Assembly: GCA_963743305.1 (NCBI GenBank)
Contig: CAVUPH010000019.1
Span: forward strand, 39,478-103,477
Source of the DNA: an uncultured delta proteobacterium
Lineage (GTDB): Bacteria; Desulfobacterota; RBG-13-43-22
DNA: 64,000 nt
Reading direction: 5' to 3'
The notes beneath the pieces are model-generated. The model was given only the letters and a program-made list of their open reading frames with translations, was not told the DNA's origin and did no database searches. Of the stretch, positions 1-64,000 are shown piece after piece (within the stretch, counting starts at the first letter, position 1; the number at the start of each line of letters is the position of its first letter). The position numbers were made by a program, and so were the translations under genes.

Positions 1-265
1 GTGGAAAAAGAAAAACGAAATTAATCAGATAGCCTGGGAATAGCATATCCCAACCCTGTTGTCAATGTAAGGAAAGTGGACCTTTGGTCCCTGATCCGGT
101 CCTGGATCGCTATTCTAACTTTAACTCTTTCCCTGACTCTACCCCTTAGATCTGGCTGCCGCCCAGTTTATATCTATTCCGTCGCCGAATAGACTGGCTG
201 GCCCCCCCAGAGAGAAGATGCGATCATTATTGAAGCGAAGGGATTTCTTGGTTCCAGCGGGGGTT

Positions 266-303
266 CCCCCACCCCCTAACCCCCTCCCGCCAGGGGAGGG
301 GGG
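266..303. repeat. REP-like GC hairpin (CCCCCTCCC-gcca-GGGGAGGGGG)
   Basis: Palindromic C-rich/G-rich arms in an intergenic region; similar in style to the hairpins at 59719-59790. Confidence 0.6.
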
Positions 304-458
304 ATTCCTTATCTCATTGATATTGTGACCATCCTTGATATTAGTGATTCATTTTAGCCAGTTATGAGCCAATTCGTGGAGAGGGCGGCGTGTTTTTTCG
401 CACCCTTAAGAAATGTCTCCTTCGTCCCTATAATTTCCCCTTCGTGGCGGATAGCATA

Positions 459-522
459 GGGATTGCTTCGTCGCTTCACTCCTCGCATTGACGGTTCGGG
501 GGGGCTTTTCGCGAATCCGTCA
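459..522 (-). repeat. MITE/REP-like element end plus GTCATTGCGAG-type hairpin cassette (family B)
   Basis: Reverse complement TGACGGATTCGCGAAAAGCCC...GTCAATGCGAGGAGTGAAGCGACGAAGCAATCCC closely matches 29952-30014. Confidence 0.8.
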
Positions 523-626
523 GAATTGTTAGTGAGGCGGATCATTGAAGTTGACAGAACGGGGTTTTTTCGTTATGAACACTATGGAAGAAAGCGCCGT
601 CCCAAAGGCGTTCAGTAGGAGTCCGA

Positions 627-1604
627 ATGAGCCCAAAAGGCGATTTTTTAGAACATTTACAGGAGGATATAGAAAAGGTCAACTATTACCTGATGGAAAA
701 CCTTCGCTCTCACATTCCCCTGATCGCGGAGGTCAACCAGCACATCCTGACCGGAGGCGGCAAGCGGCTGCGATCCCTTCTTTTTGTAATCTGCGCCCGG
801 CTTTGCGGCTATGAGGGGGAGCGCGCCTACAACCTATCTTCCATTTTCGAATATCTGCACGCGGCCACTCTGCTCCACGACGACGTGATCGACAAGGCCG
901 ATACCCGCAGAGGCAAGCCGGCGGCCAACAAGGTCTGGGGCAACTCGGCGGCTGTGCTGGTGGGGGATTTTCTCCTCTCCAAATCGTTTACCCTGGCCGT
1001 GGAAAGCCAAAAGCTTCGGTTGTTGGAGGTCCTTTCCAGTACCACTACCCAAATGGCCGAAGGGATGGTGTTGGAACTCATCCACACCGACGACTTGGCC
1101 GTGGCTGAGGAGACCTATCGGCGCATTCTGATCGATAAGACAGCCATACTGATCTCCGCCGCCTGCCAGACCGGGGCGATTTGGGGAGGGGCCCCGGAAA
1201 AAGAGGAACAGGCCCTCAGAGATTACGGTTTGGACTTGGGGATCGCTTTTCAAATGGTGGATGACTTACTGGATTACATTGCCTCGGAACAGGAAACCGG
1301 AAAGACCGTGGCCAATGATTTTAAGGAAGGGAAGATTACTTTGCCGCTGATCTACGCCTTGAGTAAATGCTCGACCGAAGAAAAGCAACGGATTGAAGAT
1401 TTGGCCAAAAAAATCAGACCGGACCAAGCGGAGTTAAAAACTGTTTTTGAATTGGTTCAAAAATTCGGGGGGCTTGAATATACCCGGGAGCGGGCTGAAA
1501 GCTATAAAAATCGGGCCGTAAAAGCGCTCGAAATTTTTCCTCCAGGCCGGGACCGGCGGATCCTGGAAGATCTGGCGGAATTTGTGATCGCCCGGCGAAG
1601 GTAG
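627..1604 (+). CDS. ispB: Long-chain polyprenyl diphosphate synthase (IspB/HepT-like)
   Basis: GGKRLR, FARM HDDVID, RRGK, SARM VDDLLD, GK-TLP motifs; AGGAG RBS. Confidence 0.9.
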   Translation: MSPKGDFLEHLQEDIEKVNYYLMENLRSHIPLIAEVNQHILTGGGKRLRSLLFVICARLCGYEGERAYNLSSIFEYLHAATLLHDDVIDKADTRRGKPAANKVWGNSAAVLVGDFLLSKSFTLAVESQKLRLLEVLSSTTTQMAEGMVLELIHTDDLAVAEETYRRILIDKTAILISAACQTGAIWGGAPEKEEQALRDYGLDLGIAFQMVDDLLDYIASEQETGKTVANDFKEGKITLPLIYALSKCSTEEKQRIEDLAKKIRPDQAELKTVFELVQKFGGLEYTRERAESYKNRAVKALEIFPPGRDRRILEDLAEFVIARRR

Positions 1605-1615
1605 CTTAACAATTG

Positions 1616-1851
1616 GAATTCACTTTAGATGGCGGGGTTACCCGCCGAGCAGAGAGTCGTATTTGGACTTTTTACGAGGTTTTTAAATATGACGGACTCG
1701 CGAGAGGCCCGTCAGCAGACCGAGGGCGATTAAGCCCCGGTCTGGGGTAGGGGTGGCACCATTTGAATTCACTTCAAATGGCGGGGGAGGGGAAGCCCTC
1801 CCCCGCCGAGCAGAGAGTCGTATTTGGACTTTATGCGAGGTTTAAATATGA
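1616..1851 (+). repeat. Tandem partial duplication of a family B MITE-like element
   Basis: 1616-1692 and 1765-1851 share GAATTCACTT..ATGGCGGG[hairpin]CCCGCCGAGCAGAGAGTCGTATTTGGACTTT..CGAGGTTT..AAATATGA; left end TGACGGACTCGCGAGAGGCCC at 1690. Confidence 0.85.
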
Positions 1852-2222
1852 TACGATATGAATTGGCCCCGGATATCGAACGGCAACTAGGACAGATTGC
1901 CCGAAGGCTGAAGATGAAACACATCGACTTGAAGCGGGTCAGGGGGGTCCGAAGTTACGGGTCGACCGGCAAGGGGATCATTGCCCGCTGCCATGCCCTG
2001 CCCAAGGTCATGCAGTTGGCCCTTGGGCAGGAGGCCCACTACGTCATTGAGATCTTAACCGAAGGCTATGAACGTTTGAGCGAAGAAGCCCAGATTAAGA
2101 TCCTGATCCACGAATTGATGCATATCCCCGAGACCTTTGGGGGCGGGTTCCGCATGCATCGGGATCATGTCACCCGTCGAAATGTAGAGAAGATGTACCG
2201 GGAGTATACCCAAAGCAAGTAA
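1848..2222 (+). CDS. Putative zinc metallopeptidase (COG4900/phage metallopeptidase-like)
   Basis: HELMH (HExxH) motif; GAGG RBS 7 nt before ATG 1848. Confidence 0.7.
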   Translation: MIRYELAPDIERQLGQIARRLKMKHIDLKRVRGVRSYGSTGKGIIARCHALPKVMQLALGQEAHYVIEILTEGYERLSEEAQIKILIHELMHIPETFGGGFRMHRDHVTRRNVEKMYREYTQSK

Positions 2223-2233
2223 TGGTCCGCAGA

Positions 2234-2473
2234 TTATTCCTCAGGCTCCGAGGCATCATAGAGCAGGTTATTCACCATGGAATGGAGGATGCCGGCCAGA
2301 TAAATTTCGTCGCCGATATCGGACGAAAGGGAATGATACACCCCCTCCTTGTCCATATAAAAAACGATTAGCTCCTTGATCGCTTCGTTGTCATCGCTCA
2401 ACCGTTCCAGGATATCAACCACTTGTTTCTGGGTCCGGTCGATATGAATAAGTTTTCCTTTTTTACCTGCCAT
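2234..2473 (-). CDS. Hypothetical protein (79 aa)
   Basis: AGGAG RBS, natural amino-acid composition, convergent with 1848-2222. Confidence 0.65.
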   Translation of the reverse strand: MAGKKGKLIHIDRTQKQVVDILERLSDDNEAIKELIVFYMDKEGVYHSLSSDIGDEIYLAGILHSMVNNLLYDASEPEE

Positions 2474-2574
2474 GGTGGAGTACTCCTTTTTTGCAGTCGG
2501 CCTGATCGGCCCATTCCACTAATAGCGTAGAATAATCCGAATCATCCGAAAAGACAAGCCCCTTTACAAATAGT

Positions 2575-2866
2575 AGATCATCCCGAACCCAAGCTTCCGG
2601 GGCCGCCTGGGTCTCTTGAAAAGGGTTTTCCACACTTCTTTTTCGGTTCTAACCCGGCCCCCGTGCCCTCAATTCGCCCCGAAGGCAGGGTCGGCAGGGA
2701 AGACGTTAAAGGCCTCCGGTTTTGGGCCTGCTTTTAAATAAAGTTGATTTCTTAGACCCGGATTCGGAGTCCGGATGGCCTTTGGAAAACCCTTTTCAAG
2801 AGACCCAGGCGGCCAGATCCGATATAGGGGGTACCCACCCAAAAGGGCGAGCAAGCAAGAAATCTA
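2575..2866 (-). mobile_element. IR-bounded ~280-bp non-coding element, copy 1 (family A)
   Basis: Perfect 32-bp IRs at 2601-2632 and 2783-2814; core and flank homologous to 15220-15505. Confidence 0.8.
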
Positions 2867-3760
2867 TTTGGGGAAAAAGAGGATAAATTTTTCCAGCAGA
2901 TGGTCCGGGTGATACGACTCCTTAGCCTTCCTTAATCCGGGTTCTCCCAAGTCCTGTTCACGGTTGACAAAGCGAATAGTGCTCCACTCCCTTTCCAAGA
3001 ACTGCTGATTGATCAAGGCATACAGCCCGGGAATTTCCGGGTTGGCCTTCTCGACATGGATGACTACCGTATCAGGATTCAGTAATTCACCGAGGCTGAA
3101 GGCCTCCACTTTTCCATGGATACGGATAACACCCCCCCGATACGGCAGAAAATCAATATGCTTAAAGGCCTCGACAATGGCCTGTTCTTCGTTTAATAAA
3201 CTAGGCGATTCTTCGCATTGGCGCAACCGGCACCAGGCCTCCTGCAAATTAAGGCATTCGGTCACCAGTTCCGGGGTTAGGGGAAGATATTCCCAGTCGC
3301 TATTTTTCTTAAGCCGGTTGACGTGATTCTTCTGGGAGTGGTAGCGGTTGCCGGATAGGTGGACCAGGTTCTTGGTCAGGTAGACATAATCGCTGTTGTC
3401 CCGGTCCAGGACCAGTTCCGCCCCCGGAAAGGAGACCAACTCGCCGGCCAAAGGGTCCGGAATCCGGCCTACTCGGGGCCGATGCCCACCGTCCTTTAGG
3501 GTTTCAATCCCGCTTTGGGTCCAGGCCCGAATATCGCCCTGCCCGATGGGAGGGAATAAAAAAGGGGCGGATCCCGGAGGCTGTCCCAGGAGGGTCAAAA
3601 AGTCATGTACCACAGATACCTGGAAGTGATAATAGTGCCGCCAGATGAAAAGGTTGGTAAAGGTGAATTCCGAAATTTGCGGTGGAAAACGCCTGAAAAA
3701 AACGTCCACCAACCCCTGGTGGGCCTGCGATAAGGGTTCGAAGGGAGGAAGCATATTCAA
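2864..3760 (-). CDS. DUF2156 / aminoacyl-phosphatidylglycerol synthase C-terminal-like GNAT protein
   Basis: SEFTFTNLFIW, DYVY, LSGNRYHSQKNHVN, HVEKA, NREQDLGEPGLRKAKESYHP motifs. Confidence 0.85.
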   Translation of the reverse strand: MNMLPPFEPLSQAHQGLVDVFFRRFPPQISEFTFTNLFIWRHYYHFQVSVVHDFLTLLGQPPGSAPFLFPPIGQGDIRAWTQSGIETLKDGGHRPRVGRIPDPLAGELVSFPGAELVLDRDNSDYVYLTKNLVHLSGNRYHSQKNHVNRLKKNSDWEYLPLTPELVTECLNLQEAWCRLRQCEESPSLLNEEQAIVEAFKHIDFLPYRGGVIRIHGKVEAFSLGELLNPDTVVIHVEKANPEIPGLYALINQQFLEREWSTIRFVNREQDLGEPGLRKAKESYHPDHLLEKFILFFPK

Positions 3761-4606
3761 TGCGCGGCCTTGAGGTCTTTAAGGGACTGAAGCCTTTCAT
3801 AGGGTATCCGCAAAGCGCCGTAACCGGTCAGTATATCCACCCCTTCCTTGTTTTTGCCGTGAAAATCGCTTCCTCCGGTCACCAAAAGGTCCAGGTCCTC
3901 GGCCAAGGCCAGATATTCCCGGGTTCGTTCCGGGGGATGCTCGGAGTAGAGGCATTCCAGCCCCTGAAGGCCCTGATCCCTCAACTCCCGAAGCAGATGG
4001 AAGAGCTGCTCCCGGGTGGTGCAGTTTAAGGTAAAAGGATGGGCCAGAACCGGAATGCCACCGGCCTGGCGAATCAGAGCGATGGCCCGGCCCGGGGAAA
4101 AGCGAAATTTCTCCACATAAGCCGGAGCGCCTTTGGTCAGGTATTGTGTAAAAGCCTCGTCCAGGGTTTGGACGGCCCCAATTTGCAGCATGGCCTGGGC
4201 GATGTGCGGTCGGCCGATTTGTCCTCCGGAAAGGGCCTGGACCTGATCGTAAGTAATGGGAATGCCCAGCTCTTGTAGGCGAACGATAATTTTAGGGTTC
4301 CTTTCTCGGCGGGCCTCCTGAAGACGTTCCAGTTCCTGTTGGAAGAAGGGGTCGGTATGATCGATATAATAGCCGAGGATATGCATGCCCCCGCCGGTAT
4401 AGTCGGCGCTGATTTCGAGGCCCGGGACTAATTCAAAATGACTAGGCCTCGGCTGCGCGCAGGGCCTCCGCCAGACCGGCCACCGTATCGTGGTCGGTCA
4501 GGGCGATGGCGGCGGCCCCCTTTTGGAGGGCATAGGTCACTAATTCTCCGGGTGCCAGGCTACCATCCGAGGCGTTGGAATGCGTGTGAAGATCGATAAG
4601 GTTCAT
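3757..4606 (-). CDS. PHP-domain phosphoesterase (TrpH/YciV-like), frameshifted near 4445
   Basis: ATG 4606 gives MNLIDLHTHSNASDG..ALTDHDT; a +1 shift joins PGLEISA..HILGY..GRPHIA..LAHP..GGSDFHG. Confidence 0.85.
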
Positions 4607-4658
4607 AGTGAAGGGCTTTTTCCTTTACCCCGTCTTGGGATTTGTTTCTAACCTTGGG

Positions 4659-7034
4659 TTAGCGCTTGCAGGCTTTGTTTGGTTGCCGGCAGAGGGCCAA
4701 ACCAATAACTTCATCCATGCGATCCACAAAATGGAATTTAAGTCCTTTCATCAAGGCCGGTTGGATCTCCTCCAAGTCCTTTTCATTTTTGTGGGGCAGG
4801 ATCACCTCTTTGATGCCGGCCCGTTTCGCGGCTAAGACCTTTTCCTTGATTCCCCCCACCGGAAGGACCAGGCCTCGGAGGGTGATTTCTCCGGTCATGG
4901 CCAGGTCGCTCCTCACCGGGCGATCGGTTAGCAGTGAGGTCAGGGCGGTAAATATGGCCACCCCGGCGGAAGGCCCATCCTTGGGGATGGCCCCGGCCGG
5001 GACGTGGATGTGCAGGTCATGGTTGTCATAGAAATCGGGAGAAATTCCAGCATGTTCAGCATTTGAACGAATATAGCTCAAGGCCGCACCGGCGGATTCT
5101 TTCATCACGTCTCCCAATTGTCCGGTCAGAGTGAGCGTTCGCCGGCCGGGCATTTTTGAGGCCTCGACAAAAAGAATATCCCCCCCAGCCTGTGTCCAGG
5201 CCAACCCGGTGGCCACTCCCGGCGTTTTGGTTCTTTCGGCGACATCGGAAAAGAATTTTACCGGGCCTAAATAGGAGTGGAGGTCTTGAGGCCCGATTTT
5301 TTTGAACTGTAACTTTCCTTCGGCCACCTCTTTGGCCACACCACGACAAATAGCCGCGATTTCCCTTTCCAGGTTGCGAAGCCCGGCCTCCCGGGTGTAA
5401 TTCCGGATAAGGTCCTGAAGGGCTTTTTTCCCAAAGACCAAATTTTTATCGGTTAAGCCGTGCTCCCCCAGTTGCTTGGGGATCAAATGGGTCTGAGCGA
5501 TTTGCACCTTCTCTTCCTCAATGTAACCCGACAGGTTCAATACTTCCATCCGGTCAAGGAGGGCAGGGGGAATGGTGTCTAATATATTAGCGGTAGTAAT
5601 GAACATGACCTGGGAGAGGTCAAATTCCACCTCCAGGTAGTGATCGGAAAAGGAAAAGTTCTGCTCCGGGTCCAAGACCTCCAAGAGGGCTGAGGAGGGA
5701 TCGCCTCGAAAGTCGGTGCCGACCTTGTCGATTTCATCCAGGATAAAAACCGGGTTGTTGGAACCCGCTTTGCGCAGTCCCTGGATAATCCTCCCCGGCA
5801 GTGCCCCCACGTAAGTGCGGCGGTGCCCCCGGATCTCGGCCTCATCCCTAACCCCGCCCAGCGAGAGGCGGACGAATTTACGCCCCAAGGCTCGGGCAAT
5901 GGAACGGCCCAGGGAAGTCTTCCCGGTACCCGGCGGGCCGACAAAGCAAAGGATAGGGCCTTTCATGTCCGGTTTCAGTTTACGCACGGCCAGATACTCC
6001 AGTATCCGTTTCTTGACCTTTTCCAGATTGTAATGGTCTTCATCCAGAACTTTAGCGGCTTTCTCAATGTCCAGATTATCTTCCGTCCGAACATTCCAGG
6101 GCAATTCAGTGATCCAGTCCAGGTAAGAAAGGGCCACCGTATACTCCGGTGAGGCCGAGTTCATCCGGGCCAGGCGGTTCAGTTCCCGCTCGGCCTCCTT
6201 GGCCGCTGCAGCCGGCAATTGGCGATCCTTGATCTTTTGCCGATACTCTTCGATTTCCAGGGTCTTCTCATCTTTTTCGCCCAACTCCTTCTGGATGGCC
6301 TTGAGTTGCTCCCGCAGGTAATATTCCCGTTGGTTCTTGTCGATTCCCTCTTTGACCTCGGACTGGATTTTTTTTCCTAATTCCAGGACTTCCAGTTCTT
6401 TGGTCAGTACCACGGTGACTTTCTGCAACCTGTCTTTGACGTCCAGGGACTCCAGGATGTCCTGCTTCTCCTCCTTGGTAATATTGAGCGTCGAAGTAAT
6501 CATATCGGCCAGAGAACCGGGGTCCTCCACGCTCTGGGCCAGCAGGCTTAATTCCGAGGGTAAGTAGGGGGATAATTCCAGCACCTTGGTAAAGAGGGAG
6601 CGAGCATTGTTCACCAGGGCCGTGGTCTCCATCCCGGAATCAGCGGCATCCTTCAAGACCTCAATTTTAGCCTTGAAATAGGGTTCGGTGGCCGTAATTT
6701 CAAGGATCTTGAACCGGGTTAATCCCTGGACCATGATTCGGACGCCCCCTTCCGGGACTTTAGCCATTTTCAGAATCGAACCCACCGTTCCAATGCCGTA
6801 GAGATCTTCGGGAGTTAGCGGCTCCTGCCCTTTACCCTTAATCAGGACTAGCCCCAGGATATGGTCTTTCATCAGAGCCTCGTCCACCAGTCGGACCCAG
6901 TTGTTTTCCCAAATCATTAAAGGAAAGACCATCTTGGGAAACAGGGTCACGTCCATAACCGGCAAAATAGAAATTTCTTCCGGGATATTAACTACCTGTG
7001 GCTGTAGGGGTAATGTAGTCTCGTTGATTTCCAT
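4659..7034 (-). CDS. lon: ATP-dependent protease La (Lon)
   Basis: LON N domain, [34 protein letters not shown] catalytic Ser, GGIKEK. Confidence 0.97.
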
Positions 7035-7068
7035 AGGAAACTCCTTTTTATGAAAAACGCCGCTAAAT

Positions 7069-7485
7069 TCATTTAATGGGAATGGTTTTAGCTTGCGTCG
7101 GTTTTTTTGGTAAAGTGATAGTCAAAAATCCGTCCTGGTACTTAGCCTCGATCTTATCTTCATCGATGAGTACCGGCAACTGAAAGACTCGCTCAAAGGA
7201 ACCGTATTCAATTTCCATCTGCAAAAAACGAATGCTCTCGGGAGTGAAGGGGCGTTCGCGGCGTCCATAAAGATAAACCAGGTTCTTTTTAATGGTTACC
7301 TGGATTTCATTTTTTTTAAGTCCCGAGGCATCCGCCAGGATCACAAAGGACTGAGGGGTTTCCATAATGTCCATCTGCGGGTACCAAACCCGCTGATCCA
7401 GCAGAAATCGGGGACTGAGCTGGTGAACCATATCTTCCATGAGACGGCGCATTTGCTGCTGTAGTCGGTTGAAATCGCTTACCAA
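7069..7485 (-). CDS. Small heat shock protein Hsp20
   Basis: Alpha-crystallin motifs [14 protein letters not shown] and [14 protein letters not shown]; TTG start with AGGAGAGG RBS; in operon with lon. Confidence 0.9.
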
Positions 7486-7761
7486 GGTGCCTCTCCTTCT
7501 TGAATTAGGTTAGCCCATAGAGTCGGATCCCCACAAATGAAGGAGGCCCTCCTCATTGTTCTGAACGATTCGTCAAGTTAAGTATTGCCAAATATTATAA
7601 GATCGGATAGTGGTTTTGTAAAGGAATGGGAGGGTTTTTTCGCGGTATTTCAAGCGTATATTTTACTTGCCAGGCTTTAATAATTAGGCTATATTACAAC
7701 TTTTAAATAAAGTGACCTGCCTGGCTCCAGGGGAGACAAAAAGGGAGAAGAGGAAGCGGAA

Positions 7762-7863
7762 ATGGGGAGTGTAGTCAAGAAGAGACGGAAAAAAATGCGG
7801 AAACACAAGCATAAGAAGTTGATGAAGAAGACCAGGCACCAGCGGAAGAAGAGAGGGAAGTAA
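7762..7863 (+). CDS. 30S ribosomal protein bS22-like / AURKAIP1-COX24 domain protein (33 aa; absent from the ORF track)
   Basis: Translates to MGSVVKKRRKKMRKHKHKKLMKKTRHQRKKRGK, matching the bS22/mS38 pattern; GAGG RBS. Confidence 0.9.
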   Translation: MGSVVKKRRKKMRKHKHKKLMKKTRHQRKKRGK

Positions 7864-7958
7864 CCCAGAGATCCCTTTCGGGATAGTTTTACAGCCTGGA
7901 ACCCATAATCCGGATGCATCCAGTGGATTGATATTTTTATGATTTTCTGCTTGCCGCT

Positions 7959-7993
7959 ACAGGCCAGCCCTTCGGGGGTGGCCTGTCTTTTTT
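7959..7993 (+). terminator. Intrinsic terminator abutting the thiD RBS
   Basis: ACAGGCCAGCCC-TTCG-GGGGTGGCCTGT followed by a T-tract. Confidence 0.75.
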
Positions 7994-8005
7994 GGGAGGG
8001 GTCCT

Positions 8006-9346
8006 ATTAAAGCGCGTATTTTAACGATTGCCGGGTCGGATTCCGGCGGTGGGGCCGGAATCCAGGCTGATTTGAAAGTAATTGCCCTGTTGGGCGGGTA
8101 CGGTACTTCGGTGATCACCGCCTTGACCGCCCAAAACACCGTGGGGGTCCAGGGGGTGTTTCCCGTTCCCGCCACCTTTATCCGTGAACAAATGGATTCG
8201 GTTCTGTCCGATATTGGAGCGGATGCGGTCAAAACCGGTATGCTGGCTGAGGCTGAAATTATCCGTCTGGTAGCTCGGGGGTTGGGCACCTGCCGTCTTC
8301 AAAAAGTGGTGGTCGATCCGGTTATGGTTTCTCAGAGCGGTCACTCCCTTTTGGCCCCCGGGGCCGATCGCAGCCTGATCGAGGATTTGCTGCCTAAAGC
8401 CGGGTTGGTGACTCCCAATCTCCCGGAAGCTTCCCGGCTGGTCGGGTTTCCCATCCGGACGGCGCCTAAGATGCGTGAGGCGGCCAAACGACTTAAATCG
8501 ATGACCCGAGGCGCTGTTTTAATCAAGGGCGGGCACCTGAAAGGGCCGGCCCTTGACCTGTTTTATGACGGGGCCTCCTTCCAAGAATTCACGGCCCCTC
8601 GAGTGAATTCCCCCCATACCCATGGGACCGGGTGTTCCTATTCGACGGCCATCGCCACCTTCTGGGCCCAAGGGCACTCCCTGCTGGAAGCCATAGAAAA
8701 AGGGAAACAGTTTATTCAGCGGGCGATCTTGACCGGAGAGCCGCTGGGCCGTGGCGAAGGGCCGACCAATCCCTATGCCTGGATTGAAGCGGAACTGGCC
8801 CGCTATCCGGTCCTGATGGCCCTGAACCGGGGGCTGGAACGGTTGAAGACCAACCGGCTGGGAGATTTAATTCCCGAGGTGCAATCCAATTTTGGGTTTG
8901 CCCTGCCTTACCCCGGGACGATTGACGAGGTAGCCGCCTTTCCGGGACGGATCTGCCGGTTTAAGGACTCCATCGCCGCGCTGGGATCCCCGGAGTTCGG
9001 GGCCTCCCGCCATGTGGCGCGAATTATTTTGACGGTGGTCGGCCATGACCCGGAATACCGTGCGGCGATGAATATCCGTTTTTCAGAAAAGATCCTTAAA
9101 AGCCTTCGGCAATCCGGGCTCCGGATGGGCGGGTTTAATCGCCAAATGGAACCCCAAAAATTAAAAAGGCGGGAGGGTTCCTCCCTGTCCTGGGGCGTGG
9201 GCCGGGTACTGGAAGAAAAAGGGTTCGTTCCGGATTTTATCTATGACCGGGGAGATGTGGGCAAGGAGCCCATGATCCGCGTTTTGGGAAAAGACCCGGA
9301 CGAGGTGGCTGACAAGATTATCTTCATAAAGAAAAAGAATCGATGA
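8006..9346 (+). CDS. thiD: HMP/HMP-P kinase ThiD fused to ThiN-type thiamine-phosphate synthase (ThiDN)
   Basis: LTIAGSDSGGGAGIQADLK, VDPVM, TPNLPEA, IKGGH, THGTGC; C-terminal LIPEVQSN..FGASRHVAR..RAAMNI..GKEPMIRVLG; probable ATT start at 8006. Confidence 0.9.
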   Translation: MKARILTIAGSDSGGGAGIQADLKVIALLGGYGTSVITALTAQNTVGVQGVFPVPATFIREQMDSVLSDIGADAVKTGMLAEAEIIRLVARGLGTCRLQKVVVDPVMVSQSGHSLLAPGADRSLIEDLLPKAGLVTPNLPEASRLVGFPIRTAPKMREAAKRLKSMTRGAVLIKGGHLKGPALDLFYDGASFQEFTAPRVNSPHTHGTGCSYSTAIATFWAQGHSLLEAIEKGKQFIQRAILTGEPLGRGEGPTNPYAWIEAELARYPVLMALNRGLERLKTNRLGDLIPEVQSNFGFALPYPGTIDEVAAFPGRICRFKDSIAALGSPEFGASRHVARIILTVVGHDPEYRAAMNIRFSEKILKSLRQSGLRMGGFNRQMEPQKLKRREGSSLSWGVGRVLEEKGFVPDFIYDRGDVGKEPMIRVLGKDPDEVADKIIFIKKKNR

Positions 9347-9372
9347 CCGACTCTATTGCGAGGTAGACTGTT

Positions 9373-10660
9373 ATGACCCAGTTGGATTCAGCTCGCCGTG
9401 GGGATCTTACTTCTGAAATGAAGACGGTGGCCGCCCGGGAAGGGGTGGACCCTGAAAAACTGATGGAGGGGTTGGCCCAGGGGACCATAGTCCTTCCGGC
9501 CAACACCCTCAAGAAAAAATCCCGGCCGGTGGGTATTGGGCGGGGGCTGACGATCAAGGTCAACGCCAACATCGGGACCTCCTCGGATCATATTGATCTG
9601 GAAGAAGAGTTGACCAAGTTAAGGATTTGTGTGGAGGCCCAGGCCGATACGGTCATGGACCTGAGCACCGGCGGGGACCTGAAGGCTATCTTGAAGGCTA
9701 TTCTCCAGTCACTCTCCCCTGCCGGTAGGGACGGTGCCTATTTACCAGGCCGTGGTGGAAACGGTCAGTGCCCTGGGCGGAATCATCCATTTAACCGCCG
9801 ATAAGATTTTTGAAGTGATCGAAGCCCAGGCCCGGGAAGGCGTGGACTTCGTCACCGTCCACTGCGGGATGACATTAAGTTCGCTGGAGCGTTTGAAAAG
9901 GCAGGGGCGGATCACGGATATCGTCAGCCGGGGCGGGGCCTTTTTGACCACCTGGATGGTCTATCACGGCCGGGAAAATCCCCTTTACGAACAATATCCC
10001 CGGTTGCTGGAAATCGCCCGGAAATACGACCTGACCCTGAGCCTGGGCGATGCCCTGCGTCCCGGTTGTTTGGCCGATGCCACCGACCGGGCTCAGGTGG
10101 AAGAGCTGATCCTTTTGGGGGAATTGCGAAACCAGGCCCTGGAGGCCGGGGTCCAGGTCATGATCGAGGGTCCGGGGCATGTGCCTCTGAACCAGGTGGA
10201 AACTAACATCCTGCTTCAAAAACGGTTATGCCAGGGGGCCCCGTTTTATGTCCTGGGACCTCTAGTGACCGATATCGCCGCCGGTCACGATCATATAGCC
10301 TGTGCCATCGGCGGGGCCCTGGCCGGTATGGCCGGCGCCGATTTTTTATGTTACGTCACGCCTGCGGAGCATTTGAAACTTCCGGACCCGGAAGATGTTC
10401 GGGAAGGAATCATGGCGGCCCGTATCGCCGCCCATGCGGCCGATCTGGCCCGGGGGAATCCCCGGTCTTGGGAACGGGATCGCCAGATGGCCTTGGCCCG
10501 CAAGGCCCTGAATTGGGAAAAACAAATGGAATTATGTCTGGACCCGGTGAAGGCCAGGAAATACCGCCAGGAAAATCCGCCCCAAGAGTCCGAGGTCTGC
10601 ACCATGTGCGGCGAGTTTTGCGCCATTAAGCTGGTCCGTGATTATTTGAAACGGCCGTGA
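9373..10660 (+). CDS. thiC: Phosphomethylpyrimidine synthase ThiC, +1 frameshift near 9709
   Basis: [20 protein letters not shown] in the first frame; [38 protein letters not shown] in the second. Confidence 0.92.
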
Positions 10661-11670
10661 AACCCTTAGGCTCGGCCTCGGCTTCAGCCCTGTCTCCCCT
10701 TCCCCAGCTCGCCCAGCAAATCGTCGCCATCCTGCTTAAACGAGAACCCGTCTCCGGGGAGGACTTGGCCGGTCTGCTGGGTGTTTCCCGGACAGCGGTC
10801 TGGAAGCATATTCGGCTCCTGAAAGAGGTCGGATTCACAGTGGAAGCTCGAACGGGGAAAGGGTACCGGTTAACCCAGGTCCCGGACCTGTTGCTTCCGG
10901 TGCTGATCCAGGCCCTGCTGAAGACCAAGATCATGGGGCGGACCATTTATTACTTTCCGCAGACCGAGTCCACCAACACCAAAGCCCGGGAATTAGCCGA
11001 AAAGGGAGCCCCGGAGGGCACCCTGGTGGTCGCTGAATATCAGACTCGGGGCAAGGGTCGTCTGGCCCGACCCTGGGAATCTCCGGCCGGTCAGAACCTG
11101 TTGTTTTCCATAATTTTGCGTCCGACTTTGCCCCCCCAACAAACCTTTAACCTGATCCTGCTGGTCTCCGTGGCCCTCTGCCGGTCTATTCAAATGGAAA
11201 CCAACTTGGAATTGAAAATAAAGTGGCCCAATGACCTCTATTGCCAAGAAAAAAAAATGGCGGGCATATTGGCCGAATTCGCAGCGGAGTCCGATCGTCT
11301 GAACTATGTGATCATCGGAGTAGGCCTGAACGTGAATTGGTCTCCAGCGGCCTTGCCGGAGGATGCCCAACCAACTACCAGCATTTTAAAGGAAACCGGA
11401 ATGCGGGCATCCCGGTTGGAAATTTTGGCATCGTTTCTTTCCGAGATGGAGCAGCTTTACCGGAAGGCGCAAAGGGAGGGCTACCACTTTATTAAACAGG
11501 CCTGGGAACACTATTCGTTAATCAAGAACCGTCCGGTGAGGGTGATGGACGGAAAGGAAACCTGGACCGGGATCGCCCAGGGGATTGATCCGCAGGGCGC
11601 CTTGCTGGTTATTTTGGATAGCGGGGAGAAAAAGCATTTTCTGGCCGGCGATGTGCATCTTAGGATCTAG
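10657..11670 (+). CDS. birA: Bifunctional biotin ligase/repressor BirA
   Basis: N-terminal [55 protein letters not shown]. Confidence 0.95.
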
Positions 11671-11694
11671 CCAAAAATTTTTCGGGTTTGGGCC

Positions 11695-12873
11695 TTAGGT
11701 GGGTTTTGGCGGGTGGGACAGGGGGATTTGAAAAAGGATTTCGGTTCCTCGATTGGGTAGCGAGGATAGCTCCATTCGTCCATTTACCATCCGAATACGT
11801 TCTTCCAGCCCTATCCGCTCCCAGGCTTCCTCGGGACCGTCCCCTGGGCGGTCCTCCTTTCTTTGCCCGGTTTCAGAAATGAAGAGCTGGAGGGCATCCT
11901 CCCCCACGGTGAGCCTAACGGTAATTTGGGCGGCCTGGGTCTGGCGCAGGACTTCTTGGACCAGCCGGAAGGAGGCGATTTCTACTTCCGGGGCAAAACG
12001 TACCGACGGCGGTTCGGCGGAAAACGCTATAACACTTCCGGTCCGTTGGGACTCGTGGTCGATATGCCGGCGGAGGGCGGGAATCAATCCCAGCTCATCC
12101 AGGATCGGGGGGCGTAACTCCATTGAAAGCCGGTTAATCTGCCGCCAGACCCGGTCAATCAATTTTATACTTTCATTGACCGGGATCGACCGGTCGACAG
12201 GGTTGGGAAGGGCCAAGGCGGCTTGGAGATTGACTTGAGCGGTGAAGAGGGCTGGACCGATTTCAACCTGCAATTCCCGGACGATCTGTTGCCTTTCCGC
12301 TTCCTGGGCTTCGATTAAGTGCCGTGATAGCAGGCGGAGCCGGTCCCGGCTGGTTCGCAGGTCTCCGGATGGCCTCTCCGCGGCCCGGGATAGTTTCTGG
12401 AATCCCTCGTCAGCCCTCCGGCCTTCAGGTATTTCCGAGATGAGGTGAACGGCCCCGATCAACCGACCGGATTCGTCGAAGAAGGGATCGGCGCTGAGGT
12501 TTAAGGTGCGGCCGTTTAAAGACAATACCAGGGTTTCTTTTCGCAGGCTTTGTCGCATGCGGCTGACCGGGCAACCGGGGATGGGTTCCGGGTTTCCGTG
12601 AACCAGTTGGCAGCAGGAAAATCCCAATATTTGATCCGCCGGTTTTTTTAGAAGTTCTACCATGGCCTGGTTATAGTTCAAAATCCGGCCTTCCAGATCC
12701 AATAGGCAAACGGCTTCAGGGAGGGAATCAAAAATACTTTGCCAGGGCTGGGAAATTGCCTTATTGTTCTGTTCCATGATCATTGTCTGGGTCTTCCTTC
12801 GGGGAATAGGCCTGTAAAACCCAACAAAGGCCCGGTTCATACCTTCTTGAAAAGAGTACAGGTATTCTGCCAT
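11695..12873 (-). CDS. PAS-domain HisKA_3-type histidine kinase, catalytically degenerate
   Basis: PAS (IFDSLPEAVCLLDLEGRIL), QEAERQQIVRELQVEIG, ELRPPILDELGL, FRLVQE; H-box His and N/G boxes altered. Confidence 0.75.
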   Translation of the reverse strand: MAEYLYSFQEGMNRAFVGFYRPIPRRKTQTMIMEQNNKAISQPWQSIFDSLPEAVCLLDLEGRILNYNQAMVELLKKPADQILGFSCCQLVHGNPEPIPGCPVSRMRQSLRKETLVLSLNGRTLNLSADPFFDESGRLIGAVHLISEIPEGRRADEGFQKLSRAAERPSGDLRTSRDRLRLLSRHLIEAQEAERQQIVRELQVEIGPALFTAQVNLQAALALPNPVDRSIPVNESIKLIDRVWRQINRLSMELRPPILDELGLIPALRRHIDHESQRTGSVIAFSAEPPSVRFAPEVEIASFRLVQEVLRQTQAAQITVRLTVGEDALQLFISETGQRKEDRPGDGPEEAWERIGLEERIRMVNGRMELSSLPNRGTEILFQIPLSHPPKPT

Positions 12874-12958
12874 ACCCTCAGGGGAGAGATCAACTCATTT
12901 CCCCGGTTTTCCCGCCTAATTTTTAAAGGGCGTTGAATGAATCTCGTGAGTATGATAG

Positions 12959-13151
12959 TAAACCTCCATGCCTTAGAGGGCACCCCGAAGCATGGAAATT
13001 TGTTTTTAAGCTTAAGCCTTAGCTCGTCATTCCGGACAAGCGAAGCGTGATCCGGAATCCAGGGCCGTCGAAGCCCCAACGCCCTGGATTCCGGATCAAG
13101 TCCGGCATGACGGCCAAAAAGCTGTGTTTGTCCTTTATTTTCGGATTAAAT
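12959..13151 (+). repeat. Composite MITE-like element (family C) carrying a GTCATTCCGG..CTGGATTCCGGATCAAGTCCGGCATGAC hairpin cassette (13025-13112)
   Basis: Terminal module TAAACCTCCATGCC..CCCGAAGCATGGAAAT shared with 28196 and 59792; right end TTATTTTCG. Confidence 0.75.
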
Positions 13152-13152
13152 T

Positions 13153-15222
13153 ATGACCGTTCTCCATCCGGCCGCGGAGCGTTACCTGAACATCCCCGGC
13201 AGCCTGATCGCCTGGGTCCTGCTGATCGTGGCCTTAATACTGTTCTCTTTTTCAATGTACCGGCGCCTCTTTTTGCTCCGCTCCGGGCAGCCGGACCCCC
13301 GCTGGGGCAACTGGAAGGAACGAGCCCGGGGATTGCTTGTTTTTGGAATTCTCCAAAAAAGACAGCCCCGGTATTTCTGGTCCGGGGTGATCCACTTTCT
13401 TATTTTTTGGGGGTTTATGGTCCTCGGGCTTCGGTCGCTGGATCTGATCGTGCAAGGCTTGGGAGGCGGGACCGCCCTGCCTTTTTTTAAAAGCGGATTA
13501 GGATCCTTTTACAGCAGCCTCAAGGATTTGTTCGAACTGACCGTCCTGGGCGCCTGTATTTGGGCTATCTTTCGTCGGGCGGTGCTCCGGCCTGCCCGGT
13601 ACGAGCTGGAGAACGGCCGAGGGCCTGGCTGGGAGGCTTACCTGGTCCTGTCCCTGATTGGTTTCCTGATGCTTACGGATATGTTTTTTGAAGGGGGCAC
13701 GCTCCTTTTGTCCCCCTCCGCTCCGGGCTGGCGTCCGTCGGCCGGCCTAGCCGCCTCGGTTTTGTCCGCCCTGGATGAAACCGAGATCAAAAACGTTTCC
13801 CTTCTCGCTTACTGGGCCCATTATTTGGCCTTCTTTATTTTTTTAAATTTTCTCCCCCTGGCCAAGCACTTCCATATTCTTACGGCCCTGCCCAATATCT
13901 TTCTGCGCAAGCTCAAAAAGGGGTCCCTCAAGCCGGCCCGCTGGGGGATGGAGAACTTGGAAGAAATGGAAAACCTGGGCGTTGGTCGTCTCGAGGATTT
14001 TACCTGGAAGCACCTCCTGGATTTATTTACCTGCACCGAATGCGGACGCTGCTCGGACCAATGCCCGGCCAAGGCGGTAGGGCGTCCCCTTTCGCCCAAG
14101 ATGATCACCCTCAAGCTCCGGGATTACGCTTACCGGAAAGTCCCCGTGTTTTCCCTCGGCCGCTCGACATCCGCTACAGAGCCAGCAGAGGATCGGAAGG
14201 AAAAAGAAGACTCCGAAGGCGCCCTGATCGGGGAGGTGATCACCTTCGCTGAAATCTGGTCCTGTACCACTTGTGGGGCCTGCGAAGAAGAGTGTCCGGT
14301 CTTTATCGAATACATCGATAAAATGATTGATATGCGGCGCCACCTCATTGAAACCGCCCAAAATCCCAAGACCTTTAATTCGATTCTGACTCATGTGGAA
14401 AAGACCGGCAATCCCTTCGGCAAACCACCTAAAAAGCGGGCCGATTGGATCAAGGAGATCGCGGATGTTCCGGTCAAGGTCCTGAAAGAAGGGGATGAGA
14501 CGGACGTTCTTTATTTTGTGGACAGCTATGCCTCTTACGATCCCCGGGTGCAGGCCGTAGCCCAGGCCGTCGTTCGAGGATTGAGTCTGGCCGAGGTGGA
14601 CTTCGGGATCCTGGGCGCGCGGGAGAAGGACTCGGGCCATCAGGTCCGCCGCCTGGGTGAAGAAGGGCTTTTTCAGTTGCTCCGGGAGGAGAACCTGGAA
14701 ATCCTTCAATCTTGCCGGTTCAAACAAATAGTCACCACGGATCCCCATGCCTTCAATACGCTAAAAAATGATTATCCGGGGAACCTGCCGGTGGGGCATT
14801 ATACCCTGTTTTTTCGGGATTTGCTGGCTTCCGGCCGGTTAAAGCCGAAAAAAATAATCGACGGGCAACCGCTTTACACGTATCATGACCCCTGTTACCT
14901 GGGTCGGCACAATGAGATTTATGAAGCCCCCCGGGAAATCCTCAACCGCCTTCCGGGGTTGAAGTGGGTGGAGATGACGCGTTGCCGGGACCGCAGCTTT
15001 TGCTGCGGGGGCGGGGACGTCAATCTCTGGCACGAGATCGAAGGGGAAACGATGCGCCCGGCGGCCAGGCGCCTGGAGATGGCCCTGGAAGCGGGTGTCG
15101 GGGGGATTGTTACGGCCTGCCCCTTCTGTTTATTGAACCTGGAGGATGCGGTCAAGACCGCGGGCCTGGAAGATGAAATGAAGGTGGTTGACCTGATGGA
15201 ATTGTTGGTGTCGACCCTGTAG
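13153..15222 (+). CDS. Membrane-bound Fe-S oxidoreductase (DUF224/FadF, ETF:menaquinone oxidoreductase-like)
   Basis: TM domain with His residues (IHFLIFWGF, WAHY, KHFHI), CTECGRCSDQCP, CTTCGACEEECP, CCG domains (HDPCYLGR, CCGGG, ACPFC); upstream of etfBA. Confidence 0.9.
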   Translation: MTVLHPAAERYLNIPGSLIAWVLLIVALILFSFSMYRRLFLLRSGQPDPRWGNWKERARGLLVFGILQKRQPRYFWSGVIHFLIFWGFMVLGLRSLDLIVQGLGGGTALPFFKSGLGSFYSSLKDLFELTVLGACIWAIFRRAVLRPARYELENGRGPGWEAYLVLSLIGFLMLTDMFFEGGTLLLSPSAPGWRPSAGLAASVLSALDETEIKNVSLLAYWAHYLAFFIFLNFLPLAKHFHILTALPNIFLRKLKKGSLKPARWGMENLEEMENLGVGRLEDFTWKHLLDLFTCTECGRCSDQCPAKAVGRPLSPKMITLKLRDYAYRKVPVFSLGRSTSATEPAEDRKEKEDSEGALIGEVITFAEIWSCTTCGACEEECPVFIEYIDKMIDMRRHLIETAQNPKTFNSILTHVEKTGNPFGKPPKKRADWIKEIADVPVKVLKEGDETDVLYFVDSYASYDPRVQAVAQAVVRGLSLAEVDFGILGAREKDSGHQVRRLGEEGLFQLLREENLEILQSCRFKQIVTTDPHAFNTLKNDYPGNLPVGHYTLFFRDLLASGRLKPKKIIDGQPLYTYHDPCYLGRHNEIYEAPREILNRLPGLKWVEMTRCRDRSFCCGGGDVNLWHEIEGETMRPAARRLEMALEAGVGGIVTACPFCLLNLEDAVKTAGLEDEMKVVDLMELLVSTL

Positions 15223-15505
15223 ATTTTCTTGGTTGTTCGCTTTTGGGCGGGTACCCAGCATAGTGGGTATGGCTGCCGGGTCTCAGCAAAAGGGTCTTCC
15301 CTATTGCTTTTTAGGTTTTAACCCTGTCCCCGTGTTTTCAAATCTTCCCGGAGTCAGGGCCATCCTGGGAGCCGTCAAAAGACTCGGATTACGGGCCTGC
15401 ATCAAATAAAATTAACAGCTTCAGCCCGGATTCGAAGTCTGGAGTACTTTTGGAAAACCCTTTTGCTGAGACCCGGCAGCCACGAGGCCCGGTTTCAAAC
15501 TAGGC
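15220..15505 (+). mobile_element. IR-bounded ~280-bp non-coding element, copy 2 (family A)
   Basis: 30-bp IRs at 15271-15300 and 15452-15481 (1 mismatch); core aligns to 2633-2782. Confidence 0.8.
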
Positions 15506-15637
15506 CTTCCCGCCCCCGGGAACGTCCCGAAGGATGAAATTGACTGGGAGGCAATAGACTAACTAATGGATATAAATAATTAATAATCAATTGTTAATAA
15601 TTAGTTATTAATGAATGTCTAGGCAGGAGGATACCCT

Positions 15638-16417
15638 TTGAATATTATTGTTTGTGTAAAACGGGTCCCTTTCACCCAGGAGGTGGACCTGGAAATCGAG
15701 TCCGGTAAAAAAGAGGTGGACCGGGAATCCCTGGCTTACGTCATCAATGACTGGGACCACTATGCCATTGAAGAGGCCGTTTATCTGAAAGAGCAGGGGG
15801 AGGGAACGGTCACGGCCATTACCATCGGACCGGAGGAGGATGAGGAGGTCCTCCGGCGGTGTCTGGCCATGGGGGCCGATCAGGCCCGGCGCATCGATCC
15901 CGGGGAGCGAACCCTGGACGGCGGCGGAACGGCCCGGGTGTTGGCCCGGGTCATAGCCGCTATTCCCTTTGACCTGATTTTATGCGGTGTCCAGGCGGAA
16001 GACGACAACCAGGGGATGGTGGGAATCATGCTGGCCGAACACCTCGGTCTGGCCCACGCGGCGGTGGTCACCGGCATCGAAACCCGGGGAGAAGAGTTGA
16101 TCGTTCAATGCGAGTTGGAAGGCGGGATGGACGAGCGTTCGAAGATAAAGCTCCCGGCCCTTTTGACCGTTCAGACCGGCATCAACGAGCCCCGTTATGT
16201 TTCCATCATGGGGATCAAAAAGGCGACCAAGAAACCACTGGAGGTGATCCCCCTGGCCGACCTGAATTTTTCTTCGGACGACCTGGCTCCGCAAGTCCTT
16301 ATGGATGAAGTTTTTCTCCCGCCGGAGACCGGCGGCGCCGAAATGATCAGCGGCGACCCGATGCAGGCGGCGGAAAAGATCCTGCAAATACTAAAAGAAA
16401 AGGGGGTGAGGGCCTGA
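15638..16417 (+). CDS. etfB: Electron transfer flavoprotein beta subunit
   Basis: NIIVCVKRVP, AIEEA, LAMGAD, NEPRYVS; TTG start with AGGAGG RBS. Confidence 0.95.
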   Translation: MNIIVCVKRVPFTQEVDLEIESGKKEVDRESLAYVINDWDHYAIEEAVYLKEQGEGTVTAITIGPEEDEEVLRRCLAMGADQARRIDPGERTLDGGGTARVLARVIAAIPFDLILCGVQAEDDNQGMVGIMLAEHLGLAHAAVVTGIETRGEELIVQCELEGGMDERSKIKLPALLTVQTGINEPRYVSIMGIKKATKKPLEVIPLADLNFSSDDLAPQVLMDEVFLPPETGGAEMISGDPMQAAEKILQILKEKGVRA

Positions 16418-17388
16418 TGGAAGGAATCTTCGTAGTGGTGGAGCACCGCCAGGGGAGGGTTCGAGATATCTCCCTGGAGATGCTCTCCAAGGCCGGCGAA
16501 TTGAAGAATGACCTGGGCGGCGATCTAACGGCCGTCCTGCTGGGTTGGGAAACCGGGCCGCTGATTGAAGCCTTAAAGGGGCGGGCCGACAGGATCCTGG
16601 TGATCGAAGACGAGCGGGTAAAATTTTTTGAGGCCGAGGTTTACAAAACGATCCTCCGGCAACTGATTCAGGAATTTCAACCGGCCCTGACCCTGATCGG
16701 CCAGACCTCCTGGGGACTGGACCTGGCCCCCTGCCTGGCGGTCCAAATGGGTTTCCCCTTGGTCACGGATTGCCTGGATATTAAGATCGAGGCCGGAAAG
16801 CCTACGGCCCTGCGCCAGATATACGGTGGTAAAGTATTTGCCCGGGTCTCTATGAAGGAATCCACCGGGTATCTGGCCACCATTCGGCCGGGCGCTTTTT
16901 CACCTGACCCGGCAGGAGACCGTCCGACCGAAGTGGTCAAAATAGAATTCCCGCCGGGACTGCCGGAAAGTAAAAGGCAGATCCTGGAATTGGTCGAGTC
17001 GGAAGCCGGGGAGGTGGATATTGCCCAGGCCGAATTTCTGGTTTCAATAGGTCGGGGTGTGGGCGAAGAAGAAAACCTGGCCCAGGTCCGGGAACTGGCC
17101 CGGTCGCTGGGGGCCGTGCTGTCCTGTTCCCGGCCGATTGTGGACAAGAAGTGGTTGCCCAAGTACCACCAGGTTGGCACCTCGGGCAAATCGGTCAAGC
17201 CCAAGGTCTACCTGGCGTTGGGCATCAGCGGGGCCTTTCAGCACCTGGCCGGGATCGGCGGCGCCGGTACCGTAATCGCCGTCAACAAGGACCCCAAGGC
17301 CCCGATTTTTCGGGTAGCCCAGTACGGCGTGGCCCAGGATATTTTTAAGATCATCCCGGCATTGAGGGAACAAATAAGCAGGAATTAG
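16417..17388 (+). CDS. etfA: Electron transfer flavoprotein alpha subunit
   Basis: GRGV, SRPIVD, QVGTSGKSV, GISGAFQH, AVNKDPKAPIF. Confidence 0.95.
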   Translation: MEGIFVVVEHRQGRVRDISLEMLSKAGELKNDLGGDLTAVLLGWETGPLIEALKGRADRILVIEDERVKFFEAEVYKTILRQLIQEFQPALTLIGQTSWGLDLAPCLAVQMGFPLVTDCLDIKIEAGKPTALRQIYGGKVFARVSMKESTGYLATIRPGAFSPDPAGDRPTEVVKIEFPPGLPESKRQILELVESEAGEVDIAQAEFLVSIGRGVGEEENLAQVRELARSLGAVLSCSRPIVDKKWLPKYHQVGTSGKSVKPKVYLALGISGAFQHLAGIGGAGTVIAVNKDPKAPIFRVAQYGVAQDIFKIIPALREQISRN

Positions 17389-17503
17389 ATTCTTGTATCC
17401 ATTCTTCTGAGAATTTGTCTTTAGCAAAGGATGTAAGAATTTAATATAAAAAAATTGCAGATTTTTTTGGCTAATATTCACCGCCACGACGCAAAGGAAC
17501 CCC

Positions 17504-18649
17504 ATGGATTTTACTTTGAGCAAAGAACAACAGGATATCATCAAGGCCGCCCGGGAGTTCGCCCGCAAGGAGTTTCCGGAAAGGGCCCTGGAGTTTGACC
17601 GTACTGAAACCTTTGATTTGACCCTTTGGAAAAAGGCCTGTGAACTGGGTTTCGTGGGCGTTTTCATCGACGAAAAGTATGACGGGGCCGGCTACGGCTT
17701 TCTGGAGCACTGCCTGATTACCGAGGAATTCTGGGCCGTGGACCCGGGGATCGGACAGGCCATCCTATCCGCCACCTTCGGGGCCGAACTGCTACTATTG
17801 TTTGCCCAGGAGGACCAGAAGGAATGGATCCTTCCCGAATTGGTTTCCGGAGAGGCCCTGCTGGCTACGGCCATCACCGAACCGGATGCCGGATCGGATG
17901 TGACCGGGGCTTCCACTGCCGCGGTGCAACAGGGGGACCAGTGGGTGATCAACGGCTCCAAAATGTTCATCACCAACGGAGACCTGGCCAAGTATGCGAT
18001 CGTCTATGCCCTGACCAATCCGGACCATCCCTCCCGGCATTCCCGTCACAGCTTTATCATCGTGCCCACCGATCAGCCCGGTTTCCAGGCCAACAAAATC
18101 CACGGGAAGCTGGGCATCCGGGCCTCGGATACGGCGGAATTGGTTTTTTGCGACGTCAAGGCGCCCCTTTCCAATCTGATAGGGGAAGAGGGGGAGGGGT
18201 TTCATCAATTGATGGCCTTCTTCAACCGGACCCGCCTGCACATCTGCGCCCAGGGTGTGGGGTTGGCCCGGGCGGCCCTGGAGGAGAGTATCCGCTACAC
18301 CAAGAAGCGCCACCAGTATGGGGTTCCACTGGCCTCCTTCCAGGCCACCCAATTCAAGCTGGCCGAAATGGCCACCCGGATCCGGGCCGCCCGCAATATG
18401 TATTACGAGGCCGCCTGGCTGATGGATAACGGGGTGGTAGATCACGCCCTGATCGCCATGGCTAAGTGGTTTTCCGGGGAGATGGCCGTGCGCGCCGCCG
18501 ACGAAGCCCTGCAGATGCACGGGGGCTATGGCTATATCGACGAATACAAAGTACAGCGCCTCTACCGGGATTGCAAGATCCTGGAGATCTACGAAGGCAC
18601 CAAGGAGATTGAAAAATCAATCGTGGCCCAGTCCATTTTGGGAATGTAG
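17504..18649 (+). CDS. Acyl-CoA dehydrogenase
   Basis: AITEPDAGSD, NGSKMFITNG, KLGIRASDT, QMHGGYGY, IYEGT. Confidence 0.95.
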   Translation: MDFTLSKEQQDIIKAAREFARKEFPERALEFDRTETFDLTLWKKACELGFVGVFIDEKYDGAGYGFLEHCLITEEFWAVDPGIGQAILSATFGAELLLLFAQEDQKEWILPELVSGEALLATAITEPDAGSDVTGASTAAVQQGDQWVINGSKMFITNGDLAKYAIVYALTNPDHPSRHSRHSFIIVPTDQPGFQANKIHGKLGIRASDTAELVFCDVKAPLSNLIGEEGEGFHQLMAFFNRTRLHICAQGVGLARAALEESIRYTKKRHQYGVPLASFQATQFKLAEMATRIRAARNMYYEAAWLMDNGVVDHALIAMAKWFSGEMAVRAADEALQMHGGYGYIDEYKVQRLYRDCKILEIYEGTKEIEKSIVAQSILGM

Positions 18650-19045
18650 CGGTTCCCCGTCGATCGCCTGCGAGCTTTTCCCGACGGTTCTCCTGTCCCC
18701 CGGTTTTTGGTGCGATGGATGGGGGAAGGCTGCGCCGCATTGTAGACTTTTTCGATCCCCCTGTCCGAGACAGAAACGGGGGGATCGGTTAAAGCCGGTT
18801 CTTCAGGTTATTGCGCTGGTCCACCCCTAGACAAAGTCCAGTCTTGCCATTCTTCCCTCAAGCGCTTCTCTCCCTTCCCATGAAAGACCAGCGGTTCCCG
18901 CGTAAGTAGTCCTTTTCTTTGTCGCCGATCACGTTACCTTTCGGCACTCATTAGCAACGCGCCAGCGATCATTGACCCTGGAGAATTTCCTTTTTGCTAT
19001 TAAATTTCATCAAGTTATACATAGTGAAACGTAACCGGGAGTTTC

Positions 19046-19061
19046 TGGCCTAATGTTTGCT
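19046..19061 (+). promoter_or_regulatory. Sigma-54 -24/-12 promoter (distal)
   Basis: TGGCCTAATGTTTGCT has the canonical GG-N10-GC spacing. Confidence 0.6.
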
Positions 19062-19098
19062 AATGGGTATCAATAACAAGAAAGGATACTGCTATTTA

Positions 19099-19120
19099 AA
19101 CGTTAATGTTAATTAACGTT
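19099..19120. promoter_or_regulatory. Palindromic operator/enhancer candidate
   Basis: AACGTTAAT-gtta-ATTAACGTT, a perfect 9-bp IR between two sigma-54 sites. Confidence 0.5.
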
Positions 19121-19198
19121 AACGATACATATAACTAATAAAGTATTATTTTATTGTTGTAAATTAATAATTTCAGTAAGTTGTATAATAAATTGTTT

Positions 19199-19214
19199 TG
19201 GTATATTTATTGCT
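19199..19214 (+). promoter_or_regulatory. Sigma-54 -24/-12 promoter (proximal) for the hydrogenase operon
   Basis: TGGTATATTTATTGCT; IHF-like TTTCAGTAAGTTG at 19171-19183. Confidence 0.6.
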
Positions 19215-19460
19215 CATAATAACCATAAATATATATTACCTAACAAAAAGCAAGTGTTCTTAGTCTGAGATGAGGGGAGGTGAAATCCTAAAAAAAGATT
19301 TAAAGCCCATTTATCCTTTGGGCTTGCAAGAATTACCCGGGTTTTCTTTGGGCAAGCATGCCACGTTACTAGATCCGCTAAACAGGAACTGCCTCTCTCC
19401 AGGCTTTAACGTATCCGGTGTCAATCAATTAATTAACTCACCCCTTCAGGAGGTTTTCTT

Positions 19461-20354
19461 ATGAACATATCAAGGCGTGATTTTCTGAAATATTGCGGTA
19501 TATCGGCGGCGGCCGTGGGATTGTCAACCAGCGAACTCGGCTTGCTGGAAAAGGCCTTGGCGAGTCCTACCGGACCATCGGTCATCTGGCTGCAGGGCAG
19601 CGGTTGTACCGGATGTTCCGAATCCTTCCTCAATCGCATAGCCACCGACGGTCCGCAGACGGCTGCAAATGTGCTGGTCGAGGCCATCAACCTGGTTTAT
19701 CACCCGAACCTCATGGCCCTGGCGGGTCAGGATGCTGTGGCCCAAGCCGAGGCGGCCTACAATAAAGGAGGATACCTGCTGGCGGTGGAGGGCGGGATTC
19801 CGACCGCCTTCGGCGGAAGGGCCTGTTATGCCTGGACCTATAATGAGCAGGAAGTCACCTTCGAGTCGGCAGTGCAGACCCTGGCCGCCAAGGCGGCCGG
19901 AATCCTGTGCATCGGGACCTGCGCTGCCTGGGGAGGAATCCCGGCAGCACCGCCGAACCCCACCGGTGTCATGGGGGTCAAGGCGCTGACCGGCAAGGAC
20001 ACCATCAACATCCCCGGCTGTCCCACCCATCCCGATTGGATCGTCTGGGCGGTGGTTCAACTGCTATTGGGTAATTCGATTGCTCTGGACAGCTTCGGCC
20101 GGCCCACCCAATTTTTCGGCTCCACGGTGCACGATCTCTGCCCTCGAAATGGAAGCACCAAGGCCACGACCATCGGGGTGGACAATAATTGTCTGATGGA
20201 TTTGGGCTGCCGGGGTCCAGTGACCATGGCCAATTGTCCTCAACAGAAATGGAACAACCAGGTCAACTGGTGTGTCGATGCCAATGCGCCCTGCATCGGC
20301 TGTACCGAGCCCGGGTTTCCGGGCACGGATCCCTTTTACGCCCCCGGTGTGTAA
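19461..20354 (+). CDS. [NiFe] hydrogenase small subunit with Tat signal
   Basis: SRRDFLK twin-arginine signal, CTGCSES, GTCAAWGG, PGCP, HDLC..CLMDLGC, WCVDANAPCIGC. Confidence 0.95.
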   Translation: MNISRRDFLKYCGISAAAVGLSTSELGLLEKALASPTGPSVIWLQGSGCTGCSESFLNRIATDGPQTAANVLVEAINLVYHPNLMALAGQDAVAQAEAAYNKGGYLLAVEGGIPTAFGGRACYAWTYNEQEVTFESAVQTLAAKAAGILCIGTCAAWGGIPAAPPNPTGVMGVKALTGKDTINIPGCPTHPDWIVWAVVQLLLGNSIALDSFGRPTQFFGSTVHDLCPRNGSTKATTIGVDNNCLMDLGCRGPVTMANCPQQKWNNQVNWCVDANAPCIGCTEPGFPGTDPFYAPGV

Positions 20355-20375
20355 TCTATTTAAGGAGGTAGCTCA

Positions 20376-21815
20376 ATGTCGACCAAGATATTTATAGATC
20401 CCGTGACCCGTCTGGAAGGACATCTCAAGATTGCGGTCACCGTGAATGAAGTGCAAGGCCAACAACAGGTCGTCGATGCCCGGGCCACGGGGACCCTGTT
20501 CCGTGGTTTTGAGCAGTTGCTGGTCGGCCGCGACCCAAGGGATGCCCAGCATCTTACCCAGCGGATCTGCGGCGTCTGCCCCGTGCCCCACGGAATGGCC
20601 TCGGTCCTGGCCCAGGACGCCGCTTTTCAGGTGACGGCCCCCACGAATGCCCGGATCATGCGCAACCTGGTCCTGGGCGCCAATTTTGTGCAGTCCCACA
20701 TCCTTCATTTCTATCATCTGACCGCCCTGGATTACCTCGACGGGCCGGCCATGCCGCCCTGGCAGCCCTCCTGGAAAGCGGACAAACGCATCACCGGCGC
20801 GACGGCCGCCAATTTAGTAAACCATTATGTAACCGCTATCGACATGACCCGCAAGGCCCATGAGATGGGCGCCCTTTTCGGGGGGCGGATGCCGGACCCG
20901 GCCGCTTATATCTCCGGGGGGTTTACGACGACGCCCCGGGCCGACCGGATCTCCAAGTACAAGGCCTACCTCAATGAGTTGATTCCCTTTATCCAAAACG
21001 TCTATCTGTCGGACGTGGCCGCCCTGAGATCGGTCTATTCGGATTATAACACCATCGGAAGGGGATACGGAAACCTGCTGTCCTTTGGGGTTTTCGACCT
21101 GGATTCAGAGGGCGAAAGTAAGCTCCTCCGAAGGGGTCGATCAGCGAGCGGGAGCACCTCCGTGAATTCGATCGATCTGACCCGGATCACCGAATCGGTC
21201 CGCTATTCCTGGTATGAGGATGCCACCACCAATCTGAATCCGGCTGGCGGTCAAACCCTGCCCCATTGTCCCAAAGCCAAGGCCTATTCCTGGCTCAAGG
21301 CGCCGCGTTACGACGGCGCTCCTTATGAGGCCGGTCCGTTGGCCCGCATGTGGGTCAACGGGGATTATCGGCAGGGGATTTCCGTGATGGATCGACACCA
21401 GGCCCGGGCCCTGGAAACTTTAAAAATAGCCCAGGCCCTCCAAACCTGGGTGAACCAGCTTCGGCCGAGTGGAGCGGTCTATACCAAACCTACGATTCCC
21501 TCCACCACGGCCTCGGGTATAGGACTCACCGAGGCCCCCCGCGGCGCCCTGGGACATTGGCTCCAAACCGCTTCGGGCAAAGTTTCGAGCTATCAGATCA
21601 TCACCCCCACTTGCTGGAACGCCTCACCCCGAGACGATGCCAGCCAGATGGGTCCCATCGAAAAGGCCCTGATGGACACGCCGGTCAAAGACCTGAAAGA
21701 GCCTGTGGAGGTCCTGAGGGTCATTCATTCCTTCGACCCCTGTCTTTCCTGCGCGGTCCATGTCTCCCGACCCAATGAAAAGGCGACGGTCCAGATCATC
21801 TCCGGGCAGCGGTAG
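20376..21815 (+). CDS. [NiFe] hydrogenase large subunit (group 1a-like, Cys not Sec)
   Basis: TRLEGH, L1 QRICGVCPVPH, EAPRG, L2 FDPCLSCAVH plus cleavable C-terminal tail. Confidence 0.95.
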   Translation: MSTKIFIDPVTRLEGHLKIAVTVNEVQGQQQVVDARATGTLFRGFEQLLVGRDPRDAQHLTQRICGVCPVPHGMASVLAQDAAFQVTAPTNARIMRNLVLGANFVQSHILHFYHLTALDYLDGPAMPPWQPSWKADKRITGATAANLVNHYVTAIDMTRKAHEMGALFGGRMPDPAAYISGGFTTTPRADRISKYKAYLNELIPFIQNVYLSDVAALRSVYSDYNTIGRGYGNLLSFGVFDLDSEGESKLLRRGRSASGSTSVNSIDLTRITESVRYSWYEDATTNLNPAGGQTLPHCPKAKAYSWLKAPRYDGAPYEAGPLARMWVNGDYRQGISVMDRHQARALETLKIAQALQTWVNQLRPSGAVYTKPTIPSTTASGIGLTEAPRGALGHWLQTASGKVSSYQIITPTCWNASPRDDASQMGPIEKALMDTPVKDLKEPVEVLRVIHSFDPCLSCAVHVSRPNEKATVQIISGQR

Positions 21816-21821
21816 GTCGGG

Positions 21822-22431
21822 ATGGAAGGTCAGCAGGAAACCAAAATGAATACGCTGCTGGAAGAACCAGGGATAAAGGCCGAAAGGGGACCGAGGATCC
21901 TGATTGCCGGCATGGGCAATATCCTGCTTAAGGACGACGGCGTCGGAGTTCACGCCGTGAAGCGGTTTCCGCCGGCTGAAAGCGGAGAATATCGGGCCGT
22001 CGAGGTAGGGTGTGCGGTGTTTGACGCCCTGCACCTGTTTCGATTGGGCGGAGAGGATCCTGCTCATCGATGCCATGCAGGCCGGTGGGCTGCCCGGGAC
22101 CGTGTACCGGGTCGACAGCCTGAAGGACATGGATATGGGAACCGCGCCGGTCTCGCTCCATGAGTTTTCCGTGATCCAGGCCCTGGAGATGATTCAAAAA
22201 GATCCGATGCCGGCCGTATCGATCATCGGCGTCGAGCCGGAGATCATCGACTACGGCCTGGAGCTTTCGGCATCGGTGGAAGCATCCCTCCCCCTGGTCT
22301 GGGAGACCGGGCAGGAAATTGTCCGGAAATGGATAACGGAATTTGAAAATCGAGGTGCCATCGAGATATCCGAGGGATTCCTCGGAAAAAAAACGATTTC
22401 GGCGGACCAGACCAGCTTCAGCCGCCTGTAA
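21822..22431 (+). CDS. Hydrogenase maturation protease, +1 frameshift near 22039
   Basis: GMGNILLKDDGVGV, then LIDAM and SLHE after removing one T in GTTTCG. Confidence 0.88.
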
Positions 22432-22459
22432 AAATAACAACCCAGGCAAGGAGATGAAA

Positions 22460-23963
22460 ATGAAGTCCAAGATTTCTATGATTTTAATTTTAATAGGTTT
22501 AGCGTTGGGAGGATTCAGCAGCGCTTTTGGATCAAGTAGCTTTACGACCTCCTTTAATAATGCGAATGGGACCTCCTATGGGTGCAACCTTTGCCATATC
22601 AGTACCTCAGCCCCGAACTACACTCGGAATCAATTCGGGTTAGACTGGGCCAATGCATCCATAGGAAATCGTTCCTATACTATTACTACAGCGCTTGCGA
22701 ATCGGGATTCCGATGGCGACGGCTACTTTAATGGCGATGAAATCCTGGCTAAAACAAACCCTGGAGATGCTGCCAGCTTTCCAACCGGGGGGACGGCTGA
22801 CACCACCCTGCCGGTGGTTTCGGTTTTCACCATCCCGTCCAGTTCTTCATCCCTGGTCGTGCCGATTAGCGCCATTGCCGCCACGGACAATGTGGGGGTG
22901 ACCGGGTACCTGGTCAACGAAAGCCCGACCAAACCGGCAGCGGGGAACTGGCCCGCTGCGGCTCCCACGAGCTATACCTTTTCCAGCGCCGGGGCCAAGA
23001 CGCTCTACGCCTGGGCCCGGGATGCGGCCGGGAATGTCTCCAACGTCCTGAGTTCGGGAAGGAGCGTGAGCATCACCTTGGCGGATGCGACCTTGCCGGT
23101 GGTTTCGGCTTTCATCGTCCCGGCCACTTCTGCTACCCTGGTCGTACCGATTACCACCTTCACCGCCACGGATAACGTGGGGGTAACCGGGTACCTGGTC
23201 AACGAAAGCGCGACCAAACCGGCAGCGGGGAACTGGCCCGCTACGGCTCCCACGAGCTACACCTTTGCCGGCACCGGGGCCAAGACGCTCTATGCCTGGG
23301 CCAGGGATGCCGCAGGAAACGTCTCCAATAGTCTGAGCGGGACCGTGACCATCGACACCGGCAGCGCGATCGACGTCGAATCTCCCGAGGTAATGGAATT
23401 CACCCTCCCCCTGACCAGTACTTCGCTCACTGTGCCGATCCTGGCCTTCCGGGCCATCGATAACATCGATGCCGTCGCCTACCTGATCACCACCACCCCC
23501 ACGGAGCCTGCCGCCAACGCCCAGGGCTGGAGAGCCACTCCCCCCCGAGCTATACCTTTACTTCCGGGGGCGCGAAGACACTTTACGGCTGGGCCAAGGA
23601 CGCGGCCGGGAACATCTCGGAAAGTATCTGGGACAACGTGGTCATAACGAGTTCCGTCGATACGGCACGGCCGGCGATCACGTCCTTCAGGATTCCCAGT
23701 ACCTCCAGTTCTTTAACTGTGCCGATTCAGCGATTCATCGCCACGGACAACATCGCCGTGACCGGTTATCTGGTAACCACCACCGCGACCAGACCCGCTT
23801 CGTCCGACTCCAGGTGGAAGGCCACACCCCCACCAGCTATACCTTTAGTTCCACGGGAAGAAAAAGGCTTTACCCCTGGGCTAAAGACGCGGCCGGAAAT
23901 GTTTCGACCTACCGGTATTCAACGGTGAATGTTTCAGGCAACGATCACGGAGGAGATGATTAA
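22460..23963 (+). CDS. Secreted monoheme c-type cytochrome with a DxDGDG Ca-binding motif and four Ig/FN3-like repeats (two -1 shifts near 23545 and 23830)
   Basis: Sec signal, CNLCH, DSDGDGYFNGDEI..TNPGD; repeats DTTxPVV..ATDNVGVTGYLV..YTF..KTLYAWARDAAGNVS; ends SGNDHGGDD-stop at 23963. Confidence 0.8.
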
Positions 23964-24052
23964 ATCTTATCCCGAAAGAGAAAACCATTCACCCCGCTGA
24001 GCGGATCTATGAAGTATCTTCCTCTTTGATAGAGGGGAAGGTACTCGGGGGG

Positions 24053-24098
24053 AGGCGGCAGAGTAGTCCTAAGGTGGGCTTCTCTGTCGCCTTTTTTT
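24053..24098 (+). terminator. Intrinsic terminator closing the hydrogenase-cytochrome operon
   Basis: AGGCGGCAGAG...CTCTGTCGCCT followed by a T-tract. Confidence 0.7.
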
Positions 24099-24256
24099 AG
24101 GGGCCGGTTTTAGTTTGGAGATAATCCCGACGATAGGTTCATCAGACCGTACCCTCCAATGAAAAACTCAGGACATATTACCCTTGAACTTTTAGGAGGG
24201 TTCCTCTAACTTAGCGAAAAGATATTGATCCCGGAGATTTTTTTGCGGAAACGGGG

Positions 24257-24691
24257 ATGAAACCTGATTCAGGAATTGGAAATCCACTGCGAATTCCCGC
24301 CGTGGAATTGAGCTTCGAATTTTTCAGGGCCTCGGGACCGGGCGGCCAGAATGTCAACAAAGTGGCCACCGCCGTCCGATTGCGGTTTGATGTCCTGACG
24401 GTCCCCCTCCCTGACCGAGCCCCAACGAGCGCGGCTCATCCGGTTGGCCGGCCACAAGTTGACCGAGGGGGGGAACTCCTGATCGAGTCTCGACGCTTCC
24501 GCACCCAGGAGGCCAACCGGAAGGCGGCCATTGAACGGTTGGAGCAACTGGTTTCCCAGGCTTCGGTTGTGCCCAGGGTCCGGCGGCCCACCCGACCTAC
24601 CCTGGCCTCCAAGAAAAAACGCCTGGAGGGCAAACGCACCCGTTCGGGATTGAAAGATCGGCGTCGACCGGTTTCGGATACGGAGGAATAA
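24257..24691 (+). CDS. arfB: Alternative ribosome rescue factor ArfB (peptidyl-tRNA hydrolase); internal compensating frameshifts
   Basis: RASGPGGQNVNKV, RTQEANR, basic tail RRPTRPT..KKRLEGKR; the native SPSL..RLIRLAGHKLTE segment lies in another frame at about 24398-24472. Confidence 0.88.
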   Translation: MKPDSGIGNPLRIPAVELSFEFFRASGPGGQNVNKVATAVRLRFDVLTVPLPDRAPTSAAHPVGRPQVDRGGELLIESRRFRTQEANRKAAIERLEQLVSQASVVPRVRRPTRPTLASKKKRLEGKRTRSGLKDRRRPVSDTEE

Positions 24692-24710
24692 TAATGACGG
24701 AGGTTGTTCC

Positions 24711-26798
24711 ATGAAGAAGAGGCAGGGGGCATTGCTCATGATGGTTCTGATGTGGGGGCTGTTCGGTGCATCCGGTCCCGCCTGGGCCCAGAGAACAGAT
24801 GGAGGACAAACCCTTTCCCCCAAAGGAAAGGAGCGGGAGGTCAAGAGTCGGATCTATGTGAACCCCGCCGCCAGCCAGCGGCTATATCGGAAAGTGTCGG
24901 TGCTGCCCTTCCAGGCTGCGGTGGATGTGGTGGGTGCCAGCATATCCGACCTGTTTTCCACGGAATTGTTGACTACCCATAAATACCAATTGGTGGATCG
25001 CACCCAGTCGGAGCAGATTTTACGGGAAAAAGATCCAGGCCATAAAATCGTTCCAGAAAATGCCGCGGCCGCAAAAATGGGACAATTATTGGGTGTTCAA
25101 GGGGTGATCATCGGAACCGTTCCGGAATACGGGGTCAAGATTTCGGGAACGACCGAATTAGTGGCTGTAGGAATCAATGCCCGGATGATCGATGTTTCCG
25201 ACGGTTCCGTCGTCTGGAGTATAGCGGACATAGCCGTTTCCGATCGATCCCTGACCCTTTCCGCTCTGGCCCACCAAACGGTCCGTAAGATGGTGACCCA
25301 GCTCTTCCAGGAGATGATCCGAGCCGGCGACCTGCAAACCGCTGCTCTTCCGGTTCCCCGGGTCCTGGCCTCTGAAGGCCAGCTTCGGGGGACGATGATC
25401 GAAATCCAATCCGCTTCCCTTAACACCGTGGCCTCCTATAAAATCCTGAGGAGCCGCAGCGGGGAAGGCCCTTTTCAGGAGGCGGGGTCCATCAAAAACC
25501 CCGGTTCTCGAACGGTTCGCTATGAAGACCGGGATCTCCCGGACGGAGAGACCTATTATTACCAGGTCTTGGCGGTGTCGCCTCTGGGGTTAACCAGTCT
25601 GCCCGGACCGTCGGTCAAGATTACCACGGCCGGACCTCCGGGGACTGTTGCCGGTCTGACCGCCCGGTCCGGGTTGATTCGCCAAGTGGTCCTCGCCTGG
25701 CAACCGCTGACGGATCCTAAGGTTCAGGGCTACCGAGTGTTCCGCCAAGCGGGGAAAGGACCCTGGGAAAAGATCCGGACCCTGGAAGGACGGGAACAAT
25801 CCACTGTTACCGATCAGGGACTGGGGGATGCCACCTCATATGCTTACCAGGTGGTAACCGCCTATAAGGACGGCCAGGAATCCCCGCCCTCGCCGGCGGT
25901 CAGAGCCACCACCAAAGGGCCTCCCTCCAAGGTTCAAAAACTGGAGGCCGTGAGCAGGCAGGCCCGAAAAGTCCCCTTGACCTGGACGCCGGTCAATGAA
26001 CCGGAAGTCAAAGGCTATGCCCTCTTTCGATCATCCAAAAGGACCGGGCCCTTCGAAAAGATCGCCTTTGTGGAAGGACGGGAGACCAGCCGGTTTGTGG
26101 ATGGGGACAAAAGGGGTTTTTTCGAGATAGCGACCCCCCTTAACGACGAAACCCGTTATTACTACAAGGTGCAGGCCGTGAACATTGTGGACGTCCACGG
26201 CGAGGATTCCCCCCTGGACAACGCCGTCACCAAACCGGTTCCGGAAGCGGTTGTGGATTTGCAGGCCGATCAATTGGAGGTCAAACAGGTGTCTCTGAAA
26301 TGGAAGGCCAGCAAGGAGGCGGATATCGCTAAATATGAAGTCTACCGCGGTCGGGACAGTCAGTCGGTGAACACCCGGGTGTTGGAGGTTCCGGCCTCAG
26401 CCACCCAGGCGGTGGACAAAGGGTTGGATGACGGCTCCAGGTATTACTACCGCGTTCGGGCGGTGGACAAAGACGGGTTGGAGGGGACTTTTTCCAATTC
26501 GTCCTCCTCGGTCACCAAGCCGGTCCCGGTTAAACCCCAGGGGCTCAAGGTTGTCCTGGAAGGAAGCCGGGTCCGATTGACCTGGCAGCCCAACCCGGAA
26601 AAAGATATAAACGGATATCGGATTTTTCAGAAAAGTTTCTTTTTGTTTTGGGAAAAAGTGGGCGAGGCGCCGGGAACCGAATTTCTTTTTCAAGGGGAAT
26701 TGAAAAAGGGGAAAACCTTGACTTTTCGCATAACGGCCGTGGACCGGACCCAGCTCGAGGGGGAGCCTTCCGAAGAGGTGGGCCTGGTAGTCCCTTAA
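24711..26798 (+). CDS. Exported CsgG/FlgO-like domain plus five fibronectin type III repeats
   Basis: Signal peptide AWA; VLPF..QLVDR..GQLLGV..VIIGTV..ARMIDV..GSVVWS; FN3 W..GY.V.R..D..L..G..Y.Y.V.AV repeats. Confidence 0.8.
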   Translation: MKKRQGALLMMVLMWGLFGASGPAWAQRTDGGQTLSPKGKEREVKSRIYVNPAASQRLYRKVSVLPFQAAVDVVGASISDLFSTELLTTHKYQLVDRTQSEQILREKDPGHKIVPENAAAAKMGQLLGVQGVIIGTVPEYGVKISGTTELVAVGINARMIDVSDGSVVWSIADIAVSDRSLTLSALAHQTVRKMVTQLFQEMIRAGDLQTAALPVPRVLASEGQLRGTMIEIQSASLNTVASYKILRSRSGEGPFQEAGSIKNPGSRTVRYEDRDLPDGETYYYQVLAVSPLGLTSLPGPSVKITTAGPPGTVAGLTARSGLIRQVVLAWQPLTDPKVQGYRVFRQAGKGPWEKIRTLEGREQSTVTDQGLGDATSYAYQVVTAYKDGQESPPSPAVRATTKGPPSKVQKLEAVSRQARKVPLTWTPVNEPEVKGYALFRSSKRTGPFEKIAFVEGRETSRFVDGDKRGFFEIATPLNDETRYYYKVQAVNIVDVHGEDSPLDNAVTKPVPEAVVDLQADQLEVKQVSLKWKASKEADIAKYEVYRGRDSQSVNTRVLEVPASATQAVDKGLDDGSRYYYRVRAVDKDGLEGTFSNSSSSVTKPVPVKPQGLKVVLEGSRVRLTWQPNPEKDINGYRIFQKSFFLFWEKVGEAPGTEFLFQGELKKGKTLTFRITAVDRTQLEGEPSEEVGLVVP

Positions 26799-26811
26799 AG
26801 AGGATAATGGT

Positions 26812-26858
26812 TGACGGACTCGCCAGAAGTCGTTTTTTGGCTTCTGGCGAGATTATCT
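26812..26858. repeat. Minimal 'empty' family B element (may double as a terminator)
   Basis: TGACGGACTCGCCAGAAGTC-gtttttt-GGCTTCTGGCGAG; left end matches 1690, 29952 and 522(-). Confidence 0.65.
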
Positions 26859-26950
26859 TTGAGATTGACTCGTTTTTTTCTTTAGCCTATAGTTTCAGAC
26901 ATTTATTTTAATCGCTTAAATGCTAAAATTTTCAATCAAGGGAGGCGCCC

Positions 26951-27550
26951 ATGGATTTGGTTACCCGAGTCAAGGCCATTCTACTTAAACCCAACGACAC
27001 CTGGCCGGAGATCAAGAATGAACCGACTACGGTGAAAGACCTTTTTACTTCCTACGCGGCCATTCTAGCCGCCATCCCGCCCATCGCCTCTTTTATCGGG
27101 TTTTCGCTGATCGGCATGTCCGTTTTAGGGTTTCATTATCGCATGCCTTTGGGATCGGGGCTCGGGCATTTGATTGTCTCTTATGTCTTTTCACTGGCGG
27201 GGATTTATTTAGTCGGAATGATCATTGATACCCTGGCGCCCAGTTTCGGGTCCTCAAAAAATCAGCTCAATGCCATGAAGGTGGCGGTCTATTCCTGGAC
27301 GCCGGGCTGGGTGGCCGGCGTCTTTCTGGTTATTCCTTCCCTTTCACCCCTCAGCATGCTGGCATCCTTATACGGATTATATCTGTTTTACCTGGGCTTA
27401 CCAATCCTGATGGAAACCCCTCAGGACAAGGCTCTGGGGTATGTGATCGTTACAATCCTGGTAAGTATTGTGGTATCCATTCTGGTGAGTACCCTCTCGG
27501 GCGCCCTGTTCGGTTATGGACGCGGGGGGATGATGGGCTGGCGTTTCTAA
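26951..27550 (+). CDS. Yip1 family membrane protein
   Basis: ILLKP..W..I..E, LAPSFG, VYSWTPGW, LYGLYLFYLGLP. Confidence 0.88.
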   Translation: MDLVTRVKAILLKPNDTWPEIKNEPTTVKDLFTSYAAILAAIPPIASFIGFSLIGMSVLGFHYRMPLGSGLGHLIVSYVFSLAGIYLVGMIIDTLAPSFGSSKNQLNAMKVAVYSWTPGWVAGVFLVIPSLSPLSMLASLYGLYLFYLGLPILMETPQDKALGYVIVTILVSIVVSILVSTLSGALFGYGRGGMMGWRF

Positions 27551-27577
27551 TTCCTAAAGGGATTCAGGAGGGAGCAA

Positions 27578-27961
27578 ATGAAGAGAAATAAGTTGGGATT
27601 CGTGCTTTTTTTTATGGTTCTATGGATGGGCGCCTATAGCGGAGTCTGTTTCGCCAATAAAGCCGCGGTGACCATCGAAGCCCCGGACCAGGCGTCCAAA
27701 GGAACGGAAGTCATAGTCAAACTGCATGTTGCCCACAGCGCTAACAGCTTCTTCCACTACACCAATTGGGTGCAGGTCAAAGTGAATGGCAAAGACACGG
27801 CCCTTTGGGAATATTCCATGACCAACCGACCCGAAGCAGCTAACTTCACTAAAGAAGTAAAATTGATGGTCAACGAGCCTTTGGAAATCGTGGCCGAGGC
27901 CAACTGCAACTTGCACGGCAGCGCAGGTCCGGCAATAAAGAAGATCGGCCTGAGAGAATGA
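27578..27961 (+). CDS. Exported superoxide-reductase-like (desulfoferrodoxin/neelaredoxin domain) protein
   Basis: Signal peptide; HSANSFFHYTNW and EANCNLHG correspond to the SOR Hx5-6H and CxxH ligands. Confidence 0.7.
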   Translation: MKRNKLGFVLFFMVLWMGAYSGVCFANKAAVTIEAPDQASKGTEVIVKLHVAHSANSFFHYTNWVQVKVNGKDTALWEYSMTNRPEAANFTKEVKLMVNEPLEIVAEANCNLHGSAGPAIKKIGLRE

Positions 27962-27969
27962 AGTAAATT

Positions 27970-28155
27970 ATGACCATCGGCGGCTTTTCCATTATCTTAA
28001 TTTTGGGCATCATCAATTTTCTGCTGTTGCTCTTCCAGCTTTCCACCGGGTTGCATTGGATCAAAGTCAAATTCGGCCTTCACCGGAAAATCGGCATCCT
28101 GCTGGTCATCGTGGCCACGATTCACGGTCTACTGGCCCTGCTGGCCTCGGACTGA
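27970..28155 (+). CDS. Small two-TM membrane protein with His residues
   Basis: 61 aa, two hydrophobic helices, LHRKIG...IHG. Confidence 0.7.
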   Translation: MTIGGFSIILILGIINFLLLLFQLSTGLHWIKVKFGLHRKIGILLVIVATIHGLLALLASD

Positions 28156-28195
28156 AAAGAGGGAAGAGGGAAGAAGAAGCAATCCCGGCCCCCGG

Positions 28196-28380
28196 CATTA
28201 AACCTCCATGCCAGCGGGAGGGTACCCGCGAAGCATGAAAATAACAGACCTGCGGTCATTGCGGGGAGCGAAGTGACGAAGCAATCCCCCCGTTGGCTTA
28301 CAACGCTCCCCAAGCTTGACCGGGAGATTGCTTCGCTTCGCTCGCAATGACAAGAGGGACGGGGTTATTTTCGTATAAAT
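28196..28380 (+). repeat. Composite MITE-like element (family C) carrying a GTCATTGCG..GCAATGAC cassette (28255-28351)
   Basis: Terminal module CATTAAACCTCCATGCC..CCCGCGAAGCATGAAAATAAC; inner IR GAAAATAAC/GTTATTTTC. Confidence 0.8.
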
Positions 28381-28447
28381 GTTGTGCTCCTTCTCCTTTG
28401 CCTTTTCTTCTTTCTTCTATCTCCCTTCTTCCCTCTGCTCCCTGTTT

Positions 28448-29503
28448 TCAGCCCTTATCGCTAACCCCGGCGGAGGCGAAGGTGGCCATCTCATTGTAGA
28501 TCCTGACTGACGCTTCGATCAGGACCATGGCCAGGGCCGCCCCGGTCCCTTCCCCCAAGCGCATTTTCATATCCAGAATCGGTTCCACCTGGAAGAGACG
28601 CAGGAAGGTGGTATGCCCTGCTTCTTCCGATCGGTGGCTGAAGAAAAGATAATCGCGGACCGGGGGCGCCAGTCGGCAGGCCACCAGGGCACCAGCGGAA
28701 GAGATGAAGCCGTCCACCACCACCGGCCGGCTGAGGGCGGCCGCTCCCAGACAAAGCCCGGCAATGCCGGCGATCTCCAGCCCGCCGATGGCGGCCAAAG
28801 TATTGAGCGGATCACCAAGCTGGTCGCGGTTGACCCGCAGGACCTCCTTGATCACCCGGATTTTTCTGTTCAACCCAGCATCGTCGATGCCCGTTCCTCT
28901 TCCGGTGATGTCCTCCACCGGGCAGGGGAGCAGTGCGGCGAATAAGGCGGACGAGGGCGTGGTGTTGGCGATGCCCATATCCCCGGTGCCCAGCAGATCG
29001 AATCCCTGTCCGACCGCCTCCCGGGCCAGCTCGATGCCGGTTTCCAGTGCCTGAACAGCCTCTGCCGCGGACATGGCCGGCCCCTTGGCGATATTGCCGG
29101 TCCCGGGCCTCACCTTGCGCCGGACCAGGCCGGGAGCGTCTTCCAGCGGATCATTGACGCCCATGTCCACCACTACTACCTCTGCCCCGGCCTGTTGAGA
29201 AAGCACATTGATGGCCGCCCCGCCGGCCAGCATGTTGCGGACCATCTGGGGGGTCACCTCTTGAGGATAGGCAGAAACGCCTTCGGCGGCCACCCCGTGA
29301 TCCCCGGCAAAAGTGAATATTTTTTTCCGGTCCAGGACCGGCCGGGCCGTCCCGGTGATCAGGCAGTATTGTGCGGCCAGGTCTTCCAGCCGTCCCAAAC
29401 TTTTCGGGGGTTTGGTCAACCGGTCGAGATGGTCCCGAACTTCGGGCTCCAGGGTCAAGTCAACCGGTTTGATTTCTTGAATAGTTTGCTTCAAGGCATT
29501 CAT
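28448..29503 (-). CDS. cobT: Nicotinate-nucleotide:dimethylbenzimidazole phosphoribosyltransferase
   Basis: [63 protein letters not shown]. Confidence 0.97.
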
Positions 29504-29640
29504 GGGCTGCACTCCTTTTTTGAATGAATTATTGAATGGCTACCCCGGCCGCCGCCACACCGGAGACTCGGGTAGACCTATACCGATTGACTGGCATCAA
29601 AACCTGAAAGGTCGGCCCAGACAACCGGGGCGCCCTAAAG

Positions 29641-29682
29641 AAAAAAAGGGTTTCTTTCTTCAAAAGAAGAAAGAAACCCTTT
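29641..29682 (-). terminator. Riboswitch expression-platform terminator
   Basis: On the minus strand, AAAGGGTTTCTTTCTT..AAGAAAGAAACCCTTT followed by a U-tract. Confidence 0.8.
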
Positions 29683-29705
29683 ACCATCAGGTTCTTCAAC
29701 AGGTT

Positions 29706-29878
29706 GGCCCGGCGGTCGTCTTCTGGCTCCCCCTCCCATCCAACGATCTTCCCGCCCGTCTGAAGACGGGCCGTGATCCATACCCGGTTGGAAAGGCTTC
29801 TTTGCCCGAACGGGAAAAGACAGGGTTACAGCGGCGGGACCGCCGCGGATTTTCACCGCGTTCCGTACCCGCCCGGCC
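29706..29878 (-). ncRNA. Cobalamin riboswitch
   Basis: GGAA-CGCGGTGAAAATCCGCG-GCGGTCCCGCCGCTGTAA..CACGG..GGGAAG..GAGCCAGAAGAC (B12 box); upstream of cobT. Confidence 0.92.
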
Positions 29879-29894
29879 TACAGAAAAATAGGGT

Positions 29895-29924
29895 ACTCTA
29901 GACCGAAGAGATTTCGATTGTCAA
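29895..29924 (-). promoter_or_regulatory. Sigma-70 promoter for the riboswitch-cobT transcript
   Basis: TTGACA-N18-TAGAGT just upstream of the aptamer. Confidence 0.65.
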
Positions 29925-29951
29925 GGTAAAAAATAGAACGGAATTACAGAT

Positions 29952-30014
29952 TGATGGCTTCGAAAAAAGTCCCCAGCCCTGTCATTGCGAGGAGTGAAGC
30001 GACGAAGCAATCCC
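29952..30014 (+). repeat. Family B element end plus GTCATTGCGAG cassette (half element)
   Basis: Closely matches the reverse complement of 459-522. Confidence 0.8.
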
Positions 30015-30070
30015 CAAGAATCAGCTAGTTACCATGGCGGGAAAGGATAGAGGCCATCAGGTTGACTTCG

Positions 30071-30325
30071 TCAGGACTCGTTATAGAGCCGATATTGGTT
30101 CTGTCCCGCTTGCTTGGCCTGATACATGGCGCTATCGGCGTTCTTCAGAAAGGTGTCGATATCTACGCCATGATTGGGATAGAGGGAGATCCCTAGGCTG
30201 CTGGTGATGATTAATGGGTGTCCCTCAAGAACAACGGCGTTCCGGAAAGCACCGATGACCTTCCGGGCAATCCGCAGGGTAATCTGGACGTCTCTTTGCT
30301 CGGGAAGTACGAGGACAAATTCATT
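30071..30325 (-). pseudogene. C-terminal remnant of a GGDEF diguanylate cyclase
   Basis: Translates to EFVLVLP..ITSSLGISLYPNHG.DIDTFLKNADSAMYQAKQAGQNQY; 5' part missing. Confidence 0.85.
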
Positions 30326-30474
30326 TATTCTCTTTTATTGCCAAAAAGTCAATTAATTTCAATCACCTGACACCATCGGTGGCGCTCAGTTCCCATTAGG
30401 GATTCACCGCCTGCCAGGCCTAGTTGAACCGGTATAGAAAACCGCATAATTAGGGGTTAGGCGTTTAGTGTGGA

Positions 30475-30549
30475 TGGAGCCGGCGATGGGATTTGAACCC
30501 GCGACCTGCTGATTACGAATCAGCTGCTCTACCCCTGAGCTACGCCGGC
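30475..30549 (-). tRNA. tRNA-Thr(CGT)
   Basis: GCCGGCGTAGCTCAGGGGTAGAGCAGCTGATTCGTAATCAGCAGGTCGCGGGTTCAAATCCCATCGCCGGCTCCA; cloverleaf with encoded CCA. Confidence 0.97.
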
Positions 30550-30952
30550 TTGATCCAACTATCCCACATTTTGTTTTCCTTGTCAAACCCGGAAACGTGA
30601 CTTCAAAGATGCCTTCTTTCGCAAACAGGTATTAAACACCTACCGGTCAAATCGTCCGGCTGGATATTCCCGTCAATCGTCAAGAAGCAACTTTCTCATC
30701 GGTTAGTGATCTCGCCGTTGGCGGGTCTTATTTTATATTTAAAGTTAATTCAATAAGTTTTATATGCGCTCCGCCCAAGGTGGGGGGGCTTATTCGTCTT
30801 CGGTCCGGTGATGGACGGGAGGCGAGTCGGTCTTCCTTGATCGGGAGGAAAAAGATTCAGCGGCGTCGGCTAATTTACTTGTTTACAAAAGTAAATTTTT
30901 ATGTTAAAAAAATAAGTTTATTTAATAAATTCATCCTCCGGGGAGGGACCGC

Positions 30953-31192
30953 GTGGCCCGAATAACCATTGAAGATTGTTTGGAAAAAGTAAACAACCGT
31001 TTTGCTTTGATTCAATTGGCCTTTCAACGGGTTAAACAGTTGAGAAATGGAGCTCCCCGACTAATCCAGACTAAAAACAAGGAAGTTGTGGGGGCCTTAC
31101 GGGAAATCGCCGCCGGTCTGGTGACGCTGGAACAAGCGCAACCCGCCTTGCCGGAAGGACAGGACCACAAGCTTCTGAATCATGAAGGATAA
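30953..31192 (+). CDS. rpoZ: RNA polymerase omega subunit
   Basis: [38 protein letters not shown]. Confidence 0.95.
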
Positions 31193-31709
31193 TATCCAAA
31201 AAACGGCCTCCAAGACCGACTGGACCCATATTGATTCCGCGGGTCAGGCCCGGATGGTGGATGTGGGCTCGAAAAAAATTACCCGGCGTGAGGCCTGGGC
31301 CGGTGGGGCCGTTTATCTGCAGGTTGGGACTTTGGAAAAAATCCAGGCCAATACGATTCAAAAAGGGGATGTCTTGGGGGTGGCCAAGGTGGCCGGCATT
31401 TTAGCGGCCAAAAAGACGCCGGAGTTGATTCCCCTTTGTCACCCGCTCAGGCTGACCCAGGTGAATGTATTTTTTTCTCCGGAGCAGGCCCCCTCCCGCA
31501 TTGAAATTACCGCCCAGGTGAAGGCCCAGGATCGGACGGGAGTGGAGATGGAGGCCTTGACCGCGGTGACCGCGGCCGCCTTAACCATCTATGACATGTG
31601 CAAGTCCATTGATCGGGATATGGTTTTGGGCCCCTTCGGGTTGCTGGAAAAAACCGGGGGGAAAAGCGGCCGGTTTAAACGAAAATCACTGCCGGTTTTC
31701 GGTCAATGA
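31182..31709 (+). CDS. moaC: Cyclic pyranopterin monophosphate synthase
   Basis: [38 protein letters not shown]. Confidence 0.97.
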
Positions 31710-31734
31710 ATAGGAGCACCCAAGGAGGACTCCC

Positions 31735-32097
31735 ATGAATGCCAGGAAAATAACCAGCTTCAAAAAACTCTTGAACGAGCAATTGAAAACGCTGATTCAG
31801 GAGGCCCAGAAAACGGTCAGCGGCATGACCGATTCCAAGGAAAATTTCCCCGACCCTACCGACCGGGCGACGCTGGAATCCGATCGCAATTTCATGCTGC
31901 GTATCCGAGGACGGGAGCGGAAACTTATTTTGAAGATTGAAGAAGCGTTGGAACGGATTGAGAACGGTACTTTCGGGGTCTGTGACTCCTGTGGAGAAGA
32001 GATCGGAGAAGAACGTTTGAAAGCCCGCCCGGTAACCACCCATTGTATCGATTGTAAAAAAAAGGAAGAGGCCATAGAAAAAGCGCGAGGGGAATAG
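31735..32097 (+). CDS. dksA: RNA polymerase-binding protein DksA
   Basis: FPDPTDRATLE, RERKLI.KI..AL, CDSCGEEI..RLKARP..CIDC. Confidence 0.95.
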   Translation: MNARKITSFKKLLNEQLKTLIQEAQKTVSGMTDSKENFPDPTDRATLESDRNFMLRIRGRERKLILKIEEALERIENGTFGVCDSCGEEIGEERLKARPVTTHCIDCKKKEEAIEKARGE

Positions 32098-32165
32098 CCG
32101 GTTTCCCCGGGCGGCCTTGGACCGGCCTTTCTTTATAATCCCGCTGTCGTGAGGCCTGCACCCCA

Positions 32166-33563
32166 ATGTTTAAAAAGCGCATCCAGGTCTTTCGGTCTTT
32201 TCTTTTGCTGAACGACCTCCTGGTTCTTACCGCTTGCTGGTTTGGCGCTTTTTACCTGCGTTTTTTCATCCCCCTCATCCCCGTCACCAAGGGTATTCCT
32301 CCCCTGCAGGATTATTTGTTCTTTTTCCCCTTTGTTTTGCTGATCTGTGCGGTGACCTTTTATCTGACCGGGATCTATACCCGGTTTTTTAACCGGACGC
32401 AGGAATGGCTGGCCCTTTTTAAGGCTTCTTTTGTGGCCTTAATGATTTTGGTCTTTATTACCTTTTTTTTTAAACGAACCGACTACTCTCGTTTAGTCTT
32501 TCTCTATTTCAGTTTGCTGGGTTATGCGGCCCTGATTTTAACCCGGCTGTTGTTAAAAAAATATTACATAACCCTGCAGCGTCGCTATTTTGACCTGGAG
32601 CAGGTCCTGATTGTCGGCGCCCGGGAGTTGGCCCAACGGGTAGCCCAGACCATCGTTAATCATCCGGAATTGGGACTGGTGGTCTCCGGGTTTCTCAGCC
32701 GGATTTCTCAGAAGATCGGGACGCGGATCTTGGGCCTGGAAGTGCTGGGGTTATACGAGGATATCGACCGGGTAATCCAGGAAAAACACATCAATCTGGT
32801 CATCTTCGCCATGCCCTTGACGGCCCAGCAGAAACTGGAAGTTTTATTGAACCAGATCCGCGATGAACTGGTGGATATTAAAATTGTGCCTGATTTGTAT
32901 CGCTTGATCACCCTCCGAGGGGGGATGGAAGAGTTTGAAGGACTGCCCTTTATTAATCTGCGGGAATCCCCCATGGTGGGCTGGAGTCGTTTTTTTAAAA
33001 GGGCCATGGATTTCAGTTTGGCCGCCCTGGTTTTAATTCTCCTGTCTCCCTGTCTGTTGCTCATCGGTCTGGCGATTAAGGTTTCCTCCCCCGGTCCGGT
33101 CATCTACCGTCAGACCCGCATGGGTCTGGACGGCAAAGTTTTTGAAATGTGGAAATTCCGTTCTATGGTGACTGATGCCGAAGGACAAACCGGGCCGGTT
33201 TGGGCCCGAAAAGGGGACCCTCGAAGGACTCCCGTGGGGCGGTTCCTCCGCCGCCTCAGCCTGGATGAACTGCCGCAGTTGGTCAATGTCCTGAAAGGGG
33301 AGATGAGTTTGGTCGGACCGCGGCCGGAACGTCCGGAATTGATCAACAGTTTCAGGGACAAAATTCCCAACTACATGCTTCGCCATAAAATGAAGGCCGG
33401 CATGACCGGCTGGGCTCAAATCAACGGCTGGCGCGGGAATACCTCCCTGCCCAAACGCATTGAACATGATCTGTATTACATTGAAAACTGGTCCCTGGTC
33501 TTTGATTTGAAGATCCTGATCAAGACCCTCTGGAAAGGTTTTTTAAACCGGGAAGCCTATTGA
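32166..33563 (+). CDS. Undecaprenyl-phosphate glucose phosphotransferase (WcaJ-like)
   Basis: TM N-terminus, KRAMD, KFRSM, DPRRT.VG.FLR..SLDELPQL.NVLKGEMSLVGPRP, GMTGWAQ, DLYYIENWS. Confidence 0.93.
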   Translation: MFKKRIQVFRSFLLLNDLLVLTACWFGAFYLRFFIPLIPVTKGIPPLQDYLFFFPFVLLICAVTFYLTGIYTRFFNRTQEWLALFKASFVALMILVFITFFFKRTDYSRLVFLYFSLLGYAALILTRLLLKKYYITLQRRYFDLEQVLIVGARELAQRVAQTIVNHPELGLVVSGFLSRISQKIGTRILGLEVLGLYEDIDRVIQEKHINLVIFAMPLTAQQKLEVLLNQIRDELVDIKIVPDLYRLITLRGGMEEFEGLPFINLRESPMVGWSRFFKRAMDFSLAALVLILLSPCLLLIGLAIKVSSPGPVIYRQTRMGLDGKVFEMWKFRSMVTDAEGQTGPVWARKGDPRRTPVGRFLRRLSLDELPQLVNVLKGEMSLVGPRPERPELINSFRDKIPNYMLRHKMKAGMTGWAQINGWRGNTSLPKRIEHDLYYIENWSLVFDLKILIKTLWKGFLNREAY

Positions 33564-33567
33564 TTCC

Positions 33568-34356
33568 ATGTTTTTGTCCATCCGCCAGCACCTCCAGGAA
33601 GTATTCCGCTACCGCAGCTTGGTCAACAGCCTGATCCTCCGGGAACTAAAGGCCCGCTACCGGGGGTCAATCCTGGGATTTCTCTGGACCTTCCTCAACC
33701 CCCTGCTGCTACTGGGGGTCTATGCCCTGGTTTTCAGCATCTACTTTCGTATCCAGATGGAGCACTACGCCGGTTTCATGTTTGCCGGCCTGCTTCCCTG
33801 GATCTGGTTTTCCTCCTCCCTGATCGAAGGTACCAACGCCATTACCTCCGGGGGCAGCCTGATCACCAAGGTGCTTTTTCCGGGGCAGCTCCTGCCCCTG
33901 GTCAAGGTCGGTTCCAATCTGATGAATTTCCTCCTGAGCCTGCCGATTCTCTTTGTCTTTTTGGGCTTCATGGGCATCTACCCGAGCTGGGCCCTCTGCT
34001 GGTTGCCTTTGGTTCTTCTAATTCATTTTGTTTTCATCGCCGGGCTGGTGTTGGGCCTGGCGACATTAAATGTCTTTTTGCGGGACATCCAGCATATCCT
34101 GGCCAACCTCTTGACACTCTGGTTCTTCCTGACCCCGATTCTTTATCCCCTTACCCAGGTACCGGGGCCATTCAAAAAGGTTGTGCTGCTTAACCCGGCC
34201 GCCCTCTTTACCCTGGCCTACCAGGATATTTTTTTTTACCGGCGCAATCCGGATCCCTGGCACCTGATGCCTTCCCTGATCCTGTCGGTCTTCATCTTGG
34301 GTTTGGGAATCGCTCTCTTTGAACACTACAAGGAGACCCTGGCGGAAAAGCTATAA
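33568..34356 (+). CDS. wzm: Polysaccharide ABC exporter permease Wzm
   Basis: RELKARYRGSILGFLW..LNPL, LITKV.FP, RDIQ, FLTPILY, LNP. Confidence 0.92.
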   Translation: MFLSIRQHLQEVFRYRSLVNSLILRELKARYRGSILGFLWTFLNPLLLLGVYALVFSIYFRIQMEHYAGFMFAGLLPWIWFSSSLIEGTNAITSGGSLITKVLFPGQLLPLVKVGSNLMNFLLSLPILFVFLGFMGIYPSWALCWLPLVLLIHFVFIAGLVLGLATLNVFLRDIQHILANLLTLWFFLTPILYPLTQVPGPFKKVVLLNPAALFTLAYQDIFFYRRNPDPWHLMPSLILSVFILGLGIALFEHYKETLAEKL

Positions 34357-34360
34357 TCTT

Positions 34361-35611
34361 ATGATGAACTCGGCCATCACCATTCAAGGCGTTTCCAAGT
34401 CCTTCAAGAAAATCATCCTGCGCGGGAATCATACCACGCTGAAGACCTGGCTGCTCAAACCTTACTCGCTGTTGTCTAAATCCCACGGCGAACGGCTGGA
34501 GGTCTTTTCCGGCTTGGATCTGGAAATTCCTCAAGGGATCAGCCTGGGGGTCATCGGTCGCAACGGATCGGGGAAAAGCACCCTGTTGAAGCTGCTGGCC
34601 GGCATTTACAAGCCCGACGCCGGGACCATCCGGATCAACGGCCGGATATCGTCGCTGATTGAACTAGGCGCCGGATTCCACCCCGAGTTCACCGGCCGGG
34701 AAAACGTGTTCATCAACGGTGCGGTCTTAGGCTTAAGCCGCAAGGAAATCCAGGCCCGGTTTGAACAAATCGTTCGCTTCGCCGAACTCGAGTCTTTTAT
34801 TGACGCCCCCGTCCGGACCTATTCTTCCGGGATGTATATCCGCCTCGGTTTTTCGGTGGCCGTCAATGTGGACCCGGACATCCTCCTGGTGGACGAGGTC
34901 CTGGCCGTGGGGGATGAATCCTTTTCCCATAAATGTATCGATAAAATGAGCGCCTTTAAAAAGGCCGGGAAGACCATTGTTCTGGTCACCCATGATCTGC
35001 CTACGGTGGAACGCTTCTGCGAGCTGGCCGTCTGGCTGGATGGGGGCTGCCTGCGGGCCCAGGGCGATCCCCGGCAGGTAATCGACGCCTACCGGCAGGA
35101 GGTGGCCCGCTGGGAAGAGAACCGCTTCCAGGAGGAACGTCCCGAAGAGGCTTGCCTCTCCCCTGCCGGCTTGCTGTCCAAGAACCGCTGGGGCAATGGA
35201 GACCTGGAAATTACCCGGGTTCGGACTTTGGATGACCAAGGGCAGGATCGCCATGTCTTTCAGGTAGGCGAGGATATCACCATTGAAATGGAATATCAGG
35301 TCCACCGGCCTACCCGCGATGTGGTCTTCGGAATCGGAATATTTAGTGGTGAGGGGACCTGCGGTTACGGTACCAATACGGACTCGGATCAAATCGAATT
35401 GCCGGAACTGGGGTCCCGGGGTTGCATCGGATTCAGGCTGGAAAAACCCCAGCTCATCGAAGGGACCTACTTCCTGGATGTGGCCGCCCATGCCCGGGAC
35501 GGGCACGCCTATGATTATCAGAGTCGCTGTGTTTCCCTGGCCATTCGTTCGTCTTTTAAGGATACGGGGTTTTACCGGATCCCCCATCGCTGGATCCTCC
35601 CCGGAAATTAA
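34361..35611 (+). CDS. wzt: Polysaccharide ABC exporter ATPase Wzt with C-terminal carbohydrate-binding domain
   Basis: GRNGSGKS, ELGAGFHPE, YSSGM, DEVLAVGD, RWGNG Wzt_C extension. Confidence 0.93.
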   Translation: MMNSAITIQGVSKSFKKIILRGNHTTLKTWLLKPYSLLSKSHGERLEVFSGLDLEIPQGISLGVIGRNGSGKSTLLKLLAGIYKPDAGTIRINGRISSLIELGAGFHPEFTGRENVFINGAVLGLSRKEIQARFEQIVRFAELESFIDAPVRTYSSGMYIRLGFSVAVNVDPDILLVDEVLAVGDESFSHKCIDKMSAFKKAGKTIVLVTHDLPTVERFCELAVWLDGGCLRAQGDPRQVIDAYRQEVARWEENRFQEERPEEACLSPAGLLSKNRWGNGDLEITRVRTLDDQGQDRHVFQVGEDITIEMEYQVHRPTRDVVFGIGIFSGEGTCGYGTNTDSDQIELPELGSRGCIGFRLEKPQLIEGTYFLDVAAHARDGHAYDYQSRCVSLAIRSSFKDTGFYRIPHRWILPGN

Positions 35612-35643
35612 TTGTTCATTATTAATCGGTAACAGGATAAACC

Positions 35644-36948
35644 ATGACCAGGGAACAGAACGCCTCTTCAGGCCCAGCCGTGAATGTGCAGGAAATTATG
35701 GAAGGTATTCGCCAACGGATCGACGAAAAGAAAAAGAGCGGCGAATACACCACGGAGGAACTGGAACGGATCGATCGCTATGTACTGCAGATAGAGACCG
35801 AGGGCTATAATACTCCGGAAGAGGACCTTCGCCATCACCTTTCCGTTTTGAATTATCTCTTTGACACCCTGAAACCCCCGGAGTTCTCTTCCCACCGCCA
35901 ACGATTCGGGGGGATCGTTACCGGAATCAAGAAAACCATCCGCCGGATCACGGAACCCTACATCCAGATGATTCTTAAACGCCAGGTGGATTTTAACGCC
36001 GAGACCGTCCGCCTCCTTAACCAATTGGTGTCCGACTATCGCTTTCGAGTGTCCGCCTTGGAACAACAGATCGCCCAGAGGCCGGAAGAGGTGCTGGCCC
36101 AGGAAAAACGCTGGGAGGCCTTATCCCGACAGGTGAACGACTTAACCCAGGAAATTCGGGCCCAAAAAAATACCGCCGAGGGGCTGCTGGCCCAGTTAAA
36201 ATCAGCGGCTTCTCCCTCCGGCGGAGGGCCAGGCGTCCCCGAGGACGGCCCATCCCGGATCAGGGCCTTTGAGTATCTCCGGTTTGAAAACCGCCACCGG
36301 GGGCCGGAAGAAGTCATCCGGGTCAAGCAGCGCCGCTACCTGCCTTACTTCAAGAAATCGGAGAAAGTCTTGGACCTGGGGTGCGGGCGAGGGGAATTTT
36401 TGGAAATGCTGCGAGAGGAAGGCATTGCGGCGGCCGGAGTGGAATTGAATCCGGAAATGGTATCCTTGTCCCGAAAAAAGGGGTTGGAGGTCATGGAAGG
36501 AGACGGACTGGACTACTTGAAGAACACCCCGGACCTGAGCTGGGGAGGACTCTTTTTGTCCCAGGTGATCGAACACCTGAATCCGGATGCCTTGCGGGAC
36601 CTGGTCCGGACCGCTTTCCAAAAATTGGCCCCGGAAGGGGTCCTCCTGGCCGAAACCATCAATCCCCAATGCCTGACCACTTTCAGCGGGGCTTTTTATC
36701 TGGACCTTTCGCACCACAACCCCATTCACCCGGAGGCGGCCCGTTTTTTGTGGGAGTCCCTGGGGTTTCGCCGGGTGGAGATCCTTTACGTCTCCCCCTA
36801 CCCGGAAGAAATGCGTTTGGAGGAGGTGGTCCGCCGGGATGACGAAACCTATGAAGATGAGATCGCCCGGGTGCTCAACAAGAACATCCAGCGACTAAAC
36901 GGCCTGTTGTACGGCTACCAGGATTACGCCGTTGTTGGATACAAATAA
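35644..36948 (+). CDS. Coiled-coil plus class I SAM methyltransferase (glycan-capping candidate)
   Basis: Q..FN coiled coil, FENRHRG, VLDLGCGRGEFL, QVIEHL, ETINP, FYLD..H, QDYAVVG. Confidence 0.85.
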   Translation: MTREQNASSGPAVNVQEIMEGIRQRIDEKKKSGEYTTEELERIDRYVLQIETEGYNTPEEDLRHHLSVLNYLFDTLKPPEFSSHRQRFGGIVTGIKKTIRRITEPYIQMILKRQVDFNAETVRLLNQLVSDYRFRVSALEQQIAQRPEEVLAQEKRWEALSRQVNDLTQEIRAQKNTAEGLLAQLKSAASPSGGGPGVPEDGPSRIRAFEYLRFENRHRGPEEVIRVKQRRYLPYFKKSEKVLDLGCGRGEFLEMLREEGIAAAGVELNPEMVSLSRKKGLEVMEGDGLDYLKNTPDLSWGGLFLSQVIEHLNPDALRDLVRTAFQKLAPEGVLLAETINPQCLTTFSGAFYLDLSHHNPIHPEAARFLWESLGFRRVEILYVSPYPEEMRLEEVVRRDDETYEDEIARVLNKNIQRLNGLLYGYQDYAVVGYK

Positions 36949-37032
36949 TTACGAATATCGAACAATGAAGTTTTTGAAATCCTTCGACCTTCGATGTTCA
37001 TTTTTTTCCAAGTTGGATATTTTGGTTCAGGC

Positions 37033-39351
37033 ATGAAGATTGCCTTCATCTGTCCCTGGTACGGCAAGGACATCCCCGGGGGGGCCGAGGCCGAGTGCCG
37101 TCGCACGGTGGAGAACCTCCAGCAACGCGGCCTGGCCGTGGAGGTTTGGACGACCTGCGTACGGGATTTTGAGGGCGATTGGTCCCTCAATTATTACCGT
37201 CCCGGGGAGTACCGGGTGGAGGGGGTACCGGTTAAACGTTTTGCCGTCAGCCGCCGGAACGGAGAATTATTCGGCCGCTTGAACCAGCGGATCATGGCCG
37301 GGGAAGCGCTGCCCCGGGAGGAAGAAAAGCTTTTTCTGGAACACATGATCAACAGCCCCGGCCTGTATCAGCACCTGCAGCGGCAGGGACCCCGCTACCT
37401 GCTGGTTTTCATCCCCTACCTCTTCAGCACCACCTATTTCGGTTCCCGGATCCATCCCGAGCGCTCCTTCATTATTCCCTGCCTCCACGACGAAGGGTAT
37501 GCGCGACTGGCCCTGCTGCGGGAGGCCTATGGGCAGGTCAGGGGTCTGGTTTTTCACACCCGGGCCGAACAGCAACTGGGCCGGGAGCTTTTCGACCTTC
37601 CGGAAAACCGGGCCTTTTTACTGGGGGAAGGAATCGATACCGACCTCACCCCCGATCCCGAGCGTTTTCGCCTGAAATACCATCTTCAGGACCCGTACCT
37701 GCTCTATGCCGGGAGAAGGGATGCCGGTAAAAACACCCCGCTCCTGATGAATTATTTCGCCCTCTTTAAAAAGAGATTCCCCTCGCCCCTGCGCCTGGTC
37801 CTGATCGGGAATCTCCCGGTCCGGATCCCGGTGGAGCGCCGGGAAGATATCCTGGATTTCGGCTTCGTGCCCCGGCAGGACAAGATCGACGCCTATGGCG
37901 GGGCCGCCCTCTTCTGCCAGCCTTCGGTGATGGAAAGTTTTTCCATCGTGATCATGGAAGCCTGGCTGTGCGGGTCGCCGGTCCTGGTCAATGCCCATTG
38001 CCCGGTTACGGTGGAACATTGCGACCGCGGAGCAGGCGGGCTCTATTTCGGAGACTACCTGGAGTTTGAAGAATGTTTAAAAGAAATATTGGATCATCCG
38101 GACCGGGCCAACGCCTTGGCCCATAACGGACGACAATACGTGCTCGAAAATTTCCACTGGGACCGGGTGACGGAAAAATATATTCGTCTTTTTGCCGCCG
38201 CCTGGGAAGCCCTTGACCACCCTTCAGCGACCGATCTTCGGGAGACGCCCATGGCAAAATCCCCCCCCGCTCCGGCCAAAACAGCCATCCACCAGATGCT
38301 GCCCGATTTCAGCTACGGGGACGCCATCGGAAACGACGTTTTGGGAATCCAGAAAGTCCTCCGGGGCTGGGGCCTGGATTCGGAAATCTACGCCCAGCAT
38401 GTTCACCCCAAACTGGCCGGCGCCGCTCGTCCCTACTGGGAATACCAGGAGGTCAGCGGTTTCAACCGCCTGCTGATTTTTCATTTTTCCATCGGCTCGG
38501 AAGTGTCGGAATTCGTACGCCGCCTGCCGGACCGCAAGATCCTGCTTTATCATAACATCACCCCGCCCCATTTTTTTCGGGGTATCAACCCGGAAGTGGA
38601 GCGGCGCTGCGCCTTGGGGATCGAGGAGTTGAAGCTCCTGGCCCCGTATTTTGATTTAGGGTTGGGGGTCTCCGAATATAACCGGCAGGAACTGGAAAAG
38701 GCGGGATTTAAGAAAACAGGCGTTTTGCCTATTTTTTTGGACTTTCAAGACTATTATCTGGCTCCGGAGGAAGCGTTAAAAAGGGATCTGACCGACGGCC
38801 GGATCAACATTCTCCACGTGGGACGCATCGCCCCGCAGAAAAAAATCGAAGACCTGATTCGGGTTTTTTACCTGTTTCAAGCCCGCCACCGGCCGGACAG
38901 CCGCCTGATTCTGGTCGGCACCGACAACGGCATGCGCAACTATGGGCGGGCGCTCAGGAAGATGGCCGAGGAGTTGGGTCTCAAGGAAAAGGTAACTTTT
39001 GCCGGGTTCGCCACCTTCCGGGAATTGGTCACCTATTATTCCCAAGCCCAGGCCTATCTTTGTTTGAGCGAGCACGAGGGCTTCTGCGTCCCCTTGATGG
39101 AAAGCATGTTTTTCGGTCTGCCGGTAATCGCCTATTTAACCGGCGGCATCTCCGAGACCCTGGGTGGGGCCGGCATCGGTCTGAAGGAAAAAAACTGGGA
39201 AGAGATCGCCGAAACCCTGGCCTTGGTCATCGAGGACCCCTCTTTCCGGGAAGGAATCATCGCCGGCCAGAATGAACGTTTGAAGGACCTCAGTCTGGAG
39301 GCGAATAGTGCCCGTCTGCGGGTCTTGTTGGAGCCCTTTCTGGGGAAATAG
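37033..39351 (+). CDS. Two-domain GT4 glycosyltransferase
   Basis: GGAE, GR....KN, ESFSIVIMEAW; second domain GDAIGN, HNITP, VGRIAPQK, SEHEGFCVPLMESM. Confidence 0.9.
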   Translation: MKIAFICPWYGKDIPGGAEAECRRTVENLQQRGLAVEVWTTCVRDFEGDWSLNYYRPGEYRVEGVPVKRFAVSRRNGELFGRLNQRIMAGEALPREEEKLFLEHMINSPGLYQHLQRQGPRYLLVFIPYLFSTTYFGSRIHPERSFIIPCLHDEGYARLALLREAYGQVRGLVFHTRAEQQLGRELFDLPENRAFLLGEGIDTDLTPDPERFRLKYHLQDPYLLYAGRRDAGKNTPLLMNYFALFKKRFPSPLRLVLIGNLPVRIPVERREDILDFGFVPRQDKIDAYGGAALFCQPSVMESFSIVIMEAWLCGSPVLVNAHCPVTVEHCDRGAGGLYFGDYLEFEECLKEILDHPDRANALAHNGRQYVLENFHWDRVTEKYIRLFAAAWEALDHPSATDLRETPMAKSPPAPAKTAIHQMLPDFSYGDAIGNDVLGIQKVLRGWGLDSEIYAQHVHPKLAGAARPYWEYQEVSGFNRLLIFHFSIGSEVSEFVRRLPDRKILLYHNITPPHFFRGINPEVERRCALGIEELKLLAPYFDLGLGVSEYNRQELEKAGFKKTGVLPIFLDFQDYYLAPEEALKRDLTDGRINILHVGRIAPQKKIEDLIRVFYLFQARHRPDSRLILVGTDNGMRNYGRALRKMAEELGLKEKVTFAGFATFRELVTYYSQAQAYLCLSEHEGFCVPLMESMFFGLPVIAYLTGGISETLGGAGIGLKEKNWEEIAETLALVIEDPSFREGIIAGQNERLKDLSLEANSARLRVLLEPFLGK

Positions 39352-39355
39352 GTCC

Positions 39356-39821
39356 ATGAAAAAACTGAAGAGAACAGTATTCCCATCTCGACCTGGCTTA
39401 CCTCAAGGAAAGCCTGATCACCACCGGGCGCACCGGCAACCAGTTTCTCCGCTTTTCCCTGGTGGGCTCCAGCGGAGTGGTGGTCAACCTGGCCGTGTAC
39501 ACCCTGGCCATTTATGTTTTTAACCTCCATTACCTCCTGGCCGCGACCCTTTCTTTTTTGGTGGCCATGACCAACAATTTTCTCCTGAACCGCTATTGGA
39601 CCTTTAAGACCCACCAATCGGCCACCCAGGGGTTCGGGGGCCAGTACTTCAAATACTTCGTGGTCACCTTATTCGGGTATACGGTGAACATGATCCTCTT
39701 GTGGGTCTTTATTGACGGTTTTCATTGGGACAAGGTTTTTTCTCAGTTGGTGGCCATCCTGGTAACCACCCTGAGTAATTTTATCGGCAGCAAGATGTGG
39801 GCCTTCAAGGCCGGTAATTAA
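39356..39821 (+). CDS. GtrA family lipid-linked sugar flippase-like protein, +1 frameshift near 39383
   Basis: QFLRFSLVG..G..VN, NNFLLNRYWTF, NFIGSKMWAF. Confidence 0.85.
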
Positions 39822-39848
39822 TCAATTGGAAACCCCTAATTATTAACC

Positions 39849-40175
39849 CTATCGCCAGTGGCCCGGCCTCCAGCCCCAACCCCGAGGACCGGTATGATGC
39901 CAGTAGCCCGGCGCCCAAACTGCGCCATATCGGGGAGGCCGGTCCCAGTACCCTCGGTTCCAGGCCCAGCCGCGGCCGCTATAACCCCAATAACCGCCAA
40001 GCCAGACCGCCCCGGGGTAGGGAATCGCCGGAACGACTTCCACCAGGGGTTCCGGCGGGGGACCCGGGGCGTAGATCCCGTCCATGGGTGGCGGCCCGGG
40101 CACGTAAGCCAGGCAGCCGACCAGAGCTACAGCGGCGAATATCGAGAACAGTAAAAATAAAAGGTTCTTTTTCAT
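39849..40175 (-). CDS. YXWGXW-repeat lipoprotein
   Basis: Lipobox LVGC; PPP..EV.P..P.PG.VW..GYW repeats. Confidence 0.85.
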   Translation of the reverse strand: MKKNLLFLLFSIFAAVALVGCLAYVPGPPPMDGIYAPGPPPEPLVEVVPAIPYPGAVWLGGYWGYSGRGWAWNRGYWDRPPRYGAVWAPGYWHHTGPRGWGWRPGHWR

Positions 40176-40904
40176 ATTTGTCCTCCTTTTTGGATTAGAC
40201 CGGCCTAAAACTGGATAGGTTAAAAAATAGAATAGTACGACTTCCTGCCTTCATATTTTTTCTCCATTTGACCAACGGCTTTTTTGATTATCTCAACCTA
40301 CCGATCCGGTTCAATCAACTTTTAGCGATCTGCCGACCTGGTCTCCAGGCCCTTTGGGCTGAATACCGGGCTGCCCAGTCCATCGACTCAACCACCACTT
40401 CAGAGACCTCATCCTTGATGACCCGAACCATCGGTTGAAGTCTCTTTTTAAAGTCATAATCCGTTAGGGATCATCTCCCGATTGGACTTCCTGAAATGTT
40501 GTAAGTTACATTTGAGAGATATCCGAAGAGTACAAACTATAATAAAAAAACAGCTTGATTTTTTAGGAAAACTTAAATAGAATTTTAAGTATATGTCATT
40601 ATAGCTTTTTCCTGCGTAGTTAATCCCTATCAAGGGAGTACTTTTGGAAGAACACTAGAACCCAATATCTTAACAAGAATTGGGTTTTTTTGTTTGGTGA
40701 CCAACAAATAATAGCCTCAAGCAAAAATGATCTCCAGAGATATACTGCCACCCAAAACGAAAGGAGGATAGGTCATGAAACTTTTAATATTTGATACTCT
40801 GCTATTACCTCCTTCAACATTATACCTTATTTCTATACCAGCGGTTAACAAACCCCTGTTTCCAAACTAGTGCCATTTTTGCCTTGGAATGGAGGAAAAT
40901 ACAG

Positions 40905-41180
40905 ATGAAGGGCTATAAAAAGAAATTTGGCATTTTAGTCACAAACTTTCTGATCATAATAGTCTTGTCCGCCACCACCCAGGCCCAGCCTTATACTATT
41001 ACCGGGTGGACGGCAGGTGGGGGAGGTGGAAACAGCACCGGCGGCGAATATTCAATATCTGGAACAATTGGCCAGCGCGATGCCGGCAACCTGGCTGGCG
41101 GCGATTACACGTTGGCAGGCGGCTTTTGGAGTCTGGAACTGTTCAACCTTGTTTATTTGCCCTTGATCCTTAAACAATAA
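40905..41180 (+). CDS. Small secreted protein with C-terminal VYLPLILK motif
   Basis: GGAGG RBS, signal peptide, GGGG.STGG.Y..SGTIGQ.DAG...GG.Y.L.GGFW. Confidence 0.75.
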   Translation: MKGYKKKFGILVTNFLIIIVLSATTQAQPYTITGWTAGGGGGNSTGGEYSISGTIGQRDAGNLAGGDYTLAGGFWSLELFNLVYLPLILKQ

Positions 41181-41293
41181 TTCCGATCGCCAATCCGTCT
41201 AAAGTAGCCTCTCAAGACGGATTGACTGGTATCAGAAAATGGAATTGACAAGACGAGGTGATTCTACTATCAATTGTTAAATTACCAAAATAA

Positions 41294-42337
41294 ATGAAGA
41301 AAGGGAAAGTTATGACTAGAAAAACTGCCTTTTTTAGTTTGTTTTGCTTCTTATTTTTATTTTCTGGGATCGTTGGCGCCCAAGATACCATCACGCTTGA
41401 CACGGTCTATTCAGACAACACGGTCTTTAACCATTTCCACGGCTTAGCTAATTCATACACTATGGCAGCTGCGCTGCTCGACACAACGGCTGCCAATAGA
41501 ACCGTTTCCATCGGAAATCTTCCGGCCATATCCCCCAATGACACAAAGACCTTGACCTATTTGTCAGGCTGGAGTGCCTTAGTCCCTTATCTTTACGCTG
41601 CATCTTTCCTTCCGCCCACATATCCCGCTCCGGGGGCCCTATGGGAAAACAGACCTTTTCAATTCAATATCGCAGAAACCGGGCAAACGATTGCTCCCTT
41701 TACTATTCCCTCTGGCACCCTATTCCAAATGGATCCGCCCAATGTTTCGATAACCGGGGGCAAACATCCGACCATTACTTGGGGTCATGTAAACGGGGCT
41801 ACCAAATACCGGGTCCGATTCTACCCTTTAAATTCCTCAGGTAATCCTAATATCTCGGTTTTGCTTTTTCAGACTATCATCGATGATATCGGACCCGGTA
41901 ATTACTCCTATACCTACCAGGGAACCCTGTTCGAAACCAATGTCTCCCTGGCTGTCAGCGTCGAGGCCTACGATAACCCGGGAACAGCCACCTATTTCTT
42001 CAATCGATCCAGGGCTATCTCACCCTATCCCTATCCAGTCTATTTGCCTCTTGTTGTGTCCAGCATAAATTCATTAGTAGGAACATGGAATTTTGTCAAT
42101 TGCACTGGTTCTTGTAGTGCGGTACCAAATCAACTTGTTTTTAATGCAAATGGAACAGGGACCGCTTCGGGTCCTGGAGGTGGACCCTTTACCTGGACAT
42201 TGTCTGGAAATCAATTAACCCTTAACCCTACGAGTGGCAATATGAATGCTGCGGATATAAACTGGATAGATAATAACAACTTTATTGCAACCTTAGTAGT
42301 CGGAGGGAATAATCAAACTACTTGGAAAAGGGCATAG
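41294..42337 (+). CDS. Secreted beta-rich protein with internal VYLPLV motif and C-terminal lipocalin-like (LVGTW) domain
   Basis: Signal peptide VGA-Q; Thr/Asn/Gly-rich; low-GC coding sequence. Confidence 0.7.
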   Translation: MKKGKVMTRKTAFFSLFCFLFLFSGIVGAQDTITLDTVYSDNTVFNHFHGLANSYTMAAALLDTTAANRTVSIGNLPAISPNDTKTLTYLSGWSALVPYLYAASFLPPTYPAPGALWENRPFQFNIAETGQTIAPFTIPSGTLFQMDPPNVSITGGKHPTITWGHVNGATKYRVRFYPLNSSGNPNISVLLFQTIIDDIGPGNYSYTYQGTLFETNVSLAVSVEAYDNPGTATYFFNRSRAISPYPYPVYLPLVVSSINSLVGTWNFVNCTGSCSAVPNQLVFNANGTGTASGPGGGPFTWTLSGNQLTLNPTSGNMNAADINWIDNNNFIATLVVGGNNQTTWKRA

Positions 42338-42483
42338 GTTTGATGGCTAAGATGAATAGCTTCAGGCAAAGAAGCGGTTTTGATAATACTCGGCGGAGCT
42401 AACGTCTTCTACTAAAAATTGGGAGCTCATTAAAGACCCGAAATATAATAAAATTAGATAAGAGAAATAGTTTCGTCTTTCCT

Positions 42484-42513
42484 AAGGCAGGGTCAAATGG
42501 TCCTGCCTTTTTT
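42484..42513 (+). terminator. Intrinsic terminator
   Basis: AAGGCAGG...CCTGCCTT followed by a T-tract. Confidence 0.7.
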
Positions 42514-42624
42514 ATGCATATTTCGAATAAGCTTCAATTTTTTCGAACCGTCGGGTCAACTAGAGGGAGTAACCATTGCCAACTAATTAGAATTATTTAT
42601 CATTTTTCGTATCCAGCCCCAAAA

Positions 42625-42912
42625 TCAGGAAGCGCTCAACTCGCTCTTGATTTTCTCGGATAACCAATGGCGGATCAGGGTCTGGTAGGGCAGGGATTTG
42701 GTGGTCGCTAATTTCCGGATCATCTGAATTTGGATCGGATCCATCTTGATGGTTATATTTTTAAGTTTCTTGGCCCTGCTGCCGGCCAGAATTTCCTTTT
42801 GGAGTTCCGGATCCAGGCTGAAACGGACGGGTTTTTCCAAGAGTTCCTCAAGAATATCGGAATGGTCATAATAATCCGGCCAATTTTCCATCTGTTTTTC
42901 AGTTTTGCCCAT
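42625..42912 (-). CDS. BrnA/CopG-like antitoxin
   Basis: C-terminal RHH ITIKMDP..IRKLA..KSLPYQTLIR.WL.E; immediately downstream of brnT. Confidence 0.85.
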   Translation of the reverse strand: MGKTEKQMENWPDYYDHSDILEELLEKPVRFSLDPELQKEILAGSRAKKLKNITIKMDPIQIQMIRKLATTKSLPYQTLIRHWLSEKIKSELSAS

Positions 42913-42915
42913 AAC

Positions 42916-43215
42916 TTACCTCTGAGTCCTTTTAAAATACCTGACTTCCGCCGGTTTCATGTCCCAACCGATGATGATACGCACGATATTCTTAGGTTTT
43001 ACTTCAAAAACTACGACCAGGTATCTCCCGCCCTCAGTAAACCCAAAAGCCGCATAATGACCTTTTCGAGTTTTCCGGCAAAGCGGTTGATTCAAAAAAA
43101 CCTCCTCCGCTTCCTCCGTCGTAATTCCGTGCCCCAGTTCCAGATGGAGGGCGTTGCCCTCGTCCCATTCAAATTCGGATATTCGCAACCGGCACCTCAC
43201 CCTTAAGTCATACAT
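42916..43215 (-). CDS. BrnT family ribonuclease toxin
   Basis: FEWDEGN..H...HGIT.EEAEEVF, G.T..GRYL.VVF, RII. Confidence 0.85.
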   Translation of the reverse strand: MYDLRVRCRLRISEFEWDEGNALHLELGHGITTEEAEEVFLNQPLCRKTRKGHYAAFGFTEGGRYLVVVFEVKPKNIVRIIIGWDMKPAEVRYFKRTQR

Positions 43216-43384
43216 AGTATGACGAAATTATTTATAAAATCAAGAAATTTTTGTTCGCCGAATAGAAGCTCCGACCAATTTCCAATTCGAAAAGAAATTA
43301 ATGGTTCCAAAGCCCCTTAATCATGGTATAAATAAGTCCAAAATCCATCATCGGCTGACTTCCTCGGGGAGGTAAAGGAGCGTT

Positions 43385-44626
43385 ATGCCTCACTCCAAAA
43401 TCCATTACGGCTGGGTCGTGGTCTTCACCGGCCTGCTGGTGACCATCGGCGCCCATGGGTTCGGGCGCATGTCCTATACCTTGATCCTGCCGGCCATGAA
43501 GGATGGGCTTCAGCTCAACTACACCCAATTGGGACTGATCGGGACCGGCAATTTTATCGGCTACCTGATCATGGCCATCATCGGCGGGGCCTTGGCCGCC
43601 CGTCTGGGTTCCCGGCTGGTTATCTGCCTGGCCTTGACCCTGATGGGGGTCACCATGATCCTCACCGGATTGGCTCAGAATTTTCAAACCGCTTTCCTCC
43701 TTCGCTTGTTGACCGGACTGGGTCACGGGTCCTCTTATGTGCCGGCTATGGCCTTGGGATCGGCCTGGTTCGTAATGAAACGCCGGGGGTTTGCCACCGG
43801 GATCGTTTCCGCCGGTATCGGGGGCGGGACGATGATCGCCAGCTTTATTGTCCCTTTGGCCTTAAAGGCTTATGGCATCGAAGGCTGGCGCTACGCCTGG
43901 TACTTTCTGGGAGCGGCCGTCCTGGTGATTGCGGCCGTGGCCGGCCTTTTGATCCGCAGTCGCCCGGATGAACTGGGACTACACCCGGTGGGGGCCGAGG
44001 CGGATCCCACGGCCGGATCACTCCCCAAGTCGGCCTCGACCTCCCTGGACTGGGGCCTGGTTTACCGCAAAGGGCGCATCTGGTATCTGGGGCTGGTTTA
44101 CTCTTTATATGGTTTTTCCTATATCATCTACATGACCTTTTTTGCCGCCTACCTGGTGAAGGAAATCGGTTGGACCCCGGCGGTCGCCAGCGGGCTCTGG
44201 GCTCTGGTGGGGGGCATCAGCATTTTTTGCGGAGTGATCTGGGGCGGCATTTCCGACCGCCTGGGAAGAGCCCGGGGGATGGCCCTGGCCTACGGCTTAC
44301 TGGCCGCCAGTTACCTGATTTTCGCCCTGATGAAATCCGGCACCGGCTTTTATGTCTCGGCCGTCCTTTTCGGATTATGCGCCTGGAGCATTCCGACGAT
44401 TATGGCCGCCACCGCCGGGGATTTTGTCGGCCCTCAGATGGCCCCGGCCGGCCTGGGATTTATCACCCTCTTTTTCGGCTTGGGGCAAGCCCTGGGTCCT
44501 TCCCTCGGCGGCTACCTGGCCGACTTGTCCCAGTCCTTTACCGGGCCGTTCCTGCTGGCCGCCGTCGTCTCCCTGGCCGGCGGCCTGCTGTCCCTGGGCC
44601 TCAGGCCTCCCGCCCGGGAGGGTTAA
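43385..44626 (+). CDS. MFS transporter (YbfB/YjiJ-like)
   Basis: 12 TM, GFGRMSYTLILPAM, N..GYL, G.ISDRLGR. Confidence 0.9.
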   Translation: MPHSKIHYGWVVVFTGLLVTIGAHGFGRMSYTLILPAMKDGLQLNYTQLGLIGTGNFIGYLIMAIIGGALAARLGSRLVICLALTLMGVTMILTGLAQNFQTAFLLRLLTGLGHGSSYVPAMALGSAWFVMKRRGFATGIVSAGIGGGTMIASFIVPLALKAYGIEGWRYAWYFLGAAVLVIAAVAGLLIRSRPDELGLHPVGAEADPTAGSLPKSASTSLDWGLVYRKGRIWYLGLVYSLYGFSYIIYMTFFAAYLVKEIGWTPAVASGLWALVGGISIFCGVIWGGISDRLGRARGMALAYGLLAASYLIFALMKSGTGFYVSAVLFGLCAWSIPTIMAATAGDFVGPQMAPAGLGFITLFFGLGQALGPSLGGYLADLSQSFTGPFLLAAVVSLAGGLLSLGLRPPAREG

Positions 44627-44759
44627 ATTAATAATATCAAAACCAAAAGGTGTATATCTAGCTGTAATAATTAATAATTGATAAGTAATTATTATTTATT
44701 AATTATTAATACTGACCCCAGAAAAGCCCGATTATTAAATGTAACCAAATAGGATTTTT

Positions 44760-45908
44760 ATGAAACGATACCCAGTGATTCTTATTTTCATGGTATTTCT
44801 GACGGGGGGCACCCTTTTAGTTAACGGTTGCGGCGCTGATAAACAAAACGATGCCGCCAAGGGGCGGCGTGACCGGCCGGTGCCGGTCTCCGTCAGTCCC
44901 GTACTCCAGGAGACCATCCCGGTGGAGATTTCCGGCATCGGCAACGCCGAAGCCCATTCCACCGTGTCCGTCAAATCGCGTATCGGCGGTGAACTGAAAA
45001 AAATCCACTTTCGGGAGGGCCAGGAAGTCCGTCAGGGAGACCTGATTTTTACCATCGACCCCCAACCCTACGAAGCCGCCCTGAAACAAGCCCAGGCCAA
45101 TCTGGCCCGGACGGCGGCCTTGGCCAAGAAAGCGGAAGAGGACCTGCGACGGTATCAGGACCTGATCCGGAAGGAATACATCAGCCAGGAACAGTTTGAC
45201 CAGGCCAAGGCCAATTCCGACGTTCAGACGGCGGCCCTCAAAGCCGATCAGGCGGCGGTGGATAATGCCCGCCTGAATCTGAGTTATTGTTTTATCCACG
45301 CCCCGTTGACCGGGGTGACCGGCAGCCTGTTGTTCAATCAGGGGGCCCAAATTAAGGCCAATGACGACAAGGCCATGGTCACCATCAACCGGGTTCAACC
45401 CATCTACGTCAGTTTCTCCGTACCCGAGCAATACCTTTCCGAGATAAAGAAATATTCGGCCCGGGGACCGTTGAAGGTTAGGGCTTCCGTGGACAACGGC
45501 GTCAAGACGGCGGAGGAGGGTCTGCTGACTTTTGTCGACAATGCCGTGGACCAGACCACCGGAACGATCCGTCTCAAGGCCACCTTCGACAATAAGAATA
45601 AAAAGCTCTGGCCGGGTCAATTCCTGCGGATCTCCCTGGCTTTGAGCGCGCAGGCCGACGCCATCGTCGTACCTTCTCAGGCCATCCAGACCGGCGTCCA
45701 GGGACAATACGTTTTTGTGGCCACTCCCGAGGAGAAAGCCGAAACCCGGCCGGTGGTGACGGGGAGGAATTTTGACGGACAAACGGTTATCGAAAAAGGC
45801 CTGAAGGCCGGAGAACAGGTGGTCACCGACGGGCAGTTTCAGCTCGTTTCCGGCAGTAGGCTGCAGATCAAGCAGGCGGTAAACGTTCCCGGAGTACAGC
45901 GCCCATGA
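44760..45908 (+). CDS. RND efflux periplasmic adaptor (MdtA-like lipoprotein)
   Basis: Lipobox NGC, EGQEVRQGD..F.IDP, AP..G..G, DNAVDQTTGTIRLKA, LWPGQF. Confidence 0.92.
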   Translation: MKRYPVILIFMVFLTGGTLLVNGCGADKQNDAAKGRRDRPVPVSVSPVLQETIPVEISGIGNAEAHSTVSVKSRIGGELKKIHFREGQEVRQGDLIFTIDPQPYEAALKQAQANLARTAALAKKAEEDLRRYQDLIRKEYISQEQFDQAKANSDVQTAALKADQAAVDNARLNLSYCFIHAPLTGVTGSLLFNQGAQIKANDDKAMVTINRVQPIYVSFSVPEQYLSEIKKYSARGPLKVRASVDNGVKTAEEGLLTFVDNAVDQTTGTIRLKATFDNKNKKLWPGQFLRISLALSAQADAIVVPSQAIQTGVQGQYVFVATPEEKAETRPVVTGRNFDGQTVIEKGLKAGEQVVTDGQFQLVSGSRLQIKQAVNVPGVQRP

Positions 45909-48900
45909 ACATCTCCGCCGGGTTTATCCGCCGGCCGGTCATGACCACCCTGGTGATGGCCGGCATCCTGATTTTCGGGATCTTGGGTTACCGCTCCCTG
46001 CCGGTCAGCGATTTGCCTAACGTGGATTTCCCGACCATCCTGGTATCGGCCGAATTGCCCGGGGCTTCTCCGGAGACCATGGCCTCGGCCGTGGCCACCC
46101 CCCTGGAAAAGGAATTTTCCACCATCGCCGGGCTGGATTCCATGAACTCCACCAGTGCCCTGGGGATTACCCAAATCACCCTCCAGTTCAACCTGGACCG
46201 GAGCATCGACGCCGCCGCCCAGGATATTCAATCGGCCATTTCCAAGGCCGCCCGGCTGCTGCCCCCCACTCTGCCCACCCCCCCGTCCTTTCGCAAGGTG
46301 AACCCGGCCGATCAACCGGTCCTTTACCTGGCCCTACAGTCGGACCTCCTGCCTCTGTCCGTGGTGGACGAATACGCCCAGACCACCATCGCCCAGCGGA
46401 TTTCCATGATCAGCGGGGTGGCCCAGGTGCTGGTCTACGGCTCCCAGAAATTCGCGGTCCGGGTGCAACTCAACCCGCAGGCCCTGGCCTCCCGGGGGAT
46501 CGGGATCGATGAGATCGCCGCCGCGGTGGACAAAGGCAACGTTAATCTGCCCACCGGTACCCTCTACGGTCGCCATCAGGCCTTCAACCTCCAGGCCAGC
46601 GGGCAGCTCATGAAGGCTGAAGATTACAAGTCATTGATCGTGGCTTATAAAGGCGGCGCCCCGATCCGGCTGCAAGATCTCGGTCGGGCCTTCTCCAGCG
46701 TCGAGAACGACAAAATTGCCAGTTGGTACAATAATAAACGGGCCATTGTTTTGGCCATCCAGCGGCAACCGGGGACCAATACCATTGAGGTAGTGGATTC
46801 CATCAAAAAGCTATTGCCGCAATTCCAGGCACAACTTCCGGCCTCCCTGGAATTCACGGTCCTGTATGACCGCTCCCAGTCCATCCGGGAATCGGTGAAC
46901 GATGTCAAAGTTACCTTGATCCTGACCATCTCCCTGGTGATCCTGGTCATCTTTCTGTTTCTGCGTAATTTTTCCGCCACCGTCATCCCCAGTCTGGCCT
47001 TGCCCATGTCCATTGTGGGCACTTTCGCCGCCATGCAGCTCCTGGGATTCAATCTGGATAATTTATCCCTCATGGCCCTGATCCTCTCGGTAGGTTTCGT
47101 GGTGGACGACGCCATCGTCATGCTGGAGAATATCGTCCGCCACCTGGAAAAAGGCGAGGCCCCCCTGGAGGCCGCTATGAACGGTTCCAGGGAAATCAGC
47201 TTTACCATCCTCTCCATGACCGTTTCCCTGGCGGCGGTTTTTATCCCGGTTTTGTTTATGGGGGGGATCCTGGGACGACTGCTTCACGAATTTGCCGTGG
47301 TCATTGCCGTGGCCATATTGATTTCCGGGTTTGTCTCCTTAAGCTTGACTCCCATGCTCTGCAGCCGCTTCCTGCGCCCGACGCGGGAGCAGGGCCATGG
47401 CCGACTCTATATGTTCATGGAGCGATTTTTCGACGGAATGCTGCGGGTCTACGACTGGAGCCTGAAAAAGGTTTTGATTTATCGCCGGACCACCATGGCC
47501 GTAACGGCCCTGACCCTGGTTGCCACGGTATACCTGTTTATCATCAGCCCCAAGGGGTTTATCCCCAGTGAAGACACCGGACAGATCTTCTGCATTACCG
47601 AAGCCGCCCAGGGGATCTCTTTTGAAAACATGGTCCGCCACCAGCAGGCCCTGGCCGCCATTGTCCAGAAAGACCCCAATGTGAGCAATTTCATGTCCTC
47701 GGTCGGTGCCGGGGGATCCAGTGTTTCCGGGAACGCCGGCCGAATGTTTATCCGGCTGAAGCCGAGGGGTGAACGGAAGCTGAGCGCCGATGAACTCATC
47801 CAATCGCTGCGGGTCAAACTGGCCACGGTGCCGGGCATCCGCATCTTTCTGCAGAATCCCCCCATGATTCGCATCGGCGGCCAGTTCACCAAGAGCCTCT
47901 ATCAGTTCACGCTGCAGAGCCCCAATACCAATGAACTCTATTATTACGCCCCCCTGTTGGAGGCTCGGCTGAAGACATTGCCGGACCTGCAGGATGTGAA
48001 TAGCGACCTGCAGAACCAGAATCCGGAGGTCGATATCGAAATCAACCGCGACAAGGCCACGGCGCTGGGGGTTACGGCCGAGCAAATTGAAAATGCCCTG
48101 TACACCGCTTATGGGTCCCGCCAGGTATCCACGATCTACACGGCCAACAATGCCTATAAAGTAATCATGGAAGTAGAACCCCGGTACCAGATGGATCCCG
48201 AGGTCCTGGCCATGCTGTATATCCACTCGGCGCAAGGCCCATTGGTCCCCCTGAAGGCGGTGGCCAACCTGACCGCCGGGGTCGGCCCGCTGTTGGTCAA
48301 TCACGCCGGACAACTTCCCTCCGTGACCATCTCCTTCAACCTCCGGCCGGGCGTAGCCCTGAGCGAGGCGGTAAAGCAGGTGGAAAAGATCTCCCGCAAC
48401 CTGCTGCCATCCACCATCAGCCCCAATTTCCAGGGAACGGCCCAGGCCTTTCAGGCCTCGCAGCAGGGTTTGCTGGTGCTGCTGATCCTGGCCATCGTGG
48501 TGATCTATATCATCCTGGGTATTCTATATGAAAGTTTCATCCATCCCCTGACGATCCTTTCCGGTCTCCCGTCAGCCGCTTTCGGCGCCCTCCTGACCCT
48601 GAGGTTCTTCGGGGTCGAATTAAGCATCTACGCCTTCGTGGGCATCATCATGCTGGTGGGCATCGTCAAAAAGAACGCCATCATGATGATCGACTTTGCC
48701 CTGGAGGCCCAGCGCCACGACGGAAAATCTTCCCTGGAAGCCATCTACCAAGGTTGCCTGGTCCGCTTCCGGCCCATCATGATGACCACCATGGCCGCCT
48801 TCATGGGCACCCTGCCCATCGCCCTGGGTCTCGGGGCCGGCGCCGAATCCCGCCGACCGTTGGGTCTGGCGGTGGTCGGCGGCCTGGTTTTTTCCCAGTT

Positions 48901-48994
48901 GCTCACCCTGTACATCACCCCGGTCTTTTTCACCTACATGGAAGCCTTTAAGAAGAAATTCGGCGGTTCTTCCCGGACCCAATCTAAGGATTAA
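45905..48994 (+). CDS. RND efflux permease (MdtB/C-like)
   Basis: FIRRPV, LPNVDFPTI, GFVVDDAIVMLEN, LYESFIHPLTILS, GIVKKNAIMMIDFA, RFRPIMMTT. Confidence 0.95.
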   Translation: MNISAGFIRRPVMTTLVMAGILIFGILGYRSLPVSDLPNVDFPTILVSAELPGASPETMASAVATPLEKEFSTIAGLDSMNSTSALGITQITLQFNLDRSIDAAAQDIQSAISKAARLLPPTLPTPPSFRKVNPADQPVLYLALQSDLLPLSVVDEYAQTTIAQRISMISGVAQVLVYGSQKFAVRVQLNPQALASRGIGIDEIAAAVDKGNVNLPTGTLYGRHQAFNLQASGQLMKAEDYKSLIVAYKGGAPIRLQDLGRAFSSVENDKIASWYNNKRAIVLAIQRQPGTNTIEVVDSIKKLLPQFQAQLPASLEFTVLYDRSQSIRESVNDVKVTLILTISLVILVIFLFLRNFSATVIPSLALPMSIVGTFAAMQLLGFNLDNLSLMALILSVGFVVDDAIVMLENIVRHLEKGEAPLEAAMNGSREISFTILSMTVSLAAVFIPVLFMGGILGRLLHEFAVVIAVAILISGFVSLSLTPMLCSRFLRPTREQGHGRLYMFMERFFDGMLRVYDWSLKKVLIYRRTTMAVTALTLVATVYLFIISPKGFIPSEDTGQIFCITEAAQGISFENMVRHQQALAAIVQKDPNVSNFMSSVGAGGSSVSGNAGRMFIRLKPRGERKLSADELIQSLRVKLATVPGIRIFLQNPPMIRIGGQFTKSLYQFTLQSPNTNELYYYAPLLEARLKTLPDLQDVNSDLQNQNPEVDIEINRDKATALGVTAEQIENALYTAYGSRQVSTIYTANNAYKVIMEVEPRYQMDPEVLAMLYIHSAQGPLVPLKAVANLTAGVGPLLVNHAGQLPSVTISFNLRPGVALSEAVKQVEKISRNLLPSTISPNFQGTAQAFQASQQGLLVLLILAIVVIYIILGILYESFIHPLTILSGLPSAAFGALLTLRFFGVELSIYAFVGIIMLVGIVKKNAIMMIDFALEAQRHDGKSSLEAIYQGCLVRFRPIMMTTMAAFMGTLPIALGLGAGAESRRPLGLAVVGGLVFSQLLTLYITPVFFTYMEAFKKKFGGSSRTQSKD

Positions 48995-49050
48995 AACGGG
49001 TCGATTTCTGGGGTCTACTTCAAAAACCTAAGTACTCCTTCCTTCACACC

Positions 49051-49066
49051 AGGCACAACTATTGCA
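49051..49066 (+). promoter_or_regulatory. Sigma-54 promoter upstream of comM
   Basis: AGGCACAACTATTGCA, near the TGGCAC-N5-TTGCA consensus. Confidence 0.6.
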
Positions 49067-49172
49067 AAAATGTTGGATGGTTGCAGGTCTTTCCTGGAAC
49101 GCTTTCGGAAAGGCAGGTATGGAGGGTGATAGCCGTAAATAAATAATAATTAATTATTATCTAAACTATCCC

Positions 49173-50702
49173 ATGATCTCCAAAATCTTTAGCAGCGCCA
49201 TTCTGGGCATCGATGCCTACATCGTCCAGGTGGAGGTGGATATCGCCCGGGGGTTGCCCTCCTTTTCCACGGTCGGTCTACCGGAAGGGGCGGTGCGGGA
49301 AAGCAAGGATCGGGTCAAATCGGCCATCAAAAATTCCGGGTTTGAGTTTCCCAGCCATCGGATCACCGTCAACCTGGCCCCGGCCGACATCAAAAAGGAA
49401 GGTTCGGCCTTTGACCTGCCGATCGCCGTGGGGATCCTGGCGGCCACGGAGCTGGTCCCCCCCGATCTGCTGGGTCAATTTCTTCTATTGGGGGAATTGT
49501 CCTTAAATGGTGAGGTCAAGCCCGTCCGGGGGGGGTTGCCCACGGCCCTGTCGTTGAAAAACAACGGCTATCGGGGCCTGCTGCTGCCCGAGGCCAATGC
49601 CTATGAGGCCGCGGTGGTGGAGGGCATTGATGTTGTCCCGGTGAAGACCCTGGGTGAAGTGGTGGAATTTCTAAATGGTGTCACTACACTTCCCACCTTT
49701 ACCATCGATCATGAGCACCTCTTTCCCAGCCGGCCGGTCTTCCCCTTGGACTTCAACGAGGTGAAGGGCCAGGAACAGGTCAAACGGGCACTGGAAATCG
49801 CCGCGGCCGGCGGCCACAATATCATCATGATCGGGCCTCCGGGCTCAGGCAAAACCATGCTGGCTCAACGGCTTCCGTCCATACTGCCCCAACTAACCTT
49901 TGAGGAGGCCCTGGAAACGTCCAAGGTATACAGCGTCATGGGTCTGATGCCCGGAGACCGGGCCTTGATTACCACCAGGCCCTTTCGGTCCCCCCACCAC
50001 ACGGTGTCCGACGCCGGACTGATCGGCGGCGGGCAAATCCCTCGGCCGGGCGAAGTCAGTCTGGCTCACAACGGCGTCCTTTTCCTGGATGAGCTGCCGG
50101 AATTCAAAAAAAATGTTCTGGAAGTGCTGCGTCAGCCGCTGGAGGACGGTCAGGTGACGATTTCCAGGGCCATCACCTCCCTGACCTATCCGGCCCGCTT
50201 CATGCTGGTGGCGGCCATGAATCCCTGCCCCTGCGGATTTCTTTCCGATCCTCAACGGGAATGCCAGTGTACTTATCCCCAAATCCAGCGCTACAAGTCC
50301 AAGATCTCCGGCCCCCTCCTGGACCGCATCGATCTCCATATCGAAGTGCCCGCCGTAAAATTCAAGGACCTGACCGAGCCGGCGGGAGGGGAATCTTCGG
50401 AAGTCGTCCGGACCAGGGTCCAAGCCGCCCGGGAGCGGCAAAAAGAACGCTTCCTGGCCAAAAATGTCTACTGCAACGCCCAGATGGGCCCGCGGTTGAT
50501 CAAAAAGTTCTGCTCCCTGGATGCGGAGGCCCACCGCTTATTGGAGCAGGCCATGGAATACCTGGGCTTCAGCGCCCGGGCCTACCACCGCATCCTCAAG
50601 ATCTCCCGGACCATCGCTGATTTGGAAGCCTGTTCGGCCATCCAATCGCGCCACGTTTCCGAGGCCATTCAGTACCGCAGTTTGGACCGGAGAGTCCTGT
50701 AG
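49173..50702 (+). CDS. comM: YifB/ComM Mg-chelatase-like AAA+ ATPase
   Basis: [71 protein letters not shown]. Confidence 0.95.
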
Positions 50703-50847
50703 AAACAGTTTGGCATAGATTAATAACGGAGATTATGCTGACACTGTCGACATAAATTACCGGGAAATGGTTGAAACACTGTAACGACATTTACATCAGG
50801 AAATCTATTTGGTAGGATTGTACTACAACGGTCTTAGGAGGTTAAAA

Positions 50848-50952
50848 ATGAATACGGCAGTTTCTATTCGGCTTCCCGATGGCCTTTTAAAGGAATTGGA
50901 CCAGATCGCCCAGGAGACGGAAAGGCCTCGGTCTTTTATTGAAAACAAATAA
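50848..50952 (+). pseudogene. Truncated ribbon-helix-helix (CopG/RelB-like) antitoxin, 34 aa
   Basis: MNTAVSIRLPDGLLKELDQIAQETERPRSFI then premature end; AGGAGG RBS; TTGTA-C-TACAA palindrome at 50818-50828. Confidence 0.7.
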
Positions 50953-50987
50953 TTCAGATTTCCGGATAAGTGTTTGACCGCTATTCC

Positions 50988-51437
50988 ATGCCTGAATTGA
51001 ATCCCGACGAAATCATCCCGGCCGATAAAGGGCTCCGTAAAAAGACGATCATTCTGGTCATCGGGGTCGTTCTGGCCGCCATGATTTTGGGGCCCTATCT
51101 AAACGGCTACCTGGCCGATCTGAGGCAGGAAGGGCAGCTCAGGCCGGAGTCGGCGTACCCCAAATTGATCACCCTGATGAAATGGGTTTTGGGGTCGGCG
51201 GCTCTCGGGATCACTCTGACGGGAGTTTACCTTTCTTTAATCGCCTCCCGGGCACTGAAGGCCGGCCGCTACCCGCCGCCGGGCATGAAGGTGATTAAGG
51301 ATACCCGGGTCAAAACCGGACGGCAGGCCAAAATAATGGCCTACCTGTTGATTTTTAATTCCGGGGCCCTCATCTTGTTGATCGGCCTGATTCTTTTTCT
51401 TTTTATGACGATGGCGGAGAAATTGAAAATACCATGA
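50988..51437 (+). CDS. Hypothetical 3-TM membrane protein
   Basis: Hydrophobic helices, GRYPPPG.KVIKDT motif, ATGA coupling to the next gene. Confidence 0.7.
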   Translation: MPELNPDEIIPADKGLRKKTIILVIGVVLAAMILGPYLNGYLADLRQEGQLRPESAYPKLITLMKWVLGSAALGITLTGVYLSLIASRALKAGRYPPPGMKVIKDTRVKTGRQAKIMAYLLIFNSGALILLIGLILFLFMTMAEKLKIP

Positions 51438-52051
51438 GGTGTTCCCTGTCTGAAAAAAACCGGCCGCGCCGGGTGGCCATCCTTATTTTTGACGAAGTGG
51501 AGGTGCTCGACTTTTGCGGTCCCTTCGAGGTTTTTTCGGTCACCAGGGTGATGGAACCGCCCCAGCCCTTCCAGGTTTACACCGTGGCCGAAATCCTCAA
51601 ACCGGTCACCGCCCGGAATGGCTTGAGCGTCAACCCCCGGTATTCACTTTCCGACTGCCCCGCTCCGGACATCCTGCTGATCCCCGGGGGCCTGGGGACC
51701 CGCCGGGAGATGCACAACGCGGGCTTGCTGGACTGGATTCGAGATCAGGCCGTGAACGCGGAATTGATCCTGTCGGTCTGCACGGGGGCGCTGCTGCTGG
51801 CCAAAGCCGGCCTGCTGGACGGGCTGGAGGCCACCACTCACCACGGGGCGGTCGACCTGCTCCGTGAAGTGGCGCCCCGGACCCGGATTAGCCCGGAAAA
51901 ACGGTTTATCGACAACGGGAAGGTAATCGTCGCCGCCGGTATCTCGGCCGGAATCGATATGTCCCTTTCCGTGGTTGCCAGGCTTCTGGGGGAAGCCGAA
52001 GCCCTGAAGACCGCCCGGTACATGGAATATGATTGGAAGAGAAATATTTAG
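51434..52051 (+). CDS. DJ-1/PfpI family protein
   Basis: EVLDF.GP.EVF, IPGG.G, SVCTGA, ATTH, AGISAGID. Confidence 0.92.
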   Translation: MRCSLSEKNRPRRVAILIFDEVEVLDFCGPFEVFSVTRVMEPPQPFQVYTVAEILKPVTARNGLSVNPRYSLSDCPAPDILLIPGGLGTRREMHNAGLLDWIRDQAVNAELILSVCTGALLLAKAGLLDGLEATTHHGAVDLLREVAPRTRISPEKRFIDNGKVIVAAGISAGIDMSLSVVARLLGEAEALKTARYMEYDWKRNI

Positions 52052-52075
52052 GAGGGTAAAAAAGGGAGAGTTACC

Positions 52076-53524
52076 ATGGCCAACTATGATTTTGATATGG
52101 GGGTAATCGGAGGAGGGGCGGCGGGTCTGACCGTAGCCTCGGGAGCCGCCCAGTTAGGGGCCAAAACGCTGCTGGTGGAGAAGGAAAAGCATCTGGGCGG
52201 AGATTGCCTGTACTTTGGCTGCGTGCCCAGTAAGACCTTGATCCGCAGCGCCCAAGTCTATCATTTCATGAAAAATGCGCAAGCCTACGGACTTCCTCCG
52301 GTGGAGGCGCCGACCGTGGATTACGGCGAGATCAGGAAAAGGATCCAGTCGGTGATCGGCACCATCCAGAAACACGATTCGGAGGAGCGCTTCTGCGGTC
52401 TCGGCGCCCAGGTGAAATTTGGCAATCCCTCTTTTATAGATGAACATTCCATCCGCTTGAACGGTATTTCCTATTCAGCCAAAAATTGGGTCATTGCCAG
52501 CGGCTCTTCGCCGGGGATCCCCCGCCTGGAGGGCCTGGACCAAACTCCCCACATCACCAATAAGGAGATTTTTTCTTTGGATCGTCTCCCGAAGTCCATG
52601 ATCATTTTAGGCGCCGGCCCCATCGCGATCGAAATGGCCCAGGCCTTCTGCCGCCTGGGGACCAAGGTTTCCGTGATCCAGCGGAGCGGACAGATCCTCA
52701 CCAAAGAGGATAAAAATATGGCGGATGAGGTGATGCAGGTCCTGGGTTCCGAAGGAGTCACTTTCTATCTGAACACCTCGGTAGTCTCCACCAGGGACCT
52801 CGGAAATGAACGGGAAGTGGTCATCAAGGATGGAAACAAGCGGGAAATTCGACTGACCTCGGAGCAGATCCTGGTGGCCATGGGAAGGGACCCCAACCTC
52901 CAAGGGCTCGGTCTGGATCAAATCGGAGTGGTCTTTGATCGTAAAGGATTGCAGGTGGACGAGCGGTTACGAACCACCCAGAAACACATTTATGGGGCCG
53001 GCGATGTGACCGGGGCCTTTCAATTCACCCATGCGGCGGGCTATGAGGGCGGGATCGTTATCAGCAACGCTATTTTCCATCTGCCCCGAAAGGCCGATTA
53101 CACCTTCATGCCCTGGTGCACCTTCACCGATCCGGAACTGGCCAGCATCGGAATGAACGAGAAGAGCGCCAAAGAAGCCGGCCTGGAATTCAGCGTCTGG
53201 ACCGAAGACTTCCTGGGCAATGATCGCAGCCTGGCGGAAGGGGAGCAGGTGGGCCGGATCAAGATGATCCTGGATAAACACGAGAAACCCTTGGGCGTTC
53301 AGATTCTCGGCCCCCAGGCCGGGGAGTTGCTGAGCGAATGGGTGGCCGTTTTAAACGGCAAAGTCAAGCTTTCCACTCTGGCCTCGGCGGTGCACCCTTA
53401 CCCCACCCTGGGCGAGATCAACAAGCGGGTGGCCGGCACCTTTTTTTCGCCGAAGATATTCTCGGACCGGATAAGGAAAGGACTCAAGTTTTTCTTCCAT
53501 TTGAAAGGGAGGGCCTGCGGATAA
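52076..53524 (+). CDS. Pyridine nucleotide-disulfide oxidoreductase (MerA/Lpd-like)
   Basis: IGGGAAG, GGDCLYFGCVPSK, GAGPIAIE, GAGDVTG..FTH, HPYPT. Confidence 0.9.
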   Translation: MANYDFDMGVIGGGAAGLTVASGAAQLGAKTLLVEKEKHLGGDCLYFGCVPSKTLIRSAQVYHFMKNAQAYGLPPVEAPTVDYGEIRKRIQSVIGTIQKHDSEERFCGLGAQVKFGNPSFIDEHSIRLNGISYSAKNWVIASGSSPGIPRLEGLDQTPHITNKEIFSLDRLPKSMIILGAGPIAIEMAQAFCRLGTKVSVIQRSGQILTKEDKNMADEVMQVLGSEGVTFYLNTSVVSTRDLGNEREVVIKDGNKREIRLTSEQILVAMGRDPNLQGLGLDQIGVVFDRKGLQVDERLRTTQKHIYGAGDVTGAFQFTHAAGYEGGIVISNAIFHLPRKADYTFMPWCTFTDPELASIGMNEKSAKEAGLEFSVWTEDFLGNDRSLAEGEQVGRIKMILDKHEKPLGVQILGPQAGELLSEWVAVLNGKVKLSTLASAVHPYPTLGEINKRVAGTFFSPKIFSDRIRKGLKFFFHLKGRACG

Positions 53525-53727
53525 TGGAAAACCGGGAAGCGAAGGGAACCGGCGTCGGCCAATAAAATTTGAAATCCAATTTAGTCCAATTATTTTCAAA
53601 TTTTCATACCCCAGTTCATCAAGAAACTGCGGCAAGAACCTTGATCCACAAGTCCTTCTTAAAAGCCATCAAGCGTTTTTAATCCCCTACGAACGATGTT
53701 TTCTGTTGCCAGGCTGCCGGGGTACCC

Positions 53728-54417
53728 ATGTTTTTCCGAAGACCGTTTAAGATTACGCTGTCCGCTGGAATCATAGCCGCCGTCCTAGCCGGTCTATTTC
53801 TGCTGAGCGCCGTTTTATTCTGCGGCCTGATCCAGGGGCTCTCCTGGTGCCGATGGTGGCCCCATTTTTCGATCAACGAACTCATTGCGCTGATTAAATC
53901 CTCTGGGTTTTGGGGAGTGGGCGCCGCTATCGGTCTCATGGTGATTCATTCTTTTGTGCCCTTTCCGGCTGAATTCGTGGCCATAGCCAATGGGATGGTC
54001 TACGGGCCCCTGTGGGGAACGGTGGTTACCTGGGTCGGGGCCATGACCGGCGCATTTTCAGCTTTCGGACTGGTGCGATTATTGGGGCGCCCATTTGTCG
54101 CCCGGATGCTGACGAAAAAGAAGATTCAGAAAGTAGACGAATGGACAGCTCGATACGGGGGAGGGATGATTCTAGTCAGCCGGTTCATCCCGGTCATCTC
54201 CTTTAACCTGATCAACTACGTGGCGGGTCTTACCCGAATTTCCTGGTGGACTTTCGCCTGGACAACCGGCCTGGGAATTCTGCCCATGACTTTGCTGATG
54301 GTGGTTATGGGGGAGCAGATAAAAAATTTGCCCTGGTGGGTCTGGCTGCTTCTACTGGCTGCCGGATTGGGAATATTGTTGCTGGTGCAACGAAGGTTCC
54401 ATTCCACCGGTACTTGA
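53728..54417 (+). CDS. TVP38/TMEM64 (DedA/VTT) membrane protein
   Basis: PFPAE..ANG.VYG, RFIPVISFNLINY.AG, GILP. Confidence 0.9.
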   Translation: MFFRRPFKITLSAGIIAAVLAGLFLLSAVLFCGLIQGLSWCRWWPHFSINELIALIKSSGFWGVGAAIGLMVIHSFVPFPAEFVAIANGMVYGPLWGTVVTWVGAMTGAFSAFGLVRLLGRPFVARMLTKKKIQKVDEWTARYGGGMILVSRFIPVISFNLINYVAGLTRISWWTFAWTTGLGILPMTLLMVVMGEQIKNLPWWVWLLLLAAGLGILLLVQRRFHSTGT

Positions 54418-54520
54418 GGTATAGTGAGAATGTCCCGGGGAAGATAGGCCGACGTCTTCTCTATTCTTTTTGGTTTCAAGTTCAAACGGAGCTTTCCGCC
54501 ACCGTTTCAGGATAACCGCT

Positions 54521-55738
54521 ATGGCTCAAATGCGACAATGGCTTTCGCTTCTTTTGGAGATCGGTCTCTCGGGGCTTTTGGATATCCTCATCGTGACCTT
54601 AGTGATCTACACCTTCCTGGTAGTCCTCAAGCGAACTCGTCGTTCCGGTTTGATTTTTACCGGGATCGTTATCGTGGGGGCCATATACCTGCTGGCCCGG
54701 AGACTCAATCTCTTGCTGACGGTGGCCTTGTTGCAGGGCTTTTTTGCCGTAATTCTGGTGGCCTTGATCGTCATTTTTCAGGAAGATCTGCGCTTTTTTT
54801 TCGAACGGATGGCGGCCGTATGGCTGCAACGGGGCATGCCCGGTTTTAAACGGCGCCGGACCCGTCTCCCTCGCCGGGAAGTGGAAATATTGGCCCGGAC
54901 GCTGGGAGATCTGGCCCGGGGGAATATCGGCGCGCTAATCGTCATTCGGGGAAAGGACTCGATCGCCCGGCACCTGGAAGGAGGGGAGGACGTCGACGGG
55001 CTGATCAGCGAATCCCTGTTGAAAAGTATTTTCGACCCCCACTCACTCGGGCACGACGGCGCCGTCGTCATCGGCAGCGGCCGAATCGAAAAATTGGGTT
55101 GTCACCTGCCCCTGTCCAACAATTTCGACCGATTGCCCCGTAGCGGAACTCGTCACGCGGCCGCCCTGGGAATATCGGAACGAAGCGACGCCTTATGTAT
55201 CGTTGTTTCCGAGGAACAGGGGACCATCTCCATTGCCAGACAGGGTGAACTTAAATCTGTTTCCACGGCCTCGGAACTGGCAGCCACTCTCGATGCTTTT
55301 TACGAAGAAATTGATCCTTCCCCAAAAACCAGGTCCTGGACGGAAACACTTCGAAAAAATCATCGGGAGAAAGCCCTGTCTTTTGGTTTGGCGGCGGTCC
55401 TCTGGATTGTCGTGGGGTATGGATCCCAAACGGTCCAACGGACTTTTGAAGTCCCGGTCCATTATGGGGCCCTCCCCGGGAACCTGCTGGTGGCCGATAT
55501 CGCTCCCGGCAAGGTCGAAGTCACCTTTTCCGGACATCGCCGGGCCTTCGCCTTTATCCGTCCCGAAGACCTTAAACTCGAACTGAACCTCTGGGATTTA
55601 GCCAAAGGGGAACACTATATTTCCGTCAGCGCCCACGCCCTGTCTTTTCCACCGGGGATGGAGGTGGAGGATATTGAACCGCGCCGGGTGCGGCTGCTGA
55701 TTGAGAGCAAGCCCCCGAAAAAATCGACCGAAAAATAA
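54521..55738 (+). CDS. Diadenylate cyclase (CdaA/DisA_N) fused to a YbbR (CdaR-like) domain
   Basis: Three TM helices, IFQEDLR, HDGAV, GTRHAAALG, VVSEE.G.IS; extra TM then a YbbR-like beta domain. Confidence 0.85.
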   Translation: MAQMRQWLSLLLEIGLSGLLDILIVTLVIYTFLVVLKRTRRSGLIFTGIVIVGAIYLLARRLNLLLTVALLQGFFAVILVALIVIFQEDLRFFFERMAAVWLQRGMPGFKRRRTRLPRREVEILARTLGDLARGNIGALIVIRGKDSIARHLEGGEDVDGLISESLLKSIFDPHSLGHDGAVVIGSGRIEKLGCHLPLSNNFDRLPRSGTRHAAALGISERSDALCIVVSEEQGTISIARQGELKSVSTASELAATLDAFYEEIDPSPKTRSWTETLRKNHREKALSFGLAAVLWIVVGYGSQTVQRTFEVPVHYGALPGNLLVADIAPGKVEVTFSGHRRAFAFIRPEDLKLELNLWDLAKGEHYISVSAHALSFPPGMEVEDIEPRRVRLLIESKPPKKSTEK

Positions 55739-55881
55739 ACGAAGCGTAAAACGGCCTGGACACGGTCCCCGTTCAGGTCCGGGTAACCACCGTCGAGACG
55801 ACGGACACGGCCCCCTATAACGGCGCCATCGAAAAGTTCCATTTTTCCTCGGTCTTGATGCCTCCCCACGAACCAATCCCG

Positions 55882-55917
55882 GCGGAAACCCGGGCAGTTC
55901 CCGGCCCGGGTTTCCGC
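55882..55917. terminator. Hairpin between convergent genes
   Basis: Perfect 14-bp stem GCGGAAACCCGGGC/GCCCGGGTTTCCGC. Confidence 0.65.
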
Positions 55918-55932
55918 TTCATGGCTATCCGA

Positions 55933-56223
55933 TTAATCAAATAGTTCTTCAAAAAAAGATTTTTTGCGGTGTTTTTTATAGCCGTGGCCCTGGTGATGGT
56001 GCTCTTCCTGCCGGTAGGGTTGAGGAGCCGGCGGATAAAGAGTCGTGGGCTGGGGACCCGGCGGCGATGGGGTTAGGGCTGAAGGCGCACCAGCGGATCG
56101 CTCGATGATCTTATCGAGCTCTCCCCGGTCCAGCCAGACCCCGCGGCATTGCGGGCAGTAGTCAATCTCGATCCCCTGCCGTTCCGACATAACCAAATCA
56201 ACATTGCAAGTAGGACATTTCAT
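55933..56223 (-). CDS. zf-TFIIB zinc-ribbon protein
   Basis: MKCPTC..EIDYCPQCRGVWLDRGELDKII..KKSFFEELFD. Confidence 0.92.
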   Translation of the reverse strand: MKCPTCNVDLVMSERQGIEIDYCPQCRGVWLDRGELDKIIERSAGAPSALTPSPPGPQPTTLYPPAPQPYRQEEHHHQGHGYKKHRKKSFFEELFD

Positions 56224-56371
56224 TTACTATTCCTCCGATTAAAGGTTGAATTAACATCCATTCGGCATCATGGACCCGATCGGGCTTATGGCCTGACCGG
56301 AAAATCCTGGCTACCGTTCGTTTTAAACAGGCCTGCTCCTTCCTCCCTTCCCGTAGTCATTAACCGGACCG

Positions 56372-56968
56372 CTATTGCGGAATGGCCGCTTGATCGTCAT
56401 CGAAATCCCCTTGTTCGGCCCCTTTATGGCAGGCAAGACAGTTGGAAAAGGAGCCGACGGATTTCCGTTTAAAAACCTCGGGAGAAATCCCTTGGTGTTT
56501 CTTCCGAATGTAGGGTAGCTCGGTGATCCGGTCCGGAATTGATCCTCCCAGATTGCGAAGGATCTTTCCTCCCGTTTCAGTCCCGGACCGGTTCGCGGAG
56601 TTCTCAGCGAGGTATTTCCTGATTTCCTCCCTGGTGGGGTCATCCAGTGAAATTGATTCACCGAAGTGGTTGTCCAGACGGGTTAATATCTTATTCCAGG
56701 AAGCGGCCGGGAGCAGATCCGAGGGATAGGTCAAGTGGCAACTTCCGCAGTTGTTTTTATAATTCTCGTTGCCTGGCCGCTGCCCGTATTTCTTGAAATC
56801 CAGTTCCCGGTCTCGGTCATGGCCCTTTCCCCCGGATTGAGCGAATCTACCCCGGTGATCACCTTCGTCTCGTTCGTGCCTCTCCAAGAAGGAAAAACCG
56901 GTCAATCCAATACCCGCAATCAGCAAAATAATGACAGCCAACCAGAAATATTTCATTCGCTTTTTCAT
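56372..56968 (-). CDS. Diheme cytochrome c (DHC family)
   Basis: CGSCH..YP..LLPAASW..L.NHFG, RITE...RKKH, NCLACH..AEQGDF; N-terminal membrane anchor/signal. Confidence 0.9.
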   Translation of the reverse strand: MKKRMKYFWLAVIILLIAGIGLTGFSFLERHERDEGDHRGRFAQSGGKGHDRDRELDFKKYGQRPGNENYKNNCGSCHLTYPSDLLPAASWNKILTRLDNHFGESISLDDPTREEIRKYLAENSANRSGTETGGKILRNLGGSIPDRITELPYIRKKHQGISPEVFKRKSVGSFSNCLACHKGAEQGDFDDDQAAIPQ

Positions 56969-57215
56969 AAACATCACCTCTTCGGCCAAAAGAGCGCACC
57001 TCTGGCCTTCTCTCATTCCTGGTTTTAGAAATATCTTCCAAAAGGTCCAATACACCGCCTAAAGGATGAAAAATATTTCATCGACCTTTGATGGCTAACA
57101 AGTTTAAGGGGGGGGAAAGCCCCGCGAAGGGAGACAACCCGGCCCCGGGCACAGGACTCCAAACCACCTCCTGCGAAAAATCCGCTGAGGCTTTCAGGAG
57201 ATAGCTGGTTCTAGA

Positions 57216-57593
57216 CTAAAGAAGAGTAGAGAGAAGATTTTTGGGAGGTTGAGTGATCGGGAAAACTAGATCGCCGGTAGGGGAAACAATATATGGTTTG
57301 GTATTTAATAACCTCATCGGTTTGGGAAGACTAAAACCAACAGGATGGTCGGCTGTCTCCAGGCAGCAGAAATGACAAGGGGCGTTTCCTTTTTGATCGA
57401 GAGAATCCGCTCGGTCCGACCTTACAAGCCCCTGGCCCGTGCCGGAGGCTTCTGAGCTAACCGGCGGGTTTATTGAATTAAGCCCGGGGTTTCTTACAGG
57501 TTTCCCTAGACAATTTTGACATACCAGGCTGTCGGGGATGGAGCCTAAGATAAAAGAGAACAAAAAAAAGACTATGATAAATTGTTTACGCAT
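57216..57593 (-). CDS. Small exported CxxC protein (DUF2946/CutF-like)
   Basis: N-terminal hydrophobic segment, CQNC, CHFCC, C-terminal QPPK. Confidence 0.5.
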   Translation of the reverse strand: MRKQFIIVFFLFSFILGSIPDSLVCQNCLGKPVRNPGLNSINPPVSSEASGTGQGLVRSDRADSLDQKGNAPCHFCCLETADHPVGFSLPKPMRLLNTKPYIVSPTGDLVFPITQPPKNLLSTLL

Positions 57594-57618
57594 AAGATGG
57601 TCCGAAATTGACTATAAC

Positions 57619-57637
57619 TGAAATTGATTATTATCAA
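57619..57637. promoter_or_regulatory. Fur-family box overlapping a promoter
   Basis: TGAAATT-G-ATTATTA resembles the 7-1-7 Fur box TGATAAT-n-ATTATCA; TTGACT -35 on the minus strand nearby. Confidence 0.5.
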
Positions 57638-57776
57638 AGGTCTCTCTAAAGTCAAGGTCAAATAGTGATACGAGTGGCAGCATTCATACCAAGGCGCGAA
57701 AAGGGAAGTCAGACGGCCTGGACTTGGGACCCGTTCACTTCCAGCAGGAGTTCCAGGCCAGAGGGTTTATGATTCA

Positions 57777-58757
57777 TCACGGATTATAGACCTCCGGGTT
57801 CAGGCAGTTCGGTGGTATCTTTCCCTGGAAGGCGGCGATCAGATTTTCGGCGGCCATCAGGCCCATTTTCGTCCGGGTTTCCACCGAGCCGCTGCCGATG
57901 TGGGGCAGGAGGATCACGTTGTCCAGGGAAAGTAGGGCGGGGTGAATGGCCGGCTCGTGTTCAAAAACGTCCAGGCCGGCTCCGGCGATCTGTCCGTTTA
58001 TTAAGGCCTCCACCAAAGCCCCTTCATCGATCACCTCACCTCGAGAGGTATTGACCAGAAAGGCCGTGGGCTTCATTTGGGAAAATTCCGTCGCGCCCAT
58101 AAAATGTACCGTCCTCGGGGTGAGCGGCACATGGAGAGATACAAAGTCCGACTCCCGCAGCAGGGTTTCTTTGTCCACAAAGCGGGCCCCCACTTTTTCT
58201 TCCAGTTCCGGATCCGCCCGCCGGTTATTATGGTAGAGGATGGTCAGGTCAAAACCCCGGGCCCGCCGGGCCACGGCCGAGCCGATCCGCCCGAATCCCA
58301 TGATCCCCAGGGTCTTATGATGCACGTCCGCCCCCAAAAAGAGCAGGGGCGCCCAGGCTTGGAATTTCCCGGCCCGGGTATATTTGTCGGCCTCCACCAG
58401 CCGCCGGGCGACGGCTAAAATCAGGGCCATGGTCAGATCGGCGGTGGTATCGGTCAGAACTCCAGGGGTGTTGGTGACGGCTATTTTACGGGCCGTGGCG
58501 GACGGCAGGTCGATATTATTGAAGCCTACGGCGTAGTTGGCGATCACCCGGAGCTGGGCCCCGGCGGACTCCATCACCTCGCGGTCGATCCGGTCGGTCA
58601 ACAGCGGCAGCAACCCGTCCCGGCCTTTCACCTGCCGCAGAAGTTCTTCCCGGGAAAGACCCCGGTCCCCTGGGGGGCAATCCACCTCAAAGTATTTCTC
58701 CAGCAGGTCCATGACTGCCGTCGGAAGCCGCCGGGAAACCCAGATGTTCTTTTTCAC
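57777..58757 (-). CDS. D-glycerate dehydrogenase / glyoxylate reductase
   Basis: AVGFNNID, NTPGVL, GIMGFGRIG, LHVP, NTSRG, GLDVFEHEP, PHIGS. Confidence 0.93.
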   Translation of the reverse strand: MKKNIWVSRRLPTAVMDLLEKYFEVDCPPGDRGLSREELLRQVKGRDGLLPLLTDRIDREVMESAGAQLRVIANYAVGFNNIDLPSATARKIAVTNTPGVLTDTTADLTMALILAVARRLVEADKYTRAGKFQAWAPLLFLGADVHHKTLGIMGFGRIGSAVARRARGFDLTILYHNNRRADPELEEKVGARFVDKETLLRESDFVSLHVPLTPRTVHFMGATEFSQMKPTAFLVNTSRGEVIDEGALVEALINGQIAGAGLDVFEHEPAIHPALLSLDNVILLPHIGSGSVETRTKMGLMAAENLIAAFQGKIPPNCLNPEVYNP

Positions 58758-58792
58758 GAAACCGGCTCAATCATACCGTTGTAATCCTCCCC

Positions 58793-59665
58793 TTAAAAAC
58801 CGACGTTGATCAGGACAATCCCTAAAATAATGATCAGCGACCCGATCGCGTTGCGCAGCTCAATTTTCTCCTTGAGAAAGAGCACCCCCAGCAGGATGGC
58901 AAAAATGATAGCTACCTGACGTATCGGGACGGCCAGGCTGACAAATACCTCTTTCAGGGCGACGCGAAACAAAAGAAACGAAAAATAAACAATGAGACCG
59001 CCCAAAATTCCCGCCTTCCAATAATGCAACACCACGGGTACGATCGTTTGCTTTTTCCAGAAATGCCAATAGACGGTCATGTTGACCGTCATGAAGCCGA
59101 TGATAAGAAAAAGATACAGGGTCAGGGGGAAAGAGGCAATCCGCGATTTGTCGAAGATGGCGCCTAAGGAATAGACGAACGAGGCCCCCAGCGCCAGCCG
59201 CGCCCCGGCATATTCTTTATGGAATCGAATCATTTTTTTGAACTCCCGCAGATTGACCGCCTGGATTTTGGCCAGGGTAGCCCCGACGACCGTCAACACG
59301 ATGCCGGCTCCGGTCACAAAGGAAATCGTCTCAGAAAGAAAGAAAAAGGCCCAGATCGGTATAAAGATGGGACTCAATACCGTGAGCGGGTAAAGGGCTG
59401 AAATATTCCCTGATTCGTAGGCCTTGGAAACCAGAATTTGATACTGGATATAAAAAAATGAGGCCCCGTAAACATAAGGAAGGTGGCGCCAAGGGATGGC
59501 GGTCAGCCCGTCCGATGAAAGAGCGATGGCCCCCGAAATCCCGGAGGCCACCAGAAACATGGTCAGCAGGAACCCCTCGTCCCCACCGGCCTTTCTCATC
59601 AGAAAGTTATAGAAGGCATGTAAAAAAGCAGAGAGGACGATAAACCAGATGAATTGGAGAGCCAA
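58793..59665 (-). CDS. EamA/DMT family transporter
   Basis: SAFLHA.YN, AY..G.IS..YPL, LKE; 10 TM. Confidence 0.88.
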   Translation of the reverse strand: MALQFIWFIVLSAFLHAFYNFLMRKAGGDEGFLLTMFLVASGISGAIALSSDGLTAIPWRHLPYVYGASFFYIQYQILVSKAYESGNISALYPLTVLSPIFIPIWAFFFLSETISFVTGAGIVLTVVGATLAKIQAVNLREFKKMIRFHKEYAGARLALGASFVYSLGAIFDKSRIASFPLTLYLFLIIGFMTVNMTVYWHFWKKQTIVPVVLHYWKAGILGGLIVYFSFLLFRVALKEVFVSLAVPIRQVAIIFAILLGVLFLKEKIELRNAIGSLIIILGIVLINVGF

Positions 59666-59718
59666 GAATACCTTTCCTTAGGATGTAAATAGAGGTTGGT
59701 GGTTATGCCCGCTCCCTT

Positions 59719-59863
59719 AAAATCCTCCTAAATCTCCCTTTGTCAAAGGGGGACTTTGACTCCCCCCTTAGAAAAAGGGGGGCAGGGGGGGATTTTCATG
59801 CTGTCGTGGGTGCCCGCCCCGGGCATGGGGGTTTAATGCGAAACTAATTTCATGCTTCGCGGG
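59719..59863 (-). repeat. Composite family C element with CCCTTT/AAAGGG hairpin cassette, plus a partial second end
   Basis: ATTTTCATGCTGTCGTGGGTGCCC..GGCATGGGGGTTTAATG (59792-59838) is the reverse-complement homolog of 28196-28242; partial copy at 59847-59863. Confidence 0.75.
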
Positions 59864-59962
59864 CCCCGGATCACCTTCCCTGGGAGCTTAATATGGTTGC
59901 ATCCCTTTTTGAAAAAAGATATAAAAATTTCAGGGAAATCATAAAAATCCGGGAGGTGGCCC

Positions 59963-60694
59963 ATGAAACTCAGCGGAAAAATCATCGATCTTAGCCAGGA
60001 GATCTATCAGGGCATGCCGGTTTATCCCGGCCACCTTAAGACCGTGATCTGGACCCATGCCTCCCATGAGGAGGTGGGCCGCCAGTTGGGCACCGGCTTT
60101 TCCTATGAGACCCGGGGCATCATGCTCTGCGACCACGGGCCGACCCATATCGATTCGGTCAGCCATCTCTGCACCGATCCGGATGCCCCTCCGGTTGATA
60201 AAATCCCCCTGGAGTATTGCATCACCTCGGCCGTTTGCCTGGATGTCAGCGATGTCCCCCGCAAGACCCAGTTCGGGCGGGCCAAGATCGAGGCCGAGCT
60301 GAAAAGGTGGAACCTGGAAATTCGGAGAGGGGATACCGTTCTTTTTTACACCGCCCATTACGATCGTTATTATGGAAAACCCGAGTACATGACCGACTAT
60401 CCCGGTTTGGACCGGGAGGCCACCGAATTCATCATTGACCAGGGATGCATCAATTTCGGTGTCGATTCCTCCAGTCCGGACATGTGGTACGACAAGACGT
60501 ATCCTTGCCACACGGTCTGTTCCGAGCGACGGATTACCCACATCGAAAACCTGTGCAACCTGGATCAGGTTGTCGGGAAACGGTTTACCTTTGTCGCCCT
60601 GCCGCTCAAAATCCGGGGCGGGACCGGGTCTCCTCTCCGGGTGGTCGCCATCGTGTACGAGGGGGAAGACGTTGCCTGGGATCTCCACTCCTAA
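59963..60694 (+). CDS. Cyclase family metallohydrolase (KynB-like)
   Basis: IIDLS..I..GMPVYPG, HGPTHIDS..H, GVDSSSPD, ENL.NL, LPLKIRGGTGSPLR. Confidence 0.9.
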   Translation: MKLSGKIIDLSQEIYQGMPVYPGHLKTVIWTHASHEEVGRQLGTGFSYETRGIMLCDHGPTHIDSVSHLCTDPDAPPVDKIPLEYCITSAVCLDVSDVPRKTQFGRAKIEAELKRWNLEIRRGDTVLFYTAHYDRYYGKPEYMTDYPGLDREATEFIIDQGCINFGVDSSSPDMWYDKTYPCHTVCSERRITHIENLCNLDQVVGKRFTFVALPLKIRGGTGSPLRVVAIVYEGEDVAWDLHS

Positions 60695-60724
60695 CCCTCT
60701 TCTTTCGGTTTTTCCTGTCCGACC

Positions 60725-61888
60725 TTGAACCGCCACATCCTCATGGCCTTCACGGCCAGCCTGGGGATGGGTGTGGCCTTTCTGAACCTGACCCCCGTTC
60801 TTCCCGTGTTGCAGGCCTTTTATGGAGTGAGCAACGCCCGCATGGGGATGCTGATCACGGCCCTGATCCTCACCCACTCGCTGGTGCAGGTGCCCTCCGG
60901 TCTGGTGGTGGATAAACTGGGGGTCAGGATGGGGCTTCTACTGGCCCTGGGGCTGGGTTTCCTGGGCTGCTTCTTTTCTGTCTTTTCCCGGAATTACAGT
61001 TTTATCTTGGCCATGCGGTTGTTAACCGGTCTGGGCACCGGGCTCTCTTTTGTCGCCGGTCTTCATTACGCCACTTCCCATGCCTCAGAAGATAAGAAGC
61101 GGCAGGTTCAGGCTATCTTCGGCGGCCTGATCAATATCGGCAGCGTGGTCCCCTTCTTTACCAGTCCCCTGTTGCTGAAACAGGACGGACGGCTGATTCA
61201 TCTCCTGACGGCCCTCTTTTTTTTCCTGCCCTGGCTGGCGGTCTGGATCTGGGGCCGAAACCCGCCAAGGAAAGCCGTCGTTTCCAAAATTCGGATAGGT
61301 CAGGTCTTCACGGCCGGGCCGGCCTGGACCCTGGGTTTAAGTCACGCCTTGTTCTTCGGCGGGATGATGACCGTCGGGACCTGGATTTCGACTTACCTGC
61401 TCCAAGTGGCACCCGGCCCTTTCTGGCTCCCCTGGATAGGATGGATCGGTGGCCTGGTCATCGCCGTCAGCGCCGCCGGAAGGTTTTTAGGGGTCTGGGT
61501 CCCACCCGGGATATCCCCCCGGACCCTGATCATTTGGGCCGTGACGATACTGGCGGTTTCTTATGGTGGATTAGGGGTCAGCCGGACCCTGATCCCCGGG
61601 CTGATCCTGTTGGGGGTGGCGGCTTTAATGAGTTCGGTTACCTTCGGATCGGTATTTTCACTGGGCTACCGCTACTCTCCGCCCCAGGTTGCCGGGACGA
61701 CCATCGGTTTGATCAATTTCATTGCCAGTATCGGGGCCTTCCTGTTTCCCATCCTCTTCGGCTATCTCCTGGACTTGACCGGGGCCTTTACGGTTCCCTT
61801 TCTCTTTCTATCCGCCTTGGCCTTGGTAACATTGCTTCGGGGCTTCACTCTCCCACCCGACTCCAGGAATCCAATTACTGCTGTTTAG
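60725..61888 (+). CDS. MFS transporter
   Basis: QVPSG.VVDKLG.R, RLLTGLG; 12 TM. Confidence 0.88.
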   Translation: MNRHILMAFTASLGMGVAFLNLTPVLPVLQAFYGVSNARMGMLITALILTHSLVQVPSGLVVDKLGVRMGLLLALGLGFLGCFFSVFSRNYSFILAMRLLTGLGTGLSFVAGLHYATSHASEDKKRQVQAIFGGLINIGSVVPFFTSPLLLKQDGRLIHLLTALFFFLPWLAVWIWGRNPPRKAVVSKIRIGQVFTAGPAWTLGLSHALFFGGMMTVGTWISTYLLQVAPGPFWLPWIGWIGGLVIAVSAAGRFLGVWVPPGISPRTLIIWAVTILAVSYGGLGVSRTLIPGLILLGVAALMSSVTFGSVFSLGYRYSPPQVAGTTIGLINFIASIGAFLFPILFGYLLDLTGAFTVPFLFLSALALVTLLRGFTLPPDSRNPITAV

Positions 61889-61933
61889 CCTGCCCGGCCC
61901 CGCGCCCGGCCGCACCGTTACCCTAATGAAGAA

Positions 61934-62374
61934 TCAATACGGCGCGGTGTAAATGCTCCGCTCTGATTTTTGCTTCATTTTGGCGTCGAATTTCGCCTTG
62001 TCGATGATAAAGCGCTCGTGTCTCCCCCGGGAGATCAGATCCAGCTCGTCATGAACTTCCACTTCAAACAGCAACCGCCGCCGGTCAACCTCCACCAGCT
62101 TCACCCGGGCAACCACCTCCAATCCCGGTGGGGTGGCCGCCAGGTGGCTGACGTCAATGTGCGTACCGACCGTCTGCTCTTCCGGCCAGTTTAAATGAGG
62201 GTTGATCGCCTGGATGCAAGCCCACTCGATGAACCCGACCATATACCCGGTGGCCAGTACTTCCGGCATAGCCTGAAACTCTTCGGATTCCGGGTATAGT
62301 GCCGGAACAGTTTTCGAGGCGGATAACCGTAATCGAAATTCATGCTCGATCCCCGGTCTTAAGGTGTCTTTCAT
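61934..62374 (-). CDS. Hotdog-fold thioesterase (fluoroacetyl-CoA thioesterase FlK-like)
   Basis: VLATGYMVGFIEWAC, TVGTHIDVSHLAATPPG, G.HERFII. Confidence 0.9.
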   Translation of the reverse strand: MKDTLRPGIEHEFRLRLSASKTVPALYPESEEFQAMPEVLATGYMVGFIEWACIQAINPHLNWPEEQTVGTHIDVSHLAATPPGLEVVARVKLVEVDRRRLLFEVEVHDELDLISRGRHERFIIDKAKFDAKMKQKSERSIYTAPY

Positions 62375-62404
62375 GATGTCTCCCTCTTGGCAGGATCATC
62401 TATT

Positions 62405-63025
62405 TCACTTGGCCCGACGCCCCTTGATCTTTCCCCGGGGGCCGCGCAACGGGATGCTCTTCCAGGGCAGCCTTTGGTCGACCGCCTCCTGCAGTTCGTT
62501 CCTGAAGGCAACGCCGAAAACCCTTTCGATGTTTTCGGCGATCGAGGGGCACAAGGAGAATTTTCCTTTGGCGTTGCGTGTATTGCAACTGAATTCGAAG
62601 GCGTAGTCATCAATGGATAGTATTCTTTTATCCCCTTCATAAACGGCCAGAGGCCAAAGGAGACAGGACTCCGGTTTGGCGTTTCGGAAAGGGATTCCCA
62701 TTTGTTCGGCCGCCGTATGCAGGGAACAGACGAGTTTGTTGCCCTTGAGGTAGGCAAACACGCAGGCGCCGTCTTCCTTCGTGTCCAGGCCATACAGGCC
62801 GCGTGAGATTTCTTCGAAGACATTTTCGTATGAATGGTTTGATCTCAGGTGCGGGCAAAAGCGGGCGGCCAACGGCAGGCATCCGCTTATATTCCGTAGT
62901 TCCCGGCTGTTGATCGTTACTTCGTAGCTCGAACAGCAACAAGGGGTCCCGCTCGAACAACCGGTGCAGTTGTGCCTGACCGAGCAAATCCCGGCGACAT
63001 CGATCTCAAGTATCTGTGGGTTCAT
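62405..63025 (-). CDS. Cys-rich DUF3109/YkgJ-like protein
   Basis: C..C......CCC, GACVF, CSLH, KPESCLLWPL. Confidence 0.7.
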   Translation of the reverse strand: MNPQILEIDVAGICSVRHNCTGCSSGTPCCCSSYEVTINSRELRNISGCLPLAARFCPHLRSNHSYENVFEEISRGLYGLDTKEDGACVFAYLKGNKLVCSLHTAAEQMGIPFRNAKPESCLLWPLAVYEGDKRILSIDDYAFEFSCNTRNAKGKFSLCPSIAENIERVFGVAFRNELQEAVDQRLPWKSIPLRGPRGKIKGRRAK

Positions 63026-63104
63026 CTATTGCCCATAAAGCTGTTGAGCCCCTTTGTTCCAAACGTTGATAGTGGAAAATTATTTATGGTCGTCCCTGAT
63101 GCCC

Positions 63105-63806
63105 TCATTTGGCTGTGGCAGCGAAGACATCAAAAAACTCGACCTTACCGGTCTCCAGGCTGTAGACCCCCCCCGCTATTTTGACTTTCTTTTCATCGGC
63201 CAGGCGTTTGATGAGGGGGCTTTCTCTCCTGAGCGCCGCCGCGGTATTTATCACATTAAGTCGGATGGCTGTATTAAGGACCGCGCGCTCGTCCTCACTC
63301 TCTTTCTCGGCCATCTTCACGGCAGGATGTATTTTTTTAGCCACCAAGCCTATGTGGCCCTCCGGCTTGCCGCCTTCCATGGCCGCCTTGACCGCACCGC
63401 AGCTCTGATGCCCGAGGACGAGCACGAGGGGCACCTTCAGATGTTCCACCGCGTACTCCACGCTCCCCAAGTCAACGGGGCCCACCACATTGCCCGCCGT
63501 CCTCACCACAAAAAGATCTCCCAGACCCTGGTCGAAAATGTGTTCGGGGGGCACCCGGGAGTCGGAGCAGCTCACAATGACCGCCAAGGGATGTTGTCCT
63601 TTCGTCAGCTCCATCCTTCTGGCCGAACCGAGATCTTTCTGCGCCGGGTCGTTACCCGCAAAGCGGGCATTGCCCTCCACCAGTTTCTTAAACGCTCCAT
63701 CCGCGGTGAGCCCTGCTCCTTCCTCAAATCCAAACCCGGTCGCCGCCAGCAGGGAGAGTACCACAACGATACCCGCCAGACCGACAAAAATCCCAATCTT
63801 TTTCAT
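63105..63806 (-). CDS. Exported beta-class carbonic anhydrase
   Basis: CSDSRV, GDLFVVRTAGN, LGHQSCGAV; N-terminal signal peptide. Confidence 0.93.
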   Translation of the reverse strand: MKKIGIFVGLAGIVVVLSLLAATGFGFEEGAGLTADGAFKKLVEGNARFAGNDPAQKDLGSARRMELTKGQHPLAVIVSCSDSRVPPEHIFDQGLGDLFVVRTAGNVVGPVDLGSVEYAVEHLKVPLVLVLGHQSCGAVKAAMEGGKPEGHIGLVAKKIHPAVKMAEKESEDERAVLNTAIRLNVINTAAALRRESPLIKRLADEKKVKIAGGVYSLETGKVEFFDVFAATAK

Positions 63807-64000
63807 GACGCGGCCACTATTTTTCGGCCAACTGTTGTGCAGTAAAACACTCGTGCGCTTCCCTGACGACATAGCGGCTCCTTCAGCAATAAACCAGTCG
63901 TATCGACTTTAATCGTTGCGCAGCCCGTTATGAAAGCAAAGGAAATGATTGATGCCTAGATTAAGGTGCGCATTTATCGTTCCGACCCTCATTCGACGCA

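Follow-up and report, generated by a model that had tools for sequence, protein, structure and literature searches.

The question raised by this locus, part of a window of 64,000 nucleotides (the whole stretch of DNA analysed) from an uncultured delta proteobacterium, is whether an exported protein with a single CxxCH motif and four Ig-like repeats, encoded directly behind a Tat-exported [NiFe] hydrogenase, serves that enzyme as its electron-exchanging partner. Here we describe the order of the genes, the domain make-up of their products and the other lineages in which the pairing recurs. The operon as a whole is read as that of a soluble periplasmic uptake-type hydrogenase with its maturation protease and a dedicated exported partner, a reading to which we give a probability of about one half. 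No published description of the fourth protein or of its pairing with a hydrogenase was found. The features are listed in Table 1.

Table 1. Features of the hydrogenase unit, in positions of the window
Feature	Position	Strand	Basis and remarks
[NiFe] hydrogenase small subunit, 297 aa	19461..20354	+	carries a Tat signal; neither anchored nor extended at the C-terminus
[NiFe] hydrogenase large subunit, 479 aa	20376..21815	+	Pfam NiFeSe_Hases, 418 bits
HyaD/HybD-type maturation protease	21822..22431	+	spread over two frames by an extra G at 22037 (+1 shift)
Exported protein with CxxCH module and four Ig-like repeats, about 502 aa	22454..23963	+	three-frame translation, two -1 frameshifts read through
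Sec-type signal peptide (predicted)	22454..22534	+	read from the translation; ends AFG, then SSS
Temptin_C-like module	22535..22798	+	CxxCH at 22583-22597, then Ca-binding-type loop DSDGDG at 22706-22723
Ig-like repeat 1	22799..23083	+	protein alignment; beta-sandwich model, pLDDT >90
Ig-like repeat 2	23084..23371	+	TRF 22805-23328, period 285 nt, 87% matches; alignment, model
Ig-like repeat 3	23372..23658	+	reading frame shifts by -1 at the C7 run 23540-23546
Ig-like repeat 4 and short acidic tail	23659..23963	+	reading frame shifts by -1 at the C5 run 23827-23831
Intrinsic terminator, long hairpin then U7	24047..24098	+	RNA fold, -37.4 kcal/mol

The small subunit carries the Tat motif RRDFLK (TIGR01409, 24.9 bits; cut-off 16.7) and matches TIGR00391 (223.8, cut-off 179.5) and the Pfam families Oxidored_q6 (76.7 bits) and NiFe_hyd_SSU_C (85.2 bits); since the last match extends to residue 293 of 297, no C-terminal membrane anchor is present. 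The closest solved structures are [NiFeSe] small subunits (2wpn_A, E 2.3e-67) and, for the large subunit, periplasmic [NiFeSe] enzymes (5jsu_B, E 2.9e-127), the standard Desulfovibrio [NiFe] enzyme giving a weaker match (E 4.1e-94). The top sequence match for both subunits is HysAB of Desulfovibrio vulgaris Hildenborough and Desulfomicrobium baculatum, which has in common with the window the Tat signal, the lack of a membrane anchor and of a cytochrome b, and a protease gene in the operon. The window enzyme differs in that it has a Cys at the Sec position of the C-terminal Ni motif, reaches 594.4 bits with NF033181, just below the cut-off of 600, and has the additional CxxCH/Ig-repeat gene in its operon. 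Judged by its sequence, the hydrogenase is a soluble, Tat-exported enzyme nearest to the periplasmic [NiFeSe] hydrogenases (group 1a-like) with Cys replacing Sec. Group 1a of HydDB is given as 'periplasmic', with [NiFeSe] variants, in Table 1 of PMC5037454.

The four-gene unit is real, with gaps of 21 nt between the two subunit genes and 22 nt between the protease gene and the fourth gene, and behind the latter lies the sole strong terminator (hairpin z -6.2, none of 200 shuffles equally good). Two of the genes, those of the protease and the fourth protein, are not intact in the assembly. The protease is spread over two frames (21822-22163 and 22012-22431), its N-terminal part corresponding to positions 1-40 of TIGR00072 and its C-terminal part, in the other frame, to positions 52-139 (59.4 bits, cut-off 47.45); unbroken proteases of relatives have 211 aa (L013) and 226 aa (L011). 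In this hydrogenase family the protease trims the large subunit first, and the small subunit then carries it out via the Tat system. The absence of a cytochrome b or c3 gene from the unit is normal for this type of hydrogenase, as an ORF with at least three CxxCH motifs occurs in only 7 of 80 related hydrogenase loci and c3 is encoded elsewhere.

Structure models of the fourth protein show a hydrophobic N-terminal helix, and intact homologues (P0004, P0008, P0006) of 500-506 aa have the same architecture at 65-70% identity. The module behind the signal peptide (model pLDDT 84.4) is matched by Temptin_C (PF24784; 24.3 bits, under the cut-off of 27), by TSP3_bac (19.4, under the cut-off of 25) and by NF041762, the 'GEGP motif-containing diheme protein' family (76 residues aligned, E 2e-11), the last match being limited to the first haem region with 43.7 bits against 300. 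Stand-alone Temptin_C proteins of 109-142 aa form the nearest ESM Atlas clusters. No described function of the bacterial module was found, the 'temptin' literature among the matches listed being concerned with animals. Across 32 diverse module sequences the residues C, C and H and the pattern D-x-DGDG-xx-N-xx-E are invariant, and no candidate sixth haem ligand is conserved; the translated mature haem module of the window protein has no His or Met besides the His of CxxCH. The lack of such a ligand is unusual for a simple electron carrier and counts against electron transfer by this protein. The repeats find their top Foldseek matches in BIg domains of SiiE (2yn3_A, E 1.6e-6, probability 1.00). 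Compared with SiiE-type giant adhesins, which carry such domains in tandem, the fold is alike and sequence identity is low (about 23%); the window protein carries a Sec signal where those adhesins use type 1 secretion, and it has only four domains and a haem-motif head.

What the initial annotation had read from this sequence is confirmed in part. The large subunit has both Ni-binding motifs (QRICGVCPVPH and DPCLSCAVH) and the Ser/Thr-rich loops, the Tat-signal small subunit is free of a C-terminal anchor, and the fourth protein has one CxxCH, the DSDGDG motif, no obvious distal His or Met and four repeats, each of about 95 aa by alignment and TRF period. The terminator at the end of the unit and the absence of a cytochrome b or multihaem gene were likewise found as described. 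Two statements hold in part: the gene order is right and the protease gene is split, and the '~500-aa Sec-secreted protein' has the expected size only when two frameshifts are read through, not as a single ORF.

Of 80 loci with related large subunits (54-93% identity), 7 have a gene for the CxxCH/Ca-loop module no more than 6 kb from the hydrogenase, namely L011, L012, L013, L015, L017, L074 and L043, and the other 73 have none. Homologous operons thus generally lack the gene, a result of the synteny survey that tells in part against the reading of the initial annotation. Four same-family relatives possess the module, in three of them immediately after the large-subunit and protease genes, and in L011, L012 and L013 the start of the fourth gene overlaps the protease stop. 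In a verrucomicrobial locus (L091) two module genes with a different beta-sandwich repeat are situated directly upstream of the small-subunit, large-subunit and protease genes. Mapped on the tree of large subunits, the linked state requires five changes, a count inflated by one because L091 joined the tree from the module-anchored survey; at least four are forced by starred branches, and none of 500 shuffles is as low. Linkage is thus found at four or more separate places. From the other side, the module-anchored survey of 79 loci detected a hydrogenase nearby in one clear and one weak case, and three of seven loci with module plus repeat have no hydrogenase.

The repeat itself is also joined to hydrogenases. 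Among the 120 proteins listed, 13 are hydrogenase small subunits with a C-terminal extension covering at least 83% of the query region, and the extension of P0150 shares 55-58% identity with the window repeats (E 2e-32). The fusion operons (L244-L247, L262, L266; P0142, P0150), of which no published description was found, belong to the same hydrogenase family (small subunits 52-56%, large subunits about 58% identity) and contain a gene for a c-type cytochrome. In four of six fusion loci, ORFs or ORF fragments with CxxCH and the same repeat lie directly upstream, as a single intact ORF only in L245 (9 CxxCH). In these operons, which come from another clade, both the small subunit and an 8-9-haem cytochrome bear the repeat; in the window it is carried by a one-CxxCH protein and the small subunit is bare. 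This lack of an Ig extension on the window small subunit is a point against a dedicated partner. Genetic coupling of the repeat/haem-motif gene to the hydrogenase genes, as proposed in the initial annotation, is supported by the 22-nt gap, the start/stop overlaps, the position of the terminator, the recurrent linkage and the fusions.

Module and repeat both belong to the widespread extracellular parts that are shuffled among proteins; elsewhere they are joined to PASTA, PKD, CHRD and sorting signals. Further CxxCH motifs occur in 27 of 88 module ORFs. In a Pfam scan of 66 of these 88 ORFs, 18 passed the Temptin_C cut-off, five contained cytochrome c families and one was a glucose/sorbosone dehydrogenase fusion; surface sorting signals were Por_Secre_tail (3) and PGF-CTERM (1), along with SLH and cohesin/dockerin, and PEP-CTERM-like tails are visible among module proteins. 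The genome (4.9 Mb) encodes only two module genes, one in the hydrogenase unit and a paralogue on contig C6 that continues into a 7-CxxCH domain, and it contains cytochrome c assembly genes. Taken together with the invariant C, C and H, the further CxxCH motifs, the cytochrome c and dehydrogenase fusions, the paralogue and the assembly genes support a putative redox role for this module. Type I tetrahaem cytochrome c3 is the textbook acceptor of soluble periplasmic hydrogenases, and the genome has, at another locus, a gene for a class III tetrahaem cytochrome c3 (G000:C6:56417-56689; 65.6 bits, cut-off 22.9). Like c3, the fourth protein is an exported putative c-type haem protein and a proposed acceptor from the distal cluster; it differs in its single CxxCH, where c3 has four, in lacking a conserved sixth ligand, in its Ca-loop and its Ig stalk of four domains, and in being encoded inside the hydrogenase operon.

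The fourth-gene frame opened at 22454 closes at 23647, and the final stop (23961-23963) is reached after two -1 shifts, repeats 3 and 4 each resuming 3' of their C run. All three shifts of the unit are 1-nt indels relative to four relatives (L017, L013, L012, L011). At 22037 the relatives are one base shorter, as are contigs of runs X3 and X4; at the C7 run the relatives read C6-A-C, and contigs of X1, X3 and X4 have an extra C behind 23539; at the C5 run, which no compared contig spans, L017 has C6 and L013 and L011 are also one base longer. Contigs of related strains thus restore two of the three shifts. If the shifts were real, protease and repeat gene would be recent pseudogenes or switched off at the C runs, leaving the hydrogenase unmatured and the partner ending after 2.6 repeats. 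This is unlikely, though the unit has three shifts in a span of 1.8 kb and the region 22.0-24.5 kb a cluster of five indels, rpoB, rpoC and the syntenic flanks (acyl-CoA dehydrogenase, EtfA/B, Yip1) are clean, and none of the compared same-strain contigs spans a shift site. The downstream frames remain open and conserved, with no stop codons or other decay and 65-96% likeness to relatives, and two of the shifts are of a kind typical of consensus errors, the collapse of an interrupted C run. Similar indels break thiC, the C6 paralogue and a second hydrogenase (contig C26), the unrelated neighbour arfB has two compensating ones, and in L017, a near relative, the same genes are broken at different positions. 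Assembly errors are therefore the most likely source of the three frameshifts, and the organism probably makes both protease and partner protein. Whether the shifts are real is independent of the other readings.

The fourth gene could instead be a passenger, either co-transcribed with the hydrogenase genes or just adjacent to them, for a generic exported, adhesin-like envelope protein without electron exchange, the hydrogenase using c3 encoded elsewhere, like Desulfovibrio-type enzymes. The c3 gene, the 73 loci without the module, its occurrence mostly away from hydrogenases and on many non-redox architectures, the adhesin-like fold of the repeats and the missing distal ligand all fit this explanation, which we nevertheless regard as rather doubtful: linkage recurs at four or more tree positions and involves two unrelated repeat types, the window's repeat also occurs fused to small subunits and to the multihaem cytochromes beside them, gene starts overlap the protease stop in relatives, and one of just two module genes in the genome is found here. 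Still less probable is the proposal of the initial annotation that hydrogenase and repeat protein act at or outside the cell surface, wiring H2 oxidation to minerals or a syntrophic partner. Sorting signals in other family members, the adhesin-like repeats, acidic tails conserved in hydrogenase-linked members, the 7-CxxCH paralogue and syntroph-type EtfAB, FeS-oxidoreductase and acyl-CoA dehydrogenase genes upstream would agree with it, but the enzyme has a Tat signal only, the fourth protein shows a Sec signal, neither its translation nor profile searches revealing a sorting signal for the surface or the outer membrane, and the unit includes no secretion system. RND efflux and CsgG-type genes in the window are typical of two-membrane cells and make the periplasm the default location. 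A cell of the archaeon Methanococcus maripaludis is not known to have an outer membrane. The extracellular hydrogenase described for this iron-corroding archaeon (PMC6181927) shares with the window enzyme its [NiFe] type, an export signal and the lack of a membrane anchor; the default location of the window enzyme is the periplasm, and the analogy with secreted methanogen hydrogenases does not carry over.

For a dedicated periplasmic partner, the fourth protein would be exported by the Sec system and would bind one haem covalently at its CxxCH, from where it could exchange electrons, in either direction, with the distal Fe-S cluster of the small subunit. The four Ig-like domains and the acidic tail might fix the position of the haem, or of the enzyme, within the cell envelope or next to other cytochromes. 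The recurrent pairing may thus represent a route by which the hydrogenase passes on its electrons.

The hydrogenase unit consists of the genes for the small and large subunits, a maturation protease and a fourth gene (gene 4), which encodes an exported protein. Enzymes of this hydrogenase family are soluble in the periplasm; their large subunit is trimmed by the protease, and the dimer exits via the Tat system on the signal of the small subunit. The hydrogenase as such is of an ordinary kind. Its small subunit carries a twin-arginine signal (RRDFLK; TIGR01409, 24.9 bits against a cut-off of 16.7) and stops four residues past the NiFe_hyd_SSU_C domain, and is therefore without a membrane anchor. 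The large subunit matches PF00374 with 418 bits and contains in translation both nickel-binding motifs, RxCGxCxxxH in the N-terminal and DPCxxCxxH in the C-terminal part. Nickel motifs on the large and a Tat signal on the small subunit are the characters of group 1 respiratory uptake [NiFe] hydrogenases. Translation and profile scans revealed no cytochrome b gene in the unit and no anchor on the small subunit; in these points, as in the two motifs and the Tat signal, the initial annotation is borne out. Features of the unit and of other loci are listed in the table.

Location of the features discussed in the text (window positions unless a contig or locus is named)
Feature	Location	Strand	Details
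Membrane CCG/4Fe-4S oxidoreductase (HdrD-like), EtfB, EtfA, acyl-CoA dehydrogenase	13153-18649
thiC	9373-10660		two frames; Pfam ThiC_Rad_SAM positions 1-111 and 119-419; shift at C run ~9712-9717
[NiFe] hydrogenase small subunit	19461-20354	+	297 aa
[NiFe] hydrogenase large subunit	20376-21815	+	479 aa
Maturation protease	21822-22431	+	two frames: 21822-22163 (N part), 22012-22431 (C part)
Gene 4	22454-23963	+	start 22454; opening frame stops at 23647; final stop 23961-23963
Terminator	24047-24098	+
arfB-like RF-1 domain gene	24257-24691		extra A at ~24398, A missing at ~24469/70, relative to L017 and L013
CsgG-like gene	24711-26798		695 aa; CsgG-like domain and fibronectin type III repeats; between arfB and a Yip1-domain gene
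Dihaem cytochrome c	56372-57055	-	Pfam DHC, 136.6 bits
Second module gene (paralogue)	G000:C6:99052-101437	-	signal peptide, CxxCH/Ca-loop module (loop DSDGDT), Ig-like repeats
Second Tat hydrogenase operon	G000:C26:63897-66654		small subunit reads in frame into large subunit; large subunit split at ~65880
Two tandem module genes of the Verrucomicrobia locus	L091:3048-13573		~1142 and 904 aa; directly upstream of small subunit, large subunit and protease; module, 6-8 ASH/Cep192-type (ASH/HYDIN-type) Ig domains, poly-Asp tails

For both subunits the nearest solved relatives are the periplasmic [NiFeSe] hydrogenases of Desulfovibrio vulgaris and Desulfomicrobium baculatum. In the PDB the large subunit matches [NiFeSe] structures with E-values of 2.9e-127 to 4.5e-124 and standard Desulfovibrio [NiFe] enzymes with about 1e-94; the [NiFeSe] structures lead by more than 30 orders of magnitude. 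The selenocysteine of [NiFeSe] hydrogenases is absent: a cysteine codon occupies its position in the C-terminal motif, the reading frame is without in-frame TGA, and NF045518 scores 534.5 against a cut-off of 780. NF033181 scores 594.4, slightly under its cut-off of 600. Because of its nearest PDB relatives, the cysteine at the selenocysteine position and the NF033181 score near the cut-off, the enzyme is, by sequence, a probable Cys-type member of the [NiFeSe]-like lineage, which HydDB lists as group 1a, a periplasmic group including [NiFeSe] variants (PMC5037454).

The gene-4 protein starts with a Sec-type signal peptide, followed by a module of ~85 aa, four repeats and a short acidic tail. 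The module contains a single CxxCH and then a Ca-binding-type loop, D-x-DGDG-xx-N-xx-E. Both the loop and the four repeats had been described from the sequence beforehand and are present in the read-through protein. Across 32 highly divergent aligned sequences, with a mean column identity of 31%, the only invariant residues are the two cysteines and the histidine of CxxCH, the fixed residues of the Ca loop and one proline. No further His or Met is conserved, and the mature gene-4 module contains neither residue, in agreement with the initial annotation, which had noted no distal His/Met. With 24.3 bits (E 4.6e-5) the module stays under the gathering cut-off of 27 for Temptin_C (PF24784), a cut-off passed by 18 of the 66 Pfam-scanned sequences among 88 module ORFs collected in a module-anchored survey. 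It is thus a Temptin_C relative just under the threshold. The module also matches the first haem region of the NCBIfam GEGP dihaem family, and in the ESM Atlas its closest clusters consist of stand-alone Temptin_C proteins, 109-142 aa long. AlphaFold gives a confident, helical model (pLDDT 84.4); no match was found by Foldseek in the PDB and none with Z >= 2 by VIA-align among 48,161 chains, which does not show the fold to be new. The four repeats of ~95 aa are modelled as beta-sandwiches with pLDDT above 90, and a fold search places them nearest to BIg domains of SiiE, an adhesin (E 1.6e-6, probability 1.00). Big_13 reaches 24.6 against a cut-off of 27, and by their fold the repeats are bacterial Ig-like domains. 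Hydrogenase-linked relatives have longer Asp/Glu runs at the C terminus than the short tail of gene 4.

The invariance of the CxxCH cysteines and histidine spans phyla, including archaea with c-type cytochromes. Further CxxCH motifs occur in 27 of the 88 module ORFs; among the 66 scanned, five have cytochrome c family matches and one forms a fusion with a glucose/sorbosone dehydrogenase. In the paralogue on contig C6 a frameshift interrupts one of the repeats, after which the sequence leads into a C-terminal domain holding 7 CxxCH motifs. A copy resembling this paralogue occurs in G003, a genome of the same genus (L175). The genome encodes cytochrome c assembly (two PF01578 matches, 190.1 and 39.7 bits; cut-off 29.9), and the CxxCH, signal peptide and maturation system expected for a c-type cytochrome are all found. 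Invariance, additional CxxCH motifs, cytochrome c matches, the 7-CxxCH paralogue and the assembly genes make gene 4 a candidate haem protein, and its CxxCH suggests haem attachment. Since a sixth ligand is missing, the predicted haem may be five-coordinate or receive the ligand from a partner.

Both the protease gene and gene 4 are interrupted by frameshifts. Positions 1-40 of the protease profile are matched by the first frame and positions 52-139 by the second, so that the HyaD/HybD endopeptidase of the unit has no full-length match within a single frame; in the close relatives L011 and L013 the match is in one frame. In gene 4 the third repeat resumes in the -1 frame past a C7 run (23540-23546) and the fourth in a further -1 frame past a C5 run (23827-23831). 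If both shifts are read through, the product of ~502 aa aligns residue for residue with the intact homologues P0004, P0008 and P0006 (500-506 aa). The protein of ~500 aa proposed in the initial annotation thus agrees with homologues in size and architecture, but it is not encoded by one ORF, and the two frameshifts had gone unmentioned. All three sites are single-base indels relative to each of the four aligned close relatives (L017, L013, L012 and L011): an extra G at 22037, an A lost so that C6-A-C became C7, and a C6 reduced to C5. Metagenome contigs from related strains have one base fewer at 22037 (runs X3 and X4) and an extra C behind 23539 (X1, X3 and X4). No metagenome contig bridges the third site, the second C run, and none from the near-identical strain spans any frameshift, the contigs being mostly from relatives. 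Among the sequencing runs listed no RNA run contains the sequence, and the best DNA run contains 0.24 of its words.

The shifted frames stay stop-free and well conserved, and genes unrelated to the unit are damaged as well. The housekeeping gene thiC is broken like those of the unit, arfB has two compensating indels that, by comparison with L017 and L013, shift the frame of 24 codons yet leave the ORF open, and both the C6 paralogue, within a repeat, and the second hydrogenase on contig C26 are split; the breaks in the latter are probably further indel errors. In L017, the nearest relative, the same genes are broken, but at different sites. Because of the one-base differences from relatives, the related contigs, the open and conserved frames, the damaged unrelated genes and the other breaks in L017, the frameshifts are very probably consensus errors of the assembly, perhaps aggravated by strain variation in the repeat region, where relatives have 3 to 9 repeats. 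Real breaks would fit the intact state of rpoB, rpoC and the syntenic flanking genes and the crowding of five indels between 22.0 and 24.5 kb, but are unlikely in view of the same type of indel in thiC, arfB, the C6 paralogue and the C26 hydrogenase. Programmed frameshifting or phase variation at the C runs was rejected, as the interrupted runs of relatives are in frame and unrelated genes have like indels. The breaks being most likely consensus errors, they present an annotation pitfall: automated annotation will label the broken genes of the unit as pseudogenes or shorten them.

Locally, gene 4 is tied to the hydrogenase. The gap between the two subunit genes is 21 nt and that between the protease gene and gene 4 is 22 nt; the protease stop and the start of gene 4 overlap in L011, L012 and L013. 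The only strong terminator of the unit is a hairpin 3' of gene 4, where it had been predicted. A promoter/terminator consensus scan gave nothing above shuffled sequences (5 vs 3.6; 10 vs 6.7) and overlooked the real terminator because its hairpin loop is long.

Synteny was surveyed with several anchors. Around the large subunit (the best 80 loci of 177 relatives, 54-93% identity, +/- 6 kb) the module gene was found in seven loci (L011, L012, L013, L015, L017, L074 and L043). The synteny survey proposed in the initial annotation therefore has a divided outcome: the linkage recurs, but most related loci are without the module gene. An ORF with three or more CxxCH occurs in only 7 of the 80 best loci, so that this hydrogenase type rarely encodes a cytochrome in cis. 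The only isolate among the 80, Geobacter hydrogenophilus (L060/L269; 58% identity), has no module gene nearby. Anchored on the module, at least 79 loci from many phyla were obtained, the known linked loci not being among the matches listed; one of the listed loci, L091 from a Verrucomicrobia MAG, has a hydrogenase no more than 7 kb away, and L154 has one weak large-subunit-like match. The large subunit of L091 carries inserted poly-Asp in a loop whose counterpart in the window's enzyme is rich in Ser/Thr, and that of L074 an acidic insertion in another loop. The repeat as anchor yielded at least 67 loci, seven with the module, of which four were already known as linked and three are unlinked. 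Among 20 genomes of the same family the module is present in four, directly 3' of the large-subunit and protease genes in G001, G003 and G007, with the G018 locus too short to tell; G002, of the same genus and 97% complete, gave no module match.

A quick maximum-likelihood tree was calculated from 81 large subunits and rooted on the genome's own 577-aa hydrogenase; L017 and L041 were excluded because their large subunits are split. The linked state, present on 8 rows, needs 5 changes, a count biased upward by one through the row L091 taken from the module-anchored survey; well-supported branches require at least 4 of the changes, and 0 of 500 shuffles gave a count this low. Since the 4.9-Mb genome contains only two module genes, chance adjacency of such a gene and the hydrogenase is judged unlikely.

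A second arrangement emerged from the repeat-anchored locus L223, in which a short linker joins the small subunit to the Ig-like repeat also found in gene 4. A search with residues 280-428 of this protein gave 15 proteins with small-subunit Pfam domains among the 120 matches listed; 13 of them, from several sources and some named 'hydrogenase small subunit', cover at least 83% of the query region. The extension of one homologue, P0150, is 55-58% identical to repeats 1 and 2 of the window (E 2e-32). Multihaem cytochromes sharing the repeat are also among the matches listed, including P0174 from the isolate Desulfatirhabdium butyrativorans. The fused form is found in 6 of 74 loci among the P0150 matches listed (L244, L245, L246, L247 (= L223), L262 and L266). 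Directly upstream, CxxCH-bearing ORFs with the same repeat occur in four of the six, intact in L245 (734 aa, 9 CxxCH) and as fragments in L262, L247 and L266; in L244 the contig end truncates the upstream ORF, on which the repeat is present; L246 is too short. Some fused small subunits of this group also bear an ASH/HYDIN-type Ig domain, and the cytochrome is of an 8-9-haem type. Fused small subunit and repeat-bearing cytochrome look like an undescribed operon type. Comparison of the fused loci with the window thus indicates that the sister clade carries the Ig-like module on both the hydrogenase and the operon-encoded cytochrome, whereas in the window's clade it is carried by the haem-motif protein only.

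The gene set upstream of the unit (13153-18649) recalls syntrophic fatty-acid or aromatic-acid oxidisers. A conserved linkage of EtfAB/acyl-CoA dehydrogenase and hydrogenase was rejected, these genes being upstream of it in no relatives but the closest two, with 3.4 kb intervening in L013. The CsgG-like gene is missing from its position in L013 and L017.

We propose, with a probability of roughly 0.5, that gene 4 is co-expressed with the hydrogenase, and that its product is exported by the Sec system, receives haem and acts as a dedicated redox partner or tether of the enzyme, with the Ig stalk and acidic tail fixing its position relative to the envelope or other cytochromes. The main rival takes gene 4 as a passenger envelope protein and the tetrahaem cytochrome c3, which the genome does encode on contig C6, as the electron acceptor; it appears rather doubtful. 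A true cell-surface or extracellular system, as proposed in the initial annotation, would accord with the surface sorting signals of other module-family members, but is quite improbable here: Pfam and NCBIfam scans revealed neither a sorting signal on the gene-4 protein, whose tail is short and acidic, nor a dedicated secretion system in the unit, and RND efflux and CsgG-type genes suggest a cell with two membranes.

A further, less probable reading is put forward tentatively. The Ig-like repeat could be dedicated to docking or anchoring, holding group-1a-like hydrogenases that are soluble in the periplasm in physical contact with c-type cytochromes as part of a tethered, envelope-spanning H2 electron route. 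The repeat would sit on the small subunit and a multihaem cytochrome in one clade and on a one-haem, Ca-binding head here, and a different beta-sandwich would play the same part in Verrucomicrobia. The route would carry electrons from H2, or in syntrophy towards H2, and might extend to the outer membrane or cell surface; its haem would be five-coordinate or obtain its sixth ligand from the partner.

The literature search found no monohaem cytochrome/Ig-like protein paired with a hydrogenase, no Ig-like domain on a hydrogenase small subunit and, among the matches listed for periplasmic hydrogenase and cytochrome, no mention of thrombospondin type 3; the temptin literature among the matches listed, as far as its accessible text goes, concerns animals only. 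Nothing was thus found in print on an operon-encoded one-CxxCH/Ca-loop protein on an Ig stalk, on its recurrence with two unrelated beta-sandwich types or on small-subunit-Ig fusions.

Electron hand-off from soluble periplasmic hydrogenases is understood mainly in Desulfovibrio, where it proceeds via free cytochrome c3. If the proposal is true, H2 metabolism would be wired in a second way, through a tethered haem partner encoded in the operon or through an Ig-like module common to small subunits and their cytochromes. This would be relevant to uncultured anaerobes of sediment and soil, including likely syntrophs, and would for the first time place the bacterial Temptin_C-type CxxCH/Ca module, which is widespread, in a functional context.
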